The notes under the pieces: generated by a model | Database searches by the model: none | What the model was told of the DNA's origin: nothing | Seen by the model: the letters and a program-made list of their open reading frames with translations, nothing else | In this document: positions 1-64,000 of the stretch, piece by piece | Layout: each line of letters starts with the position of its first letter | How positions within the stretch are numbered: position 1 is the first letter of the stretch | Translations under genes and position numbers: made by a program | From: Alloascoidea hylecoeti | Taxonomy: Eukaryota | Reading direction: 5' to 3' | NCBI GenBank assembly: GCA_001600815.1 | Contig: BCKZ01000022.1 | Location: 152,982 to 216,981 of the forward strand | DNA: 64,000 nucleotides

Positions 1-852
1 AGTTGTGTTTTCAATTCAGATTTTCATTTTCATTGTATCCGTCCATATTCTTCATTATATGCGCTATATGTTGTAATAAACAGATAAAAATGAGAGTTAA
101 ATACTTGTAAAATAGAACATGATGTTTGAGGAAAATATGAAATTCTTTAATTAAATAAGGAACTCTTTGTTGAAATATGAATTCTTTGATAAAATGAAGA
201 ACTCTTTATTTAGTTTTCTTTAAACTTTTATGCGTAATATCTAACAATTCTCTTTGACGAGTTACAAAAAACATTCTAGATCTAGATGAGAGTAAAAGGG
301 GCCCAGAAGCCTGATAGAAGGTGAATTACACTCGATAAACCTTCCCAGAAAATACCTTGTAGTTTCTACCGGTATGACGTCAGGTAAAGATGAAGCAACA
401 ACTAACATCCAGCTCATCATCCCCACACAGATAGGCTACTTTCTGATCTGCTAAGTAATCGGAAAAAATCACTATTTCTCTGACCTCAGTGGAGTGCAGT
501 CGTCACAATTGCTTCTGGTAGAAGATTCAAAAAGCAGGAATCAACCAATTCCAACCTCAAAAACTCCTCAGATCAGGTTAACTTTAAGAAGCTTAGTTGT
601 ACCTGAAGAATTACCGAGTTCTCCACTTAACTGTAAAGCATGTAAAATTACAAAAATAAAGTTAAATTGAAAATTGAAAACAATATATTACAACCCACGT
701 TTTTGACATAGTAATAGGAAAGAACCATGAATATGAGTTAATCCTTCACCTAAGAATTCATTACATTCCATTCTCATTTCAACATCATGAATATGTCATA
801 ATTTATATTAATATTATATAATAGAATACTATGTTATATTTATATTTATAGT

Positions 853-1662
853 TTAGTAGTCGTTATTATCCCTATTGGATGAACCATATGAGTTATCGTT
901 ATTTGATGAACCGTATGAATTATCATTACCAGATCCGTAAGAATCGGTTTTGGATGATCCATATGAGTTGTCATTATTAGAACCGTAAGAATCATTGTTT
1001 GAAGATCCATAAGAATTGTCCTTTTTGGATGATCCATAAGAATCGTTGTTTGAAGATCCATAAGAATTGTCCTTTTTGGATGATCCATAAGAATCGTTGT
1101 TTGAAGATCCATAGGAATCATTGTTTGAAGAACCATATGAATTGTCATTGTCGTTATTAGAACCATAAGAATCATTGTTTGATGATCCGTAAGAGTTGTC
1201 TTTTTTGGATGATCCATAGGAATCATTCTTAGAAGAACCATATGAATTGTCATTATCATTATTAGAACCATAAGAATCATTGTTTGATGATCCATAAGAG
1301 TTGTCTTTCTTGGAAGATCCATAAGAATCATTGTTTGATGAACCATAAGAATTATCATTGCTACTCTTCTTAGAAGAACCATATGAATTATCATTATCGT
1401 TATTAGAACCATAAGAATCATTGTTTGAAGATCCGTAAGAGCTGTCTTTCTTGGAAGATCCATAGGAATCATTGTTTGAAGAACCATAAGAATCAGTGTT
1501 TGAAGAACCATAAGAATCACTCTTGTTGGAAGATCCATAAGAATTATCATTTCCTGAAGATCCATAGGAATTATCATTATCATTACTTCCTCCATAAGAG
1601 TTAGAGTTATCACGACGATTGTCGTTATCGTTATCGTTATTGTTACCACCAAAGAAACTCAT
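853..1662 (-). CDS. DDR48: DDR48-like stress protein built from SYGSS(N/K)(N/K)D repeats
   Basis: 269-aa ORF made almost entirely of S-N-N-D-S-Y-G repeats, the hallmark repeat of yeast Ddr48. Confidence 0.7.
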   Translation of the reverse strand: MSFFGGNNNDNDNDNRRDNSNSYGGSNDNDNSYGSSGNDNSYGSSNKSDSYGSSNTDSYGSSNNDSYGSSKKDSSYGSSNNDSYGSNNDNDNSYGSSKKSSNDNSYGSSNNDSYGSSKKDNSYGSSNNDSYGSNNDNDNSYGSSKNDSYGSSKKDNSYGSSNNDSYGSNNDNDNSYGSSNNDSYGSSNNDSYGSSKKDNSYGSSNNDSYGSSKKDNSYGSSNNDSYGSNNDNSYGSSKTDSYGSGNDNSYGSSNNDNSYGSSNRDNNDY

Positions 1663-3020
1663 TGTATGTCAATTAATTGTGTAGAAAAGAAAAAAGAAAG
1701 AGGAAGAGGAAGAGGAATACTCTCTTTTATACCGTTTTATTATTGCTACCGGTATTATTTGGATGTACCGGGTACCCGGTGCCGGACACAGATATTACTG
1801 TGATGACATCGAATAATAATAATACGAATGAGTGGTCTCCACGTAAATCGATTTACGGAACGTCAACGGCCCCCCGAAATTAACGTTTCCGTAAATCATT
1901 TTTAATCGTCCGTTTACGTATATCACATGATATACATGTGACCATTACTACTGTATTGGGTCTCCCTGAAAACCCATAGTCAATCTAGCTACTAGCTAGC
2001 AGTGTTCAAATTCAGTGTTTACAGACAGACTGAGATTCTAAAAACTCATCGAGGAACATTCTTAAGCCTTATTCTTCTTAAATGAAACTTTCAATATCAG
2101 GGTTTGTATTACTCTGTAATCCTATTGATGATATTGATTATCACCATTCGGTAGATGATGCTGATAATAGCAATAGTGCTAGCATGGATCCTTGTTGGAG
2201 CGGATGGCATATCATCCACCTTAACCTAGATCTGATTAGAATAAGTTGAAAATGTACGAAGCTAATAATTGCTCATTTGCAATTGCTAATTCGCAATGGT
2301 TATTCTGCAATTGTCACTGTTGATGTAATAATTAGAGTCAGTCTTATGTTTACACTACTCAGCGTATATACCAGTATGCCTGGGTATCCGTAAATTTAAA
2401 CGAAACAAATGCCCAATTTCCGTAAGAAATTCCGTAAAGAAATTCCGTAAATTGTAAGTTGTGGCGGACGCCAATATGGATATCTACTAAACCTCGGTAA
2501 CTACAGGTACTGCTAGGATCTATAGGATATGAGCTATAGACATAGGTCGGATACCATTTATTTTTGGTCGGCGATAACGTTCTCTAGTAGTATATACATG
2601 TATTCAAAGGGATACACAGCCCGATCGCATTAGACATCTCCGTGCTGAATTAGAATTGGATGTTTTCTTTTTCTTTTTCTTTTTCTTTAACACTAAGGGA
2701 AAAGAAGAATATAATTAACGGTTATAACACTTGGAGTTGGGCTAAACGTCCATGGATATAGCCACGTGCGATCAATCATAGGCCGGGCCCAGAGGTTGCC
2801 CTTGCTAGACTAACGTAAAGTCTGTCACCCAATCCCAAGGAATAGTCACGTGTACGGGATACTTCGAGGATTGTAGATAAAGAGTTGCTATGTGCACTCT
2901 TACATAATCATCATGTCGGCACACGTGAGCACGTGGGCACGGGCACGGGGGTGTGAGGGTGTTTCCCCTCTCCAGTTGTCCACAAAGCAACCTGTCCCTC
3001 TCCATCCACCCACACTCCAA

Positions 3021-4748
3021 ATGGACTTCCACTCTCCGACCCTCTCTCAGCCCCTGCCGCAGCCTCTGGGCTCCCCAAAAGTGGAGGAGTCTCCCGAAAA
3101 GACCATTCCTCAGGACTCCCTGCTCATTCCCAACGACAACGAGAACGACCTGCTGGACTTGGGCATTTCTGGCCTTCCCCCTGGCCTTCCCCCTCGCCGT
3201 ACCTCCGGCCCCCACACCATGTCCCCCTCCGCCCCTGCTTCGGCTGTACCGGCCTCCCTCCAGGGCCTGACTCTCGGCCCGATTGGCATCACCTCTACCC
3301 CCACAACTCCACACCTCTCCCAACTGACCAACCCAACATCCGCAGCCCCTATGTCCACCTCAACCGTCGGAACTATAAACAGCATTGCTTCTCTCGCAAC
3401 AATAAATGGTTTGGAAAAGAAAAAGAAAACCGATGATAATGATGGTTTTAGATGGAATTATGATTTAAAAATTGAATATGCCAAAATTTATGCAAAACAT
3501 TGGATGAAGGATGAATTAACAAAAACTGAATTATATACCTTAATGTCAACAAGATTAAGAGAAATTGATGAAAGAGTAACTGTCACAAGATGTAAATATT
3601 TAGACGGTGATTTAAAAAAACTTTGGAGAGAATTAAAATATTTAGAAAGTTTACCTGATTATTCAATTAATGATGGTATGATTTCTTTACCATCTGAAAT
3701 TTGGAAATTATTTTCAAGTGCAACATCAAGATCAACAAGAACTTTAGCAGGTTGGAGAACAAGAAAAGTTGAAACGGATTTATATGCTTTATTAGATTGT
3801 GTTTATGTTGATCAAACAACTCCATTAGTACCTGAATTTAAATTAATGTCTGATGGTTCAAAAAAATTAATTTTACCAAATGGTAATTCTGGTTCTGGTC
3901 CTGGTCCTGGTCCATCTCCAAGACCTTCACCACAATATAGAAATACTTCATTTACAACAATAAATGGAAATTCAACAAATACAAATAATAATTCAAATTC
4001 AAATTTAAATCCAAATTCAAATTCAAATAATTCAAATAATTCAAATACAATAAGTGTTAATGGTATTAATTTTAATAGTTCAGATTTTGAAGAGCAATAT
4101 CAAAGAGTTCAAGAAATATTACGAAAAAGACGTGAAAGTCCAACATCAAATTCAAATTCAAATTCAAATTCTCAAACAAATAAAACAAATGGTTCAACAA
4201 ATGAAAATCCTTTCCCTGCAGGCTTATCATTAAATGGTGTTAGTATTCCATCACATTCACAATCACAAGCATTAACAACAACACAACAAACTAATGGCAA
4301 TGGAATTAATTCATCTCCACAAACATCATCACAAACAACAAGTACTGCTTCATTAATTCATACCCAACCATCATTACCATTACCACCATCCAAAAAAACA
4401 AGATATGAAAATGTACCATCAACTCCAATTACAACTACAAATCAGACATCTTCAACACCATTAACAACACAATTAATTAAACAATCATCATTACCATCAT
4501 CATTATCGCCACAACCACAATTTTCAACCCAATTACGTATAAATCAAACATTACATACATTATTATCACCATTAAGAGGATCATTTTTAATACCTTCCTT
4601 ACATTATCATGAATTATTTGTTATGGAACATCAACAAAAGGAAAATTTATTGGCAAGTTTATTAGTTTTTGAAGATAATTTAGAAGAAAGGGCAAAAGTT
4701 TATAATGCTTGGTTAGGTAGTGGTGGGAGTCCTTTTGGTAAAAATTAA
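3021..4748 (+). CDS. Hypothetical nuclear protein with a possible Myb/SANT-like helical domain and Asn/Ser/Thr low-complexity tails
   Basis: Long open frame (ORF track 2892..4748); ATG at 3021 (MDFHSP) is a plausible start; globular segment FRWNYDLKIEYAKIY...LKKLWRELK preceded by KKKK. Confidence 0.7.
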   Translation: MDFHSPTLSQPLPQPLGSPKVEESPEKTIPQDSLLIPNDNENDLLDLGISGLPPGLPPRRTSGPHTMSPSAPASAVPASLQGLTLGPIGITSTPTTPHLSQLTNPTSAAPMSTSTVGTINSIASLATINGLEKKKKTDDNDGFRWNYDLKIEYAKIYAKHWMKDELTKTELYTLMSTRLREIDERVTVTRCKYLDGDLKKLWRELKYLESLPDYSINDGMISLPSEIWKLFSSATSRSTRTLAGWRTRKVETDLYALLDCVYVDQTTPLVPEFKLMSDGSKKLILPNGNSGSGPGPGPSPRPSPQYRNTSFTTINGNSTNTNNNSNSNLNPNSNSNNSNNSNTISVNGINFNSSDFEEQYQRVQEILRKRRESPTSNSNSNSNSQTNKTNGSTNENPFPAGLSLNGVSIPSHSQSQALTTTQQTNGNGINSSPQTSSQTTSTASLIHTQPSLPLPPSKKTRYENVPSTPITTTNQTSSTPLTTQLIKQSSLPSSLSPQPQFSTQLRINQTLHTLLSPLRGSFLIPSLHYHELFVMEHQQKENLLASLLVFEDNLEERAKVYNAWLGSGGSPFGKN

Positions 4749-7277
4749 TGTTAATGTTAATGTTTGCTTTTTTTTTTTTTTTTTTTTTTTTATATTATCT
4801 ATTTTCATTTATCATGTTTTTTATATTCTTTAAAAATCAGAAAAAAGACAAAGAAAGAAAAAAAAAAAAAAGAACAGGTATATATATAAAAGTTTTCAAG
4901 ACAATTAACATATATAATAATAAACATTAACATATGACGATTATATATTTCAACTCAATTGTTTTAGTTTATTTTATTTTATTTTATTTTATTTTGTTTT
5001 TTCTATCTTATGTTTTATAATTTATAATTATAATCTTAAAAAATATTTATATTATATTAAAGTTTGAAAGTTGATCATGAATTTTAACATTTTATTTATA
5101 TTTGTATTTAATTTATTATATATATGAACCTGTTTCAATAAATAAATTATTCTTTTAAATAAATAGATAATTGAAACTAGGTATATAAAATTAAAATTAA
5201 AAGAAATGATTAGTTTCAAGTGCAAGACATACTATAGTAGACCTGATTATCTTATTTATTGTTAAGAGGCTGATAATTAGTACATTCTATGGTCTAAGTG
5301 GAAACCCCGTAATTATAAAATGAAATAAAAATCAAGATGAAAAAATCCAGAGATATTTTAACCACAATTCTCTGACATGTTTTATATTCTTTCAACGAGT
5401 ATTCTTCAAGAAAAGTATCCTCTAATTCAACTGTAAAACTTTCATCACAATCTTTCATCGATATCTTCTCCAGCTATATTACTGGTTATGAATCTTGTAA
5501 TTTATTTTCAATATTGTAATTGAATAGAGCATACGCTCTTGCGATTCCAGATTTTTAATTAATAGAATAAATCGAAGATCTGAAGCGCCAAAAAAATAAC
5601 ATATCACTAAGCATTTAAACTCTTAACATCTTTGATTTTCTGTCCCAATGTTATGTAATCAGCTTCCAAAATGCTTCCTCTCATACTCATTAGGATTAAG
5701 CAACTATAACTTTATTATGGTTATTTGGATCTAACGTACATTGCTTGGATCGGATCCGGGTAAACTATACCAGAATTATTAGTTCAATTCCTAAGATCAT
5801 GATGAGAATGAGAATTGTTGAAGTTTTCATTTGTTTTGCTATTATTTATCTATACTTAAAGTCAAGCACTGTAAACAGCCAGTATGGCTTATAAATGATA
5901 ATTTTATATGTAGGTCATAATCCTTATACTTTACCAGAAGATAGAACATTGGATAAACTTTATATTAATCCAATAATAAATTGAAAGATTTCTTGGCTTC
6001 GCTTTGTCTATTCCCAGATCTTTAAGCCAACCATAATATACTTTTATCCAAAACCATTAATTTATAGTCGACCACCATATTTTTATTTCCTGTTAATGTA
6101 AAAAGTTACATGTAAACTAAAGACATCCTCAACATTTGAAGAGAATAATTAACAAAAACAAATACATAATAACATTCTTTTGATAAGAAGACTTCGTGTA
6201 TTATGTTTGACGCAGATTTCATCCGTAATCCAAATTAATTTAGCAGTTAATTAGAAATTGGAATTACAATTAGTTTAAAGCACTTAAGGATTTTTGGGAA
6301 TTAGGGCGCCAGCTATTAAATATCCAAATTTTTTTTTTCTTTTCTACCTGCTCATCTTTTCTTCCTTCTATTCTTCACATCATTTTTAACCAATTAGTCA
6401 AAGTGAATCATAACAACTGTACCAATAATACAATAAGCTTCATAATTGTATCGTGTTGCTGGTGGAATAATGGCTGTGCCATTTAAAGAAAACTGACCAG
6501 AAGAATAATTTCAAAAAACAATTTGGGTTGAAATAATTGTAAGTACAGCGCCAACTATAGAGGAAAACAGCATTGGATAATAGTATATACTATTCTTGTT
6601 TCTTTAATGACTAAACATTAATTAAATATTCGCTGCTGAATCTAACATTCAATGCCATCTCAACGGTCCTAAAACCATTTCAATCTATTTTTAGACAAAT
6701 TTTCTTTTGTTTATTTGGTTCTTGTCATTCATAAACGGTCCTTTACACGCCGGAAATATTCCATATTCATGTTTGTTTTTTCAAAAGTGTTGTTAAATGG
6801 TTAATTCGGCAATCGATAAGCCGTGTATACTCAGATTTCGTTTTTCAATCCCTTTAGTTGGCTACAATTTATTTTTATAGTTGCAATTACCTGAAATCAC
6901 GCTTAACTAAATTCTAGAAGCCATTCAATTAAAAATATATTATCGCTATATATTTCAAGTTCAACGTGCATATGTATACCGTATTTAGTAATTTAAAAGA
7001 TAGCAAATATGACAAGCGTGATGAATAAGGAGAATCTTCTTTTTCTTCTCAATTATCAGTTTACACAAACTTTACGATAATAACGGTAATTATCTCGCAT
7101 TTCAAATATCATTGGGGAGTATTATGGCACACAAAGTGTCACAAACACAAATACAATTGAAAATACACACAATAATTAGGGTTAGTAAAAATGGAGAGTT
7201 AAAATAGATTAAAAAGACACAACATTCATGTCGCGACCACAAAATGCATACATACAGCCCTTTTATAAACACAGTTT

Positions 7278-7974
7278 CTATAGCGCTATGAAGATAGAAA
7301 AAATAGAGACAAGTATATAAAAAGTTATAGACCCGTATCGGTGTACAACTAGTTCTTTTAATGTTTGATTATTTTTGATTCCAACAGTTATATTAGCAAC
7401 AAGGTCACTATGAGCGATACAAAAAGCAAGGTCAATATTATGATCGTCTGCAATTATAAACTCCACATTTGTAACATCTTTATGACTATCAATAATACTT
7501 TGTCTTGTTTCATCACTAACCCAATTATCTTTCTTAACGAAAAAGCACCAAACTTTAAATATTCCATTATTTGCGTTTGTCCAAAATTGTATGTCGGATT
7601 CATCAGCTGTTGTGATCATCTTCATCAGTTCATCTGTCATCGTTAAACATTGCTGAAGAATTTGTGGATTAGAAATAATAGTTGTTGTTGCTTTAACCGC
7701 ATAATAACCGAAAAAGTTCCCTTTTAAGTTTCATTGAAGCAAAATCATTTAGTTTAGTTGCCAAAAATTGCAATTGAAAGCAAAAACCACTTTGTGATTT
7801 CACAATATCGTGAATGGTTAGGGTTACCAATCCCACAAATTTAAGTTGAAAATCAGGACGTTTGACCAGTGTAACGGTGGGGTAGACGACGTTTCGTAAA
7901 TTCTTCAACATTAATTCCCAGACTGGTTTGCTACATGATTGACCTTGAAATTTACTAGATTGGTTTACGGTCAT
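7278..7974 (-). pseudogene. Orphan ORF of about 230 codons split by one +1 frameshift
   Basis: ORFs 7693..7974 and 7278..7640 join into one frame (MKLK-GNFFGYYAVKATTTIISNPQILQQCLTMTDEL) if one A is skipped in CTTAAAAGGG near 7720. Confidence 0.4.
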
Positions 7975-8521
7975 TGCAATATACCAAGGCTAAAATTATT
8001 TGATCAGGTGTGTATTTATTTTTTTGAGGAAAAACTCATTTTATTTGAGGACTTGCCTAACCAATGTATCCACAGAGTTTGTACCTGTAAAAGAAGTTTA
8101 GGGTAGCCTGGCTGGAAAAATTAAAAAGATATCTGACGATGGTTTAAGCACTTGGTTATAGATTCTATAAATATCCTAAAGGCAAATTTCAACCCAATTG
8201 CTATGCTCAAAAATTCCCTAAAACTATTCGAAGTGGAATTCCTAACCACTAACTTTTCTAGTAAAATGAATTCTGTTCACTGTTCTTGAATTTTACGGAT
8301 TCCACATTAAATAAACTAGTGGAAACTACACATCATTCATCAACATGGCCGATTATATTGTACAGAATGATCGAACATTAAAGAACTACGCAGCCGAATC
8401 TTTAACTTATGATTAAAAGGTGGACAAAATTACAAGTAGAGACATTTTATAACTACTACTACCATATATAAATTAATAAAGTATCTAAGTCTTGGTTAAA
8501 TAAAACAACTGCTTTCAACAA

Positions 8522-10559
8522 TTAAGTGTTCATATAAGTAGAAGGATCAACCCCTTCTTCAGGGAACTCAGGAATATTGACTTCAAATCTTTCTTGAATC
8601 TTCGCCAAAACTTGTTCATCATCTGGACTAGATACAAAAGAAATGGCTAAACCTTTGGTACCAAATCTACCTGCTCTTCCAACACGATGTAAATATTGAT
8701 CAGCTTCACTTGGCAAATCATAATTGATTGCCAAGTTAATTCTTTCGATATCAATACCTCTTCCAAAAACATCAGTTGAAACACAAATTCTCTTTTTAAA
8801 TTCTTTAAAAGATTTATAACGAGCAATACGTTCTTCTTGAGGTATACCAGAATGTACAGCAATTGAAGGAAAATTACAATCACATAACAAACGATTTAAT
8901 TCATCTGCTCTTGCTGTAGATTTAACAAAAATAATCACTTGATTAAATTCTAAAGTATCCAACAAATATGATAACTTTCTGTTTTTTTCCTTTTCTGCCA
9001 ATTTACAATAATATTGTTGTAAACCATGTAAAGTCAATTTAGTTTCATTATCAACGTAAATTTCAAGAGGGTTTTGCATAAATTTTTTGCAAACCGGACG
9101 AATCTCTTGAGATAAAGTAGCAGAAAACATCATTACTTGCTTTTGATGAGGAGTAGCACGGAAAATTTCCTGGACATCTCGTCTCATATCTATTTGATCC
9201 AACACCTTATCACATTCATCAACAACAAAGACCTTAACATTGTTTAAACGTAAATACTTGTCACGGACAAGAGCATTCAATCTACCAGGAGTGGCAACAA
9301 CAACGTGAGGAGCAGTAGCTTTATCTTTGATTAAGTCAACATCTTTTTGAATTGGGGTACCACCATAAAAGACTGCAGTACGGACATCTGGCATATATTT
9401 TGAAAATCTAGCATACTCATTTCTAATTTGATAAGCCAATTCACGAGTGTGACATACAACAATAACGGAAACCTCACCAGGAACAGGGTCCAATTGTTGT
9501 AGAGTAGACAAAACGAATACGGCAGTCTTACCAAGACCAGATTTGGCTTGACATAAAACATCAGTACCAAGAATTGATTGAGGAATACAAACTTGTTGGA
9601 CTATATGGATTAAACGTTAGTAACTGTAACTGGTAAAATTTGAACGATAGACTTTTGATTTTTGCAAAGAAAAGAAACAGACAATGGGGTTGAAATTGAT
9701 ATTCCTTGAATTAGTACGAAAACATTATCCATATAAACTGAAAAAATTAAATTAATTGCCCTTTTATTTTTTTTAATTTCTGTAAGATGTATCGTATAAT
9801 GGCACCTCTTTTAGAAATACCTGTGGCCGAAAGCTTATCAGAAAAATTAAAGAATCTGATAATCAAGCACAGTGAAAGCACAGACAATGCCATTTTTTGG
9901 GGTAGCAAATATCGGCTGAATTATCTTGCGTAGTCCCAAAGGGATAAGATTTCGTGAGATATCATACCAAATATTCATGTTCCCCAACCAACTTCAGGCG
10001 TGTTTTTTGATTAATAATTCACCCAACACCACCATAAAGCAATTGTTGAAAGTAACATCAATAGGTAGAAAAATCTCGGCATAATAAGTAGAAATGAAGC
10101 TCTTAATGATTGATGTACCGGTCGTCGGGAATTTTGAGAATTTCAAACCCCTGGCTGACGCGTCGACAGAAAAAACAACAAAACCACCAGCTTGCAGAAT
10201 TGTCAAAAATATAATAATAAGGGAAAATAAAAAAAGTTTTCCTCTGATACGAATAAATATTCAAGTATCCCATTGTGTTCTTTCTTGCATCAAGAAATAG
10301 TCTGATAATATAAAAAAGCAATTCAAAATAACTAACCCTCTGAAGGATGTTCAAAACCACAATCGACAATAGCTCTCAAGAGTTCTGGCTTAAGTAAGAA
10401 ATCTCTGAAACCAGTAGAATGGATACCGACGTAACTTCCTTTCTTATCCCCATCATCGCCGGCCTCACCTGCGACCTCCGATGGTTTGGTTTCTGTTGGA
10501 ACTGTAATTTCCTCTGAGTCAGAATAATCGAGGAGTTCTTCTTCGGCTTCGTTCGACAT
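8522..10559 (-). CDS. SUB2: DECD-box RNA helicase Sub2/UAP56; exons 10559..10337 and 9600..8522; intron 10336..9601
   Basis: [15 protein letters not shown] join, [15 protein letters not shown] and HRVGRAGR motifs; intron GTTAGT...TACTAAC(9622..9616)...TAG. Confidence 0.97.
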
Positions 10560-10840
10560 TGTTTGTTTTTAAGTCGATAAAATGGATTAAATTGAGTTAA
10601 AATGAATTAAAAAAAGTCTTTTTTCCGGTTGAACTGAAGACACAAAAAGAAAAGATAATGTGATATTTGTTAGAGATGAGAGGAAAACTCGAAAGGTTGA
10701 GTGAAAAAAATGTGGCAATCTTTACGTCCGGGTAAATTCCAGGTGCAAATGTGTAATATTCACTTAATTAAATTCGCCATTATCAGCATGTTCAATTCGT
10801 AAAAATATATAACTATTTATAATATTTATTTCGTTAATAA

Positions 10841-11995
10841 CTAAGCATCCACTTTAAGATTAGTAGTAACCAAAATCTTAATATTTGTATCTTTATGATT
10901 AATAAGTTCTTGAAATCCTCCTTCAATTGTATCCTTTACATCAATCTTACCAGTGATCATTTGCCTTGCCTTGTCCATAGACATTTTACCTGTTGATAGA
11001 GCTTCTACAACTTGTTCAAAATCAAGTCTAACGTAGCCCATACTACCAGTAACAAATTTTTCCTGGAGTGTCACATCCATCGGATAAAAATCAATTGGTT
11101 TATGGGCCCATATAGCAATATTAACGTATTTCCCACCAGCAGCCAGACATTCTACACCTAATTCAAATGTTGATTGAAACCCAGAACAGTCATATGCATA
11201 ATCGATTCCCTTACCCTCGGTCAATTCATCTAATTTTTTAACTAGATCTGTAGTAGTTTTATATTCAAAAGGATTTACAGTTTCATAGACTCCAAATTTT
11301 AAAGCCTGTTTGCTTCTTACAGCAGCCGGTTCAGAAACAATAATCTTTCCAGCACCATGGCCTTGCAAAGCTAGAATGGCGGCAAGTCCAATTGGACCAG
11401 AACCAAGAACTAAAGCAGTTTCACCTTTCTTAATACCGGAAGTTCTGACTGCATGCCATGCAACAGAAAGTGGCTCGACAAGAGCACCAATATCAGAAGG
11501 AACATTATCAGGCAATTTGATAACATGTTGCTCATGTGCTAAAACGTATTGAGACAAGGCACCACCAACTGGTCCTAAACCAGTGAAACTTCCATCAACA
11601 CACGCATTTGTTTTTCCCTTTTGACAAGGGTGACATGGAGAATCGTGCTGTTTTGGTTGACCTATCCATCTATGTTTATCAAAACAAGTTGTAGTTGCTT
11701 CTAATACTACTCTATCGCCAACTTTCAAAGTTGTGACGCCAGGTCCAATTTCCTTGATTGTACCAGAAAATTCATGACCCAATGGCAAAGGAAGTTTACT
11801 TCCACTGACTGGATCAGCCTGATCTAAACTTTTTTGAAAGAAAATAGGACCATCTAAATACTCATGAAGGTCAGAACCACAGATACCACACCACGCTGTT
11901 TCAATAATAACTTCCTTGTCAGCGTTTATTTTAGGATCAGGGATATCTTCTGAATATCTAATATCTTTATTACCGTAATAAAGTACACCTCTCAT
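10841..11995 (-). CDS. BDH1: Zn-dependent (R,R)-butanediol dehydrogenase (MDR family)
   Basis: CGICGSDLHEYLDGPIFF, GHEFSG, GSGPIG motifs. Confidence 0.88.
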   Translation of the reverse strand: MRGVLYYGNKDIRYSEDIPDPKINADKEVIIETAWCGICGSDLHEYLDGPIFFQKSLDQADPVSGSKLPLPLGHEFSGTIKEIGPGVTTLKVGDRVVLEATTTCFDKHRWIGQPKQHDSPCHPCQKGKTNACVDGSFTGLGPVGGALSQYVLAHEQHVIKLPDNVPSDIGALVEPLSVAWHAVRTSGIKKGETALVLGSGPIGLAAILALQGHGAGKIIVSEPAAVRSKQALKFGVYETVNPFEYKTTTDLVKKLDELTEGKGIDYAYDCSGFQSTFELGVECLAAGGKYVNIAIWAHKPIDFYPMDVTLQEKFVTGSMGYVRLDFEQVVEALSTGKMSMDKARQMITGKIDVKDTIEGGFQELINHKDTNIKILVTTNLKVDA

Positions 11996-13440
11996 GATAG
12001 ATTATAATTGAATTGGTCTGAAATTGATTAAAATAAGTAGCAATTAAAAGTTTTTAAGAAGAGAAAATTGTGGATCAATTCATATTTTTATATTTTTCCA
12101 TACCCATGATAATTATAATTATGTAGCTTATAAGAATTACGTGTTTTTCCTATTTTTCCTTATTTTATAATTGTGCTAACTTGTAACGGGTCGGAAAGAC
12201 GGAAATGTGTACGACAAAGAAATATTGTTTGAATATAGTTCGGTAACATAACAAATATCCATCTCGAAGCCAAGATCGCTATCATTTATATGACCCTCAT
12301 AGTTTAATATATTAACAAATTAATAATGCTATTACAGATCCCCTCTTTCTCCCCACAACATCCGGGATATTAATCAATTGAAAACCGGTTTGACGCATAT
12401 ATTGATGGGTTTGGGGATCAATTTATAGATATTTTCAAGCTGTTTCATTCTAGATTATTGTTAAGTTTTTATGTAGACTATAGGCTTTGCAATTGGCATT
12501 GATGGATCGATCTTGATAAACTTACAAATTTATAATTTGGCTTTGTCAATGTGGTTAATCCACTATTCCAAATCATATAAGCTATGGTTATCTAGGTGTA
12601 AGGAATGAGCTTTCATACACCTAGCTATATTTAATATTAGTGAATTTCTTCTAAACCCAGTTGTGTTTTCACTGATACTTTTCCCTCCATTTGAGGATAA
12701 CTTCTCTAAATATCCCATATTGGCGATAGTGGTTCACACAAACGCCGACAATTATTCGGAAAAACAATTAACCGAGACGTTTTTATGAAGCAATTGATAT
12801 GAACTTCCGAACTTATATGTATGTATTAAGTGTAGTAAATTTAAATGCTTGAGTTTATAGGAATTATTCTAAACTAAACATTAGTAAATATATAAAACAG
12901 ATAAAAAATTTAAAATATAAATCTAAAAATATGACTTCAATGTTGATAACTATTTAATTATAATACATAGTTCGAGAATGATAATAGCAGAATAAGAGAA
13001 TATTAAATGCTTTTATGTGTGATATCTAACAGTTTTCCAGTCAGTTAAAACATTGTAAATCAAATCTGCCAAATAATACTCTGATAAGTTAGTCATAATT
13101 ATTCACAGGAATTATCGAATTATTACTATTCAGGACTCTGATAATTTATATCACTAAAGAAACGAAATTTTTATACCTACAACGCGAAAGACTTTATTCC
13201 AATCATCTATTTCATCGTTCACCAAAGATCATCTCTCCAGTGGTACTCCTATAAAAGTGTTTGTGACATTTGCCGATACCTTTTTGTTATTGTACCGATA
13301 ATGTATCTCCACAGCAACAAAATAATTTGATCCTATTGCCGAAATTAACCGGAAACATGGGTATGTAATATTTATGAACCATTTTCTTATCAAATTTTTA
13401 AAACACAATTAATTTATTACAATATATAATCTATAATGAT

Positions 13441-15249
13441 CTATTCTCTAGAAATATCTCTTCCAAACATACTAACTTTCAACCAATCTAATACAACCAA
13501 TACTTTATTTCTAACACTAAAGCACATTGAAACATAAGCAGATCTCCAGAATAAAAAGGTTAAAGTACCACCTGTAGAAACACTTGAAAATTCACCCCAA
13601 ACTAAATCAGCAACAGCTTTATCTGAACCAATATAAGCTAAAGAACCTTGATGAGTATATTCAAAAGGTAATAATTGTCTAATACGACGTAATTTTCTTG
13701 ATTTAACCTCAACTTCATTTAATATAATTTTTCTTTCATTTTCACTTTTATTATCTTGTGCTAAATGTTGTAAATTATGAATTTCAGATTCTAATGTATC
13801 AGCATTTGCAACTTTATTTAATAATTTTGCAAGATAAACACCTTGTTGAGCAGCAACTTGAGCAGTTGGAGCATATTTTGTTGAACTACAATCACCCAAT
13901 GACCAAATATTATCAGCACCTTTAACAACTAAAAAATCATTTACAAGTAAACCTCTTCTTGAATTATTTTGTTCAGGTAATTTTGAAATTAAATCACGTA
14001 CAACATCTCTTGGCGCATTACCAGTTGCCCAAACTAACATACCATAAGGAATTTCATCAATTGTTGTTGAACCATCAGGATTTGTTCTTTTTGCAAAAAC
14101 TGTTTTATCAGTTACTTTACTAACCATTGTTTTCGTGCGAACATCAATTTTTTCTTGTTTAAATATTTTTTCAGTATAAGCAATTAATTTTTGATTGAAA
14201 GATGGTAAAACGTTTGGTAATGCTTCAATTAAAGTAACTTGGAATTCATCAGCGATTTCAGGAATTGTTTTACGTAAATCTTGATCAAAAAAATCTTGTA
14301 ATTCACCAGCAAATTCAACACCAGTTGGACCACCACCAACAACAACCATACTTAATAGAGTTTTCCTTTCAGGATCACCTTTTGGTTTTAATAAAGCTGC
14401 TTCAATACAATCCATAAACTTCTTTCTAACTTGAACGGAATCATCAATTTCTTTTAAGAAACAAGCATTTTCTTTAATACCAGGGATGCCAAAAGTAGAG
14501 TTTTGAGCACCGACACCAATAACTAGATAATCATAATTTAAAGTCTCAGCAGGGCTTTCAGTTGCAGTGTTTGAGCCTTTAATAGTGATTTTTTTATTAG
14601 TAGGATCAATATCGGTGGCTTCAGCTTCAAGGAATCTAACAGATGTTTTCTTTTGTCTAATAATACCACGAACTGGTTCCATAATGGAACGATGTTCAAT
14701 GGTTCCAGTTGGACATGAAGGTAACAATGGAGTAAATAAAAAGAAATTCCTAGGTGAAATAATAGTAACGTTATAATTCTCACTATCAATGGTCTTCAAT
14801 AATGAAACAGAACCCCAACCAGTACCTAATATGACTAAATTTTTTTTATTTGGATCTGGTGCAACTTGATCAGGAGGACAACGAGTACTATAAATCGAAT
14901 AACCTAAATAACCTAAACCAGCAATGGCAGAGATATAAGAAACTCTCCAAATTGCTTTAAAAAACGAAAACTTCTTTTGCTTTTTAACTTTCAATTGCAC
15001 GTCATCGGCAGTTGAAGGTGGGATTTGAGATTTTGAAGGTTCTTTATTATAATTGGTACGACCAGATGAGAATAATCTGACATTCAAGCTAACATTTTTA
15101 TTTGAATTGATACCAATTGATGAATTGGCATGACCAGAGAAGTTGCGAAACAAAGCAGAGGAATTACCGGTTGAAACTATCAATCTTGACGAGACAAGGC
15201 CCTTTGAAGTTGACAGCATCGCTGCACGGACCGGCAGGGTGGAGAACAT
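13441..15249 (-). CDS. NDE1: Mitochondrial external type II NADH dehydrogenase
   Basis: Mitochondrial presequence, TM segment, ILGTGWG, FLFTPLLPS, VVGGGPTGVEFAGEL, C-terminal FGRDISRE. Confidence 0.93.
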   Translation of the reverse strand: MFSTLPVRAAMLSTSKGLVSSRLIVSTGNSSALFRNFSGHANSSIGINSNKNVSLNVRLFSSGRTNYNKEPSKSQIPPSTADDVQLKVKKQKKFSFFKAIWRVSYISAIAGLGYLGYSIYSTRCPPDQVAPDPNKKNLVILGTGWGSVSLLKTIDSENYNVTIISPRNFFLFTPLLPSCPTGTIEHRSIMEPVRGIIRQKKTSVRFLEAEATDIDPTNKKITIKGSNTATESPAETLNYDYLVIGVGAQNSTFGIPGIKENACFLKEIDDSVQVRKKFMDCIEAALLKPKGDPERKTLLSMVVVGGGPTGVEFAGELQDFFDQDLRKTIPEIADEFQVTLIEALPNVLPSFNQKLIAYTEKIFKQEKIDVRTKTMVSKVTDKTVFAKRTNPDGSTTIDEIPYGMLVWATGNAPRDVVRDLISKLPEQNNSRRGLLVNDFLVVKGADNIWSLGDCSSTKYAPTAQVAAQQGVYLAKLLNKVANADTLESEIHNLQHLAQDNKSENERKIILNEVEVKSRKLRRIRQLLPFEYTHQGSLAYIGSDKAVADLVWGEFSSVSTGGTLTFLFWRSAYVSMCFSVRNKVLVVLDWLKVSMFGRDISRE

Positions 15250-18200
15250 GACCTGCTTAAAGCTTTAGTTTAGAAAATTAGCCTCAAAACCAAAGAATTC
15301 GAAGATAGTGGCGAATATTTGAGAAGCCGAAGAAGTCGAAGGAGAAGAAGGTTTTAAATAAGTTGAAGAGAAATTTTAATTTTTCAGTTTTTCAGATAGG
15401 CGTAAGGATTATTGGCTGCCGTCATACAATCTCATAAAATCATAGATAGATAATTGGATATCTTTTATATTTTTGTTCATCTGTTCGGAATTTGCTATGA
15501 TATTAATATAATATTTCAATTACAATCGTTTGATGGCAGAATTGCGCATCTCGTAGTTATATTTAAGTGCTTTTATATTGTTTACAAATTTTATTACAGG
15601 TATCTATACTACTCTATAGTGAATAAATATAAATCAATTGGAAACTCCGGAACCCCCAATCCGTGTGTTTCTAAAGGTTTAGTATCCAGAAGCTTGAAAA
15701 CGCGCTGAAGATCCAACATTTTCTCTATTTCGGCTTGCTTGGTTACCTCATCGGCCGAGGAAAATATTTTGTCAACAATTAACTCAAATAGGCAATATTG
15801 GAATATTATAAATCTTTTTCTTTCTCTTGGATCTAACTCTATAATCCATAAATTTATTTGGTATCAATCCGGATGCCTTATTAATTTATTATGTTTACAA
15901 AGCCGGCCGGATTTTTATATCGGAATTTGTTTATGACATTCTTTAGTATTATTATTATAATTAATCAACTAGTCATACACATGCACACATTTTTATCAGT
16001 GATTCAGTGTATTCAATTAATTAATTAAGGTAAGCCAAGCTTAAGCAAGCTTCACAACTAATTCTAGATTTATAAAAAAAACAAAATGAAGATGAATTCA
16101 CTTATCGTTGTCAAGTGATATTAATCCAATTCATATAATTGGCTGAGACATTCAATTGCAAGTGTTTTACACGGCTTTTCTATTTCATTTTATCTTCTCG
16201 AATTTTCAACTTCTCATGACAAGCGGATAGTAGCCGTATACGCCGTATGGCTAATTATAGCCATAAATTAAATGAAATCTTGTTTCACATACACCCGGGT
16301 CATGACTATATGGTTTTTATACCGCAATTATATCATTGGTCCTAATATTCAGTGAGATACCACGAGTAGATTGCTATAGTATTTTTTTCAAAAATTTTCT
16401 AACGGCGATAAGTTCTTATGGTGATTCAATTTAAATTCTTCGGATATTATTCCACCTACAGTTCCGTTATTTGCGTAAGGCGGCCCTCATTAATAAATGT
16501 AGATACTTAAGCTTATATTTTCGTTTCACTCGCATATCTATATTTGGTAAAGATGAATTTATATTTCAATTATGCCAACGGCTATATTTGGCCTGAAACA
16601 CATTGTACTACGGCTGGTACTATCCAGTATCTAATAGTATCTATAAAGTACTCAAAACTGGCGAATAGATAGTAGCTATAGTAATGAGTAGACAAATATA
16701 TATTAAGAATAGTACACTTTGCAATTTTATATTGATTTATATACCATTTTTAGCTAAAACGTTAAACGTTATAACACCGTGTATATACAAACATGTGCTA
16801 ATCTAGATTAAAATAATACGTAATTAATTGAATTTTACTGATTGCGAACACTCGAAGGTAACCAAGATGTTTTAATATTAATTAGATCTAGAAGCTATAA
16901 TTAAAAGTTCAAACGTTCAGCTTACCATATATAGGCTATATCTCTTTGCAGCTTTTATAAATATTTTATACGATGGCTACTAGATTACATCTAGATCTAG
17001 ATGATATATAGACTGGATCTGTGCTTCTCTAATATATAATTAATACTATCTACTATTAACTATCATGCATATGTTATAACGCTCGTTATATATTAATATT
17101 AAGTTTCGAGGAGTTTATAATAGGGATATAAACTATCAACATTCATATATATTAATATTGTAAACATTGAAACAATATTTTGAAAAAGCGACGACATTAT
17201 TTTATGAAGCTGTGATTTCCGCGATAACCGATCACGGCTTTTATCGAATTTCCGAGACCGGTAGCGGATATACCAAATTCCTTGTATCAGCAGATTCAGC
17301 ACCTAAAATGATAACTTCGCCTGGCAATTGCAAGTGTAATTAACAATATAAACATAAACTATCAGCTATCTCCACCTGAAATAAGTCTCGAGGCTCTCTA
17401 TGAAAGATACCGTTATACTCTATCAATTTTAGTTTGGCCTTTTGTTTATGAAGGATAATAGCCGTTGTTGAGTTATAGGATTCTTTTTCTACATAGATGT
17501 GAATAAATATTATTGATCAATCAATGTTTTAGGTTTACTATCATACAAGAAATGTTAATGTGAAGGTTGAAAAATATTGTTATAAGTTACAGGTGACCGA
17601 AATTTCAGTGAAGACAACATGTATCTTATAGTCATATATGGAAAATCAAAGTTATACATCACTAATAGCTTTTAGTTACACCAATTCATTCACCTACAAA
17701 ATGAATTTCATTCAGTTTGAACACAATGGATTATAAGCGTGTAAACCCCGCATTTTCTCTTCCCCTATTCCACAACCTTGAGAATGGTAATAAGGGAAAA
17801 AAAAACTTAATGTCTCTTCCATCAAGGAGCAAGGAGGCTAGTTAGTGGTTTGAAAAAATTATACTTAAAGCGATTACACCAATTTCAAAGATTGATAAAG
17901 AGAACGGTGTATTTTGTTTAAATATTATTACATATCTAGAAAGAATGGTGAACACTCTTCAGAGGTGGTGAACAAAAAATACCGATTTCCCACAAAGCTA
18001 GAGGAGGATTAACTTACTGTTTCAGTGGTTTATGAAGAATGGATGTGGAAATTGATATGGAATCATGTCACCACCGCATGTAAAAAGCTATTGACCCGAA
18101 ATTTCGAAATACAAAAGACCTACGCGATGGCCACCACCAAGAAAAAAGTCACCCAAATGAAACGTAAATGGAAATTATATGAATTTAAATTTTTTTGACA

Positions 18201-19405
18201 GGAATCTACGAATACTAAACCTCCCACATAGGATGAATACAGTTTCTCTACATCTAGTAAAGTGATATTAAATATTGGAACAACACTAAAATCAATTAAA
18301 ATTCAAGTTCAAATTGAACTCGATTCTACCCTGGTTAAATATCTAAGAGTTGGAAAGTTTTCATGCTAGGAGGAGAACAAAACGACTGATTGAGAGGGAT
18401 ATACGTTCCATTTGATACATATATATAGTCTGTCTATAGTAATTAAGACCAATATTAATTACACTAACATAAATAGAATAATAGGATAATGAAATAATAT
18501 ATAGAATAATAACCTGATAATAATAATTAATTAACCAGCTATTAGCAGATGAATTTTTTTAAACTTTCAGGAAATCTCTCTTTATATCTAAAACTCTACA
18601 CAACTTTTATACAATTTCATATCTTATCTCTCTGATCCATATCTTATAATTTATCTTATAGTGTTATAATTCCCATTTTCAGATGCAATTAACAATGGTT
18701 GCTTTATTGATTTTCTGCTCTATGCATCCAACGGCATCTCGTTAGAATGTGTCACTAACCATGGGCAGTTATGGTGCCAAAAAGACGAACATCATTTTAG
18801 ATAATATAAAAGGTATATTATTAAGCTAACATCACAAGTTAATAATATTTCTGTAATAAATTTACAATTTATAATTATAAACATCCACCCGATATAATCT
18901 GAGAAAATAAATATAGTTATGTTATCCAAACAAATATTAATATGTAAAAGTTTAAGATACTTCAGAAGTAATAGGTTATATTTCACCACTATTATTGACA
19001 ATCACAAAAACAGTAAAAGGTGTTTGTTCTATATTAATTTCTAATTCTGTATTATCTTGTTGTTACTATCTTTTTGGATGGATCATTTAAATTCAATAAA
19101 GATTTTGCATTATTTATCTTTTTCAATTTTGGCTTTTGATAATTGATTAATAACTTTACCTATTCTTTGGTTATTGATATTAAATGTGTTTGACTATCAG
19201 TTGAAGTGGCCAGCTGTTTTCTGAGACTCTAAATTATTTGTTATATATGAGGAAATAAAATCATAATTGTATTACTTATTAATAAAACACATTTAATTCA
19301 CTTATTATTCATTAAATACATTATCAATACATCAACTTGAAAAAAATTCATAGTTTGATTATAGAAGACTTAATAAAACAATTGTCCCTAGATTAAGCTT
19401 ATATT

Positions 19406-21061
19406 TCATTTTTTTGTCCGCTCAATCTCTTTCAGATACCATTTGGAAGTCATTTTTCTCCAACGCTTACCCCATTTAATGAAAATTATAAATGAATAAT
19501 TTGTTGCAAAACAAATTGCAGCACATAATCCAGTGGTGCCATCGATGCCCATCCCATCAATCCAATATTGAAACACGAATGTGAATATCATTCCAAGCAT
19601 GTTTCTAACAAACAGTATGAATACCATCGTTTGGCCAGTTTGTTCAGGATAACAATCTACCGAATATGTCATTGAAATAGCACCACAAGCACTAATTCCA
19701 AATGCAATAAATCCAACACCAAATACCGGAAATACCCAGTTAATTCCATGACTTACACCAAGCCCATACATCAAAATTCCTGCCGTATTTATAAGTCCGC
19801 CGATGGTGAGGGTCCATAATCTAAATTCCGGTTCATAGTAACCTTTATTTCTTCTGGTAAGATAAAGTTGAAACATATCGGTAGAAGCGCCATAAACCAT
19901 CCCGATCATACCCCCAATAAATGAGGCTAGATTAATTAATCCCACTGAATTGGTAGACCAGTTATAAGGAGGTGAACCAAAAAATTCAGATTGCGTTACA
20001 TTCAGCAACGAAAGCCATGAGATTTGAATACCATAAAGAAGAGAAGAAAAAATAACCGCTGGATATCTGCCGGTTAAGAATGGAGTAAAAAATAAACGTA
20101 CAATAGAATCATCACTTCCTTCTTCAGGAAACCATAATCTCAATTTCTCTTTATAAGTTTTCAATGGAATTACGCTGATTTCACCTTGGCCTACTTCCAG
20201 CTCGCAATCATTCTGATCATTCGCTGCACTAAGTTTTTCATTATTTTCTGTACTATGACTTTTATCCTCGGAATGTTTCAATTTTTGTACATAATTGGTA
20301 CCAACATTTCCAGTTGATAGTTTGTTGTTTGAAGTTAACTTGTCTCTTTTATAAAGACTCTCTTCCATGCAAAAAAATTGAAAAATCAACAAGACAGAAT
20401 TAATTATTAAAAACCACCAAACAATCCATTTCCAACCTTGGCCTGAATAGACGTATCCTGCGGCTACTGGAGAGAGGTATGACCCAGCATATAAAGAAAA
20501 CATATAAATACTTAATCTTCTTCCATGTTCATGTAAAAAAAATATATCGGTGATTGAAATCTGAATTAAAGAATCAACAGGAGCAGCACCAAAACCAGAT
20601 AGAGCCATGTTAGCTTGTAAACTACCTACTGTTTTTCCAGTACCACAGACGATATTTCCAATTATATCAAATATAGAGCCCACCATGTAAACAGGCCTTC
20701 TACCAATTTTTAGGGCTATGGGTTGTAGAATTAGACATCCCACTCCAAGAAATAAGTAGCAAAGGGCACTTGCAACATTTAAAGTATTTAAACTAACTCC
20801 ATAATATTCTTTCAAAACGCCATAAACAGGTGCAACCCAATTGACTGCCGCTGACAATATGAACCCCCAGAGCCAAACCAATGCGAAATGAAACTCCTTC
20901 CTAGGTTTTGACCAATTTAAGGGATCATTTGGGTCACTTGAAGGTTGAGGGACGAGAATAATATCCCCACTTTTTGCAACATTAATATCTCCAAGATCTG
21001 AGGTATTATTCATATCAACAAGATATGTTGTACCTGGAACAATTTCGTATTCTTCACTCAT
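19406..21061 (-). CDS. MFS transporter, HOL1/DHA1-like
   Basis: VPGT..L, LVPQPSSDPNDPLNWS, GRRPVY, FFLHEHG, EPEFRL motifs; multiple TM helices. Confidence 0.9.
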   Translation of the reverse strand: MSEEYEIVPGTTYLVDMNNTSDLGDINVAKSGDIILVPQPSSDPNDPLNWSKPRKEFHFALVWLWGFILSAAVNWVAPVYGVLKEYYGVSLNTLNVASALCYLFLGVGCLILQPIALKIGRRPVYMVGSIFDIIGNIVCGTGKTVGSLQANMALSGFGAAPVDSLIQISITDIFFLHEHGRRLSIYMFSLYAGSYLSPVAAGYVYSGQGWKWIVWWFLIINSVLLIFQFFCMEESLYKRDKLTSNNKLSTGNVGTNYVQKLKHSEDKSHSTENNEKLSAANDQNDCELEVGQGEISVIPLKTYKEKLRLWFPEEGSDDSIVRLFFTPFLTGRYPAVIFSSLLYGIQISWLSLLNVTQSEFFGSPPYNWSTNSVGLINLASFIGGMIGMVYGASTDMFQLYLTRRNKGYYEPEFRLWTLTIGGLINTAGILMYGLGVSHGINWVFPVFGVGFIAFGISACGAISMTYSVDCYPEQTGQTMVFILFVRNMLGMIFTFVFQYWIDGMGIDGTTGLCAAICFATNYSFIIFIKWGKRWRKMTSKWYLKEIERTKK

Positions 21062-22627
21062 TAATATTAGTAATGTTTGATTTTGAATTTGATAGTTTGC
21101 ATGTAATCGTTGGATAATTTAATATCAATTCTTAAAGGGAAGCTCGATATAAATAAGTATTATTTTATGGGGTATAGCTATAATGGTATACACATTAGGA
21201 ATGATCAATAATTGCTTTTGATTGTAAATTGTTAATGGGGCAGTATGCTCGGTCAAGGATTGTATTGCAATTTTTGGATATATCTCTTTATAAATCTATT
21301 ATTATTTAATTATGATACTGTTGAGAATTGATAATATAGCCAACAAAACGCTAACTTCTTTTTTACGCATAATGATAAACTCTCATTAACAAAGATTAAT
21401 TAAACTTTATATATTTAAAGTGGGAGAAGTCTATTATACCAATCTCCTCAACACAAAATGGAATAGTATAATACAATTAAAGCTTGCAACTGATGGGTTA
21501 AAACATTTGTAAAATTTGGATATAGGCCGTCTTATCTTGCAGTCGATAAAAAATCTTAACGAATCTCATATGCACACACTCCATGGTGAGTCCATGCACA
21601 AGCATCAACCTTATAAAGAGTATAGACCGATTACAGGCTTGGTATGCACTCCCAGCTATAGGATCTATATCATATTAAGATAGATCCATTAATATTGATC
21701 ATTTTTGTGATTGTTAATTATCAATAGCGGCATGTAATTAATCAATACTAATATATATAAATTATATTGATGTCTTGCTATGCATATTGAAATATTCGAT
21801 GTTTAGTTTGTCAGTGTTTGAGTAACACCAAGACAATTCCAAGTTTATTTATATTTATGACCTTGACTCCTACAAATAATATATTGTGTAATATCTAACT
21901 CTAAAATACACAGATGCAGTTATTTTAAGGTTATACAGAGGAGTCAAGTTGGAGTTGTTTATTAGAGGGGAAGTGTGGACCTATATATCTACACACAAAT
22001 ATATATTTATATAGGCTATAGTTTCTGTAAAGGAAAATACTATGAAGGTTACAGTTTCCATAAAGGAATCTACTATATAACGTACCTACTACCTAGGTAG
22101 GCAATATCTTGAACTAAATATTCTGCCTATTGATGCACTAATGTTCGCCCATGTTGAACACAAATTTAAGCGATCCATTAACTTTTGGCCTCATATGTGA
22201 TTTTAGTCCTTCTGATATCTTTCCTCCTTAAATAATATTTTGTTTCATATTGTATTGAGCTTCAAAGCTATTTGGGTTTCCTAATACAGAGGAATTTTCT
22301 ACTTTTGCTAGCTAAGGAAAATAAACAAACAGGGGAGAAAAAAATATAACAAATAATTTTTACTAAATTCCCGGTCGGGCCTATTTTGTAAAAACCAATA
22401 GACTTAACGAAATTTGCACACCACCTATACTTCTATTCGCGCGACTATGAATATATTTTAAAATAATAACCTTATACTATTAATTTATATTTAACAATTA
22501 ATTAATTAATTAATATTATTTAAATCATAAAATTTATATAGTTACATAGTTAAATTTAATGAAAAAGGAGAATTAAATCACCTTTTTATTCTTATATTTC
22601 TTTATACTTATTTTATAATTATGTCGA

Positions 22628-22879
22628 TGTTGATTATATGTAAGAACATGGTGGAACAAATTTATAGTTCATTATTTAGATTAACTAGACTAAATAGTTT
22701 TGGGGGATTCCATAATTTATATGGAGGAATTCCCACATTTTAGAAAGTATCGTAAAAATATAATATAATAAATATATTCATATTTAATTTCCAAGAGTTT
22801 AAGAACAACGTGTTTATACAATCTGAGGACATCAATTAACAATGAGCGAACAAGAATCAACATCTAATTCTATTCAACA
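22628..22879 (+). mobile_element. 5' LTR of a Ty1/copia-type retrotransposon (252 bp)
   Basis: Starts TGTTGA and ends TCAACA (terminal inverted repeat); followed immediately by TGGTAGCG; internal sequence recurs at 47866..48021. Confidence 0.75.
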
Positions 22880-23196
22880 TGGTAGCGGCGCAGTGTATAC
22901 AAGAATAAACAGTGAAGGAAGAGCGGTCTTTGATGGTAGTGCTAAACACGCTAAAACATTACCAAAGTTAACAGAACCAAGCAGGATTCGATAGATGGAA
23001 ATATTTTCTAATGTCAACTCTAAACCGAATTGGGTTAGCAAAATATATAACGGATGATAGCATTTATCATTCTGGTGTTAAGGATGGAGGGGATAAACCA
23101 ATATATGAAATCCTTACTGGAACAATGTTATTGCAACATGATAAAACATTTGAAATCCTACTGGCAACAGTATCAAAATCAATCTCCTTGTCTTGA
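22842..23196 (+). pseudogene. Truncated, frameshifted copia-type gag N-terminus
   Basis: ATG lies inside the LTR as in Ty1 (MSEQESTSNSIQHGSGA vs Ty1 MESQQLSQHS..SHGSA); after a +1 shift at 22980 it reads LPKLTEP-AGFDRWKYFLMSTLNRIGLAKYI...LLATVSKSI, a copia gag-like pattern. Confidence 0.65.
22880..22889 (+). promoter_or_regulatory. Primer-binding site complementary to the 3' end of tRNA-iMet
   Basis: TGGTAGCGGC directly after the LTR CA end; the S. cerevisiae Ty1 PBS is TGGTAGCGCC. Confidence 0.75.
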
Positions 23197-23266
23197 ATTG
23201 ATTTTGATACTGTTGCCAGTAGGATTTCAAATGTTTTATCATGTTGCAATAACATTGTTCCAGTAA
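23114..23266. repeat. Perfect inverted repeat: 70-bp arms (23114..23183 and 23197..23266), 13-nt loop
   Basis: TTACTGGAACAATG...CAAAATCAAT is followed after CTCCTTGTCTTGA by its exact reverse complement. Confidence 0.97.
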
Positions 23267-25596
23267 TTATCCCTCAAGAATTACTCTTATAATTTTATGA
23301 ATTTTTATTAGACAAAAGTTTATAAAGCTTTAGCTTATTAGAGTCCAGGAGCCTCTCAGAATAATTTCATGTTCGACCATGGAAACCTGTTAGGATATTA
23401 CTATATGAAGAATAATTAATGAAGATCATAATGTTGTTATATAATAGGAAAGTTTACCTATTCATATACTAATCTATAAGGCCTTACAGTGAACCTAGAC
23501 TTTTTAGAAGTGAGATCTTAAAGAATTAATGACATGTTTATATGTACTATATATATCTAACGAAAACAAAGAAAAAACAAAGAACCCTTGATTCGAATAA
23601 GCAGGAGATTTTCGAACAGTCTATATGAATGGCTGAACATTAGTTCACCAACTGGCCGATTATTTAGTGCTTTACGTAAAGGATTATTTTATTTAAAGAT
23701 AGGTGATTATTTGGGACATCACATTACCAAATACTTATAGGATAAAATAACCGATAATGATTTATCTGAATAACCTAATAATAAGTGTATATGGCCGGAA
23801 TAGAGTGTCTCACATATCCATCAAGTGGCTTAAATTAAGTGAAATGATTGTATCAATTTATACAGGCAATCGATAAATGTATACGGCAGAAATCATTATA
23901 TAGGATATTTGACAGGTAAATTTTTATTTTGTGAATATTATTATGCAAGATACATTTAAGTAATCCATTGTATATAAATATAAAAATTTATGCAAATCTC
24001 CAAGACTTTTTGTTTTTTGGATCTTATCATATGGAATATATCTTTAAAACCAAAATTTAGTTAGAGATCAATCATTGTTAGATCTCATTCTTTAAATAAA
24101 GACAAGAAATGTCAGCCTCTTTGGTGGAAGAATATTTGATTTATGATTAGAAAGCTGCTTATCTGCGCATATTTTCGATTCCTATCGGCGCTACTTCATA
24201 GATGTGTCAGAGCCACTCAAAGCACTCAATTCATTCGAAGACTTGAAAGTAACATCTACTAGGGTCATTTGAGATGTGAGGGGATTTTTAAAGTTGTGCT
24301 TATTCTTAACATTTAATGAAATCGTGGAAATAATGAATTATACGATGAGCATGCATATGCTTTCATCTTTACGACATATTCCTGGAGAGACACCAAAGAC
24401 CTCGAAAGTCTATAAATAAAAATAACTACCAGATTCTTCTGTGTCTTATTAAATGCATTAAAATTTACATAGATAATAAATAATTTCGTTAAATTTTAAA
24501 AAATGTTTTGGTTTTTGTGATTATCGGTGGGCAGTTGTTAACATCAGTTAAATTTAATTCCAGAGTATATTTACTTTATACGAATCTTTCTGCTAAGAAT
24601 TATTCAATTTATATACTTATATTTAGCGAAAAATAGTTACCTGTAAAATAAAAGAGTTAAGTATCATAACAGGCTAGGCCTTGATATAGCTATATTAAAA
24701 TTTTGTAAGCAAAAATATTCCAATTAAGCAGATCAAATTACTCCGCCAACTTACTTGAACAAGCATAACCAGTCTACTACCCACAAAAAAAGAAGAATTT
24801 TGGATTTGTTAATCAGTCAGTTCCTATTGTTTCTGTCTTTGTGAGTTCCCCGCTTTGAGACAAATAGAGCCATATGCTCCAACAATGGCCATAATATATA
24901 ATAACTTGTTTACATTCCAGCTATTTGATTATAGATAGTAGATACTATTCCTATTAGTATTTCCTACCTATACAGATTAGTTCCCGAAGGAATTGATTTT
25001 CACAATCAAGTAGCAACTCGAGCTCCCATTCATTATTTTGCCATTAAGATATTATGTGGGATGGCATTAGTTTAGATAACAACAATTATTGCAAAGTGGT
25101 AAATATAGTTTATAATTATAATAAATATTATATAAACTTGTAATAAGGAAATAATTGAAGAAAAGATTCACCTGGGCTTTACCACAACATCAATTGCCAT
25201 TGATCAAAAACGCGCTTTCAACATCTATAATAGACCGTTATCATACACGATCGAGATCCTAATTAAATTTATGATATAACATGATGAGAAGATAATTCAA
25301 GATATACTGCACCTATATCTAAGATCTAGTTCTATAAAATTATAGATCTGTTTTAAATTTACTATATTCAGGGGTAACAACATGATTACATCACATTACA
25401 TCATTACATCATATCATCGAGAAGACAAATAAGCAGACAATCACAGAATAACAACAACCAAATAACTAATGTAATGGGAGGATAAGGGACAATATGAAAA
25501 TGAAGAATCTGTGAAATGGGTAGATAATGGGGAGATAAATTTTTTAAAATGATCATTACAGTAAAGTATATGTTTATGTGAAGTGCCAAAGAAAGA

Positions 25597-26831
25597 TTAA
25601 TCCAATTGAACCCTTAATTCATGCTTGGGTATTGGAACAAAATTATCCAAATCAATGCCCTCTCTTTCCAATAATGCCCTTTTAGCATGTAGTGGTACCA
25701 ATTTGTTGTTCAATTCTGGAGCAATACTTAATTCACTCCTATCGTAATTAAATAATTCGGGCAATTCCTTTGGTGGAGCATTAGGATGTTTAGAATCCTT
25801 TAAACGTGTAGCTTGATCTCGTAGTTCGTCGAAGAAATGATGAGTTAATACATCAATAGCTGAGATTCTTAACCCTGGTGAATATTCTAAAACTTTTTCA
25901 ATCAAATCGATAGAATCTGCGGGAGCTTTCCTTAATACTTTTGAAAATGGTCGAGCTTTTATTTGAGGGAACTTATGCTCCATATAAGTTGGATTCATTG
26001 TTCTGATTTGTTCTTTCGTAGGTGTTCCCAATATCTTAATAATTTCTACCAGTTGATCAATGCTCGATTCACCAGGGAAAAGAGGCTGTCCGAGCATAAG
26101 CTCAGCCATGACACATCCAGCTGACCAAATATCAATTTTTGTAGTATAATTGACAGCTCCAAAAATCAATTCTGGAGCCCTATAATACCTAGAGCAAATA
26201 TAAGAAACATTTGGTTCCGTTGGTATAAGAACTTTAGCTGAACCAAAGTCACAAAGTTTTAAAACTCCAGATCTTGTATCTACAAGCAAATTTTGTGGCT
26301 TAATGTCTCGGTGACAGATCCCTTTAGAATGAATATAAGCTAATGAACGAAATAATTGATAGGTATAAAGCTTAACTTCAAGAATAGGCATTGTTGTTCT
26401 CTGTTTTGTAAAATAGTGTGAGGCATGATAAACTGTTTCTGGGACATACTCCAGTATTAAATTCAAGTACACCTTGTCACGATCAGTTGTCGAGTAGAAA
26501 AAGGCTTTTAGGTCTACAACGTTAGGATGATGAACCAATCTCATTATTTGGAGTTCACGATTCTATATATCTTCTTATTAGATTAAATCCTCGGATATTA
26601 CTTTTGATTTTAAAAATAATTAAATAATCAGCTAATTGCTTGACATACCTTGAAACGTTTATCCTGAAGAACACGCTTAATTGCAGCCTCCTCATTATCA
26701 GGTTGTAACTTCGTTTGAAAAACTACACCAAAAGAACCATGACCAACCATCTTACACTGTGTATAAGATAGTTCTCTGGACTCACCGGTGCGTCCATCTA
26801 TAACATTTTCGTGGACAATTTGTACAGACAT
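25597..26831 (-). CDS. RIM11: GSK-3 family kinase; exons 26831..26649 and 26562..25597; intron 26648..26563
   Basis: [21 protein letters not shown] join, [32 protein letters not shown]...TAG intron. Confidence 0.93.
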
Positions 26832-26883
26832 TTTTATAGAAAGTAGACGAGCTGTTCACTACCAACTGTGATAAAAAGAAGAT

Positions 26884-26907
26884 CCGGGTAAAGTTCATGG
26901 TCACGTG
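26884..26907. promoter_or_regulatory. Reb1-type (CCGGGTAA) and Cbf1-type (GTCACGTG) sites in a compact divergent promoter
   Basis: Exact motifs at 26884..26891 and 26900..26907 in the 149-bp gap between the GSK3 and ketopantoate reductase genes. Confidence 0.55.
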
Positions 26908-26980
26908 CTATGATAAGGATATATAACCAAATGAACAATATATTGATAATACATCTTTCTTTTTCTTTCTTAATTCCAAA

Positions 26981-27979
26981 ATGACTCAAAATAAGTCGAC
27001 TTCTGTCTTGATTGCTGGTGCTGGTGGTGTTGGTTTATCCTTTGCTTATCTTATTAAGGACCTACCAGGAGTGGAAATAGGTGTTTTAGCAAGATCCAAC
27101 TATGAAGATATTAAAGAGCAAATATCCGTAATTGATCCTGGAAAAAACAATACTCATTCTTTTAAAGTAGATCCTTCACGGATCTTCAATGAAGAGACAT
27201 CTTCTACTTATAATGGAGAACCATATGATTATATATTTGTAGCAGCTAAAGTTATTACAAATTATGCTGTTCCTTATCTCGACCGTTTTGCGGGACCCAA
27301 TACTGTTATAATTTTGGCTCAGAATGGTGTTGATATTGAAGAACCATATTTGAAAGCGTATCCCAAGATACCATTGATATCTGGTGTTGTTAGAGTTGCT
27401 GTTGGTTTAACTGGTCCTAGTGAACTCACGTATTATTCTTATGGCAGATACGGCCTTAATTTAGGGTTGGTTGAACCTTATAATACTGATAGCGATAAGA
27501 TTGATAAACTTACACAATTTGTTGATTTAGCTTCCAAGGCAGGAATTGCGGCTAAAATCGAAGATGATATTGCAGTTGAAAGATGGAAGAAAGTTGTTAG
27601 TAATGGTACATTTAATAATTCAGCTGCAATTTTGAATCTTAGTGTTGAAGATATTATTAAATCAGGTTCAGAAAAATTATTATATGATATAATGAATGAA
27701 ATTTGGCAAGTCGGTTTAGCAAAATTTAGTGCAAAGAGATGGACACCAATTGAGGAATTTCATAAATTAATAACTTGGCATAAGACTAGAGATGATATTA
27801 ATGGATTTGTTCCAAGTACTTTACAAGATGTTAGAAGAGGAAAAGAAATTGAGTATCGTGTTTTAAGTGGTAATGTTATTAAAGAAGCTGATGAGCTAAA
27901 TATTAAAGTACCAGTTCTTAAAACTATTTTTTATTCTTTACAATCTGTTAATTATCGAGTTCAAAAATATGGTTATTAA
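26981..27979 (+). CDS. Ketopantoate reductase (ApbA/PanE family)
   Basis: IAGAGGVG Rossmann motif, LAQNGV, RWKKVVSN, PSTLQDVRRGKEIE. Confidence 0.88.
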   Translation: MTQNKSTSVLIAGAGGVGLSFAYLIKDLPGVEIGVLARSNYEDIKEQISVIDPGKNNTHSFKVDPSRIFNEETSSTYNGEPYDYIFVAAKVITNYAVPYLDRFAGPNTVIILAQNGVDIEEPYLKAYPKIPLISGVVRVAVGLTGPSELTYYSYGRYGLNLGLVEPYNTDSDKIDKLTQFVDLASKAGIAAKIEDDIAVERWKKVVSNGTFNNSAAILNLSVEDIIKSGSEKLLYDIMNEIWQVGLAKFSAKRWTPIEEFHKLITWHKTRDDINGFVPSTLQDVRRGKEIEYRVLSGNVIKEADELNIKVPVLKTIFYSLQSVNYRVQKYGY

Positions 27980-28068
27980 TATATAAGTATAAATCACATA
28001 TAAGGCCTTATAAGCAACATCATATAATATAAGCATATTTTCAATCATAAATTATGACAATGATCATT

Positions 28069-28599
28069 TTAAGTTTGTTTGTCTTGTAAATATTTTTCAG
28101 CTCCTATAGTTTCTAACTTTTCAGCCTTTCCCAAAACTTCAGTTTCCATATTTTTTGTATACTCAATTAATTGTTTTTGAACATCAGGTATGAATGTGGC
28201 TAAAATTCTGGCTGCAATCAAACTAGCATTTAAACTATTGTTAATAGCGACAGTAGCAACAGGAACACCTCTAGGCATCTGGACAATTGAAAGTAAAGAA
28301 TCTAATCCTTCAAGATTTGAAGCACGAACAGGAACTCCAACAACTGGTAAAATAGTCATAGCAGCAACCATTCCTGGTAAATGAGCGGCACCACCCGCAC
28401 CAGCGATTATAACCTTAAGTCCCCTATCGCATGCAGTTGTCGCATACTTGACCATTCTAATTGGTGTTCTATGGGCAGAGACGATCGTAATTTCATAACT
28501 AATGTTAAAACTTTTAAGAAGAGTTGCTGCTGCGGTCATTACTGGGAGATCTGAATCAGATCCCATAATTATACCCACTAAAGGTTTCTGAGAAGACAT
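28069..28599 (-). CDS. purE: Stand-alone PurE (AIR carboxylase/N5-CAIR mutase) domain, equivalent to the C-terminal part of Ade2
   Basis: [60 protein letters not shown]; 176 aa; no PurK/ATP-grasp coding sequence upstream. Confidence 0.88.
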
Positions 28600-28891
28600 G
28601 ATAAATAGAAGTAATAATAAATGATTTATGAATTTGAGAATGAAATACCCATTGAAAAAATTGTGAAGTATTTGTAATTCATTAATAATATAATAAGTAC
28701 TAAAGCATGATCTGTTAATTAAAGAGCTAACACCCAACAATTCGATGTTGATAGCCAAATATTGTTTACATCAAGTGGCCGAGATTAAGTGGAGTCACTG
28801 TACTATCACCACGTGCAACGATTTAAATATCAGCAAGAAAGAGAAAGAGAGAAAGATATGATAGATTAAACCTGTAAAATGGGTAGCTAAT

Positions 28892-29396
28892 CAATGTTTC
28901 TTCTTTATTAATATCGGAAACAACACCTGAAGTATAAATCATTCTTGGACCTAAAAACCAAGAGTAAAAATCATCACCACGATCATAATGACCTCTAACT
29001 TGTTCTTCATCTTGGGATTTTGAATGCATTATAACTTCAGGCATTATACCTAATAAGAAATATTTGAATAAACTATAAGTAAAATTAAAAGTTGTAGTTA
29101 TGTGACCAATCATGTTTTAATTCGAGAACATCTAAAGCATCACCTTTAAATTCAATTTCACCATTGAAAAATAATTCTTGAAAAGTTTCCATTGGAATTT
29201 TTGAATTCTTATACTTGGCTTCTAATTGTTTATTATTAAATTTAAGATAATGATCAATTGGACGATTTGGTAATTTAACTTTTTCATTTAATCGTGGAGT
29301 ATAAGTTGATAACACAGTCCAGTAGGCCATTAATATTGGTAAAGCTAATAATACTGTGAAAAATAACCAAGAGTTGGAACCTAAGATCACAACCAC
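28892..29396 (-). pseudogene. MTS1: Fragment of sphingolipid C9-methyltransferase (MTS1/CFA-synthase family)
   Basis: KIPMETF.E.FF.GEIEFKGDALDVLE.KHDW and HSKSQDEEQVRGHYDRGDDFYSWFLGPRMIYTSG in two frames joined by a roughly 10-nt insertion near 29100; both ends missing. Confidence 0.8.
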
Positions 29397-30552
29397 TCAT
29401 GCTCACCCTAGCTCTAAAAATCTCTCTATTCACTATTCTTGATAATTCATATATCAATTATTGTCAGGTATCTGAAAAATGATTTGGTTTATAAAAGGGT
29501 AAATACGTATACTTATATACTAAATATTCTATACTAAATAGGAAGTTAATGGGCTAATCACTTATATTGGATTAAGGATGGTAAAACAAAGTTTATGATT
29601 ATACCTTGTTCACCAGACAAACTTAAATAGTTTAATATTATAGGCATTAATGTATAATATTTAACAATTATCTAGCTACATGTATATAACAGGAATTCTA
29701 CTTGTGTTATACTCTTTCTATTTAAACATTCGTGATAAAAAAGAAAACTTTAGTAATAAAAACTTATATTGATAATCGATACATCTTATACTTTAATAAG
29801 TTTAACATAATTATAAATACATAAAACCATACAATATACATATATTTTATCAATATTTTGAAGTTCAAAGGTGTGAATGTGGTTATAAATGTGAGCACTA
29901 AATGTCACCATCCGGTTTAAAGCGAAGTTTTTTGCGAATCAGGACCACATAGTTCTACAATTCGTTTCACTCCAACTATTAATAATGATAATGTTATTGA
30001 TGGATAAAATTGGTTACATTCTTTATCCTAAATCGGCAAGCAAAATAATTGAGTTTCTTGGATTTAACTAGAGTTGAGTTTATAGCTTAGTCCACTAAAG
30101 GAAAAGAAACTTCAATCTTCGAAAGTCGTTCCATCACAATGACAGGTCTGTTACCGCCGTGCGGAACTTGTACAAATGCAAATACAAGTTGGAAAGTTTT
30201 AGATTAAAACGAAAATGAAAATGAAAATAAAAGTAAACAAATTCCAATAAAAATTACATAATGCTAATAATGATAAATAAAGACAATCAACAACCAAATA
30301 TATCTTATATGTAAAATAGAATAATAAAAATAAAAATCAAGAGTTAATCTTAAGCAATCGACAATTTAAATAAATGTTAAAGAAAGCGTGATATTAAATT
30401 AAAAAAAAAATAATTAAAAAGTTATTTAGAACCAAATGTATTAATAGGAAATGGAATAATTCTTTCTTCATATGATATCTTTTTCCCGTTAAATTTTATT
30501 CTCATAGACTTAATCATGACTCGTTTAATTTGTTATATTATATACTTATACT

Positions 30553-33123
30553 TCAATTTCCATTTTTATCATTAAAACTTGAAAGGTTTGTAAATGGATC
30601 TCGTGTTGCATTTCCATATCTTTGACTATTATTCGGAATTATTCTATTAGATTGATTAACATTTAAATTGGGACCATCAATTACAATACTAGGTGTAGAT
30701 GGGTTAGCAGTTGACATTATCATTGTATTTTGATTAAATGACTCACCTAAAGATGGTGAAGTAGTTAATTCTTTATTATCATCACCATGTAATCGTGAAT
30801 TTGAAGCATTTCGATTATTATTATAATCAGATGATCCATCAGCACTATTACTATCAAAATCTTCTTTTAAATTATTTTTTGAACCAGGTAATGGTGGAAT
30901 AATCTCACGACTTCCAAGTTCATTATCAACATCATCATCATCATTAAAATTTTGAGTTTGATTTGTTTTAATTGATCTACTTCTTCTTGATAATTTTCTA
31001 ATTAATTTCATACCAAAACCTTCTTTTTCATCTTCAATATTATAAGAACTACCACCATTTGATGAAATATTTTTATTTCTAATATCATTTAATTCTTTAA
31101 TTTTTAACATTTCATTTTCCCAATTATCTTGATGTTCTTGAGCTGCTCTACCTAATTCAAATAATTCATTTTTTTTATTATCATTTGAATTTAAATCACC
31201 ATTATCATTAAAATGATTATTAATAAAATTATTATTTTGAAAACTTGTCCTATCATCATTTGGTTTTGCAAATTTTGAATCTGGATTTTTTGAAAAAACA
31301 GCCATTAAACAAAAAACCAATGTAACAATTAATAAAATGAAAGAAAAAGCAGCATTTAATATAAAAAAAATCCAACCCATTATACTTGAAACAGCCATTG
31401 GTGCTTTAAAAACATCTGAAAAAAACATAAAAAAAAATGCATTGAGAGTTAATACAACATTCATTGAAATATTAACAGCATTTGTCATTTTATTTAAATA
31501 TGGTTTATAATAACATAAAATTATTAAATAAATAAATTCAACAACAAAGAAAACAATACTTTGTGGACCACCATTTGATTGACCAAAAGCAACAACACAA
31601 CTTTTACAAAATAAATAAAATAACATTATTGAACCAAAATAATAATTTGATGCTTTAAATTGTGTATACATAAAACCATATTTGTTCAAAACTTTATTGT
31701 TTGAATATAAAATATAAGCAGGATTTTTATATTGTTTAATTGAATTTGAACCATATTGAAAAGTTTTAAAACAACAATAACCAATAACACCAACTGAATG
31801 AATTAAAAAGAAAACAGCTAAAACAATCATTGCTGGTGAATCTCTTTGAATAAATTGCCACATTGAAAGTAACGTTAATTGAGTAAAAGCAATTAATATA
31901 TACCCAGAAATTGCACCTTTTAATTGTTGTCTCCAACCAGTTCTAAAATCATAAAATGAATTATTTTCATGTTTTATTTGATTTGGATCATTTGGATCAT
32001 TATTTGATTTTTTATTTTTAATTTTATCAATTATAAATAAAAGAAATCTAAAAAATAAAAAAACAATTGCTAATACCAAACCAAAAAATATAAAAAATGT
32101 ATAACCAGTTGCACAAACAGATGTAACTTCAATATATGCTTTATATGCAATTCTTTTAATACCACGTAAAACTTTTAATGTTGTACTATCAGAAACATGA
32201 ATTTCTGATTCTCTTTTAAACATTTTTAAATATTTTTTTGCTGCAATTGTTTTACTTAAATATCTTGATATCTCGCTATTTGTTGTTAATTCAACAACAT
32301 CATTACTTCTTTGAACTAATATATTAACTGTATCACTTGTTAAATAACTCGTTGGTGTACCACCTGTTGCTGAAATATACCATTTAAAGATCTTTTGCAT
32401 GAATTTAACTTCGATTAATCCCATTGACCAAGCCAAATTTTGAGCCCATGCACTTGCAATTGGTGGTACTCTTTCAACTGCTAATAAACAAACAACAACA
32501 ACAGATTGAAAATATAAAAATAAGGAAACGGAATTTGCGGCAATATGTTGAGCAGAAGTTGAATTACCAAAACATGACATTACTGCAGAAGTTAATAACC
32601 CAATACCAGCAACAACAGCAGTTGCCCATTTTGCACCTTTATGAGCAACAGTTCTTCCATTATTGAATTCTGTTTGAACACAGGCTAATAATGAATTATT
32701 ACTCGTATCCCGGACTCTAATCTTAACCAAAGCATCAATATCGGGGACAGTATAAGCAATCCCAGGAATACTAGAAACCACATCTTTTGATAAAGTATAT
32801 TGAGATTCAACAGTTAAATCGCCAGGATATAAAGGACAAAATTGTTTCATACCTAAATCGCAAAAATTAACAGTTCTTTCAAGAATATGAAAACCATAAG
32901 CGTAAACGTCTACATCAGCATAGACATAATCACTAATTTCTGAAACACCGGTAATATCGTATTTAAAAACCCTACTACTTGGATCATATTCAACAGACAT
33001 ATAAGAAGCTGTAAATTGAGAATCTTTCATACACGGAACCAAAGATGAAGCTCTAAGAATTCTTTTTGCAAAAGAAGTCGTAAATAAGTAAAAACATAAG
33101 ATATAAATATTTAAAAACAACAT
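30553..33123 (-). CDS. FLC/Pkd2-family TRP-like membrane protein
   Basis: Signal peptide, ML-like domain (QFCPLYPG, IPGIAYTVPDIDA), LFLYFQS, VPPIASAWAQNLAWSMGLI; first ATG at 33123. Confidence 0.9.
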   Translation of the reverse strand: MLFLNIYILCFYLFTTSFAKRILRASSLVPCMKDSQFTASYMSVEYDPSSRVFKYDITGVSEISDYVYADVDVYAYGFHILERTVNFCDLGMKQFCPLYPGDLTVESQYTLSKDVVSSIPGIAYTVPDIDALVKIRVRDTSNNSLLACVQTEFNNGRTVAHKGAKWATAVVAGIGLLTSAVMSCFGNSTSAQHIAANSVSLFLYFQSVVVVCLLAVERVPPIASAWAQNLAWSMGLIEVKFMQKIFKWYISATGGTPTSYLTSDTVNILVQRSNDVVELTTNSEISRYLSKTIAAKKYLKMFKRESEIHVSDSTTLKVLRGIKRIAYKAYIEVTSVCATGYTFFIFFGLVLAIVFLFFRFLLFIIDKIKNKKSNNDPNDPNQIKHENNSFYDFRTGWRQQLKGAISGYILIAFTQLTLLSMWQFIQRDSPAMIVLAVFFLIHSVGVIGYCCFKTFQYGSNSIKQYKNPAYILYSNNKVLNKYGFMYTQFKASNYYFGSIMLFYLFCKSCVVAFGQSNGGPQSIVFFVVEFIYLIILCYYKPYLNKMTNAVNISMNVVLTLNAFFFMFFSDVFKAPMAVSSIMGWIFFILNAAFSFILLIVTLVFCLMAVFSKNPDSKFAKPNDDRTSFQNNNFINNHFNDNGDLNSNDNKKNELFELGRAAQEHQDNWENEMLKIKELNDIRNKNISSNGGSSYNIEDEKEGFGMKLIRKLSRRSRSIKTNQTQNFNDDDDVDNELGSREIIPPLPGSKNNLKEDFDSNSADGSSDYNNNRNASNSRLHGDDNKELTTSPSLGESFNQNTMIMSTANPSTPSIVIDGPNLNVNQSNRIIPNNSQRYGNATRDPFTNLSSFNDKNGN

Positions 33124-33849
33124 TTTGTCATCCACTGAACTGATAATTTAAAATTTTGTTAGAAACTTTAAAACTGAAAGTTTAAAATGGTAGAACTTAA
33201 AAAATTTAAATACAAAGTTATAAAGATCTGAATTTGAACGAGTGAAAATGAGTTGCAAAGAAAAAAGAAAAAGAAGAAGAAGAAAGGAGAAAAGGAAAAG
33301 AGGAAAAAGAAGCACAGGAGAGCTTTCAATTTAAAAATAAAACACGGAGCTTCTGGATGCACGGGTGTGTCTGCATTTAAATTAATTTATTTCTATTAAT
33401 TATCAAACACCATTATATTTTTAATAATTACCTATTTAGGAAAGGATCACTTTCTTTTTTCTCTTACAAATAGCTGGATAATAAGTACAAATCAGAAGCT
33501 TCACTTTTCAAAACAGTTACATATTTCAAACTAGCATTTTCAAAGGTGTCAATGAAATATAAAAAACAAAAAAAGAAGAATGTCAACGTTAAATCAAATG
33601 CTTAACAATGTATAAAGTATAATAGAAAATGTAATCTTTAAATTCCTTTGTGCTTATAAAACATATATACAGCACCTTTAGTTTTTTTCTTCCTTCTCGG
33701 ACTTTCAATATTAATACATGAGAGGTTTTAAACAAACAAACAAAAAAGATATCCCTAAACTGCAACAATCAATAATAGAAAAAATGCACATATACTTTAT
33801 ATTGTCATTTATTTAGACAATAGAAAATCGAATATAAAGGAAAATGCCT

Positions 33850-34500
33850 TTAGACGGCTGAGGCTGAAGCATGCTTTAATAAATCTATAAAGAAATTTGG
33901 GTTTTGTGGAGTTTGTGATCTACCCCTTTCCTTTTGTTGTATTTGATTTGGTAAATGTTGTCTAATTCCACCCAATGGCATTCCAATACCTGCGCCACCT
34001 GTTGGTTCATAATGTCCAAACCTTGCTGAAGAGTAAGAATTACTATATCCGGAACCCGGACCACCTAAATAAGAATCAAAAGCATCTTCATCAGCAGCAA
34101 CGGCAGCCCCATTTGGTGAACGTAGAGATACAACAGATTCAGAACGAACAGACCTTGTTACTGAGCGGGAACGAGATATAGAACGAGCACGAGAAGCAGA
34201 TCGATCCCGACCTAGAGAGTTTGGAAGTCCAGGAGCGATACTTGAACTTCTGGATGGTGCGCGTGAAGAAGCACGAGACTCAGCATAAACAGAACCAGCG
34301 TAAGACATATCATCATATTCAGTAGTTAAAGTCATAAATCGGAATCCACCGGAAGTAGCGGGTTCTTCCTTAACTTCTTCTTCAACATCATCACCGGGAG
34401 TTAAAGTTAAAAATCTAACCCCTTCTTGATTTGGATAGGAGTAACCACGAAGTCCATCATATGGAGAAGGATCATAAGAAAAACAGCTAGATGAAGACAT
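33850..34500 (-). CDS. Hypothetical Ser/Arg-rich protein
   Basis: 216-aa ATG-initiated ORF with yeast-like codon usage, AT-rich leader, and two G(V/F)RF(L/M)TLT motifs. Confidence 0.7.
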   Translation of the reverse strand: MSSSSCFSYDPSPYDGLRGYSYPNQEGVRFLTLTPGDDVEEEVKEEPATSGGFRFMTLTTEYDDMSYAGSVYAESRASSRAPSRSSSIAPGLPNSLGRDRSASRARSISRSRSVTRSVRSESVVSLRSPNGAAVAADEDAFDSYLGGPGSGYSNSYSSARFGHYEPTGGAGIGMPLGGIRQHLPNQIQQKERGRSQTPQNPNFFIDLLKHASASAV

Positions 34501-35963
34501 TTTTATGTGTAGTATTAAAGATGTGAATTGAAATTGAAGAGTTGGGAAAAAAGAAAAAAAAAGGGAGGAACTATCAAATATAAATAGTTTTTCTAAATAA
34601 CTTGTAACGTTAATCTAACGATCATCATGATTTTGTGGGGATACGAATGATTTTCAACCAATTAAAGACGGTTTCATATCCGGGGTAAGTCGTAATAAAT
34701 AATAATAAATAACAGAAATGAAATTATTTCTTTATTTGAATCATAATGCGTTAAATAAATATAAAATATTCTCTTAAAAAATGAAAATGCATAAAAATAA
34801 CCATTAATCGCGATCACAAATTTCTCAAAATTTTCTCAAATTTCGCAAATTTCGCAAATTCGCAATTAAAATTTTATTTTTAACCTATCTAGCGCGATTA
34901 ATTAATAAATGTCGGAATCCGTTGAAAATTTAACTCATCTTATTTGTGCAGTAGGAATCTGTTGGATTATCTTATTTGCGTGGTAGGATTAATTAAAATA
35001 TCCATACACATCAAGTATTATCAACATGTGTCTCATTCCATTAATGAGCATAATACTACTATCGTAACATGAAAGCTTAAAAGTAATGTGCAAAATCACC
35101 AAACCAAATTGAGTTCAGTGAATCTTCACAAGATCCCTTTACTGTATACTTAGATTCCTGTTACCGCAATCAATAGCACTCCTTAAAAATGTAGATCACT
35201 ACCTACTATGGCGCGTCTCACTGAATTCGTTAACACCTCCTAGGAAAATCAAAAAATCCTCGCGGAAAATGTGATCACAATACCTAAATCATTTCAATTA
35301 TATGTATAATAAGTTCTTTAAAAAGTAGATAAGTGGCAATGCATATCTTGAATATTGTCTTCTCATTTCAAATTAATTTTTGCATTTCTCTGTCAGATTA
35401 TTTACCCCTATTTCTTCTTAACTATGTAAAACAGAACTTACTTTATTTAAATGAATGCATACATATGTATGTTGCCATATTTCCCCTATAGCCTATTATG
35501 TATAGTTGCATGCATATTTGGGAACCAAAATTTCTCGCCAGAAAAATGTTTTTCATTTTTAGTGGCGCTCTATATGTGAGATCTTATCACATCGATAATC
35601 AAAAAATGGTTAAAAATGGTTAAATTTTGTTATCTAATAATTGAGTTCTTAATCTTCAAATGTAGAATTCCACTATCTCTAATTCAAAACAAAGTAATTT
35701 ACTGTAGTTAATAGTTAGTGCCAATATTCTAGCCATCTAAAGTCTCTTAAAGCTTTTTATTTTGCCCTATGATTCGCGATACACTTTTGATCCCCTTTGA
35801 ATGAGGTGAATGGGCAGTGTTTTCGTGTTTCTTTCATTTGAAGTTCGGCAAATTAAGCCTATAATATAAAAACCATAGCTCTACAAATTCTACACCCTAA
35901 ATTAAGTTTTTTTAGAAAGTTTTATTATCTCTTCTAAATATTTTTCATAATATAGTATAATAA

Positions 35964-37623
35964 TTAAAATCTACCCCTAGATCTTCCTAAATCTCTCAAT
36001 TCATCAAAGACTCTCGTTGTAGCTAAATCATCTCCAAACTTTCTCTTACCAAAATTCATATCATTTGTTACAAAATTATTAGAACCAGCAACAAAATAAT
36101 CAGTACCAAGCATCATTGCAAGATGACTTTCTTTTCTATGAGAAGGAACTAAACCATTATCATAACCAGCTAATAATGAAGTAATTATTGATCCTGCAGT
36201 TCCTCCTCCATGTCTGGCACCACCTGCTGCTTTTATAGAGGAAGAATCATTAATATCACCAACTGCAAATATATGATGATGCCCAGGAACAGTAAGATAT
36301 TCATCAGTTTTTATTTGATTTTTTGAATTTAGGATTGACTTCAATTCAGTTCTTGCAATTATATCCGAATTTGGTTTAGCACCTGTGGTCCAAATCTAAA
36401 AAAAGAGTTAGTGAAACAATAATAATCATAAGTTTTAAATTAGGTAACAACTTACAGTTAAATCACTTTTATATCTATCACCATCAGTTGTAATAAAAAT
36501 TTTATTCTCTTTATCATCAGTTTTGATTCTCTTATTCAAAATAACATTAACACCCATTTGTAATAATGTGAGATAAGTAAGTTTTTTAAAATTTTCAGGA
36601 AGATCTGGCTCTGGTGGTAAAAATCCATGAGGGTGGATTAAAATAGTGTTCTTATCTGGGTGTTTATGCTTAATCTCGGCAGCAACTTCAATACCAACGG
36701 CACCTAAAATATAAATATAGTTAGAATAAAACATCTTGTATCTGAATTAAATTAATATAATCAAAAAACTTACCTCCACCAACAACTACAACATCTTTAG
36801 CATTACTAATAGCACTCCCATATTTTTCACAATTCTTAACATAAGATTCATAGGAATATTCTCCTTTAGAAGGATCAAATGGTGCAGGTCGAGATAAACC
36901 AGTAGCTACCACTGCAATATCAAAGTTTAAAGTTTGTTCCTCTAAATTTACTTGTTCAGTCTCTTCATTTAACTTTTTAAATACCAGTTTATTTTCATGT
37001 AATTCAGTAGCAAAACCTCTGATATGAGTTAAATCTTTTCCAAGATGGTTCTTATAAGCAGGAATTTCATCAAACTTTAGATAAGTTTTGCTACCAAAAT
37101 TGACATCGGTAATAGCACGCGGTAATGCAATAAGATTAACAAATCCATTTTTTGGTTCAACAAGTGTAACATGGAGTTTATGACCTTGTGGTAATGGACT
37201 GTACTCCAATGTTTCAAAAATAGATCTTAAAGCACCAATACCAGAAAAAGAACCTCCAATAATTCCTATATTAATTATTGAGTTGTCTTTGATATCATGG
37301 AAAGTAGACAAAATTGCATCATGAGTAGGACCAGGAGTAAAGGATCCACCCCTCTCACCTCTATCACCTCTATCACCTTTACCTCCTCTGCCTCCTCTGC
37401 CTCCTCTGCCTCCTCTTCCACCATAGCCACTACCTTCATAACCTCCCCTTCCTCCTCTACTGCCTCTACCTTCATGGCCTCTACCACCTCTACCTCCGTA
37501 ACCTCTACCACCTCTACTACCTCTACCACCACGAGAAGGATTTTCAAATGATCTAGCAGGTGCCAGATTTAATTCTGAGATTTGCTTTGCGATCTCATCA
37601 TTCGTAAGTTTAGTTGATGCCAT
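35964..37623 (-). CDS. AIF/AMID-like FAD-dependent pyridine-nucleotide oxidoreductase with N-terminal RGG box; exons 37623..36774, 36703..36456, 36395..35964
   Basis: IIGGSFSG, VVATG, VVVGGG/AVGIEVAAE, IWTTGAKPNS, IFAVGDI; two GTAAGT...CTAAC...TAG introns (70 and 60 nt). Confidence 0.85.
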
Positions 37624-38550
37624 TGTATGATTTTCTTTTAAGCTTCCAACTGTAAATAAACTAATTGGAGTATTAATTGATTTCAAAAGATAGGCAGAAC
37701 GGTCTTTATATAGCTTCAACATCTGTAACATGATAAAAATTCGATTAATAATAATTAAATGGCTCGTAAGGCTAAACGCTATTCTGATCTCTTTTATATT
37801 CTCTATGACTTCCAAATTCCGGACTTAACGTTAATTGGCGCGTCAGATATCGGCGTTTAAAATATTATCGGATGTAACCGACAGGTTGCAGCTGTAGCCG
37901 AATGGGTTTGGTGTGCTGCGCTCTAAAATGATTCACGCTTCTACAGTATGATACTATTCAGAATTTTACTATGAATCTTTATAACTATGGGAAATATTTT
38001 AATCGTGTTATGGCCTCTCCGTCTCTCACATACATCTACGAAACCGTTAAGGTCTTTTCAGATTCACCCAAAGAATAGGCCCCCATAATTGATGCTAGGA
38101 ATCCAAATGGAAGGCCTACAACGAATCAAATTTTTATAACTTTACAATCATCAAATCTATATATTTGAGTTTAATAAACCTTCTAAAGATACTTCTTGTA
38201 CTAATATTTATTTTTTATATTCTACCAACAACGTGTAACAGTATTCAGCCAATCCTAATCTAATGCTGACGGGTCAAATTGTTTCCATATAACTTATAAG
38301 GTCTTATATTGTTGTAGATATATCGTATGGTAATCAACATATTCAATAAATCCTGCCAACACAAATCTAATTTTAGTGCATTTTCGTTTACTAATCTACG
38401 AAATATGTTTAGTCGCAGATGACGATTTAATTTCCTGTTTTTGTACCAAAGTATATCAGATGCATGGATGTTATATGGTCACGTGTTGAACAAAACTTTT
38501 TTTGATTAATTGCCAAATTCATAGATATCGATAGAAAGCAAATATATAAA

Positions 38551-39600
38551 ATGTTTTCCAAAAGTGTTCTCACCAAGACTTCTGTCAATTCTGTTCAATT
38601 TCTGAGGAATGGCAATACAACTCGTTCTATTTTACGTGGAGGAGTTATAAATTTAAATAAATTTTCAACGAGAGAGATTAGTTCTAAATCTCAAAGTAAT
38701 CAGGAGTCAACAACAATTAAAAAAGATGTAAATACTAAGAATGTTATTGATAATTCTCAATTATTTGAAGAGTATAAGACAAGAAAAGCTCAACATTTAT
38801 CTGATAAGGCAGCTGACAGTCGATTACGGTTGTCGGATTCAAAGTATGATAATCCAAATTATGTTGTTTCTAGTTGGAAAGAAAAATTTGGTTCTTTCAT
38901 GTCTCAATTGTTTAAAGTTGATATGGATAAATCTAGATCTGCTGGCGTTAGCGGTGGTATTTACTATAGTTTATGTCGTGAACAAGGCTTACGATTCGAA
39001 GGAGAACCATTATCAGAAACCGCAAGTTTTTATTATGAAGAACTTGGATTACCTCCAACCTTCTCTGAATGGTTTCAAATTACAATTTTACATGAATGGA
39101 TGTTATTTGTAAGAATGAGAGCATTACCTGAAAAAATTGGAATTTATTTTAAATCAAGACTTGTTGATAGACATTTTATGGATATGGAAGCTAGATTAAA
39201 CAATGAAATGGGGATCAAATCAGGAACAATTGTAAACAAATATTTAAAAGATTTCGATACACAATTAAGAGGTGCAATATTATCATATGATGAAGGTTTT
39301 TATAAAAATGATGCTGTATTAGCAGCTGCTATATGGAGAAATTTATTTCAAGGTGATCCAAATGTTAATTTTGAACATTTAGAATTAATGGTTAGATATG
39401 TTAGACAACAATTATATCTTTTATCAAAATTATCTGATAGAGAATTTGCATTTGGTAAATTTCAATTTATTGAACCATGGTTTGCTATTGAACCTTTAAC
39501 TCAACAAGAAGAAATTATCTTAAAGGAAAAAGTTAAAAAAGAATTTGATTCTTTAGAAAATACTGCTTATAACAAAAGTAAATTATCCCTTGATAATTAA
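38551..39600 (+). CDS. CBP3: Cytochrome b translation/assembly chaperone Cbp3
   Basis: LPPTFSEWFQITILHEWMLFVRMRA, LRGAILSYDEG, DAVLAAAIWRNLF; mitochondrial presequence. Confidence 0.93.
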   Translation: MFSKSVLTKTSVNSVQFLRNGNTTRSILRGGVINLNKFSTREISSKSQSNQESTTIKKDVNTKNVIDNSQLFEEYKTRKAQHLSDKAADSRLRLSDSKYDNPNYVVSSWKEKFGSFMSQLFKVDMDKSRSAGVSGGIYYSLCREQGLRFEGEPLSETASFYYEELGLPPTFSEWFQITILHEWMLFVRMRALPEKIGIYFKSRLVDRHFMDMEARLNNEMGIKSGTIVNKYLKDFDTQLRGAILSYDEGFYKNDAVLAAAIWRNLFQGDPNVNFEHLELMVRYVRQQLYLLSKLSDREFAFGKFQFIEPWFAIEPLTQQEEIILKEKVKKEFDSLENTAYNKSKLSLDN

Positions 39601-40369
39601 TTTTATTAAAAAAATAGGAAAAAAGTCCTCGATTGCATTCTATTTAATTATAATATTTCAATCTGTTTATAGAAATAGTCACTTATACACTATTTATTAC
39701 TTATAATTAATAATGAAGGTTCCATTTTATAAATATATATTTGGCCGTGGTCTATTATATATAACTATACATTACATAAAACCTATTCTTTGATATCTGA
39801 TTTGATATATTCTTCTTAAATTTCACAAAAAATTGTATATAATTAAGTAATGTAACTGTAAGATTAATATGACCTGATAGTAATTTAATTTTGCAGTATA
39901 AGAAGAGTTGTTAAAAGACTTTTCAGCTGCTTTCATCACAATCATCAATTTTATTTTAAAAACTAAATATTTTAAATATGTATTTTACTTAATATTGTAA
40001 ATTCTCCTTTTAACTTTGAAGATGTTTAGAGGTTTCTTTCTCCCAGATTTAATTTTTTTATGTGAATTTCACAGTCATCCAACTTTTCCCTAGCCACAGG
40101 AAAAGGGATTAGACGCTTATGGGTCCCGTATATATCTCTTCAATATAACACCTGCCGCTTTTATCCATCCTGTCACTTCAGGTAGTGAATCAGGATTTTG
40201 AATGACACCCAACAACAGTTTAATAACTCTTTGTATATGCGCATCGTATATATCATAAGATGGTGAGGCTCTATATAATTCCTGTTCTAGAGATTCTGAT
40301 TCATGTTGAATTTGTTCTGGAGTAACCGAAACGTCCTGAATAACCACGGATGAATTGAAAGGGTATGTA

Positions 40370-41746
40370 CCAGTGGCAGCGAAACCATTAATAATGTTTT
40401 TTTTGATTTCAAACCTATTTTCCTAGTCTGTATTAATCCCTTCATAAAGTCGGTCGTTGTTTCGCGATAATTACCAGGGCAAAGATACGTTAGATTTTGC
40501 ACAACAACAACCATTGAGATCACATTCTCTCGAATATAGAATTATCCCTGATTTACTACTACTGTAATAGCATACAATAATTTACTTTGTATTGAACTGA
40601 AAAGACCCGCCATTCAAATTCTAAGCAAAGATGATTTACCTTTCGAAAAATATTTCAATGATATTTTTACTCAATCGGTTCATCAGTGTTTATTGAGTAG
40701 TACACCATTGGGATGGGTTTCCGATTACTATTCTACTATATTATATCAAATTGATATATTGAAAATGAAATAAAATATGATGATCATGAAACTTTGTTTT
40801 GGTAATACCACCTGTTACAAGAAAATTCCTATAAAATATGTAATTATCGAAGAGAAACAATTACTTTCGTACTCAATCATTTTCATTAGAAAAATAATCA
40901 GATTTTTTGAAACACATACTATTGGGATTAGAAAACATACACAAGAAAAGGTTGAAAATTCAATGAAATTGATACCAAGGAAGCAAAACTAGAAACTAAA
41001 CAATACCGATCAGATCCATCATCTTCTAGAGAAACACGGACGGAAAAACAATAAGTTTTATACGAAGAGATTTATGTTTAAATAAAGATGCTTTGACGCC
41101 GTTAGAATTGGAAAAATTAATGGTGCAATATTCGCGCCACAGAGAGTATCACTCTCAAGTTCTTAAGGTTTCTAAAAACACCTTACAACGTATAAGTGAT
41201 GATAATGGTGTATCTTCCCTTCCATTGGAAGAAAAGACCCAATACATATTAAAAATTTATGATCCCTATTGCGCGAATCAAGGAACTGATGATATTGAAA
41301 ATATGCCAAAGAAATGTATGGAACATTTTGCTACAGAATATGACACCTATTGCTTGATACAGAAATGTAAAAATCCGATTAATTTTGTTCCAGACTTAAT
41401 CTGTTTTGGATCTATTATAATTAAATCTGATTCTGATAAGCATCATGAAGATTGAGGCATTTATATATTAATGAAGAATATAACGGGAAAGAAACCAGAT
41501 TTTACAAATGACGATAATTGCGAAAAGGCAGTATCAAATTTAAGAATATTACATTCTCAAAATATTATCCATGGAGATATCAGAAAAAAAAATTTAATCG
41601 AAAGTTCAGATGGAACTATTTACTTTATCGATTTTGGATTCTCCAGCAATAAACCAAAAATTAAAGGAGAATCAAATGAAGAAATAGACGAACAATTAAC
41701 AATTGGAAAAGCAAGAGATTTTCAAAAATTAAATGATTTATTTTGA
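40370..41746 (+). pseudogene. Decayed PD-(D/E)xK nuclease plus atypical kinase gene
   Basis: IIPDLL...LLCIELKRP...Q..HQ...GWVSDYYST (40541..40770, one frameshift); YILKIYDP...FVPDL...HGDIRKKNL...IDFGFS (41093..41746, one in-frame TGA at 41453). Confidence 0.7.
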
Positions 41747-42010
41747 GATGATTATTAAATAATTTATTGTTATTATATTTTTGTCTACTTGTGATAATTT
41801 TGCTATTTAATGAATTTGTGAAGTTTTTGATTATTGACATGTATTATTTATACTTATATAAAATAAATGAATAATGTAACGGTGTTGATTGTATTAATTA
41901 ACTATGATAGTATAAGATTCACCACCTCTATAGGACCTTATATTGTTTACTAGAGAACCCCAATAATTAAATTACATACAGGTAAACGTATACTTAATGT
42001 AAGACGAATA

Positions 42011-42847
42011 TCGGATACAATAAAAATTTGGAATATTGAAACTTGTCAATCAGTAAAAGTGTTAAGTAAACCATGTATGAAACATATCTTGGCTTCTAAA
42101 GAAGATTCTAGTATTGTTAATTTTTTGGATATTAATGACAAATATTTGGTTTCTGGTTCATTTGATGGTACATGTATATTATGGAAATTACCAGACTTTA
42201 AACCAATAGATCGTTTGCTAATACCAGGAAATATAGCTTCTGGTGTACATATTTATGATGTCACTATATACGATTAGTTTATTGCATGTTGTACTAGGAA
42301 TGGTGATATTACGGAAATTGTGGTTTGGAAATCAAGTTTTGATAATTTTGAACATCAACTACAATTTAATTTACAACACCGTTTAAAAGGAAAAAGAAGC
42401 GTTAATACTGTTTGCATTTATGATGGAATTATGTATAGTGAAGAAAATAATGCTGTAACAACCTGGAATATTGAAACTGGTCAAATAATCCAAGAATTTT
42501 AATATGATAAAGTCTTTTACATGACAGTAAAGGATCATTACTTATTTGTTGGTGAATACGACAAAATAACAGTCCGGGACTTATGATCAAATGAATTAAT
42601 AAAATCGGATCAAAGATCAAACAAATTATGTATAAATAATAATAGAATTGTTTTGGTCGATAATGCTCGTATCATTAGGATTTGGAATTTAATTGATCAA
42701 ACATTAAAAGAATAAACAGCTTTACATAATAATTCACCACTTTATATTGATTCGAAAAGAATAATTGTTTTTCACCAAAGAAGTTGATCTTCTCATTTAT
42801 GATTTACTGAAAATTTATGGAAAAAAAAATATTTAAAATATTTATAA
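42011..42847 (+). pseudogene. WD40-repeat protein remnant (F-box/WD40-like C-terminal propeller)
   Basis: DTIKIWNIET, YLVSGSFDGTCILWK, VTTWNIETG, IRIWNL; in-frame stops at 42275 and 42500 and later frameshifts; ends ...KYLKYL*. Confidence 0.75.
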
Positions 42848-44282
42848 TCTAATACTATATTTAAAATATATCTTAAAATGTCTTATCACACAGTATATTA
42901 CCATTGTGCATATGCATATACTATATTTGGTAACTACTCATAGTTAGATTGTAAACTGCATCTATCCATACAATTGGAGTTTAGTTATAATATTTCTTGG
43001 CTATATTTACTGCCTATATAAATACATTTAAATTCCCACTGTCAATTCATCATTCATTATGTATTGGGTGCTGAGGATTTTATCTTTGAGTAATCTCTTT
43101 TAATTTGAAACTTAAGCAGCCATATGATGATCTTTTAAAATATTAATACCTCTAATTTTAACAAATAAAGGATTATGATAGTGGTTTGAAATGGAAAGAA
43201 GTTAAGAAAGGAGTTTTGTTTATATTTGGGAATACGGTGTATTAGGGTACTAAGTTATAATTGTTACTGTTAACGGTGGAGATAGTAAATACCATACTTT
43301 ATATGATGGTGATACTTGAAAAGAATATCAATTAACAAAGATATCTGTGTTTGATATCCATTATTCTTTGTGAATCGTGTATGATAGTCAAAAAGCTTTA
43401 TTATTTAGAAAATTACCTGTCGAAGAAATTTTAAAGGCCATTAGTAATACAATTAGATATCACTAGTTTAACTGATAGAAAATGTAATATTGAATGTTAA
43501 AAATGAAGATGGTGATGATTTCAAATTATGATGACAACCAAGTCATCCACCAAGAGATGATAATTGTTTATTTGGATATTAAATTCAATATTATCGAAAA
43601 ATTCAATCAAATAATCATTGGAGACCTTATTCTTCAACAAAAGAACAAATTATTAGGGATTTTTAATGTGTTGTTGAAGATTTGGAATTATTTGGGATTG
43701 GGTCAGCCCCCAGAAATACATATGGTCTGGTGAAATTTTTCATAACGTTTTAGAATTCGTCGACACAAATGCATATTGATCATGATGAATTATCATTTTC
43801 AAATATCACAATATCATTCTATTGCAAGCACAATTTACAAAACCAACAATAAAGATATATTATTATAAATACTTTCACTAAAATCTAATTAACCTCATTA
43901 TTGTAATCTGTTTAATATTTTCTATTTGTGAAGGAATAATGTGGACATTTTCTTAAAGCGTTTATTATAGTGTAATGTGAGAATTGAGAAGATCTACTAC
44001 CTTAAATACGTTTCAATTTTAAAAACAACTACTAAATCACCACCAGGAATTAAAATGGCACACACGGACTTTAGAAAATGAGAATGATCATAAGAACAAG
44101 TTCACACTCTCAGTTTTTGAGTATAAGAGACAACGCATGAAGATACTGATGAGATATTATCTACGTAAGGTGACAACATATAGGCCTATAGCTATATGAT
44201 ACATTCGGTATACTAGTATTATATATAGCTGTATATCTAGTAAAAGCAAATAAATCTTACATTGGCTATTATCTACCATTAT

Positions 44283-45622
44283 TTAACGACCATTAGTTCT
44301 TCTTCCCCTTTTCACAACTTCTGGAAGTTTCAATGGCGCTTTTAAAACGGCAATTCTATATCGATTAACTTGGTTCTTATTTAACCCTAACGCTTCTGCT
44401 TCTGATAAGTTTGCATATCTGATAGTGCATCCCAAAGCTTTACATAAATCAATTAATTTCGAAGGTTTTAATCCAAGTTCAGAAGCCATTGGTGTAATTT
44501 CCAATTTATAATTTTCTAATTTAAGTAACAATGCTAATAAATAACAAAGGAGTTTATCTTCAGAATTAGGATCAATAGTAAATCCTCTTTCTTTTATTTT
44601 ACCATAAGCACCTGGTTTAAAAGATGCAAAACGATCAATTATACCATCAATTAGAATATCTGGAGGATTTCCCAATTTAACGAGCATAGCATGTTTATTA
44701 GTAATTCTATAATTTGCTCGAATTCCTAATAATAATGAAGCATAATAAATCATTTTTAATTTTTGTGTTTGTGATTTATCTTTAATTCCTGATAATTTAT
44801 TCTTAATATATCTTGATGATGAAAATGGTAATAATTTTAATTTATCTTCTAATAAAGGTTCATTTAAAATTGAATCAACACGAATAAAATTAAATTCAGC
44901 TTTTGGAATAATACTATTAATTGAATAAATATTTTCAACTTCAGTTGTTTCCAAATCATAGAAGGGAATTGGTCTATCAGATGATATATTTTCTTTAACT
45001 TCTTCTGATGATGGTAAATTTTCAGTACTTGCTTTAATTGCATCAATAATTGAATCTTCTATTGATTCTAATTTACTTGAATCAATCATATTACGATCTT
45101 GATTAGATATAGCTTTCTTTGCCTTTTTAGTACCAAAGGTTTCACCTAAATCTCTTCTTCTATCAGCAAATCGAACATCAGTTGAACGAATAGATGGTCC
45201 TTTGAATTTTCTTTTTGATTTTAATGAAACTGTTATTGGAACCATAGGTGCGTTGTATAAGTCGATACTTTTTGTTTCTGGATCAAAAACAGCTAAGCAG
45301 TATTTATTTTCATCTTTAATTGCTGCTGTTCCATTATATTCTAATCGATCATTTTCTCCATGTAAATAATATTCAGTTTTATTTTTTGATTGATATAATT
45401 TAAATTTTGAATCTGTTGGAATGTTTGAAACACCACCTAATGAGCCTAAAATATGTTTAATGATGTCAATATTAAAATTTCAATGTAAAAAAAGTTAGGA
45501 ATTTAAAAAAAGAACTTACCAATAACAGCAATCGGTTCCTCATGATATGATTTTACTTTAATATATGTTACATTTCCATCTTTTTTCGTTTTATTGGAAT
45601 CACTTTCTTTACTTTTAGACAT
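44283..45622 (-). CDS. RPA49: RNA polymerase I subunit A49; exons 45622..45520 and 45445..44283; intron 45519..45446
   Basis: LHGENDRLEY, RRRDLGETFGTKKAKKAI, DKLLCYLLAL, LKAPLKLPE; GTAAGT...TAG intron restores the frame. Confidence 0.92.
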
Positions 45623-45768
45623 TTTAATTGTGTGTGATGGTTGGTTATGAAAATCAAGAATTTCGATGATGATGATGAAGAAGAAAAAAAAAAAAAGAAG
45701 GTTGTTGAAAATTTATTTTTCACAAACCTCCAACTGTAATGCATCACCATTAAAAAAAAAAAAAAAGA

Positions 45769-46359
45769 ATGACAACCACAACTAGTACTTATCCTATAAC
45801 ATTCACATACTATGATGTATTAGATTTAAAAACACCCGATTTTACAGGAAAAGCGATAAAAAATGAACCAAGTCCACAAATTATAAAACAGGCGTATCGA
45901 GATTCGCTTTTAAAACATCATCCAGATAAACTTAATATTATAAATGGTTTATCAAAAGAGACATCACAAATAAGCAAATTAAGAAGTATAGATATGATCC
46001 AACAAGCATATAAAGTTTTATCATCGATTAAATTGAAAGAAGAATACCATGAATATTTACAGAAAAAACAAAGGGTTGAATTTAATATACAATCAACAGA
46101 TGGAATTGAACTTTTTAGTCTTGATAATTTTAATTATGAAGAGATAGAAATACAAGAAAGCAATGAAGTAGATATTCGATGGACAAAAGATTGTCCTCGT
46201 TGTAAAACGCATGAAAGTTTTATATTAACTGAAGATGATTTAGCTGATTCAGGGACTATTTGTGAAACTGAAGGGAATAAATATGAACTTGTGATTCAAT
46301 GCTCGGCTTGTAGTTTATGGATAAAAGTTTTCTACTATGATACTGGTGATGAAGAATAA
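45769..46359 (+). CDS. JJJ3: Diphthamide biosynthesis J-protein Jjj3/Dph4
   Basis: TYYDVL, HHPDK J-domain, CSL zinc finger CPRC...CSACSLWIKV. Confidence 0.9.
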   Translation: MTTTTSTYPITFTYYDVLDLKTPDFTGKAIKNEPSPQIIKQAYRDSLLKHHPDKLNIINGLSKETSQISKLRSIDMIQQAYKVLSSIKLKEEYHEYLQKKQRVEFNIQSTDGIELFSLDNFNYEEIEIQESNEVDIRWTKDCPRCKTHESFILTEDDLADSGTICETEGNKYELVIQCSACSLWIKVFYYDTGDEE

Positions 46360-46663
46360 AATTCAGAATTTCATCAAAAGTCTACACGATGATCAAAGTA
46401 TCACAAATTTACAATTAGAGCACTTTAAGAAAATACAATATAATCACACAGGAACTGAAAACTGTCTGGATCCATATCCATATATCATTATTCTTTATGA
46501 TTATTTAATTGATAAATCTTAGAAATTATATACAAAAATGGTATATATATGAATTAATAAAAATTCATTCAACTCTGATTAAAAAAATACCCAAACTTCA
46601 AAGTTACAATTAAATTCTTATTATAACTCAATAATAATAAGCTTACAATTTATTAATTAATGA

Positions 46664-47813
46664 ATGAATAATTACTTTATAATGGCCTATTGGATAGCAC
46701 TGATGGTTAAAGATAATCAAGTTGATCGTTCAGTACTTTCTAACTATGTTGACTCACCAGCTACAGAAGTTAAGGAGATGACTACAAGTGATGAAGCTAA
46801 ATTTCTTCCAGTATTAAGTGCATGTTGTGGAAATCAAAGTAAGCTTAGTCGCTTAATTAAAGGTGTTCCATTGTATTTTGATTTACTGGGTCAAGGCGAC
46901 ATGGATGTTAAAGACTTTCCAGTGGTTGGTGTTAAGTATAGCATCGCAACTACAATTGATGGATTCTCTAATGAAGTCAATACCGCTTACGTATGGAGTG
47001 GTAAGTGTTGCGAAGATGCGTATAATTGTGCTATCACTATGATGGCTCAGACATATCTTAATCGAATTGTGACTAGGAGCAGTAATGTTGCAATCCCATC
47101 AGATGGTGATGTTGTTAAGTTAGTAGCAGGAGGTAGTTGTCAGGGTATGAACAACCATTCAATGTGGGCAGCTATAATTCATTACTGTATAGATACTGGT
47201 CAGGCTGACCTAGAGGAAGCGATTACAATAGCACCTAGCTTACGACAAAATAAGTACCTTGAGGTTGTATACTTACCGCAATCTGTATTGCGTGGCGATT
47301 TGGTTATGCTAATGTTGAGAAGGCTAACCAAAGGTACACGGAGATTCTGTCCTAGTGCTACAATGGGGAAATTTATTGGTAGGGTTCATCAGATGGCTAT
47401 TCATGCGTATGAGTAAAAATATTATTTTATCGTATGAGAATTCGAAAACGAAGCATTGAAGGCATAAAGCTATTGAATTATTTAAAATAGGAGGCATTTC
47501 ATATCTTGGATTAACACGAAATTCAACTCTTAGGACCCTTGAAGGTACGAGAAGAATGAATTGGGCTGATGCTCTAACTAAAGATAATCTTGATCATCTG
47601 AATAAGTTTATATTTGAGTCTTGTTGGATAATTAATGCCCCACGGCGTGCGCTACATGGTGGGGTGGGTATATATTCAAGCAATAAATTTAGGGGTCCTG
47701 ATCCTCTCACTGAAACTGATACTGTTGCAATTCTTAGGAATGAGCTAATTAAAATTGGTGAAAGAGATGTAACTAAGCTTATACCTAAAAAATTAATTTT
47801 TATTAATTGGTGA
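46664..47813 (+). pseudogene. Putative endogenised dsRNA-mycovirus gene (chrysovirus/totivirus capsid- or P4-like), with one frameshift and one stop
   Basis: Intronless, less AT-rich than flanking genes, atypical codons; 250-aa ORF continues after a shift at about 47410 (MSKNIILSYENSKTKH*RHKAIEL...MNWADAL...); motif MWAAIIHYCIDTGQADLEEAITIAPSLRQNKYLEVVYLP recognised only by recollection. Confidence 0.5.
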
Positions 47814-47822
47814 AATATAAAT

Positions 47823-48021
47823 TGTTATCATTATACATGAAGTTAAACATAATTATTATACCTTTGTGGATTCCATTATATATGACGATGAATTCCCACA
47901 TTTTATAGAAGTATCGTAAAGATATTATATATTTATAATATATTATTTTTCAAGAGTTTTATAGTAATTAGTTGTTTATAATCCTAAGGACATCATCTAT
48001 TTTATTATGAGTGAATCAACA
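47823..48021 (+). mobile_element. Degenerate solo/partial LTR of the same family as 22628..22879
   Basis: Collinear shared blocks GGATTCCAT, GAATTCCCACATTTT, AAGTATCGTAAA, CAAGAGTTT, AGGACATCA, ATGAG.GAA, GAATCAACA; no PBS follows; left boundary approximate. Confidence 0.7.
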
Positions 48022-48027
48022 GTACTT

Positions 48028-48911
48028 CTTGTCGGACACTGTCGGACACCAACCGGTCTACATAAATCCCGCATATTTTGAAGATGCGTATTGTAAATAA
48101 TTCCCGGTTACGTTCACACGCAGGAAAAAAAGAAAAAGTATATAAACTTATGTATAAGACTTATAATTCCCCATTTATTATAGGGAATTCATTCAATTTT
48201 TAATAAAATTACATAAAAGAAGACACAATCTAATCGGTTTTTATTTGTTTCATTATTTAGGTAAATCATATAATCTAATTTAACAAACAAGTCTTGGTTG
48301 ATTGTTCAGCGTGTAATATTATGACCAGATCTTCCACTATTATTACATCGAACTCTGTTGTCGCTGGTTTATAAGGGAATGCTAAATACCTGCTATTTCT
48401 CTGTTTATTACTGGAACATGCTGTTTTATTGCAGATCTGTTAATATCGATTAACTACTTCTTTTTGATATATATATATAACTATTTATGGTGTAATAAGT
48501 TAGACGTTGATCAGTACTAGTATTAAAGATACATGTATTAACTATTATATAAGTTATAGTTCAATGATATATCATCAATCCCATTAGCGGATTATCATAA
48601 TAAATATTATACTTAAGATATGACAGTTCATTGTTTCATTGTTAGTCATAGAATAGTCGTTTCATAGATTAATTAGAGCTTATTTGCTAATGTATTGCTA
48701 AAGAAAGACTTACATGTGGGTATTTTACATCAGTTTTCTAATACCAAAAAGGGATATAGGAACAGTGAATAAGAATGCTTTAAAAAAAGGAAGAAAAGAA
48801 TTAATGACGAATAAAAAAGAATATTTAAGTCTTGTGTAGAAGAAGGTACCTAGTGACCGGTAAAACTCCGACCCAATGGTGTCCGACAGTGAGTGTTTTC
48901 TGCCCGACAAG
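48028..48911. mobile_element. Candidate non-autonomous TIR element (MITE-like)
   Basis: CTTGTCGG / CACTGTCGGACACCA / ACCGGTC at 48028..48058 mirrored in reverse order at 48855..48911 (15-bp perfect core); AT-rich non-coding interior. Confidence 0.45.
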
Positions 48912-50846
48912 GTGGGTTTGCCTTTATTTAATTGAAAATAATCATCATTGCCTAAAGAAATTTCAATTGATAACATAAATACATACTAAGAAAGAATTAT
49001 ATCGTTTTAATATTGTTTTAATTTAACTTGATTTTTATTAATTCCATGATTATAACCTAAGACCTTATAATTGATTATATTATGATGAGTCAAAACAAAA
49101 AGCGATATCGATTGATCTAGTTTGATCCTATTACCCAGGATACTTAAGACGATTCTTGACTTTCTTAACCCTTATATTTCATTTACTCTAACTCTAGGAG
49201 TTTGTGCTACACAATTTCAATGGTATTTAGGCCTGAACTAAGGCAGGGTAGAGCTTTTTCAATTGGTTATTCAGTTCTCAATCTGACTTTTTCAACAGTA
49301 TCATATACTATACTATCGAATGAATTTGATCATTGGCAAAATTTCAAATCTTCATTTCACATGATCAGCATTTAAAAATCAACTCCATGACCTTTTTTTC
49401 CTTTTAAGTACCTTTGAATTGTCTTGGAGGAGAACAATCGAAATCTCTTCGAAACAAATTCTGTAGCCATTAGAGCACCCATTTGGCTTAAGGTTTCGAT
49501 GTATCCTCAAATATTAAGTTTCTGAGTAAAACAAAGTTCATAGAATCTATTCACAGTACTGAATATATCATATTCTTTGCTATATATTTCATATATTGTA
49601 AGAACTAGATATATATACAAAAAAATAGGTACATGATATTTAACTTATAATATGTATGTTAGATATAAAGGATTAGATTGTCTTTATTAAAGTTTGTTTT
49701 TTTGTCATGATACTATATAGTCAGCAATTTCTACCTGGTTTTATATAATAATATAATATACAGATACAAAAGAGGTATCCAGTTCCGAACATAATAATAC
49801 AACAAGATTTTGATCAATTTTAGTTTTATTATAATTATACCTCGTCATGAGGGCATAAACCAATGGAAGAGTGATCACACAATTGGAATAACGTTTATAT
49901 TATTAACTATTTTTTGTTGTAAGTATTATCAGTATATTAGTTCAAAATATTAAAGTTGAAATCCAAATTGTTATTTGTGATGGGAATATCTGAATTTGCT
50001 AAATAAAGACTAATTCGATTCGACTGTTCAAGTAGTGTTAATCTCATAGATATTGTGGAATGTTATTTCCCTGAATCTTTACAAGGGAATTGAAATTGCG
50101 ATTGCAATTAAATAAATGACTGTTTACTTTTTTTAGCTATTAAAAAACAATAAAAGTATTATAGAGAATAGTTAATTTATCGTGTTCCAACTATAATAAT
50201 TATGCCCATTTAGTTTTAATTGCAAATGCAGATAATATTCCATACAAACGCCCACATATAATTATTCATTTTCATTTTATGAATCCCTCACCTCGGTTAG
50301 TATTGGGTTCATGACCCTAGGTTATCATGAGTATATCAGAAACAGAAAGTAATAAAATCTACGCATAATTAATGAGCCAAGTGTTAATAATTCTTCAACT
50401 TCCATTACTCGCAAGATTCTAAAACACATAAAGAATTTACTTTTACGTTTGTTGCTTAGACTACTGAATCAGTTGTGAAGCCACGGAAACGGAAATAAGG
50501 GAGACGACTTAGACGAGGTCTGTCTTAGCCATAGGGATATAAGGTAATCGGATATGTAAATGACTGGATGGGACTAATTATAAGTAAAAAAAGTGACACT
50601 TGAGATTAACTACCGTTGGATTATGTAATAGCAATTACCCCAGGTAGGAGGACAAAGTCTCAGCCCTGGTTGGGATATCTAATATGATAGCCAGTGGCAA
50701 AACAGTTGAACCAATTGTATCATGTGATCCGGTCTCAAAATTTTAAGAATCTTCAAGTGAAACATTTTGGTAATAGAAGGTTTATAACCTCCAAACATCT
50801 AAAGATGATCTTCCATCCTGCCCTGCACCATTTTTGTGAACTAGCT

Positions 50847-50884
50847 ACAGTAAACACAGTAAACACAGTAAACACAGTAAAACA
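50847..50884 (+). repeat. Tandem 9-mer (ACAGTAAAC) x4
   Basis: Direct reading of the sequence. Confidence 0.9.
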
Positions 50885-51570
50885 GCGAGCGTGGCTATAG
50901 TGAATGACATTGCAGCTGAATATTGATGATTGTTATACCATGTTTTTACTGCCCACTTCAGACTACTTACGTAACAAGTTGTGTGCAAGGTCATTGCTGA
51001 AAATGTTGAGCTGAGCTGAGTTGAGTTGGATGAATTCTATGGAAAGGGCAAATTTAAAAATTAAAGGGTTTATAAGTTGTTCATAGAGGTACGTAATTAT
51101 AATTTTTGTATTCCATGTCTAATGAAAATATTATGATGGGCCGGTCCTTACCAACTGCAGTTATTAAGTTATTAAGTTTCTATTCAATCAATGAAAAATG
51201 ATTGATAAGTCGATATCATTTGCAAATGATGAAAATTTGATTGAGCCTTTTGATGTCTTGGCATTTATTTGCACACACCAAAGGTTATTTCAATTAGCAC
51301 AATTAGGGGTTCGGGATGCTTGACGTGGGACGCATGCACGCCTACGTAACGGGGGCCCTTTTCAGCTGAGCCCCCCCTCGCATGGCACGCACAGATAAGG
51401 TTTGCGTGAGGCCCAGGAGAACACCCCAACACCCGGCGCACGCACACGCACGCGGGCATGCAGGGATCCCATGTGACCCGGGCCCGCGTCCACAGGGCGC
51501 TGGCACGGGACCGGGGCGTGGGAACGAGGCTGAGCTGGACATCGCAGCCCACGGTGCGTTGGGTGTCAGT

Positions 51571-51613
51571 GGGACCGGGGCTGGGACCGGGGCTGGGACC
51601 GGGGCTGGACCGG
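51571..51613 (+). repeat. Tandem 12-mer GGGACCGGGGCT x3 plus a partial copy, in the GC-rich PMC1 promoter
   Basis: Direct reading of the sequence. Confidence 0.9.
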
Positions 51614-51747
51614 TGTTCAGTTTCAGTTTGCATTATTTATATTATACCTCGTTTCTCTTCTTTTCGCTTTCCCTTCATCGTTTCTGATTTATAATACTCG
51701 TGGTTATAAATTAAAGGTCGTTACCACTCAACCTAACCTGCTCCAAA

Positions 51748-54700
51748 ATGGAAGACTTCACGTTGTCCATCGAGACTCTTCAGGCTCTTCATGACCCCAA
51801 GTCCCTCCTCAACCTGCAAAATTTAGGTGGCATTCATTCTCTTGCCGAAGCCTTGCACTCTGATATAAAAAATGGCTTGGACAAATCCACTCCCGACGTT
51901 GCCAAAAGACAGCAGCTTTATGGAACTAATATAATCCCAACCCCAAAGCCAAAGTCTTTTTTATATCTGGCCTGGATGGCTCTGCAGGATCAAGTCCTAA
52001 TCATGCTTTCTATAGCTGCTGTTGTCTCTTTAGCCCTTGGTCTGTATGAGACTTTTGGCCAACCTCCAGAGCTGGATAGTTTGGGGCGTCCACAACCAAG
52101 AGTTAAATGGGTTGAAGGTGTTGCTATCATAGTTGCCATCTTAATTGTTATTATTGTTGGTGCTGCAAATGATTACCAAAAGGAACGCCAATTTGCTAAA
52201 TTAAATGCTCAAAAAGCTGATCGTGAAATTATTGTTATTAGAAGTGGTAAAGAAATTTCAATATCAATTTACGATCTAAATGTTGGTGATGTTATTATTC
52301 TAGAAACTGGTGATGTTATTCCTGCTGATGCTATATTAATCTCTGGAAATTGTGAATGTGATGAATCTTCAATTACTGGTGAATCTGATACAATTAAAAA
52401 ACTTAATGCTGATGATTCAATTAAATCATTAGATTCTCTTGTAGTTTCTAAAAAGCATCCTGATCCTTTTTTAATTTCTGGTTCAAAAGTAACAACTGGT
52501 TTATGTCATGCTTTGGTTACAACTATAGGTGTAAATTCAATGAATGGTAAAATTATGATTTCTTTACAAGTTGAATCTGAACCAACTCCATTACAAATTA
52601 GATTAAATTCAATTGCTGATGGTATTGCAAAATATGGTGGTTTAGCTGCTTTAATTTTATTTATTGTTTTATTTATAAAATTTATTGTTAATATAACTCC
52701 AAATCATAAATATTATAACCTAACTGGTAGTGAAAAGGGTTCAAAATTTTTAGAAATTTTAATCGTTGCTATAACTTTAATCGTTGTTGCTGTTCCTGAA
52801 GGTTTACCATTGGCTGTTACATTGGCATTGGCATTTGCAACTACAAGAATGTCAAAAGATGGAAATTTAGTAAGAGTTTTAAAAGCTTGTGAAACAATGG
52901 GTGGTGCTACTTGTGTTTGTAGTGATAAAACTGGTACATTAACTGAAAATAGAATGCATGTTGTTAAAGGAAAATTAGGTTTAAAGAATTTTAGTAAAAT
53001 TGATGATTCTGCTCCAAATCCTAATATTATTATTGATCAATTATCAATAAATTTAAAACAAATGTTATTATCTAATATTAGTATTAATTCAACTGCTTTT
53101 GAAAATGAAAAATTAATTAATCCACCAATTTTTACAAATGAAAAAGGAAAAGAAAAAGTTAAGAAAATTTCAATTTTTGGTAAATTATTTAATTTTACAA
53201 CTCCAAATTCAAATGATCATAAAAATTTAATTTTAAATCAAAATCAAAATCAAAATGAAAATGAATCTGGTGAATTATTTATTGGTTCAAAAACAGAAAC
53301 TGCTTTATTATTATTTGCAAAAGATTTTTTTGGTATGGAAACTGGTACATTAGATGAATATAGAAAATTACAACGTACTGAATTAGGAATTGAATCAATT
53401 ATTCAAATTATACCATTTGAATCTTCAAGAAAATGGGGTGGTATTGTTGTTAAATTAATAAATTCTGATAATTATAGATTTTATATTAAAGGAGCAAGTG
53501 AAATTGTTTTATCAAGGACTGGACAAATTATAACAGAAAATGATAAAATTAAAGAAATTGATTTAAATTTATTTAAAGAATTAACAAATGATATTAATGA
53601 TTTAGCTTCACAATCTTTAAGGACATTGGTTTTAAGTTATAAAGATTTTGAAAATTTAAAACAATGGCCTCCATTAGATATTACATCTGATGAAAATTCA
53701 AAAGAAGCTGATATTGATTTATTATTTGGTAAAGTTTTAAAACGTGAACAACAACAAACAAATAAAATTGAAAATGAAAATGAAAATGAAAATGAAAATG
53801 AAAGTGAAAAAGAAATTATTGAAGCTGAAAGTCCTGCAACAATTATTGTAACTCCATTCCCAGAACCAAAACAAGAAGAAGAAAAAGAAGAAATTCAATT
53901 ATCAAAAACTTTAATCTTCATTGCATTAGTCGGTATTCAAGATCCATTAAGACAAGGTGTTACAGAGTCTATACAACGATGTCAACATGCAGGTGTAACT
54001 GTTCGAATGGTAACTGGTGATAATTTATTAACTGCTAGAGCAATTGCTTCATCATGTGGTATATTTAAACCAGAAAATGGTGGATTTTGTATGGAAGGAC
54101 CAGAATTTAGAAAATTAACTTTAAAACAACAAAGAAATATTGTACCACATTTACAAGTTTTAGCAAGATCAAGTCCTGATGATAAAAGAATTTTAGTTCA
54201 AACATTAAAAGATTTAGGTGAAGTTGTTGCTGTTACAGGAGATGGTACAAATGATGCACCTGCATTAAAATTAGCTGATGTTGGTTTTTCAATGGGTATT
54301 GCTGGTACTGAAGTTGCTCGTGAAGCTTCTGATATTATTTTATTAACTGATGATTTTACATCAATTGTAAATGCTATTAAATGGGGTCGTTGTGTTTCAA
54401 CATCAATTAAAAAATTTTTACAATTTCAATTAACTGTTAATATTACTGCTGTTGTTTTAACTTTTGTTTCTGCTGTTGCTTCTTCTGAAGGTGAATCTGT
54501 TTTAACTGCTGTTCAATTATTATGGGTTAATTTAATTATGGATACTTTTGCTGCTTTAGCTTTAGCAACTGATAAACCAAGTGAAGATATTTTAGATAGA
54601 AAACCAACTAATAGAAATAGTTCATTAATTGCTGTTTCTACTTGGAAAATGATTATTGGTCAAGCAACAATGCAATTAATTGTTACATTTACAATACATT

Positions 54701-55620
54701 TTGGTGGTGAAAAGATTTTTTATCCAAATGGTCATATAACTGATGTTGAACAATTAAAATTAAATGCTTTAACTTTTAATACTTTTGTTTGGTTACAATT
54801 TTGGAAATTATTTGTTACAAGAAAATTAGATGAAGGTGATGGAATATCAAATGTTAAAGATAGAATAACATTAGAAAATTTAAATTTTTTTAGTAAATTA
54901 ACAAGAAATTGGTATTTTTTGGGAATTGCTATTATTATTGGTGCTATTCAAATCTTAATAATGTTTGTTGGTGGTAAATCTTTTTCTGTTTCAAGACAAA
55001 CTGGTGCAATGTGGGGTACTGCAATTATTTGTGGTATGATTTCATTACCATGGGGTGTTGTAATAAGAATTATACCAGATGAATGGGTTATTAAAATCTT
55101 TCCTACAAGATTATTTAATTTTTTGGTAATGGTATTTTCATTTAAATGGTTAAGAAATAATAAAAAAGAATTTGAATTTGATAATGCTGATTTAGAATCA
55201 CAAATTGTTAATCATGAAAAAGAAGAATTATATTTAAATGTTCCACAATTTGGACAAATGAGAGAAGAATTAATGACATTAAGAAAAATTCGTGGTAAAG
55301 GTAGATTAGGTCAATTAACTTTAAAATGGAAATCAAAACCAATTAATGCTTTTAAAAATTGGAAAGAATCAAGATCAAATTCTTTTACTTCAACAACTGT
55401 TAATGGTGAAAATAATGGTGCAGATGGAAATTTAAATCCAAATTCAAATCAAAAAGGTGGATTTTTAGCTCCTCCTTCTCCATCTTCAAAATGGTCAAGT
55501 TCAAAATCAAGTGGCTCTAGTTTAAGAGCTTTGGCTGTTGTACCTGCTGTGGTTGGTGGTGCTGTTGCTGGTTGGAATTTTCATCCTGATCAATTACAAA
55601 CTCCAACTAATAATAATTAA
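51748..55620 (+). CDS. PMC1: Vacuolar P-type IIB Ca2+-ATPase
   Basis: TGES, VPEGLPLAVT, DKTGTLT, TGDN, GDGTNDAPAL, LLWVNLIMDT. Confidence 0.96.
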   Translation: MEDFTLSIETLQALHDPKSLLNLQNLGGIHSLAEALHSDIKNGLDKSTPDVAKRQQLYGTNIIPTPKPKSFLYLAWMALQDQVLIMLSIAAVVSLALGLYETFGQPPELDSLGRPQPRVKWVEGVAIIVAILIVIIVGAANDYQKERQFAKLNAQKADREIIVIRSGKEISISIYDLNVGDVIILETGDVIPADAILISGNCECDESSITGESDTIKKLNADDSIKSLDSLVVSKKHPDPFLISGSKVTTGLCHALVTTIGVNSMNGKIMISLQVESEPTPLQIRLNSIADGIAKYGGLAALILFIVLFIKFIVNITPNHKYYNLTGSEKGSKFLEILIVAITLIVVAVPEGLPLAVTLALAFATTRMSKDGNLVRVLKACETMGGATCVCSDKTGTLTENRMHVVKGKLGLKNFSKIDDSAPNPNIIIDQLSINLKQMLLSNISINSTAFENEKLINPPIFTNEKGKEKVKKISIFGKLFNFTTPNSNDHKNLILNQNQNQNENESGELFIGSKTETALLLFAKDFFGMETGTLDEYRKLQRTELGIESIIQIIPFESSRKWGGIVVKLINSDNYRFYIKGASEIVLSRTGQIITENDKIKEIDLNLFKELTNDINDLASQSLRTLVLSYKDFENLKQWPPLDITSDENSKEADIDLLFGKVLKREQQQTNKIENENENENENESEKEIIEAESPATIIVTPFPEPKQEEEKEEIQLSKTLIFIALVGIQDPLRQGVTESIQRCQHAGVTVRMVTGDNLLTARAIASSCGIFKPENGGFCMEGPEFRKLTLKQQRNIVPHLQVLARSSPDDKRILVQTLKDLGEVVAVTGDGTNDAPALKLADVGFSMGIAGTEVAREASDIILLTDDFTSIVNAIKWGRCVSTSIKKFLQFQLTVNITAVVLTFVSAVASSEGESVLTAVQLLWVNLIMDTFAALALATDKPSEDILDRKPTNRNSSLIAVSTWKMIIGQATMQLIVTFTIHFGGEKIFYPNGHITDVEQLKLNALTFNTFVWLQFWKLFVTRKLDEGDGISNVKDRITLENLNFFSKLTRNWYFLGIAIIIGAIQILIMFVGGKSFSVSRQTGAMWGTAIICGMISLPWGVVIRIIPDEWVIKIFPTRLFNFLVMVFSFKWLRNNKKEFEFDNADLESQIVNHEKEELYLNVPQFGQMREELMTLRKIRGKGRLGQLTLKWKSKPINAFKNWKESRSNSFTSTTVNGENNGADGNLNPNSNQKGGFLAPPSPSSKWSSSKSSGSSLRALAVVPAVVGGAVAGWNFHPDQLQTPTNNN

Positions 55621-55887
55621 TTAATGGTTCTATTTTTTAATCAAAAATTAAAAATTGGATAATTTTTTGTTTTTTTATGGGTACTAATTTCATTTTTTTT
55701 TTTTTTTTTTTTTCATCAATTTAGCTCTTGTGTATATTATTATTAATAAAATATTTTTTTCTAAATATTTTTTTTTCTTTTCTTCATTTTATTATTGTTT
55801 TTAAAGTCTTGATCTTGATAGATGGTGTTTTTATTGAATTTTTTTTTAAAACTTTCTTTATATTGGTATATAAATATTTGGATTATA

Positions 55888-55927
<40 letters not shown>

Positions 55928-56724
55928 ACTAAATTATCAATTTTGTAATTACAATTGTAAAGTGCAATACTAATTTCTATAATTCAAGAATTACACTAAA
56001 AAATTTAAAGAATGATTAATTGATATATATTCGAGGACGAATATGCAATGGAACAATATTGATTGATTATTATCAAAGTAATAGATCTTGTAGATCTAAG
56101 AATTAACGTGTGTTGCGATTAAAATATATATTAAACCTGGGTACTCATTTCTAGCTGTCGATTAAGCTCAGCTCTATGTCCAAAGGTACCTAACATCCTG
56201 ATCGCACTTTATCCCAATTTATTTCGCCATGTTCTTGACACGTATTTCGTTACCATATTCGACAATATGTAGAGCAATTAGTTCTCCATTTCTTGAACAT
56301 CTCGTCTTCGAAAACGATTAATTCGTAAATCTTATTATTAGAGAAATATTAGCCCACGTGATCTTCATAGGGTGATCCCCTTCCCCATATAAGCTCGTCC
56401 CTCCTTCTCTATGGTCCCACATAGTCGTTGTATATCCGATTACCTATATCGCTAATATAGAGATATACAATGATGCACATTGGGTTCGGTACGCACCCCA
56501 TACATACATCACTGTATACAAGTGTACATGTACTGGAACCTGTTAGGATTTGGGTATCATAACCGTTTCCGTGACCAAGTAGTTTGGTTATCTCGGATAA
56601 CGGTGAATCCGTTTTAAATATGTGTTAGTTTTCTACTTTAATCTTTATTTAACAGAACTCTCTAAGATCCAGATCTCACTCCGTTGTTTTCGTAGTTACA
56701 CTCCGACACACATAAACAGACCAA

Positions 56725-56943
56725 ATGCCACAATCAGAATCAATAACACTAGGTAATATTCAAAATATCATAAACAGTCCTTTATTTTTAGTCGTGTTGG
56801 CTTTATATTTTCCTCCTTTGCCTGTTGTCATTTGTAGAGGTTTTTCTGTTCATCTCATTATCAATATTTTACTATGTATTCTGGGGGAACTGTGCATTCT
56901 AGGGACATTTCCGGGTTTATTTCATTCGTGGTATATTACTTAA
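56725..56943 (+). CDS. Pmp3/Sna-family small membrane proteolipid (frame stays open past the stop to 57054)
   Basis: LALYFPPLPVVICRGFSVHLIINILLCILG...PGLFHSWYI matches the Pmp3 pattern. Confidence 0.75.
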   Translation: MPQSESITLGNIQNIINSPLFLVVLALYFPPLPVVICRGFSVHLIINILLCILGELCILGTFPGLFHSWYIT

Positions 56944-57813
56944 AGAACAAAAACAAAACAAGAAAAAGATTCGTATCTTTCGATTGTTGAAGAACATTCA
57001 TATGATGAGAATCAATCTACCGAACAGGTTTCTGATTATGGCGCTATACAACATAACATATGTTAGATATACATGAATATGTATATCAGGTTTGGTAATA
57101 TAAGAAAAAAAAGGTTCTTACAATTTTCTGGTGTAAAAGCTTCAAATTTTAAGGTAATAATTACTTTTATCTTAGAAAGAGCTCAAGCATTAGAATAACT
57201 TATAGTAATTTCTCAATATATTCGGTCTGGTTTAACTCGAAACTATTCAGTTGTTGAAACTCAAAAAAGTGAAAATTTTACCAATATTAATGATAATTTA
57301 CTTATGAGCACTTAGGACTTAATTCACAGCCTTTTATTAAAGGGAAATGAGTTGTGATTAAAGGCTTAGTCAACAGCATATTTATGTGATAATAAACCTA
57401 GTTTTCTATTTTTATTGGACAATATCATTTAATTAATAACCTTTAAAAAACTAATGATTATTTGAATTCTAAAATATATTTATCCTGCTGGTCCTATATT
57501 TTTCTGGTATTTCATAAAGGCACATAATCTCTCACATATCAACTTCCATATATAGTAATGTAAACGTTAATTTTTTAAGCTTAATTGATACGATTCTCAA
57601 TAACGGTACTATGCCATTGTGATCATGATCATATGATTCATGATATAAATTTGGTATGCTAAATCTTCATATGCCACATCCAAAACAAACTCAGCCGAAA
57701 CTTAGTTGTAGCGATGACCGATAGTCATCAATAGGGCATATTACGAGTCACGTGTAGGTGATGAATAAGATTGGCAGTATATTATTTCACTTTACTATAT
57801 TTTTACAGAGTAA

Positions 57814-58602
57814 ATGGTAGAAATTATTAGGATTAGTTCAGAACCAAAATTATCTGATTTTAATCAAATTCCATCAAATTTAAAATTTGATTTATCAACT
57901 TCAGAATATTTAACAACAAAAGATTTTTTAATTTTTAATGGTAAAAATTGTTATTTAAAATCTCAAAATATTAATTTATTACCATTTATTACAAATTTAA
58001 ATTTAAAAGATTTGACAAAATTAAAACATTGTATTAATTTATATGTTCTAACTACATCTTTTATAATATGGTTTAATGATGAAGAAATTGGATTTAAGAT
58101 TCCTTATGTTTTGGTTTCATTACATGCTATTCAACAAAATATTAGTAATGATGATAATGAAAGTTCAAAATTACTCTATTTACAAATAATGAAGAAAAAT
58201 GAAGGGGAATATGAATCAGAAGAATCAACATTAGAAATTTCAATATCATTTGATTTAAAAACAAAAATTAATAATTTTTTATTATCTGAAAATGAAGATT
58301 TAATTATTCAATTATTTGAAGCAATTTCAAATTGCTCAAATCTTTATTTTGATGATGATGATAATGATTATGAAAATGAAGATTTTGGATTACAATCATT
58401 TGATGGAGAAGAACAAAGGCAGAAACAAGTACTTGATTTAAGTCAATTGGGTGATGGGTGGATTACGAGCGATAATGTTAATGATATTGATGTGAGCAAT
58501 ATACCAGAGTTTGAAGTAGGTTATGAAACAAGAAAAGAAGACGAAGATGAAGATGAAGATGAAGGTGAAGAACAGATAAAAAAATTCCAGAGAACTAACT
58601 GA
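57814..58602 (+). CDS. LOT5: Lot5/pICln (Voldacs-domain) protein
   Basis: LYVLTTSFIIW, GFKIPY..VSLHAIQ, LYLQI, LFEAISNCSNL, acidic tail with GWITSDN. Confidence 0.8.
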   Translation: MVEIIRISSEPKLSDFNQIPSNLKFDLSTSEYLTTKDFLIFNGKNCYLKSQNINLLPFITNLNLKDLTKLKHCINLYVLTTSFIIWFNDEEIGFKIPYVLVSLHAIQQNISNDDNESSKLLYLQIMKKNEGEYESEESTLEISISFDLKTKINNFLLSENEDLIIQLFEAISNCSNLYFDDDDNDYENEDFGLQSFDGEEQRQKQVLDLSQLGDGWITSDNVNDIDVSNIPEFEVGYETRKEDEDEDEDEGEEQIKKFQRTN

Positions 58603-59209
58603 TTAATTATTAATCAGTTGAAAGAATTGAGGATCATTCAGAATAAAATTATACTTGTATTCCATCGTTTCTCTTTTGTGATTAACCGTCCTATGGCAGT
58701 GCTAGATTAGAAATTGCAAATAGAGAATATTTAGGCCCTATATGATTGAATTGGCTATATATTAAAGCTTTGGGGAATGTATCTAATTACGTACCACAGT
58801 TGATTGGTTAAAAATATTTACCTTCAATTACAAGCTTAACACCTGTTAAGGACAAAAAAAAACTTGTATAATTATATTATGAAAAAAGTTCACCGCTTTA
58901 GGTCATTTGCGACTTAAAGAAATGCTTTAGAAGCGATAATCCTTAACTCACAAATTTTTTGCGTTCTTGAATTGAACGAAATGTTCACTTTTCCTAAGTA
59001 AAATGGACATTTTGCGACAAAATCCTAATCGGGTAATTAATTATCATAAGATTCAAAAATTTGTGGTGAGCACTGAGTAGTGGTCAGTTAAAAAGAAATT
59101 ACGTCGCATTTTTTGGAGGTATATAATGCACAATAAGATAGAATAATGATGATAACATAGCTATACGTTATTTATTTATTTATTTAATAGTTAATTAACT
59201 AATAGAAAC

Positions 59210-61684
59210 TTATTCAAGTGATTTCAAATATTGATCATGAAGTTTTTTTTGTTGATCATATTGTTTTTGTAATTTCTTCTTCATACTTTTTGATAATTCT
59301 TCACCATCTTTTGTTAAAATTGGAAATCCATTATCATCCCATTTTGAAAATAAATCAGTTTTAAATAATTCATTTGGTGAAATTTTTGCCTTTTCTTGTT
59401 TTTCTTTTAATTTTGCTTCTTCTAATTTTAAAGCAGCTAATTTTCTTTGAATTTTTAAATCTTCATTTTTTTTAATATTTTCTTTTCTTTTAATTAATTC
59501 TTCTTTTTCAGATTCATTTAAAAATTTAACAAGAGCACGATCATTATCTCTATCATCTAATGAGACACCTAAATTGATTAAGTCATCTCTTATACCATCT
59601 GTAGCTTTTAAAAGTTCTTTATTACCATTTTTTATACTATTTTCACGTACATTATCACGGAAAGATGATAATATTTTAACATATGGCCTTATAATTTCCT
59701 CACGATTAGAGATTGAAGAGTTTGAGGATGAAGTTTCTTCTATCCATCCAAGACCATCAGATCTTGAAGGGAATCCCAGAATGTTTAAAATTCTTGTAAT
59801 CCAATTAGCAACTTGAACCAAAACATCAGTCCTTATATTTGGATCAGCTTTTGCAATATAAACATAAACATTTTGTACTAATTCTAAAATTGATTTAAAA
59901 GCAACTGGTGTAGATAAATTATCACAAAAAGCTGTATGAACAATAATTTGTGTTTCTGATAATGAATCAAATAAATCCATTTCTAATTTACTTATTTTTT
60001 TTGGAATAATTTTTCCTTGTTCTAAAGCATGTTCATCATCATGAATTCTAGCTCTAACATTTGTAAAAAATTTATTTAAAGTATTTTCAATATTTCGAAC
60101 TTTTGATAATAAATCTTCTTTAAAATCTAATTGATTATTCCATTGTTGTAAAGCAAATGATAATCTTAATTGTCTACTTGAATATTTTTCTAATGCTTCT
60201 CCAATTGTAATAAAATTTTTTAAACTTTTACTCATTTTTTGTCCTTCAATGTGTAAATGACCAGTATGTAAAAAATAATTAACCCATTGTCCACAATCAT
60301 GACATGCTTCAGATTGAGCTAATTCATTATCATGATGTGGGAATGCTAAATCAATACCACCTGAATGAATATCCATATGTGAACCAAGAATATCAGAAGC
60401 CATTACTGAACATTCAATATGCCACCCTGGTCTTCCTTTTCCCCATGGAGAATCCCAAACAGGCTCACCTGGTTTACTAGCTTTCCAAAGTGCAAAATCA
60501 CTTGATGATTTTTTACCTGTTGCTATTGTTAAAGATCCTTCACCTTCATTAATAAGATCTGTTTGTCCTTTATTCCATGGTTGTAATTTAGCATAAAAGT
60601 GACCTTCTTTATTATCAAATAAAGTTGTATCAAAGTAAACACTACCATCAGTAGTAGCATAGGCAAATCCATTCTTAATGATTTTTTCAACAAACTCAAC
60701 AATTTCAGGAACATATTCAGAAACTCTTGTTATAACTGTTGGTGGTAATACATTCAATGCTTTCATATCTTCATCATATTTTCTTTCCCAATAAGCAGGT
60801 AAATCTCGAAAAACAGCAGGATCATTAACAGAAGCTCCCAATTCTTCATCTAAAACTGGAACCAATACATCTTTTACATTTTTATAAAAATCTGAATTTG
60901 AAATATTATTACCATTATTAGCTTGTTGAATTGCATCTAATGCTGATTTAGCGGCTTTAAAATTCATTGGAAATTTTGGATTTGCTATTGTTTCTGCAGT
61001 TGAATCTATTGTTTTACTCCATTCAACAAATGATTCAAATGTTAAATCAATTGGTGCAGTTGATAATGTTTTTTTAACATGTTTAATCCAACCATTAGTT
61101 ACTTTTTCAACAATTTCAGAAGTGATTTTTTCATTTTCTTTAATAAAATTTTCAAAAAGGAAATTTTGTCTTGCTCTAATGATAATTTTATCATCAATAT
61201 CAGTAACATTTTGAACAAAAAATACATCATAACCAAAATAATCTTGTAAGATACGTCTGTTTATATCAATTGTAACATAATTTCTAGCATGTCCCATATG
61301 ACTTGAATCATATACTGTAGGACCGCAAGAATACCAAGTTACCTTTTTCCCCTTTATAGGAACAAATATATCTTTCGAACGAGTTAAGGAATTGTAAAGC
61401 CTTAGTTTTGGTTGTTCGGTATCCTCAGGAGTAAACCAATGAGGTTGTAAATCAGATGCTTTTGATGTTGACATTCTATAAAATTGATAGGAATTTGAAT
61501 AAGAAAAGTTTTGAAATTGTTTTTGATTGACTAAAAGAGTTCTTGTTTTAAATTTTTGATGTTCTAATTGTTGAAAATTGTGAAATGACACGCTGGATTT
61601 AATATTAAAATATCTGATAAATGTTTTTTTCTGACAATTTATTAAATTTGTATTCTTGCTACTTTTTAAACGGTCAAATAGCAT
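59210..61684 (-). CDS. CRS1: Cysteinyl-tRNA synthetase with an N-terminal presequence-like extension (second Met at 61474)
   Basis: [44 protein letters not shown]. Confidence 0.96.
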
Positions 61685-61893
61685 GAATATATATAAATAA
61701 ATTGATATTTATAAACAAAGAAAAGGTTTCAACGAAATATCAGATCTTTTCAACTTTTTCAAGGTTTCAAAATGATTCATTCTGACAGAGAAAATGTGTG
61801 GATGTTTGATGATCATGTGACCATATCAAACCTTCGTTTCTTCCTTTAAATTTCATCAAATGAGTAAATATTGGGTTTATAAGTTAAGTACCA

Positions 61894-64000
61894 ATGTAAG
61901 TCTTTTTATATCATTATTTTAACAAAATAAACTGATTTTAATAATAAATTTTTTAGGTCTTCAATTGATAAGGTATGTCCTATCTTCTATTCATATCAAA
62001 AAATGGAAATATAGGGATGGAGTTTAACATGCATATGTAGTTATCAATTCAAGGTATCAGATCTTTTGATAACCGTGTCAAAGAAGCCATCGAGTTTGGT
62101 ACTCCGTTAACTTTGATCGTTGGTCAGAATGGTTCTGGTAAAACTGTAAGTGACCCAGAAATCATCATTTAAAGGGGTGACTATTAAGTTAAACTGTTAT
62201 AAATTATAGACAATTATCGAATGTTTGAAATATATAACTACTGGTATGCTACCTCCAAATAGTAAAGGTGGTGCTTTTGTACATGATCCAAAGGTAGGTA
62301 TCGAAATTAATGTGCCAATGTACTGGATATGATAATACTAATTGTCATTTATAGATCTGTATGGAAAGAGATGTTAGAGCTCAAGTTAAGCTCGCGTTCA
62401 CAAGTACAACTGGTGTTAAAATTGTGTGTACAAGATCAATGCAATTACAATTGAAAAAGAAAACTCAGACCTTCAAAACTTTAGAAGGTCAATTAATGTC
62501 AATAAATCATGGAGAAAGAGTTTCATTAAATTCACGTACAGCAGAACTTGATGAAAAAATTCCAACATATTTAGGAACATCAAAAGCAGTTTTAGATTAT
62601 GTTGTATTTTGTCATCAAGATGATAGTTTATGGCCTTTAGCAGAACCTGCTGTTTTGAAAAAAAGATTTGATGAATTATTTGAAGCTATGAAATTTTCAA
62701 AAGCTTTAGATGATTTAAAGAAAATTAAAAAAGATATGGTTATTGATATTAAATTATTAACACAATCCGTTAGTTTTTTAAAACAAGATAAAGAAAGAGC
62801 AGATAAAACAAAAGAAAGATCTGAACAATTAATGGAAGAAATTGAACAATATAGGCAAGATGCAAAAGTTATTAAATTAGAAATTGAAAAAGTAACTGCT
62901 GAATCACAACGATTATTTAATTCTGGCAGAGAATTTAATGAAATTTTATCAAGAATTAAATTACTTGAACATGAGCGTAAAACAGGAGAGTCAAATATTC
63001 AGTTAGAACAATCTTTGGTATTAAGGACTGAAAGTGATGAAGAACTAGAATCCATTCTATCAAATTTCGAATCTGAATTAGATTCTAAAAAACGTGATTT
63101 ACAAACACAAAGAAATACTTATGAATCCATGGAAAATGAATTACAATTCATAAGAGATAAACACGGTAGACTGATAGGTGAATCTGGTCAATTAAATGCT
63201 GAAGCAGAAACATATCAAAAAAATTTATCAAAAAGAAAAACATTTATTATCAATAATAGTGATAAATTAAAATTTGAACTTCCCAATGATTATAATAATA
63301 TTAATGATGAACATATTGAAAGTTTTAAATCAACTATTCGTTCAATGATAACCAAATTATCATATGAATTACAACAATTAGTAAAAGATAGTGAAATTGA
63401 ACAATCCAAAATACAATCTGCACTTCAAGAAATAGTAGAAGAAAAACTTCGTAAAGAACAAAAGAAGATATCATGTCAAAATAATACAAATTCTACTAAA
63501 AATGAAATACAACAATTACAACATCAAATCACACAAATTAAATCAGATGAAGGATTAATTGCTTATGAAAAGGCAGCATTACAAAATTTGGAACTTCAAA
63601 TGTCTACTTTAAAGGAAGAATTAACGAAAGATGATATTCCTCATAAAATAACTGAATCATATTCTAAATTATCTAATATTGATTCATCTATAGAAAATCT
63701 ACAAAATGAATTAGCAAAATCAAATAGACAATCTGGGCTTGGGGCAAAATTAGCAATTATCAATGGTGATATTACCAATCGAAAAGCAGCTATTGATGCC
63801 ATGTTATCAAACAATTCAGAAACTTATAAAACTCTAACAGGTGAATCTATTGAATCAGAAACTTTAGAAGATGACTGGAAAAAGTTTTTAGATAAGACTA
63901 ATATTTCATTATCAAAAGCTCAAGATGAGCAAAGAATTATATCATCTAAAGTATCTAGTTTAGAAGCAGAAAAAGAAATGATTTCAAAACAATTAAGCAC
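61894..64000 (+). CDS. RAD50: MRX subunit Rad50, 5' portion (runs off the window); exons 61894..61895, 61957..61972, 62041..62145, 62210..62293, 62355..>64000
   Basis: [15 protein letters not shown]...[16 protein letters not shown]...GGAFVHDPK/...[11 protein letters not shown], then coiled coil; four GT-AG introns. Confidence 0.94.

Follow-up and report, generated by a model that had tools for sequence, protein, structure and literature searches.

The 70-nt palindrome that ends a truncated LTR retrotransposon of Alloascoidea hylecoeti is probably the non-functional scar of a rearrangement, in which a fold-back or template-switch duplication was seeded at an 8-nt inverted repeat native to the gag gene. 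The locus was analysed within a window of 64,000 nt, corresponding to positions 152,982-216,981 of the forward strand of contig BCKZ01000022.1 (GCA_001600815.1), and all coordinates given here are those of the window. The evidence from public sequencing runs takes the form of 31-mer contigs, not reads, and contigs from four runs (X1-X4) were aligned on window positions 22400-23600. X1 and X3 derive from one sample, which is possibly the source of the assembly itself. X2 is a wood-decay metagenome from a different study whose flank contigs show 0 differences from the window; X1, X2 and X3 together thus represent two studies. X4 carries the same organism label and comes from a third study.

The element opens with a 5' LTR of 252 bp on the plus strand (22628-22879; TGTTGA...TCAACA) that is present in multiple copies in the genome. 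Its termini are TGTTGATT, at 22628, and ATTCAACA, ending at 22879, and in all four runs contigs from other copies part from the locus at 22627/22628 and 22879/22880. Word depth in X1 is 3,078-9,737 within the LTR compared to 55.6-63.8 in the flanks, summed contig depth not being equivalent to copy number. The sequence, the divergence of the contigs and the depth together identify a repeated LTR with TG...CA ends which, on comparison with the contigs, is full length and lies inside the range of family variation. No TATAWA box was found in the LTR, a result that carries no information either way. Adjoining the 3' end of the LTR is a PBS-like sequence on the plus strand, TGGTAGCGGCGC (22880-22891), the start of which, TGGTAGCG, we take to be complementary to the 3' end of the initiator tRNA-Met, as in Ty1. 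A second LTR at the 3' end was not found, and the absence of a 3' LTR with a target-site duplication marks the element as truncated; the 5-mer GTCGA that lies directly before the LTR has no copy in 23267-25600. The 64-kb window holds 0 tRNA genes and 0 Rfam families and therefore no Pol III target that would explain the insertion site. A centromere-like AT-rich island was also considered and ruled out, because the GC content of the 4.5-kb intergenic region around the element (27-31%) is close to that of the window (30.6%). Elsewhere in the window an LTR fragment (47868-47995) is 77% identical to LTR positions 22705-22834 and is followed by ATGAGTGAATCAACAG, which resembles the start of gag. 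On this similarity the fragment is taken to be another and older remnant, from a related LTR family.

The gag reading frame begins at an ATG within the LTR, and its codons 1-44 (22842-22973, plus strand) were recognised from the translation and its match to P0001, an 869-aa copia-type polyprotein encoded on an NCBI-derived 3.9-kb contig. The domains of P0001 recognised by Pfam are a copia-type gag (PF14223), a zf-CCHC zinc knuckle and RVT_2 (PF07727). Beyond codon 44, gag continues in the next frame as far as P0001 residue 117 (22974-23183, plus strand), as determined by tblastn and protein alignment. The first gag piece (22842-22991) is identical to P0001 residues 1-47 at 42/47 positions (89%) and the second (22990-23194, in the next frame) to residues 53-118 at 62/66 positions (94%). 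It is through this identity of 89-94% to the N-terminus of P0001 that the copy is tied to a family with copia-type gag and RVT_2 domains; the gag pieces of the window had no Pfam match of their own. The frameshift is due to an 8-nt deletion (22973-22974, plus strand) relative to the family copies, as the 8 letters missing after 22973 are present in the multi-copy family contig in all four runs. When P0001 was compared with the 64 kb by tblastn, no coding sequence of the element was found downstream or elsewhere, and pol is absent. A protein search with P0001 returned, besides P0001 itself, one protein at E<=1e-5, with 27% identity, and the family is evidently a very isolated, lineage-specific one of the Ty1/copia type. 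Taken on its sequence, the locus is identified as the remnant of a dead, truncated LTR retrotransposon of this type, comprising a 5' LTR, a PBS-like sequence and a frameshifted partial gag. An earlier note on this DNA had described a truncated Ty1/copia-like element with an LTR and about 115 codons of frameshifted gag, and the identity to P0001 bears out that description, with about 117 gag codons remaining in the element.

The remnant ends in two arms of 70 nt each that are 100% complementary and stand 13 nt apart. Inverted-repeat analysis places the left arm, which is sense gag, at 23114-23183 on the plus strand and the right arm, which the translation also shows to be gag on the minus strand, at 23197-23266. 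The perfect 70-bp inverted repeat with a 13-nt loop that had been claimed for the locus was recovered exactly at these positions. Apart from pairs of poly-A and poly-T tracts, the 64 kb contain no other close inverted repeat that reaches 24 nt. The predicted RNA fold of 23090-23290 has an energy of -121.4 kcal/mol compared to -32.6 +/- 4.0 kcal/mol for shuffled sequences (z = -22, with 0/200 shuffles as stable), and a transcript of the locus is thus predicted to be able to form a long RNA hairpin with a 70-bp stem. The poly-T tracts that face poly-A tracts in the window, at 4760-4885 and 55646-55950, are runs of 25-40 nt lying 23-190 nt apart, and both pairs are situated downstream of ORFs (2913-4748 and 51748-55620). 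The first of these ORFs, on the plus strand and 611 aa in length, has no Pfam family at E<=0.01.

The origin of the palindrome is best seen in its centre. The minus strand translates from 23264 to 23176 as unbroken gag, TGTMLLQHDKTFEILLATVSKSIQDKEID (ending ...SKSIQDKEID), and this reading frame passes from the right arm over the loop into the left arm, of which it covers the inner 8 nt. By tblastn, P0001 residues 93-124 align to 23270-23175 in the same direction. The multi-copy family contigs match 23176-23266 with 1 mismatch and then run into downstream gag in all four runs; the letters with which they leave the window sequence give, as reverse complement, the gag residues that come next in P0001, ...LIRGVKASFD. 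Since the family contigs continue through the repeat into downstream gag, the 8-nt repeat and its spacer pre-exist in the family. The loop (23184-23196, plus strand), shown by translation and tblastn to be the 13-nt spacer of gag inverted with respect to the LTR-side arm, is accordingly native gag sequence, as are the innermost 8 nt of both arms, which is the main new point of this analysis. The native inverted repeat, AAATCAAT and ATTGATTT with the 13-nt spacer between them, occupies 23176-23204 and is the putative switch point. As the loop is the native spacer and the innermost 8 nt of the arms are the native repeat, the fold-back would have begun at a short inverted repeat that already existed, and the duplication does start at such a repeat with its native spacer.

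The arms differ from the multi-copy family at 1/70 positions. The exception is a base specific to the locus that is present in both arms (23148 A and 23232 T) where the family contigs have another base. Because the arms are identical to each other and have this locus-specific base in common, one arm was copied from the other at this locus and not from another element.

Beyond the right arm lies single-copy flanking sequence (23267-23600, plus strand) that contains neither a 3' LTR nor a copy of GTCGA. In X1 the contig depth of the right flank after 23266 is 55.6, compared to 63.8 for the left flank. The second junction is therefore one with unrelated DNA, the single-copy flank beginning at 23267 or, alternatively, at 23274. 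The latter position follows from a possible further 7 nt of inverted gag on the minus strand (23267-23273), which is the reverse complement of 23090-23096 and skips 17 nt. A match of this kind has a chance of about 1.3% and was noticed post hoc; it suggests one more short template jump. A larger and older palindrome that included the flanks was also considered and was found to have insufficient support in a single 40-nt match at 80%. This 40-nt inverted repeat of 80% identity (22113-22152 and 23629-23668; E 5.7e-5 in a small search) brackets the Ty remnant at about 500 and about 360 nt from its ends.

An artefact was also considered, in which the real locus is structured otherwise and the assembler, or a chimeric fold-back read, made the perfect palindrome; fold-back chimeras are known to yield such palindromes. 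The outer junctions of the palindrome are confirmed in three runs from two studies. In X1, X2 and X3 the contig of the left flank enters the LTR by 30 nt and that of the right flank starts at 23237 and runs into the flank. With contigs starting at 23237, at least 30 nt of antisense gag are joined to unique flank in the reads. The family contigs of the same three runs break at exactly 23143 and 23266, the arm borders, as a real junction demands. For the interior, among the contig pieces listed 0 lie on 23144-23175 in any of the four runs, so that for the centre of the palindrome the assembly is the sole source. The depth of the bin 23138-23178 had been considered as a sign of two arms, at 2x that of a single copy. 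This was rejected, as partial overlap of two multi-copy contigs explains the depth: in X3, (190x6 + 150.9x3)/41 gives 38.85, compared to the 38.8 observed. Exact-pattern scans of metagenome contigs gave 0 matches for the junction and 0 for the flank. The lack of a listed piece over the interior and the possibility that X1 and X3 are the assembly's own data speak for an artefact, but the joining of antisense gag to unique flank from 23237 in the 31-mer contigs of both studies and the precise breaks at the arm borders speak against one. So do the right arm, which has the locus-specific base and not that of the family, and X4, an independent run in which this junction still has the outermost 16 nt of the right arm. 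On balance we think it very unlikely that the palindrome was created in the data.

X4 represents a second allele. Across 628 flank positions, 5 substitutions (0.8%) separate it from the window, in addition to indels. The contig of its right flank extends from 23600 to 23251, where 27 letters matching 23118-23144 follow. The joint from 23144 to 23251 skips 106 nt, and 6 letters fit either side of it; these correspond to direct repeats of AACATT (23145-23150 and 23251-23256, plus strand) that bound the deletion. What remains in X4 is an inverted repeat with 16-nt arms and a 15-nt spacer. In this run the breaks of the family contigs fall at 23147 and 23262 instead of 23143 and 23266, which fits the absence of the full junction in X4. 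Evidence for the deletion comes from a single contig (depth about 9) of one strain, for which an artefact of the library at a hairpin is possible in principle. Chance cannot account for an inverted match of 16 nt at this same junction with the flank. The simplest order would be that the palindrome formed first and that the deletion between direct repeats followed in the X4 lineage. The palindrome is on this evidence placed before the split of these strains, and is common to them but not conserved, because X4 has lost its middle 106 bp. The earlier note had proposed that other strains be checked for the hairpin; the retention to be expected of a maintained hairpin was not seen in X4, which keeps only the 16-nt arms (one contig, one strain).

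The same comparison bears on the age of the arms. At a divergence of 0.8% the expected number of differences between the arms is about 0.6 (70 nt x 0.008 = 0.56) and the probability of finding none is about 0.57. With such a probability, perfect arms require neither extreme youth nor maintenance, whereas the earlier note had taken them to imply either a recent origin or maintenance. Palindromes are reported to break easily and to suffer deletions when their arms are long and highly identical and their spacer is short (PMC7999016, available portion), and the loss in X4 is behaviour to be expected of such a palindrome.

We infer both the mechanism, be it template switch or fold-back, and the order of events from the arrangement of these sequences. 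The element would already have been frameshifted by the 8-bp deletion in gag. A growing DNA strand would have copied gag up to the first 8-mer, AAATCAAT, paired with the second 8-mer, ATTGATTT, 13 nt away on the complementary strand, and from there reversed its course, copying the spacer and a further 62 nt of gag. Perhaps after one further short jump, it would have been joined to unrelated single-copy DNA, with loss of the remainder of the element, its 3' LTR and its target-site duplication. The expected product of such a sequence of events would be sense gag, the native spacer in inverted orientation, antisense gag with perfect arms and an abrupt junction, and this matches what is observed. 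Later, in one strain, a deletion of 106 bp between 6-nt direct repeats would have left arms of 16 nt. In yeast, inversion of the spacer together with extension of an arm has been described as the signature of an intermolecular template switch begun during copying of the first arm (available text of PMC8604942). At the present locus the spacer lies inverted with respect to the long copy of gag on the LTR side. Fold-back inverted duplications have been documented at DNA breaks in yeast, with priming at microhomology and capture of the other end through end joining (PMC11724301, in the part available). The same end product could also result if a strand folded back at a break and one arm was then mostly lost.

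An origin during reverse transcription deserves consideration beside these chromosomal routes. The reverse transcriptase would have switched templates at the 8-nt repeat during cDNA synthesis, and a break in the chromosome would have taken up the aberrant cDNA, with its one LTR. Template switching at short homologies is known of reverse transcriptases, as is the capture of Ty cDNA at breaks, and both would suit a locus whose left end falls exactly at the LTR terminus and whose right end has neither LTR nor target-site duplication. However, this origin would have to combine an early abort in gag with a full 5' LTR, a product of the late steps of reverse transcription, and a chromosomal fold-back or template switch explains the same facts with documented precedents in yeast. 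The two origins predict the same product and the present data fit both; weighing the points above, we consider the reverse transcription origin unlikely.

A different kind of proposal concerns not how the palindrome arose but what it might do. A transcript from the LTR, should its promoter still be active, would form a hairpin of 70 bp, the consequence of which would depend on the RNAi genes of the host. About three siRNA duplexes could then be cut from the hairpin and loaded on Argonaute against the active family, making the remnant a defence locus by chance or by selection. Favouring this are the very high predicted stability of the hairpin RNA (-121.4 kcal/mol, z -22), the full-length LTR, which is within family variation, and the match of the arms to the multi-copy family at 69/70 positions, by which the diced products would be on target, if made. 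A precedent exists in Naumovozyma castellii, where palindromic loci are the most prolific sources of siRNA and give 74.1% of the 22-23-nt siRNA reads, and where transposable elements or Y' repeats make up the majority of siRNA loci (PMC7528652, available portion); the statement of the earlier note that palindromic loci are siRNA sources in this yeast is thus broadly confirmed. The proposal is nevertheless weakened by X4, in which the middle of the palindrome is absent so that the structure is not conserved even within the species label, by the probability of about 0.57 that perfect arms are expected by chance at this divergence, and by the purely mechanical origin that a native 8-nt inverted repeat offers. 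It is further weakened by the host, which belongs among the early-branching Saccharomycotina and not near Naumovozyma, and by the distribution of RNAi, the machinery for which is reported to have been lost many times and to be present in roughly 20% of Saccharomycotina species (available parts of PMC13017519). The available supplements of that paper, one figure file aside, yielded no table of RNAi genes by species. Within the window itself, none of 21 ORF translations (19 distinct ORFs of at least 81 aa and the two gag pieces) scanned against Pfam contained a PAZ/Piwi or RNase III domain.

As a rough estimate, the presence of RNAi (0.2), a read-through transcript (0.5) and dicing (0.8) multiply to less than 0.1 for any siRNA output, and a selected role would be less likely than any such output given the X4 allele. 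On non-conservation and on these priors, an siRNA or defence function of the predicted hairpin is unproven and unlikely, and we hold it highly improbable that the hairpin acts as an siRNA trigger. More improbable still is an extended form of the proposal, in which, in an early-branching lineage remote from the budding yeasts known to have RNAi, the accidental fold-back is transcribed from its own LTR and feeds the hairpin into a retained Argonaute/Dicer pathway. Heritable siRNAs would then be produced against a live family of about 99% identity and the locus would be a polymorphic 'vaccination scar', full in some strains and collapsed in others. The scar of a fold-back or template-switch duplication thus remains the preferred reading of the palindrome.

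The position of the host was approached through a cysteinyl-tRNA synthetase ORF in the window. An identical database entry aside, it has no relative with more than 64% identity, and its matches include Wickerhamomyces at 62% and Nadsonia at 61%. A quick IQ-TREE analysis was made with 38 of the 120 listed sequences (the identical entry, 30 named matches and 7 further top matches, with 82 left out), and placed the window sequence in a set with 99% support together with Sugiyamaella, Nadsonia, Lipomyces and the outgroup Saitoella. By this single-gene placement the host is assigned to an early-branching lineage of Saccharomycotina, away from Naumovozyma and Candida. A separate observation concerns an ORF of 250 aa on the plus strand (46664-47416) that matches the N-terminal domain of a fungal dsRNA virus capsid (PF21685, E 6.5e-17, 62 bits). 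It is followed in a different frame by an open stretch (47460-47813, plus strand) with no Pfam match. Taken together (46664-47813), the two have the appearance of an RNA-virus capsid gene that has become endogenous and frameshifted, directly beside the LTR fragment described above. Past contact of the host with a dsRNA virus would be relevant to the question of RNAi.

Two further genes of the window are of unusual structure. An ORF of 176 aa on the minus strand (28069-28599) encodes a stand-alone PurE/AIR carboxylase (PF00731, 212 bits; TIGR01162, 208 bits). Fungal ADE2 proteins normally carry an N-terminal ATP-grasp part, which this ORF is without; a short ORF upstream of it (28823-29113) has a weak match resembling cyclopropane-fatty-acid synthase. 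The PurE ORF may be a split, decayed or transferred gene. A protein-kinase ORF on the minus strand (25597-26544) begins at position 52 of the Pkinase profile, and short ORFs lie just upstream of it on the same strand (26555-26831). A 5' intron or a frameshift is likely here.

The locus is a new example of known processes, namely a template-switch or fold-back duplication at a short inverted repeat followed by collapse of the resulting palindrome. As such it is a clean natural case of how a long perfect palindrome can grow from a short inverted repeat native to a retrotransposon gene and cut the element short, with a second allele that shows later collapse by microhomology deletion. It is useful, though not surprising, as an illustration of template-switch/fold-back mutagenesis outside laboratory strains. 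Should the host have RNAi, the two natural alleles, with stems of 70 bp and 16 bp, would offer a ready test of the silencing of live relatives by an accidental hairpin.

Compared with elements of the Ty1/Ty2 type (Pseudoviridae) of budding yeasts, the locus is alike in its TG...CA LTR with TGGTAGCG directly after it, and its family is alike in having a polyprotein with a copia-type gag, a zinc knuckle and RVT_2. In Ty1 the gag ATG lies inside the LTR and the PBS is thereby translated; the gag ATG of the window locus likewise lies inside the LTR. Unlike these elements, the window copy has a 5' LTR only and about 117 gag codons. With the siRNA palindromes of N. castellii (PMC7528652, as far as available) it has in common an inverted repeat derived from a repeated element, the transcript of which would fold into a hairpin; it differs in that the host is early-branching and in that the palindrome is partly deleted in another strain.

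The closest likeness is to rearrangements described in yeast. As in fold-back inversions (PMC11724301, available part), the duplication at the locus was seeded at a short pre-existing inverted repeat and its far end was joined elsewhere, and as in template-switch arm extension (PMC8604942, available part), the spacer is inverted alongside the extended arm. In contrast to most of the events described in the available parts of such reports, where the tracts at breaks are about 5-34 bp and the arms of natural S. cerevisiae cases reach up to 16 bp, the tract at the locus extends 62 nt beyond the 8-nt seed. The event at the locus also differs from the fold-back and template-switch events reported in yeast in being coupled to the loss of several kb of the element. 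Finally, the X4 allele, a deletion between short direct repeats within the arms, resembles the behaviour of unstable DNA palindromes, but unlike these the palindrome of the window survived long enough to be common to strains that are 0.8% apart in their flanks.

Follow-up and report, generated by a model that had tools for sequence, protein, structure and literature searches.

The locus behind the DnaJ-type gene raises the question of whether a yeast chromosome holds the remains of a double-stranded RNA (dsRNA) virus gene and, if so, from which virus it came, how it reached the nucleus and whether it still serves its host. The window, that is, the whole stretch of 64,000 nucleotides of Alloascoidea hylecoeti DNA that was analysed, had been described in an earlier note as carrying a chrysovirus- or totivirus-like gene at 46577..47813. 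Our analysis indicates that the stretch from 46685 to ~47785 almost certainly encodes chrysovirus capsid sequence (Table 1); positions without a contig name refer to the window throughout.

Two frames on the forward strand make up the element, an ATG-initiated ORF of 250 codons (46664-47416) and a second frame (47328-47813) that is open apart from one TGA, its only stop up to 47813, which confirms the TGA reported previously at about 47457. A profile of 61 viral capsids matched one frame at 46685-47401 (tiles scoring up to 144 bits) and the next frame at 47520-47822 (profile positions 421-520; 30.7 bits compared to -1.8 for the best codon shuffle), and single capsids picked up the second frame starting at 47463-47475. 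Since the profile match ends at 47401 and the single-capsid matches start at ~47463, the frameshift lies between these two positions, in agreement with the break previously noted at about 47410. The homologous stretch amounts to ~370-380 codons, as expected from the intronless stretch of about 380 codons described before, and the peptides quoted at the time do occur in the translation. The composition is also unlike that of the host, with a GC content of 0.385-0.415 across 46800-47399 compared to 0.25-0.29 in the flanks and a GC3 of 0.30 in the ORF compared to 0.10-0.28 in 14 host ORFs. The standard genetic code was applied throughout, a check of the code being uninformative with just 2 CTG codons in the ORF, and an Rfam scan of 44000-52000 gave no match. 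The host gene upstream of the element is one that we take to be JJJ3/DPH4.

Table 1 Features of the capsid locus and its surroundings (positions in the window)
Feature	Position	Strand	Basis or remark
Host RNA polymerase I A49 gene (RPA49), with 5' intron	44283..45521	-	basis for assigning the host to the budding yeasts
Host gene with DnaJ and CSL zinc-finger domains, upstream	45769..46359	+	domain matches
GATTAAAAAAA, proposed viral 5' terminus	46577..46587	+	rejected, chance level
ATG and 7 codons before detectable homology	46664..46684	+	upstream profile match absent; presumed
Predicted alphachrysovirus capsid fragment, first block	46685..47401	+	~residues 120-370, profile 133-378 of 930; inside ORF 46664-47416
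Frameshift zone	47402..47463	+	single-capsid and profile matches
In-frame TGA, second block	47457..47459	+	polymorphic; not a stop in the X4 contig
Predicted capsid fragment, second block	47464..47785	+	~residues 400-510, reaching the first helical domain's end and the linker
Decayed copy of a putative LTR family of ~250 bp, abutting the viral 3' end	47786..48030	+	repeat alignment; both ends eroded, limits approximate

The assignment to chrysovirus capsids was carried by sequence searches. The ORF matched Pfam family PF21685, the N-terminal domain of fungal virus capsids (E 6.5e-17; 62 bits compared to a cut-off of 27), and the capsid of Penicillium chrysogenum virus (PcV; 3J3I) over residues 189-389 (E 4e-14). 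An exhaustive search among 1.84 billion representatives returned 62 proteins at E <=0.001, namely the ORF itself and 61 others, which are 24-35% identical to it and mostly 800-1300 residues long. Nineteen of these 61 relative clusters were looked up and mostly lie on contigs of 2.7-4.2 kb; of the five with a name, two are chrysovirus coat proteins (Brassica campestris chrysovirus 1 and Raphanus sativus chrysovirus 1), one is a hypothetical protein and two are plant proteins from chromosome-scale contigs. The named homologues are viral coat proteins or plant genomic fragments and include no cellular family, as a transfer from virus to host demands. Best matches to cellular or transposon proteins, which the earlier note had named as evidence against its proposal, were found neither in the sequence nor in the fold searches. 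Capsid fragments of chrysoviruses are also annotated in two plant genomes, Cochlearia groenlandica and Syzygium grande, and another lies on one 10.9-kb contig (P0042, P0053 and P0060); these are probably further integrated copies.

A structure model of the fragment (pLDDT 88.7) was built on the chrysovirus capsid alignment. In the viral fold library, the top nine Foldseek matches were chrysovirus capsids (TM-score 0.70-0.89), and 3J3I was the sole match at E <=0.001 in the PDB; as the fold match depends on the viral alignment used for the model, it confirms the sequence result and is not independent of it. PcV aside, we take these nine to be alphachrysoviruses, one of them by its name. PcV itself is placed there by PMC7414429. 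The first totivirus-named match appeared at rank 17 and the first chrysovirus protease at rank 24, and a totivirus capsid or a chrysovirus P4 was rejected as the source, with E values of 2e-4 or weaker compared to 1e-14 for the chrysovirus capsids in the fold search. The previous description, which had left room for a totivirus and for P4-type segments, is thus upheld for chrysovirus and capsid and falls away for totivirus and P4/protease. Judged from the capsid alone, the source segment appears to be dsRNA2, the capsid segment, of an alphachrysovirus-like virus, chrysovirus genera being assigned by RdRP phylogeny (PMC7414429). In the capsid tree, which was calculated without a betachrysovirus outgroup, the element sits on a long branch, in no starred group and with no strongly supported sister.

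The profile positions present are 133-520 of 930, and a full-length capsid with two repeated helical domains was not found. On this alignment, the fragment appears to be internal to the capsid gene (~residues 120-510), the rest of the gene being missing; in PcV, the first helical domain and the linker span residues 1-498 and 499-515, respectively (PMC7414429). The ATG at 46664 is probably a chance start, because the first ~120 viral residues are absent. The proposal of a gene from 46577 to 47813 therefore stands as an internal fragment and not as a whole gene, and the last codons before 47813 are probably LTR and not virus (see below). Its supposed viral 5' terminus, GATTAAAAAA at 46577, had to be given up: three matches occur in the window compared to 4.27 expected, a number reached by 78 of 100 shuffles. 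The motif also lies 88 nt from codon 1 of the ORF, compared to 489-666 nt from the 5' end to the matching codon in nine of nine intact segments, which puts it 400-580 nt too near the coding match for a long 5' non-coding region of the chrysovirus type.

The insert is chromosomal. It is present in four DNA runs, three of which may be the source of the assembly, and the fourth (X4) comes from another sample and another study. Contigs of X4 cross both junctions (45783-47276 and 47266-47995), so that viral sequence contiguous with host genes, as defines a non-retroviral integrated RNA virus sequence (NIRV), is seen in the assembly and in the second strain alike; together with the PF21685 and 3J3I matches, this bears out the endogenous chrysovirus gene proposed before. 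Inside the element, X4 and the window differ three times, by a replacement, by an in-frame indel of 15 nt and at the TGA site, and none of these differences is silent. At the replacement and the 15-nt indel, X4 matches the second copy of the element (see below), and the window state is therefore derived; no indel is listed for the second strain in the frameshift zone, and the frameshift is therefore common to both strains. An assembly artefact or a contamination with viral cDNA might be suspected since two of the three DNA runs compared may be the assembly source. We nevertheless regard the probability of this as negligible, because X4, with its different sample and study, crosses both junctions with variants of its own, a second and diverged copy exists, and the stops and frameshifts exclude a live virus.

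The host was placed with the RPA49 gene, which is at most 53% identical to any homologue. The single-gene tree put it within Saccharomycotina (support 89/89), outside a starred clade of Saccharomycetaceae, Phaffomycetaceae, Pichia and one CUG-Ser yeast. An RNA run of another sample covered neither the element nor the host genes and is silent on expression.

The genome has exactly two loci that match the ORF, the Pfam family or a full-length capsid. The second copy lies on contig C37 (~33,470-34,400, minus strand) and is 73% identical to the window copy over 651 nt. The paralogue that had been suggested as a check is therefore present, although not intact: the C37 copy is more broken than the window copy, its counterpart of the first block carrying one stop and five indels that break the frame. 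On one side it is bordered by a small host gene and on the other by a decayed duplicate of the two flanks of this gene (81% and 84% identical; 0 of 300 shuffles as high). We assume that the small gene is elongin C. The duplicate, at C37 34,794-35,081 (L004 6795-7082), comprises the 5' and 3' flanks of the small gene and lacks most of its coding part. Likeness between the two copies was not above shuffles in the upstream regions (294 of 300 as high) and was not significant in the downstream regions (31 of 300). On both sides of the C37 copy (~34,400-34,700 and 32,800-33,470), the GC content is mostly virus-like at 0.33-0.35, and these stretches may be further capsid gene or 5' non-coding region; no significant profile match to extra N- or C-terminal capsid sequence was obtained there, and ~500-700 further 3' bases at C37 have no second copy in the assembly. 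Another stretch of the window (42325-42762), outside the listed long ORFs, shares 70% DNA identity with C37 ~45,750-46,180 and is possibly another repeat or a paralogous fragment.

Comparison of the two copies in the window frame on the DNA alignment yielded a dN of 0.273 and a dS of 0.300 over 197 codons. The resulting dN/dS, a check that the earlier note had asked for, is 0.91 (bootstrap 0.60-1.41), with 0.77 (0.50-1.21) in a core of 171 codons and 0.89 in the second block, and purifying selection on the protein, as expected of a co-opted NIRV, was not found. Two viruses diverging under selection differ mainly at third codon positions. The differences between the copies are spread evenly over codon positions 1, 2 and 3 (51/43/45), suggesting that the templates were nearly identical and that the copies diverged while in the host. 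Losses of the viral majority residue numbered 7 for the window branch and 9 for the C37 branch, and neither these losses nor the site counts (19 vs 24) showed the window copy to be the better conserved of the two. The window copy keeps 28 of the 39 capsid columns that count as conserved, these columns being defined from the same 60 relatives used for comparison; the fraction kept by the 60 relatives is 0.64-1.0 and nearly always at least 0.79. In view of the near-neutral divergence and the differences between strains, the window copy is most likely a decaying fossil, and we consider it very probable that the element has no present function.

One alternative explanation is that the 250-codon ORF is or was expressed as a co-opted decoy, a truncated capsid that poisons the assembly of a related chrysovirus. 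The first block runs over 236 codons without a stop, which is somewhat unlikely under neutral drift (chance 0.01-0.05 at 0.14 changes per site and 0.07-0.16 at 0.08), and the five frame-breaking indels that separate the copies in this block are all on C37. At conserved columns, replacements occur slightly less often (Spearman -0.16, p 0.03; Fisher p 0.30), a weak gradient, and the structure model is confident, though made from the viral alignment. There is also a precedent in cp1 of Debaryomyces hansenii, which blocks a related totivirus according to the available text of PMC6166632. The shortage of stop codons is partly ascertainment, because the long frame made the locus visible, and there may have been a short early period of constraint. 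Set against the decoy are the dN/dS near 1, the loss of conserved residues about as often as in the broken copy, the strain differences that alter the protein and the extent of the ORF, which is devoid of the first ~120 residues and spans about half of one helical domain; interfering totivirus capsid fragments required at least 475 N-terminal residues in the experiments described in part of PMC6166632. We therefore hold a decoy capsid to be improbable. A defence at the RNA level, with the locus kept as a source of small RNA against the cognate virus and with the LTR or nearby repeats driving its transcription, appears still less probable: the genome encodes a single Argonaute-type Piwi domain, within an open frame of 983 codons, and the LTR adjoins the element, yet no inverted repeat of viral sequence exists at either site, and at 73% identity the copies would be too far apart to silence one common virus. 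The Piwi domain was located at C6:146,302-147,270, and from its presence Alloascoidea hylecoeti probably keeps RNA interference. A combined version, in which an unseen budding-yeast chrysovirus lineage was captured as a virus-LTR chimera and the ORF was kept open as a decoy capsid or RNA template, is likewise improbable; if true, this ORF would be a chrysovirus-derived immunity gene in a fungus.

Coming back to the decaying fossil, its 3' end is informative with respect to its origin. Compared with intact copies, the LTR there is recognisable from ~47790-47808 to ~48030, in the same orientation as the capsid gene. The likeness of the viral DNA to the C37 copy extends to at least 47755 and fades near 47780; the LTR starts within ~40 nt of this end, and neither the C37 DNA comparison nor the capsid profile detected viral sequence beyond the LTR. 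At least 16 other copies of the repeat occur in the 24.8 Mb assembly. Among nine loci examined, three carry full ~250-bp copies (TGTT..CAACA) and one has a 5-bp target duplication; two full copies are followed by a primer-binding-like TGGTAGCG.. site, one of them being also preceded by a purine tract. With its TG..CA ends, target duplication and primer-binding-like sites, the repeat reads as an LTR family. We presume that the primer-binding-like site is a tRNA primer site and, from a motif, that the family is copia, a label for which Pfam, tblastn and phmmer provided no significant link. Copia reverse transcriptase is found in the genome, with 42 matches above the Pfam cut-off among the 50 matches listed. 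The LTR next to the element is 75-89% identical to other copies of the family, an age broadly compatible with that of the element. Two other readings of this region were dropped, namely the downstream repeat as the end of a MITE (after repeat comparisons) and the TGTT at 47823 as the LTR start (after alignment to intact copies). A well-preserved LTR of the same family is located at 22628-22879 of the window; behind it come a primer-binding-like site and decayed internal sequence over a few hundred bases. A near-perfect fold-back at C11:518,837-520,184 (L020 333-1680) has ~590-bp arms that are 99-100% complementary and each consist of an LTR and the end of a pol-like frame.

A scenario that joins these observations, and that we judge likely as a whole, comprises an ancestral infection, reverse-transcribed capsid RNA, two insertions and decay. 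An ancestor of the yeast would have carried an alphachrysovirus-like dsRNA virus, and RNA of its capsid segment would have been turned into DNA, the most likely enzyme being the reverse transcriptase of an LTR retrotransposon of the host. This retrotransposon would have linked the viral RNA to the beginning of its LTR, and the resulting chimeric DNA would have been inserted as a patch in the spacer that follows the DnaJ gene. At roughly the same time, a near-identical template would have come to lie on C37, with a copy of a duplicated host segment on either side, after which both copies would have decayed without clear selection on the protein, with the window copy still gathering damage.

For the capture step itself, we lean, with reserve, towards mediation by the retrotransposon. 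Such inserts are usually ascribed to reverse transcription by retrotransposons (PMC6166632, in part), and Ty1 reverse-transcribes other RNAs into retrosequences (PMC7175516, in part); the available text of PMC8557412 proposes a partitivirus polymerase as the reverse transcriber instead. Cargo and LTR meet within ~40 nt and in the same orientation, at one eroded junction with no counterpart at C37, where no LTR of this family adjoins the copy. A virus-LTR chimera is the simplest reading, and a later insertion combined with a deletion would give the same picture. Alternatively, the LTR could be unrelated to the capture, viral cDNA from any reverse transcriptase having entered a chromosome break, with the LTR and further debris arriving later in a spacer tolerant of insertions, an explanation that departs from the preferred one in the capture step alone. 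The 4.9-kb spacer does hold other repeats and a 72-bp piece that matches high-depth contigs, and the C37 copy, with no such LTR and between duplicated host flanks that are 81-84% identical, resembles break repair. Against this, the junction falls at about the first LTR base and in sense orientation, no viral sequence was detected past the LTR, and the other copies of the repeat found in 24.8 Mb are few (at least 16), and we regard an unrelated LTR as quite unlikely.

Several further elements were recorded in and near the spacer. In three DNA runs, the 72-bp piece (48756-48827) matches 4.7-6.5-kb contigs whose depth is ~10-20x the local one; it occurs once in the assembly and is probably an inserted mitochondrial or plasmid fragment. 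Together with its loose ends, it resembles an ORF that may be of the LAGLIDADG type. An element at 48028-48925, probably a non-autonomous DNA transposon, carries 22-bp terminal inverted repeats at 48037-48058 and 48870-48891; a copy with 78-88% identity lies at C16:458,226-458,727, and the 72-bp piece falls outside the portion that this copy matches. Another dispersed repeat family (49635-49790) has copies on at least seven other contigs, and a GC-rich island (51300-51650; GC 0.57-0.59) with 12-bp tandem repeats, surrounded by AT-rich DNA, lies just upstream of a P-type ATPase gene.

Whether the yeast itself was the host of the virus can be approached through composition. The GC content of the element at codon positions 1, 2 and 3 is 0.49/0.41/0.29, of which positions 1 and 2 are typical. 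The GC3 is 0.45-0.62 in eight of nine viral segments and 0.30, as low as in the element, in one. Drift over 0.14-0.28 changes per site would shift a GC3 of 0.45-0.55 only to 0.37-0.49, which indicates that the source virus was already A/T-rich at silent sites, fitting an A/T-rich host. Chrysoviruses have no known extracellular phase (PMC7414429), and this and the two insertions make an infection of this lineage the likely source. We therefore consider it probable that the yeast lineage was the natural host; RNA from a neighbouring organism may have been an alternative source.

A close free virus was not found, and no relative is more than 35% identical to the element. Nine IMG/VR segments show 27-32% identity, none of 47 candidate stretches in a metagenome scan was confirmed, and a search for proteins of near length returned the ORF itself only among 212 candidates. 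A word-based search of longer proteins yielded no close relative in 1098 candidates, with an insensitive method that missed known capsids too. A chrysovirus has 3-7 encapsidated dsRNA segments; searches of the genome for RdRP (PF02123) and P3/S7 (PF07236) gave no match, their controls being blank too.

In comparison with alphachrysovirus capsids (PcV 3J3I, Brassica campestris chrysovirus 1 and Raphanus sativus chrysovirus 1), the element shares sequence and the N-terminal helical fold but is at most 35% identical, broken, limited to ~residues 120-510 of 900-1300 and located in nuclear DNA. It belongs to the non-retroviral integrated RNA virus sequences (NIRV/EVE) known from yeasts. Totivirus NIRVs have been described in Debaryomyces hansenii (cp1/cp2), Scheffersomyces stipitis (Cp1-4) and Candida parapsilosis, with long frames under purifying selection that are partly expressed (PMC2805616, PMC6166632 and PMC3628385, each in part), and a co-opted totivirus capsid is described for Scheffersomyces (PMC3628385, in part). 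Both kinds are dsRNA mycovirus capsid genes in a yeast chromosome with more than one copy, whereas the present element is chrysoviral and a fragment, has a dN/dS near 1 and copies on different contigs, and is found in a genome with no polymerase match in the RdRP search, whose controls were blank. Chrysovirus-like sequences are also known from the plant genomes of Medicago truncatula, potato and clover, where they derive from the dsRNA3 protein (PMC5086604, in part); these represent the same virus family in a eukaryotic nucleus, but the host here is a fungus and the gene a capsid. The annotated proteins of Cochlearia groenlandica and Syzygium grande, on chromosome-scale contigs, match the same capsid domain as the element. 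Similarly, the unirnavirus-like element of Lipomyces starkeyi is a mycovirus fragment of one gene, found close to a mobile-element gene in a yeast that branches early, although from another virus family and reported as putatively transcribed (PMC7290986, in part). The Ty1 retrosequences of Saccharomyces cerevisiae are likewise foreign RNA that an LTR element reverse-transcribed into a chromosome; their cargo is cellular and the process was shown experimentally, whereas here the cargo is viral and the link is drawn from one eroded junction (PMC7175516, in part).

According to the ICTV profile, chrysoviruses have fungi, plants and possibly insects as hosts (PMC7414429). No chrysovirus, free or integrated, was found for budding yeasts in the literature covered, key older studies and supplements lying outside that coverage; none is mentioned in the available parts of PMC10674808, PMC8778689, PMC10224137, PMC6655640, PMC3407116 and PMC3483285, of which the host table of PMC10224137 gives genome types only and the survey of PMC6655640 left out Saccharomycotina. 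Against this background, the element indicates a wider host range and a divergent capsid lineage, and it suggests that the chrysovirus family once infected budding yeasts. Integrated copies of this kind are the only record of past RNA virus infections, and the divergent lineage (<=35% identity) can now be searched for in dsRNA screens of yeasts. The LTR at the junction is a candidate footprint of how the sequence of a cytoplasmic dsRNA virus reaches the nucleus, an entry that the available text of PMC8557412 calls unexplained. The element is thus a fossil of a known kind, and its main value is as evidence for chrysoviruses in budding yeasts.
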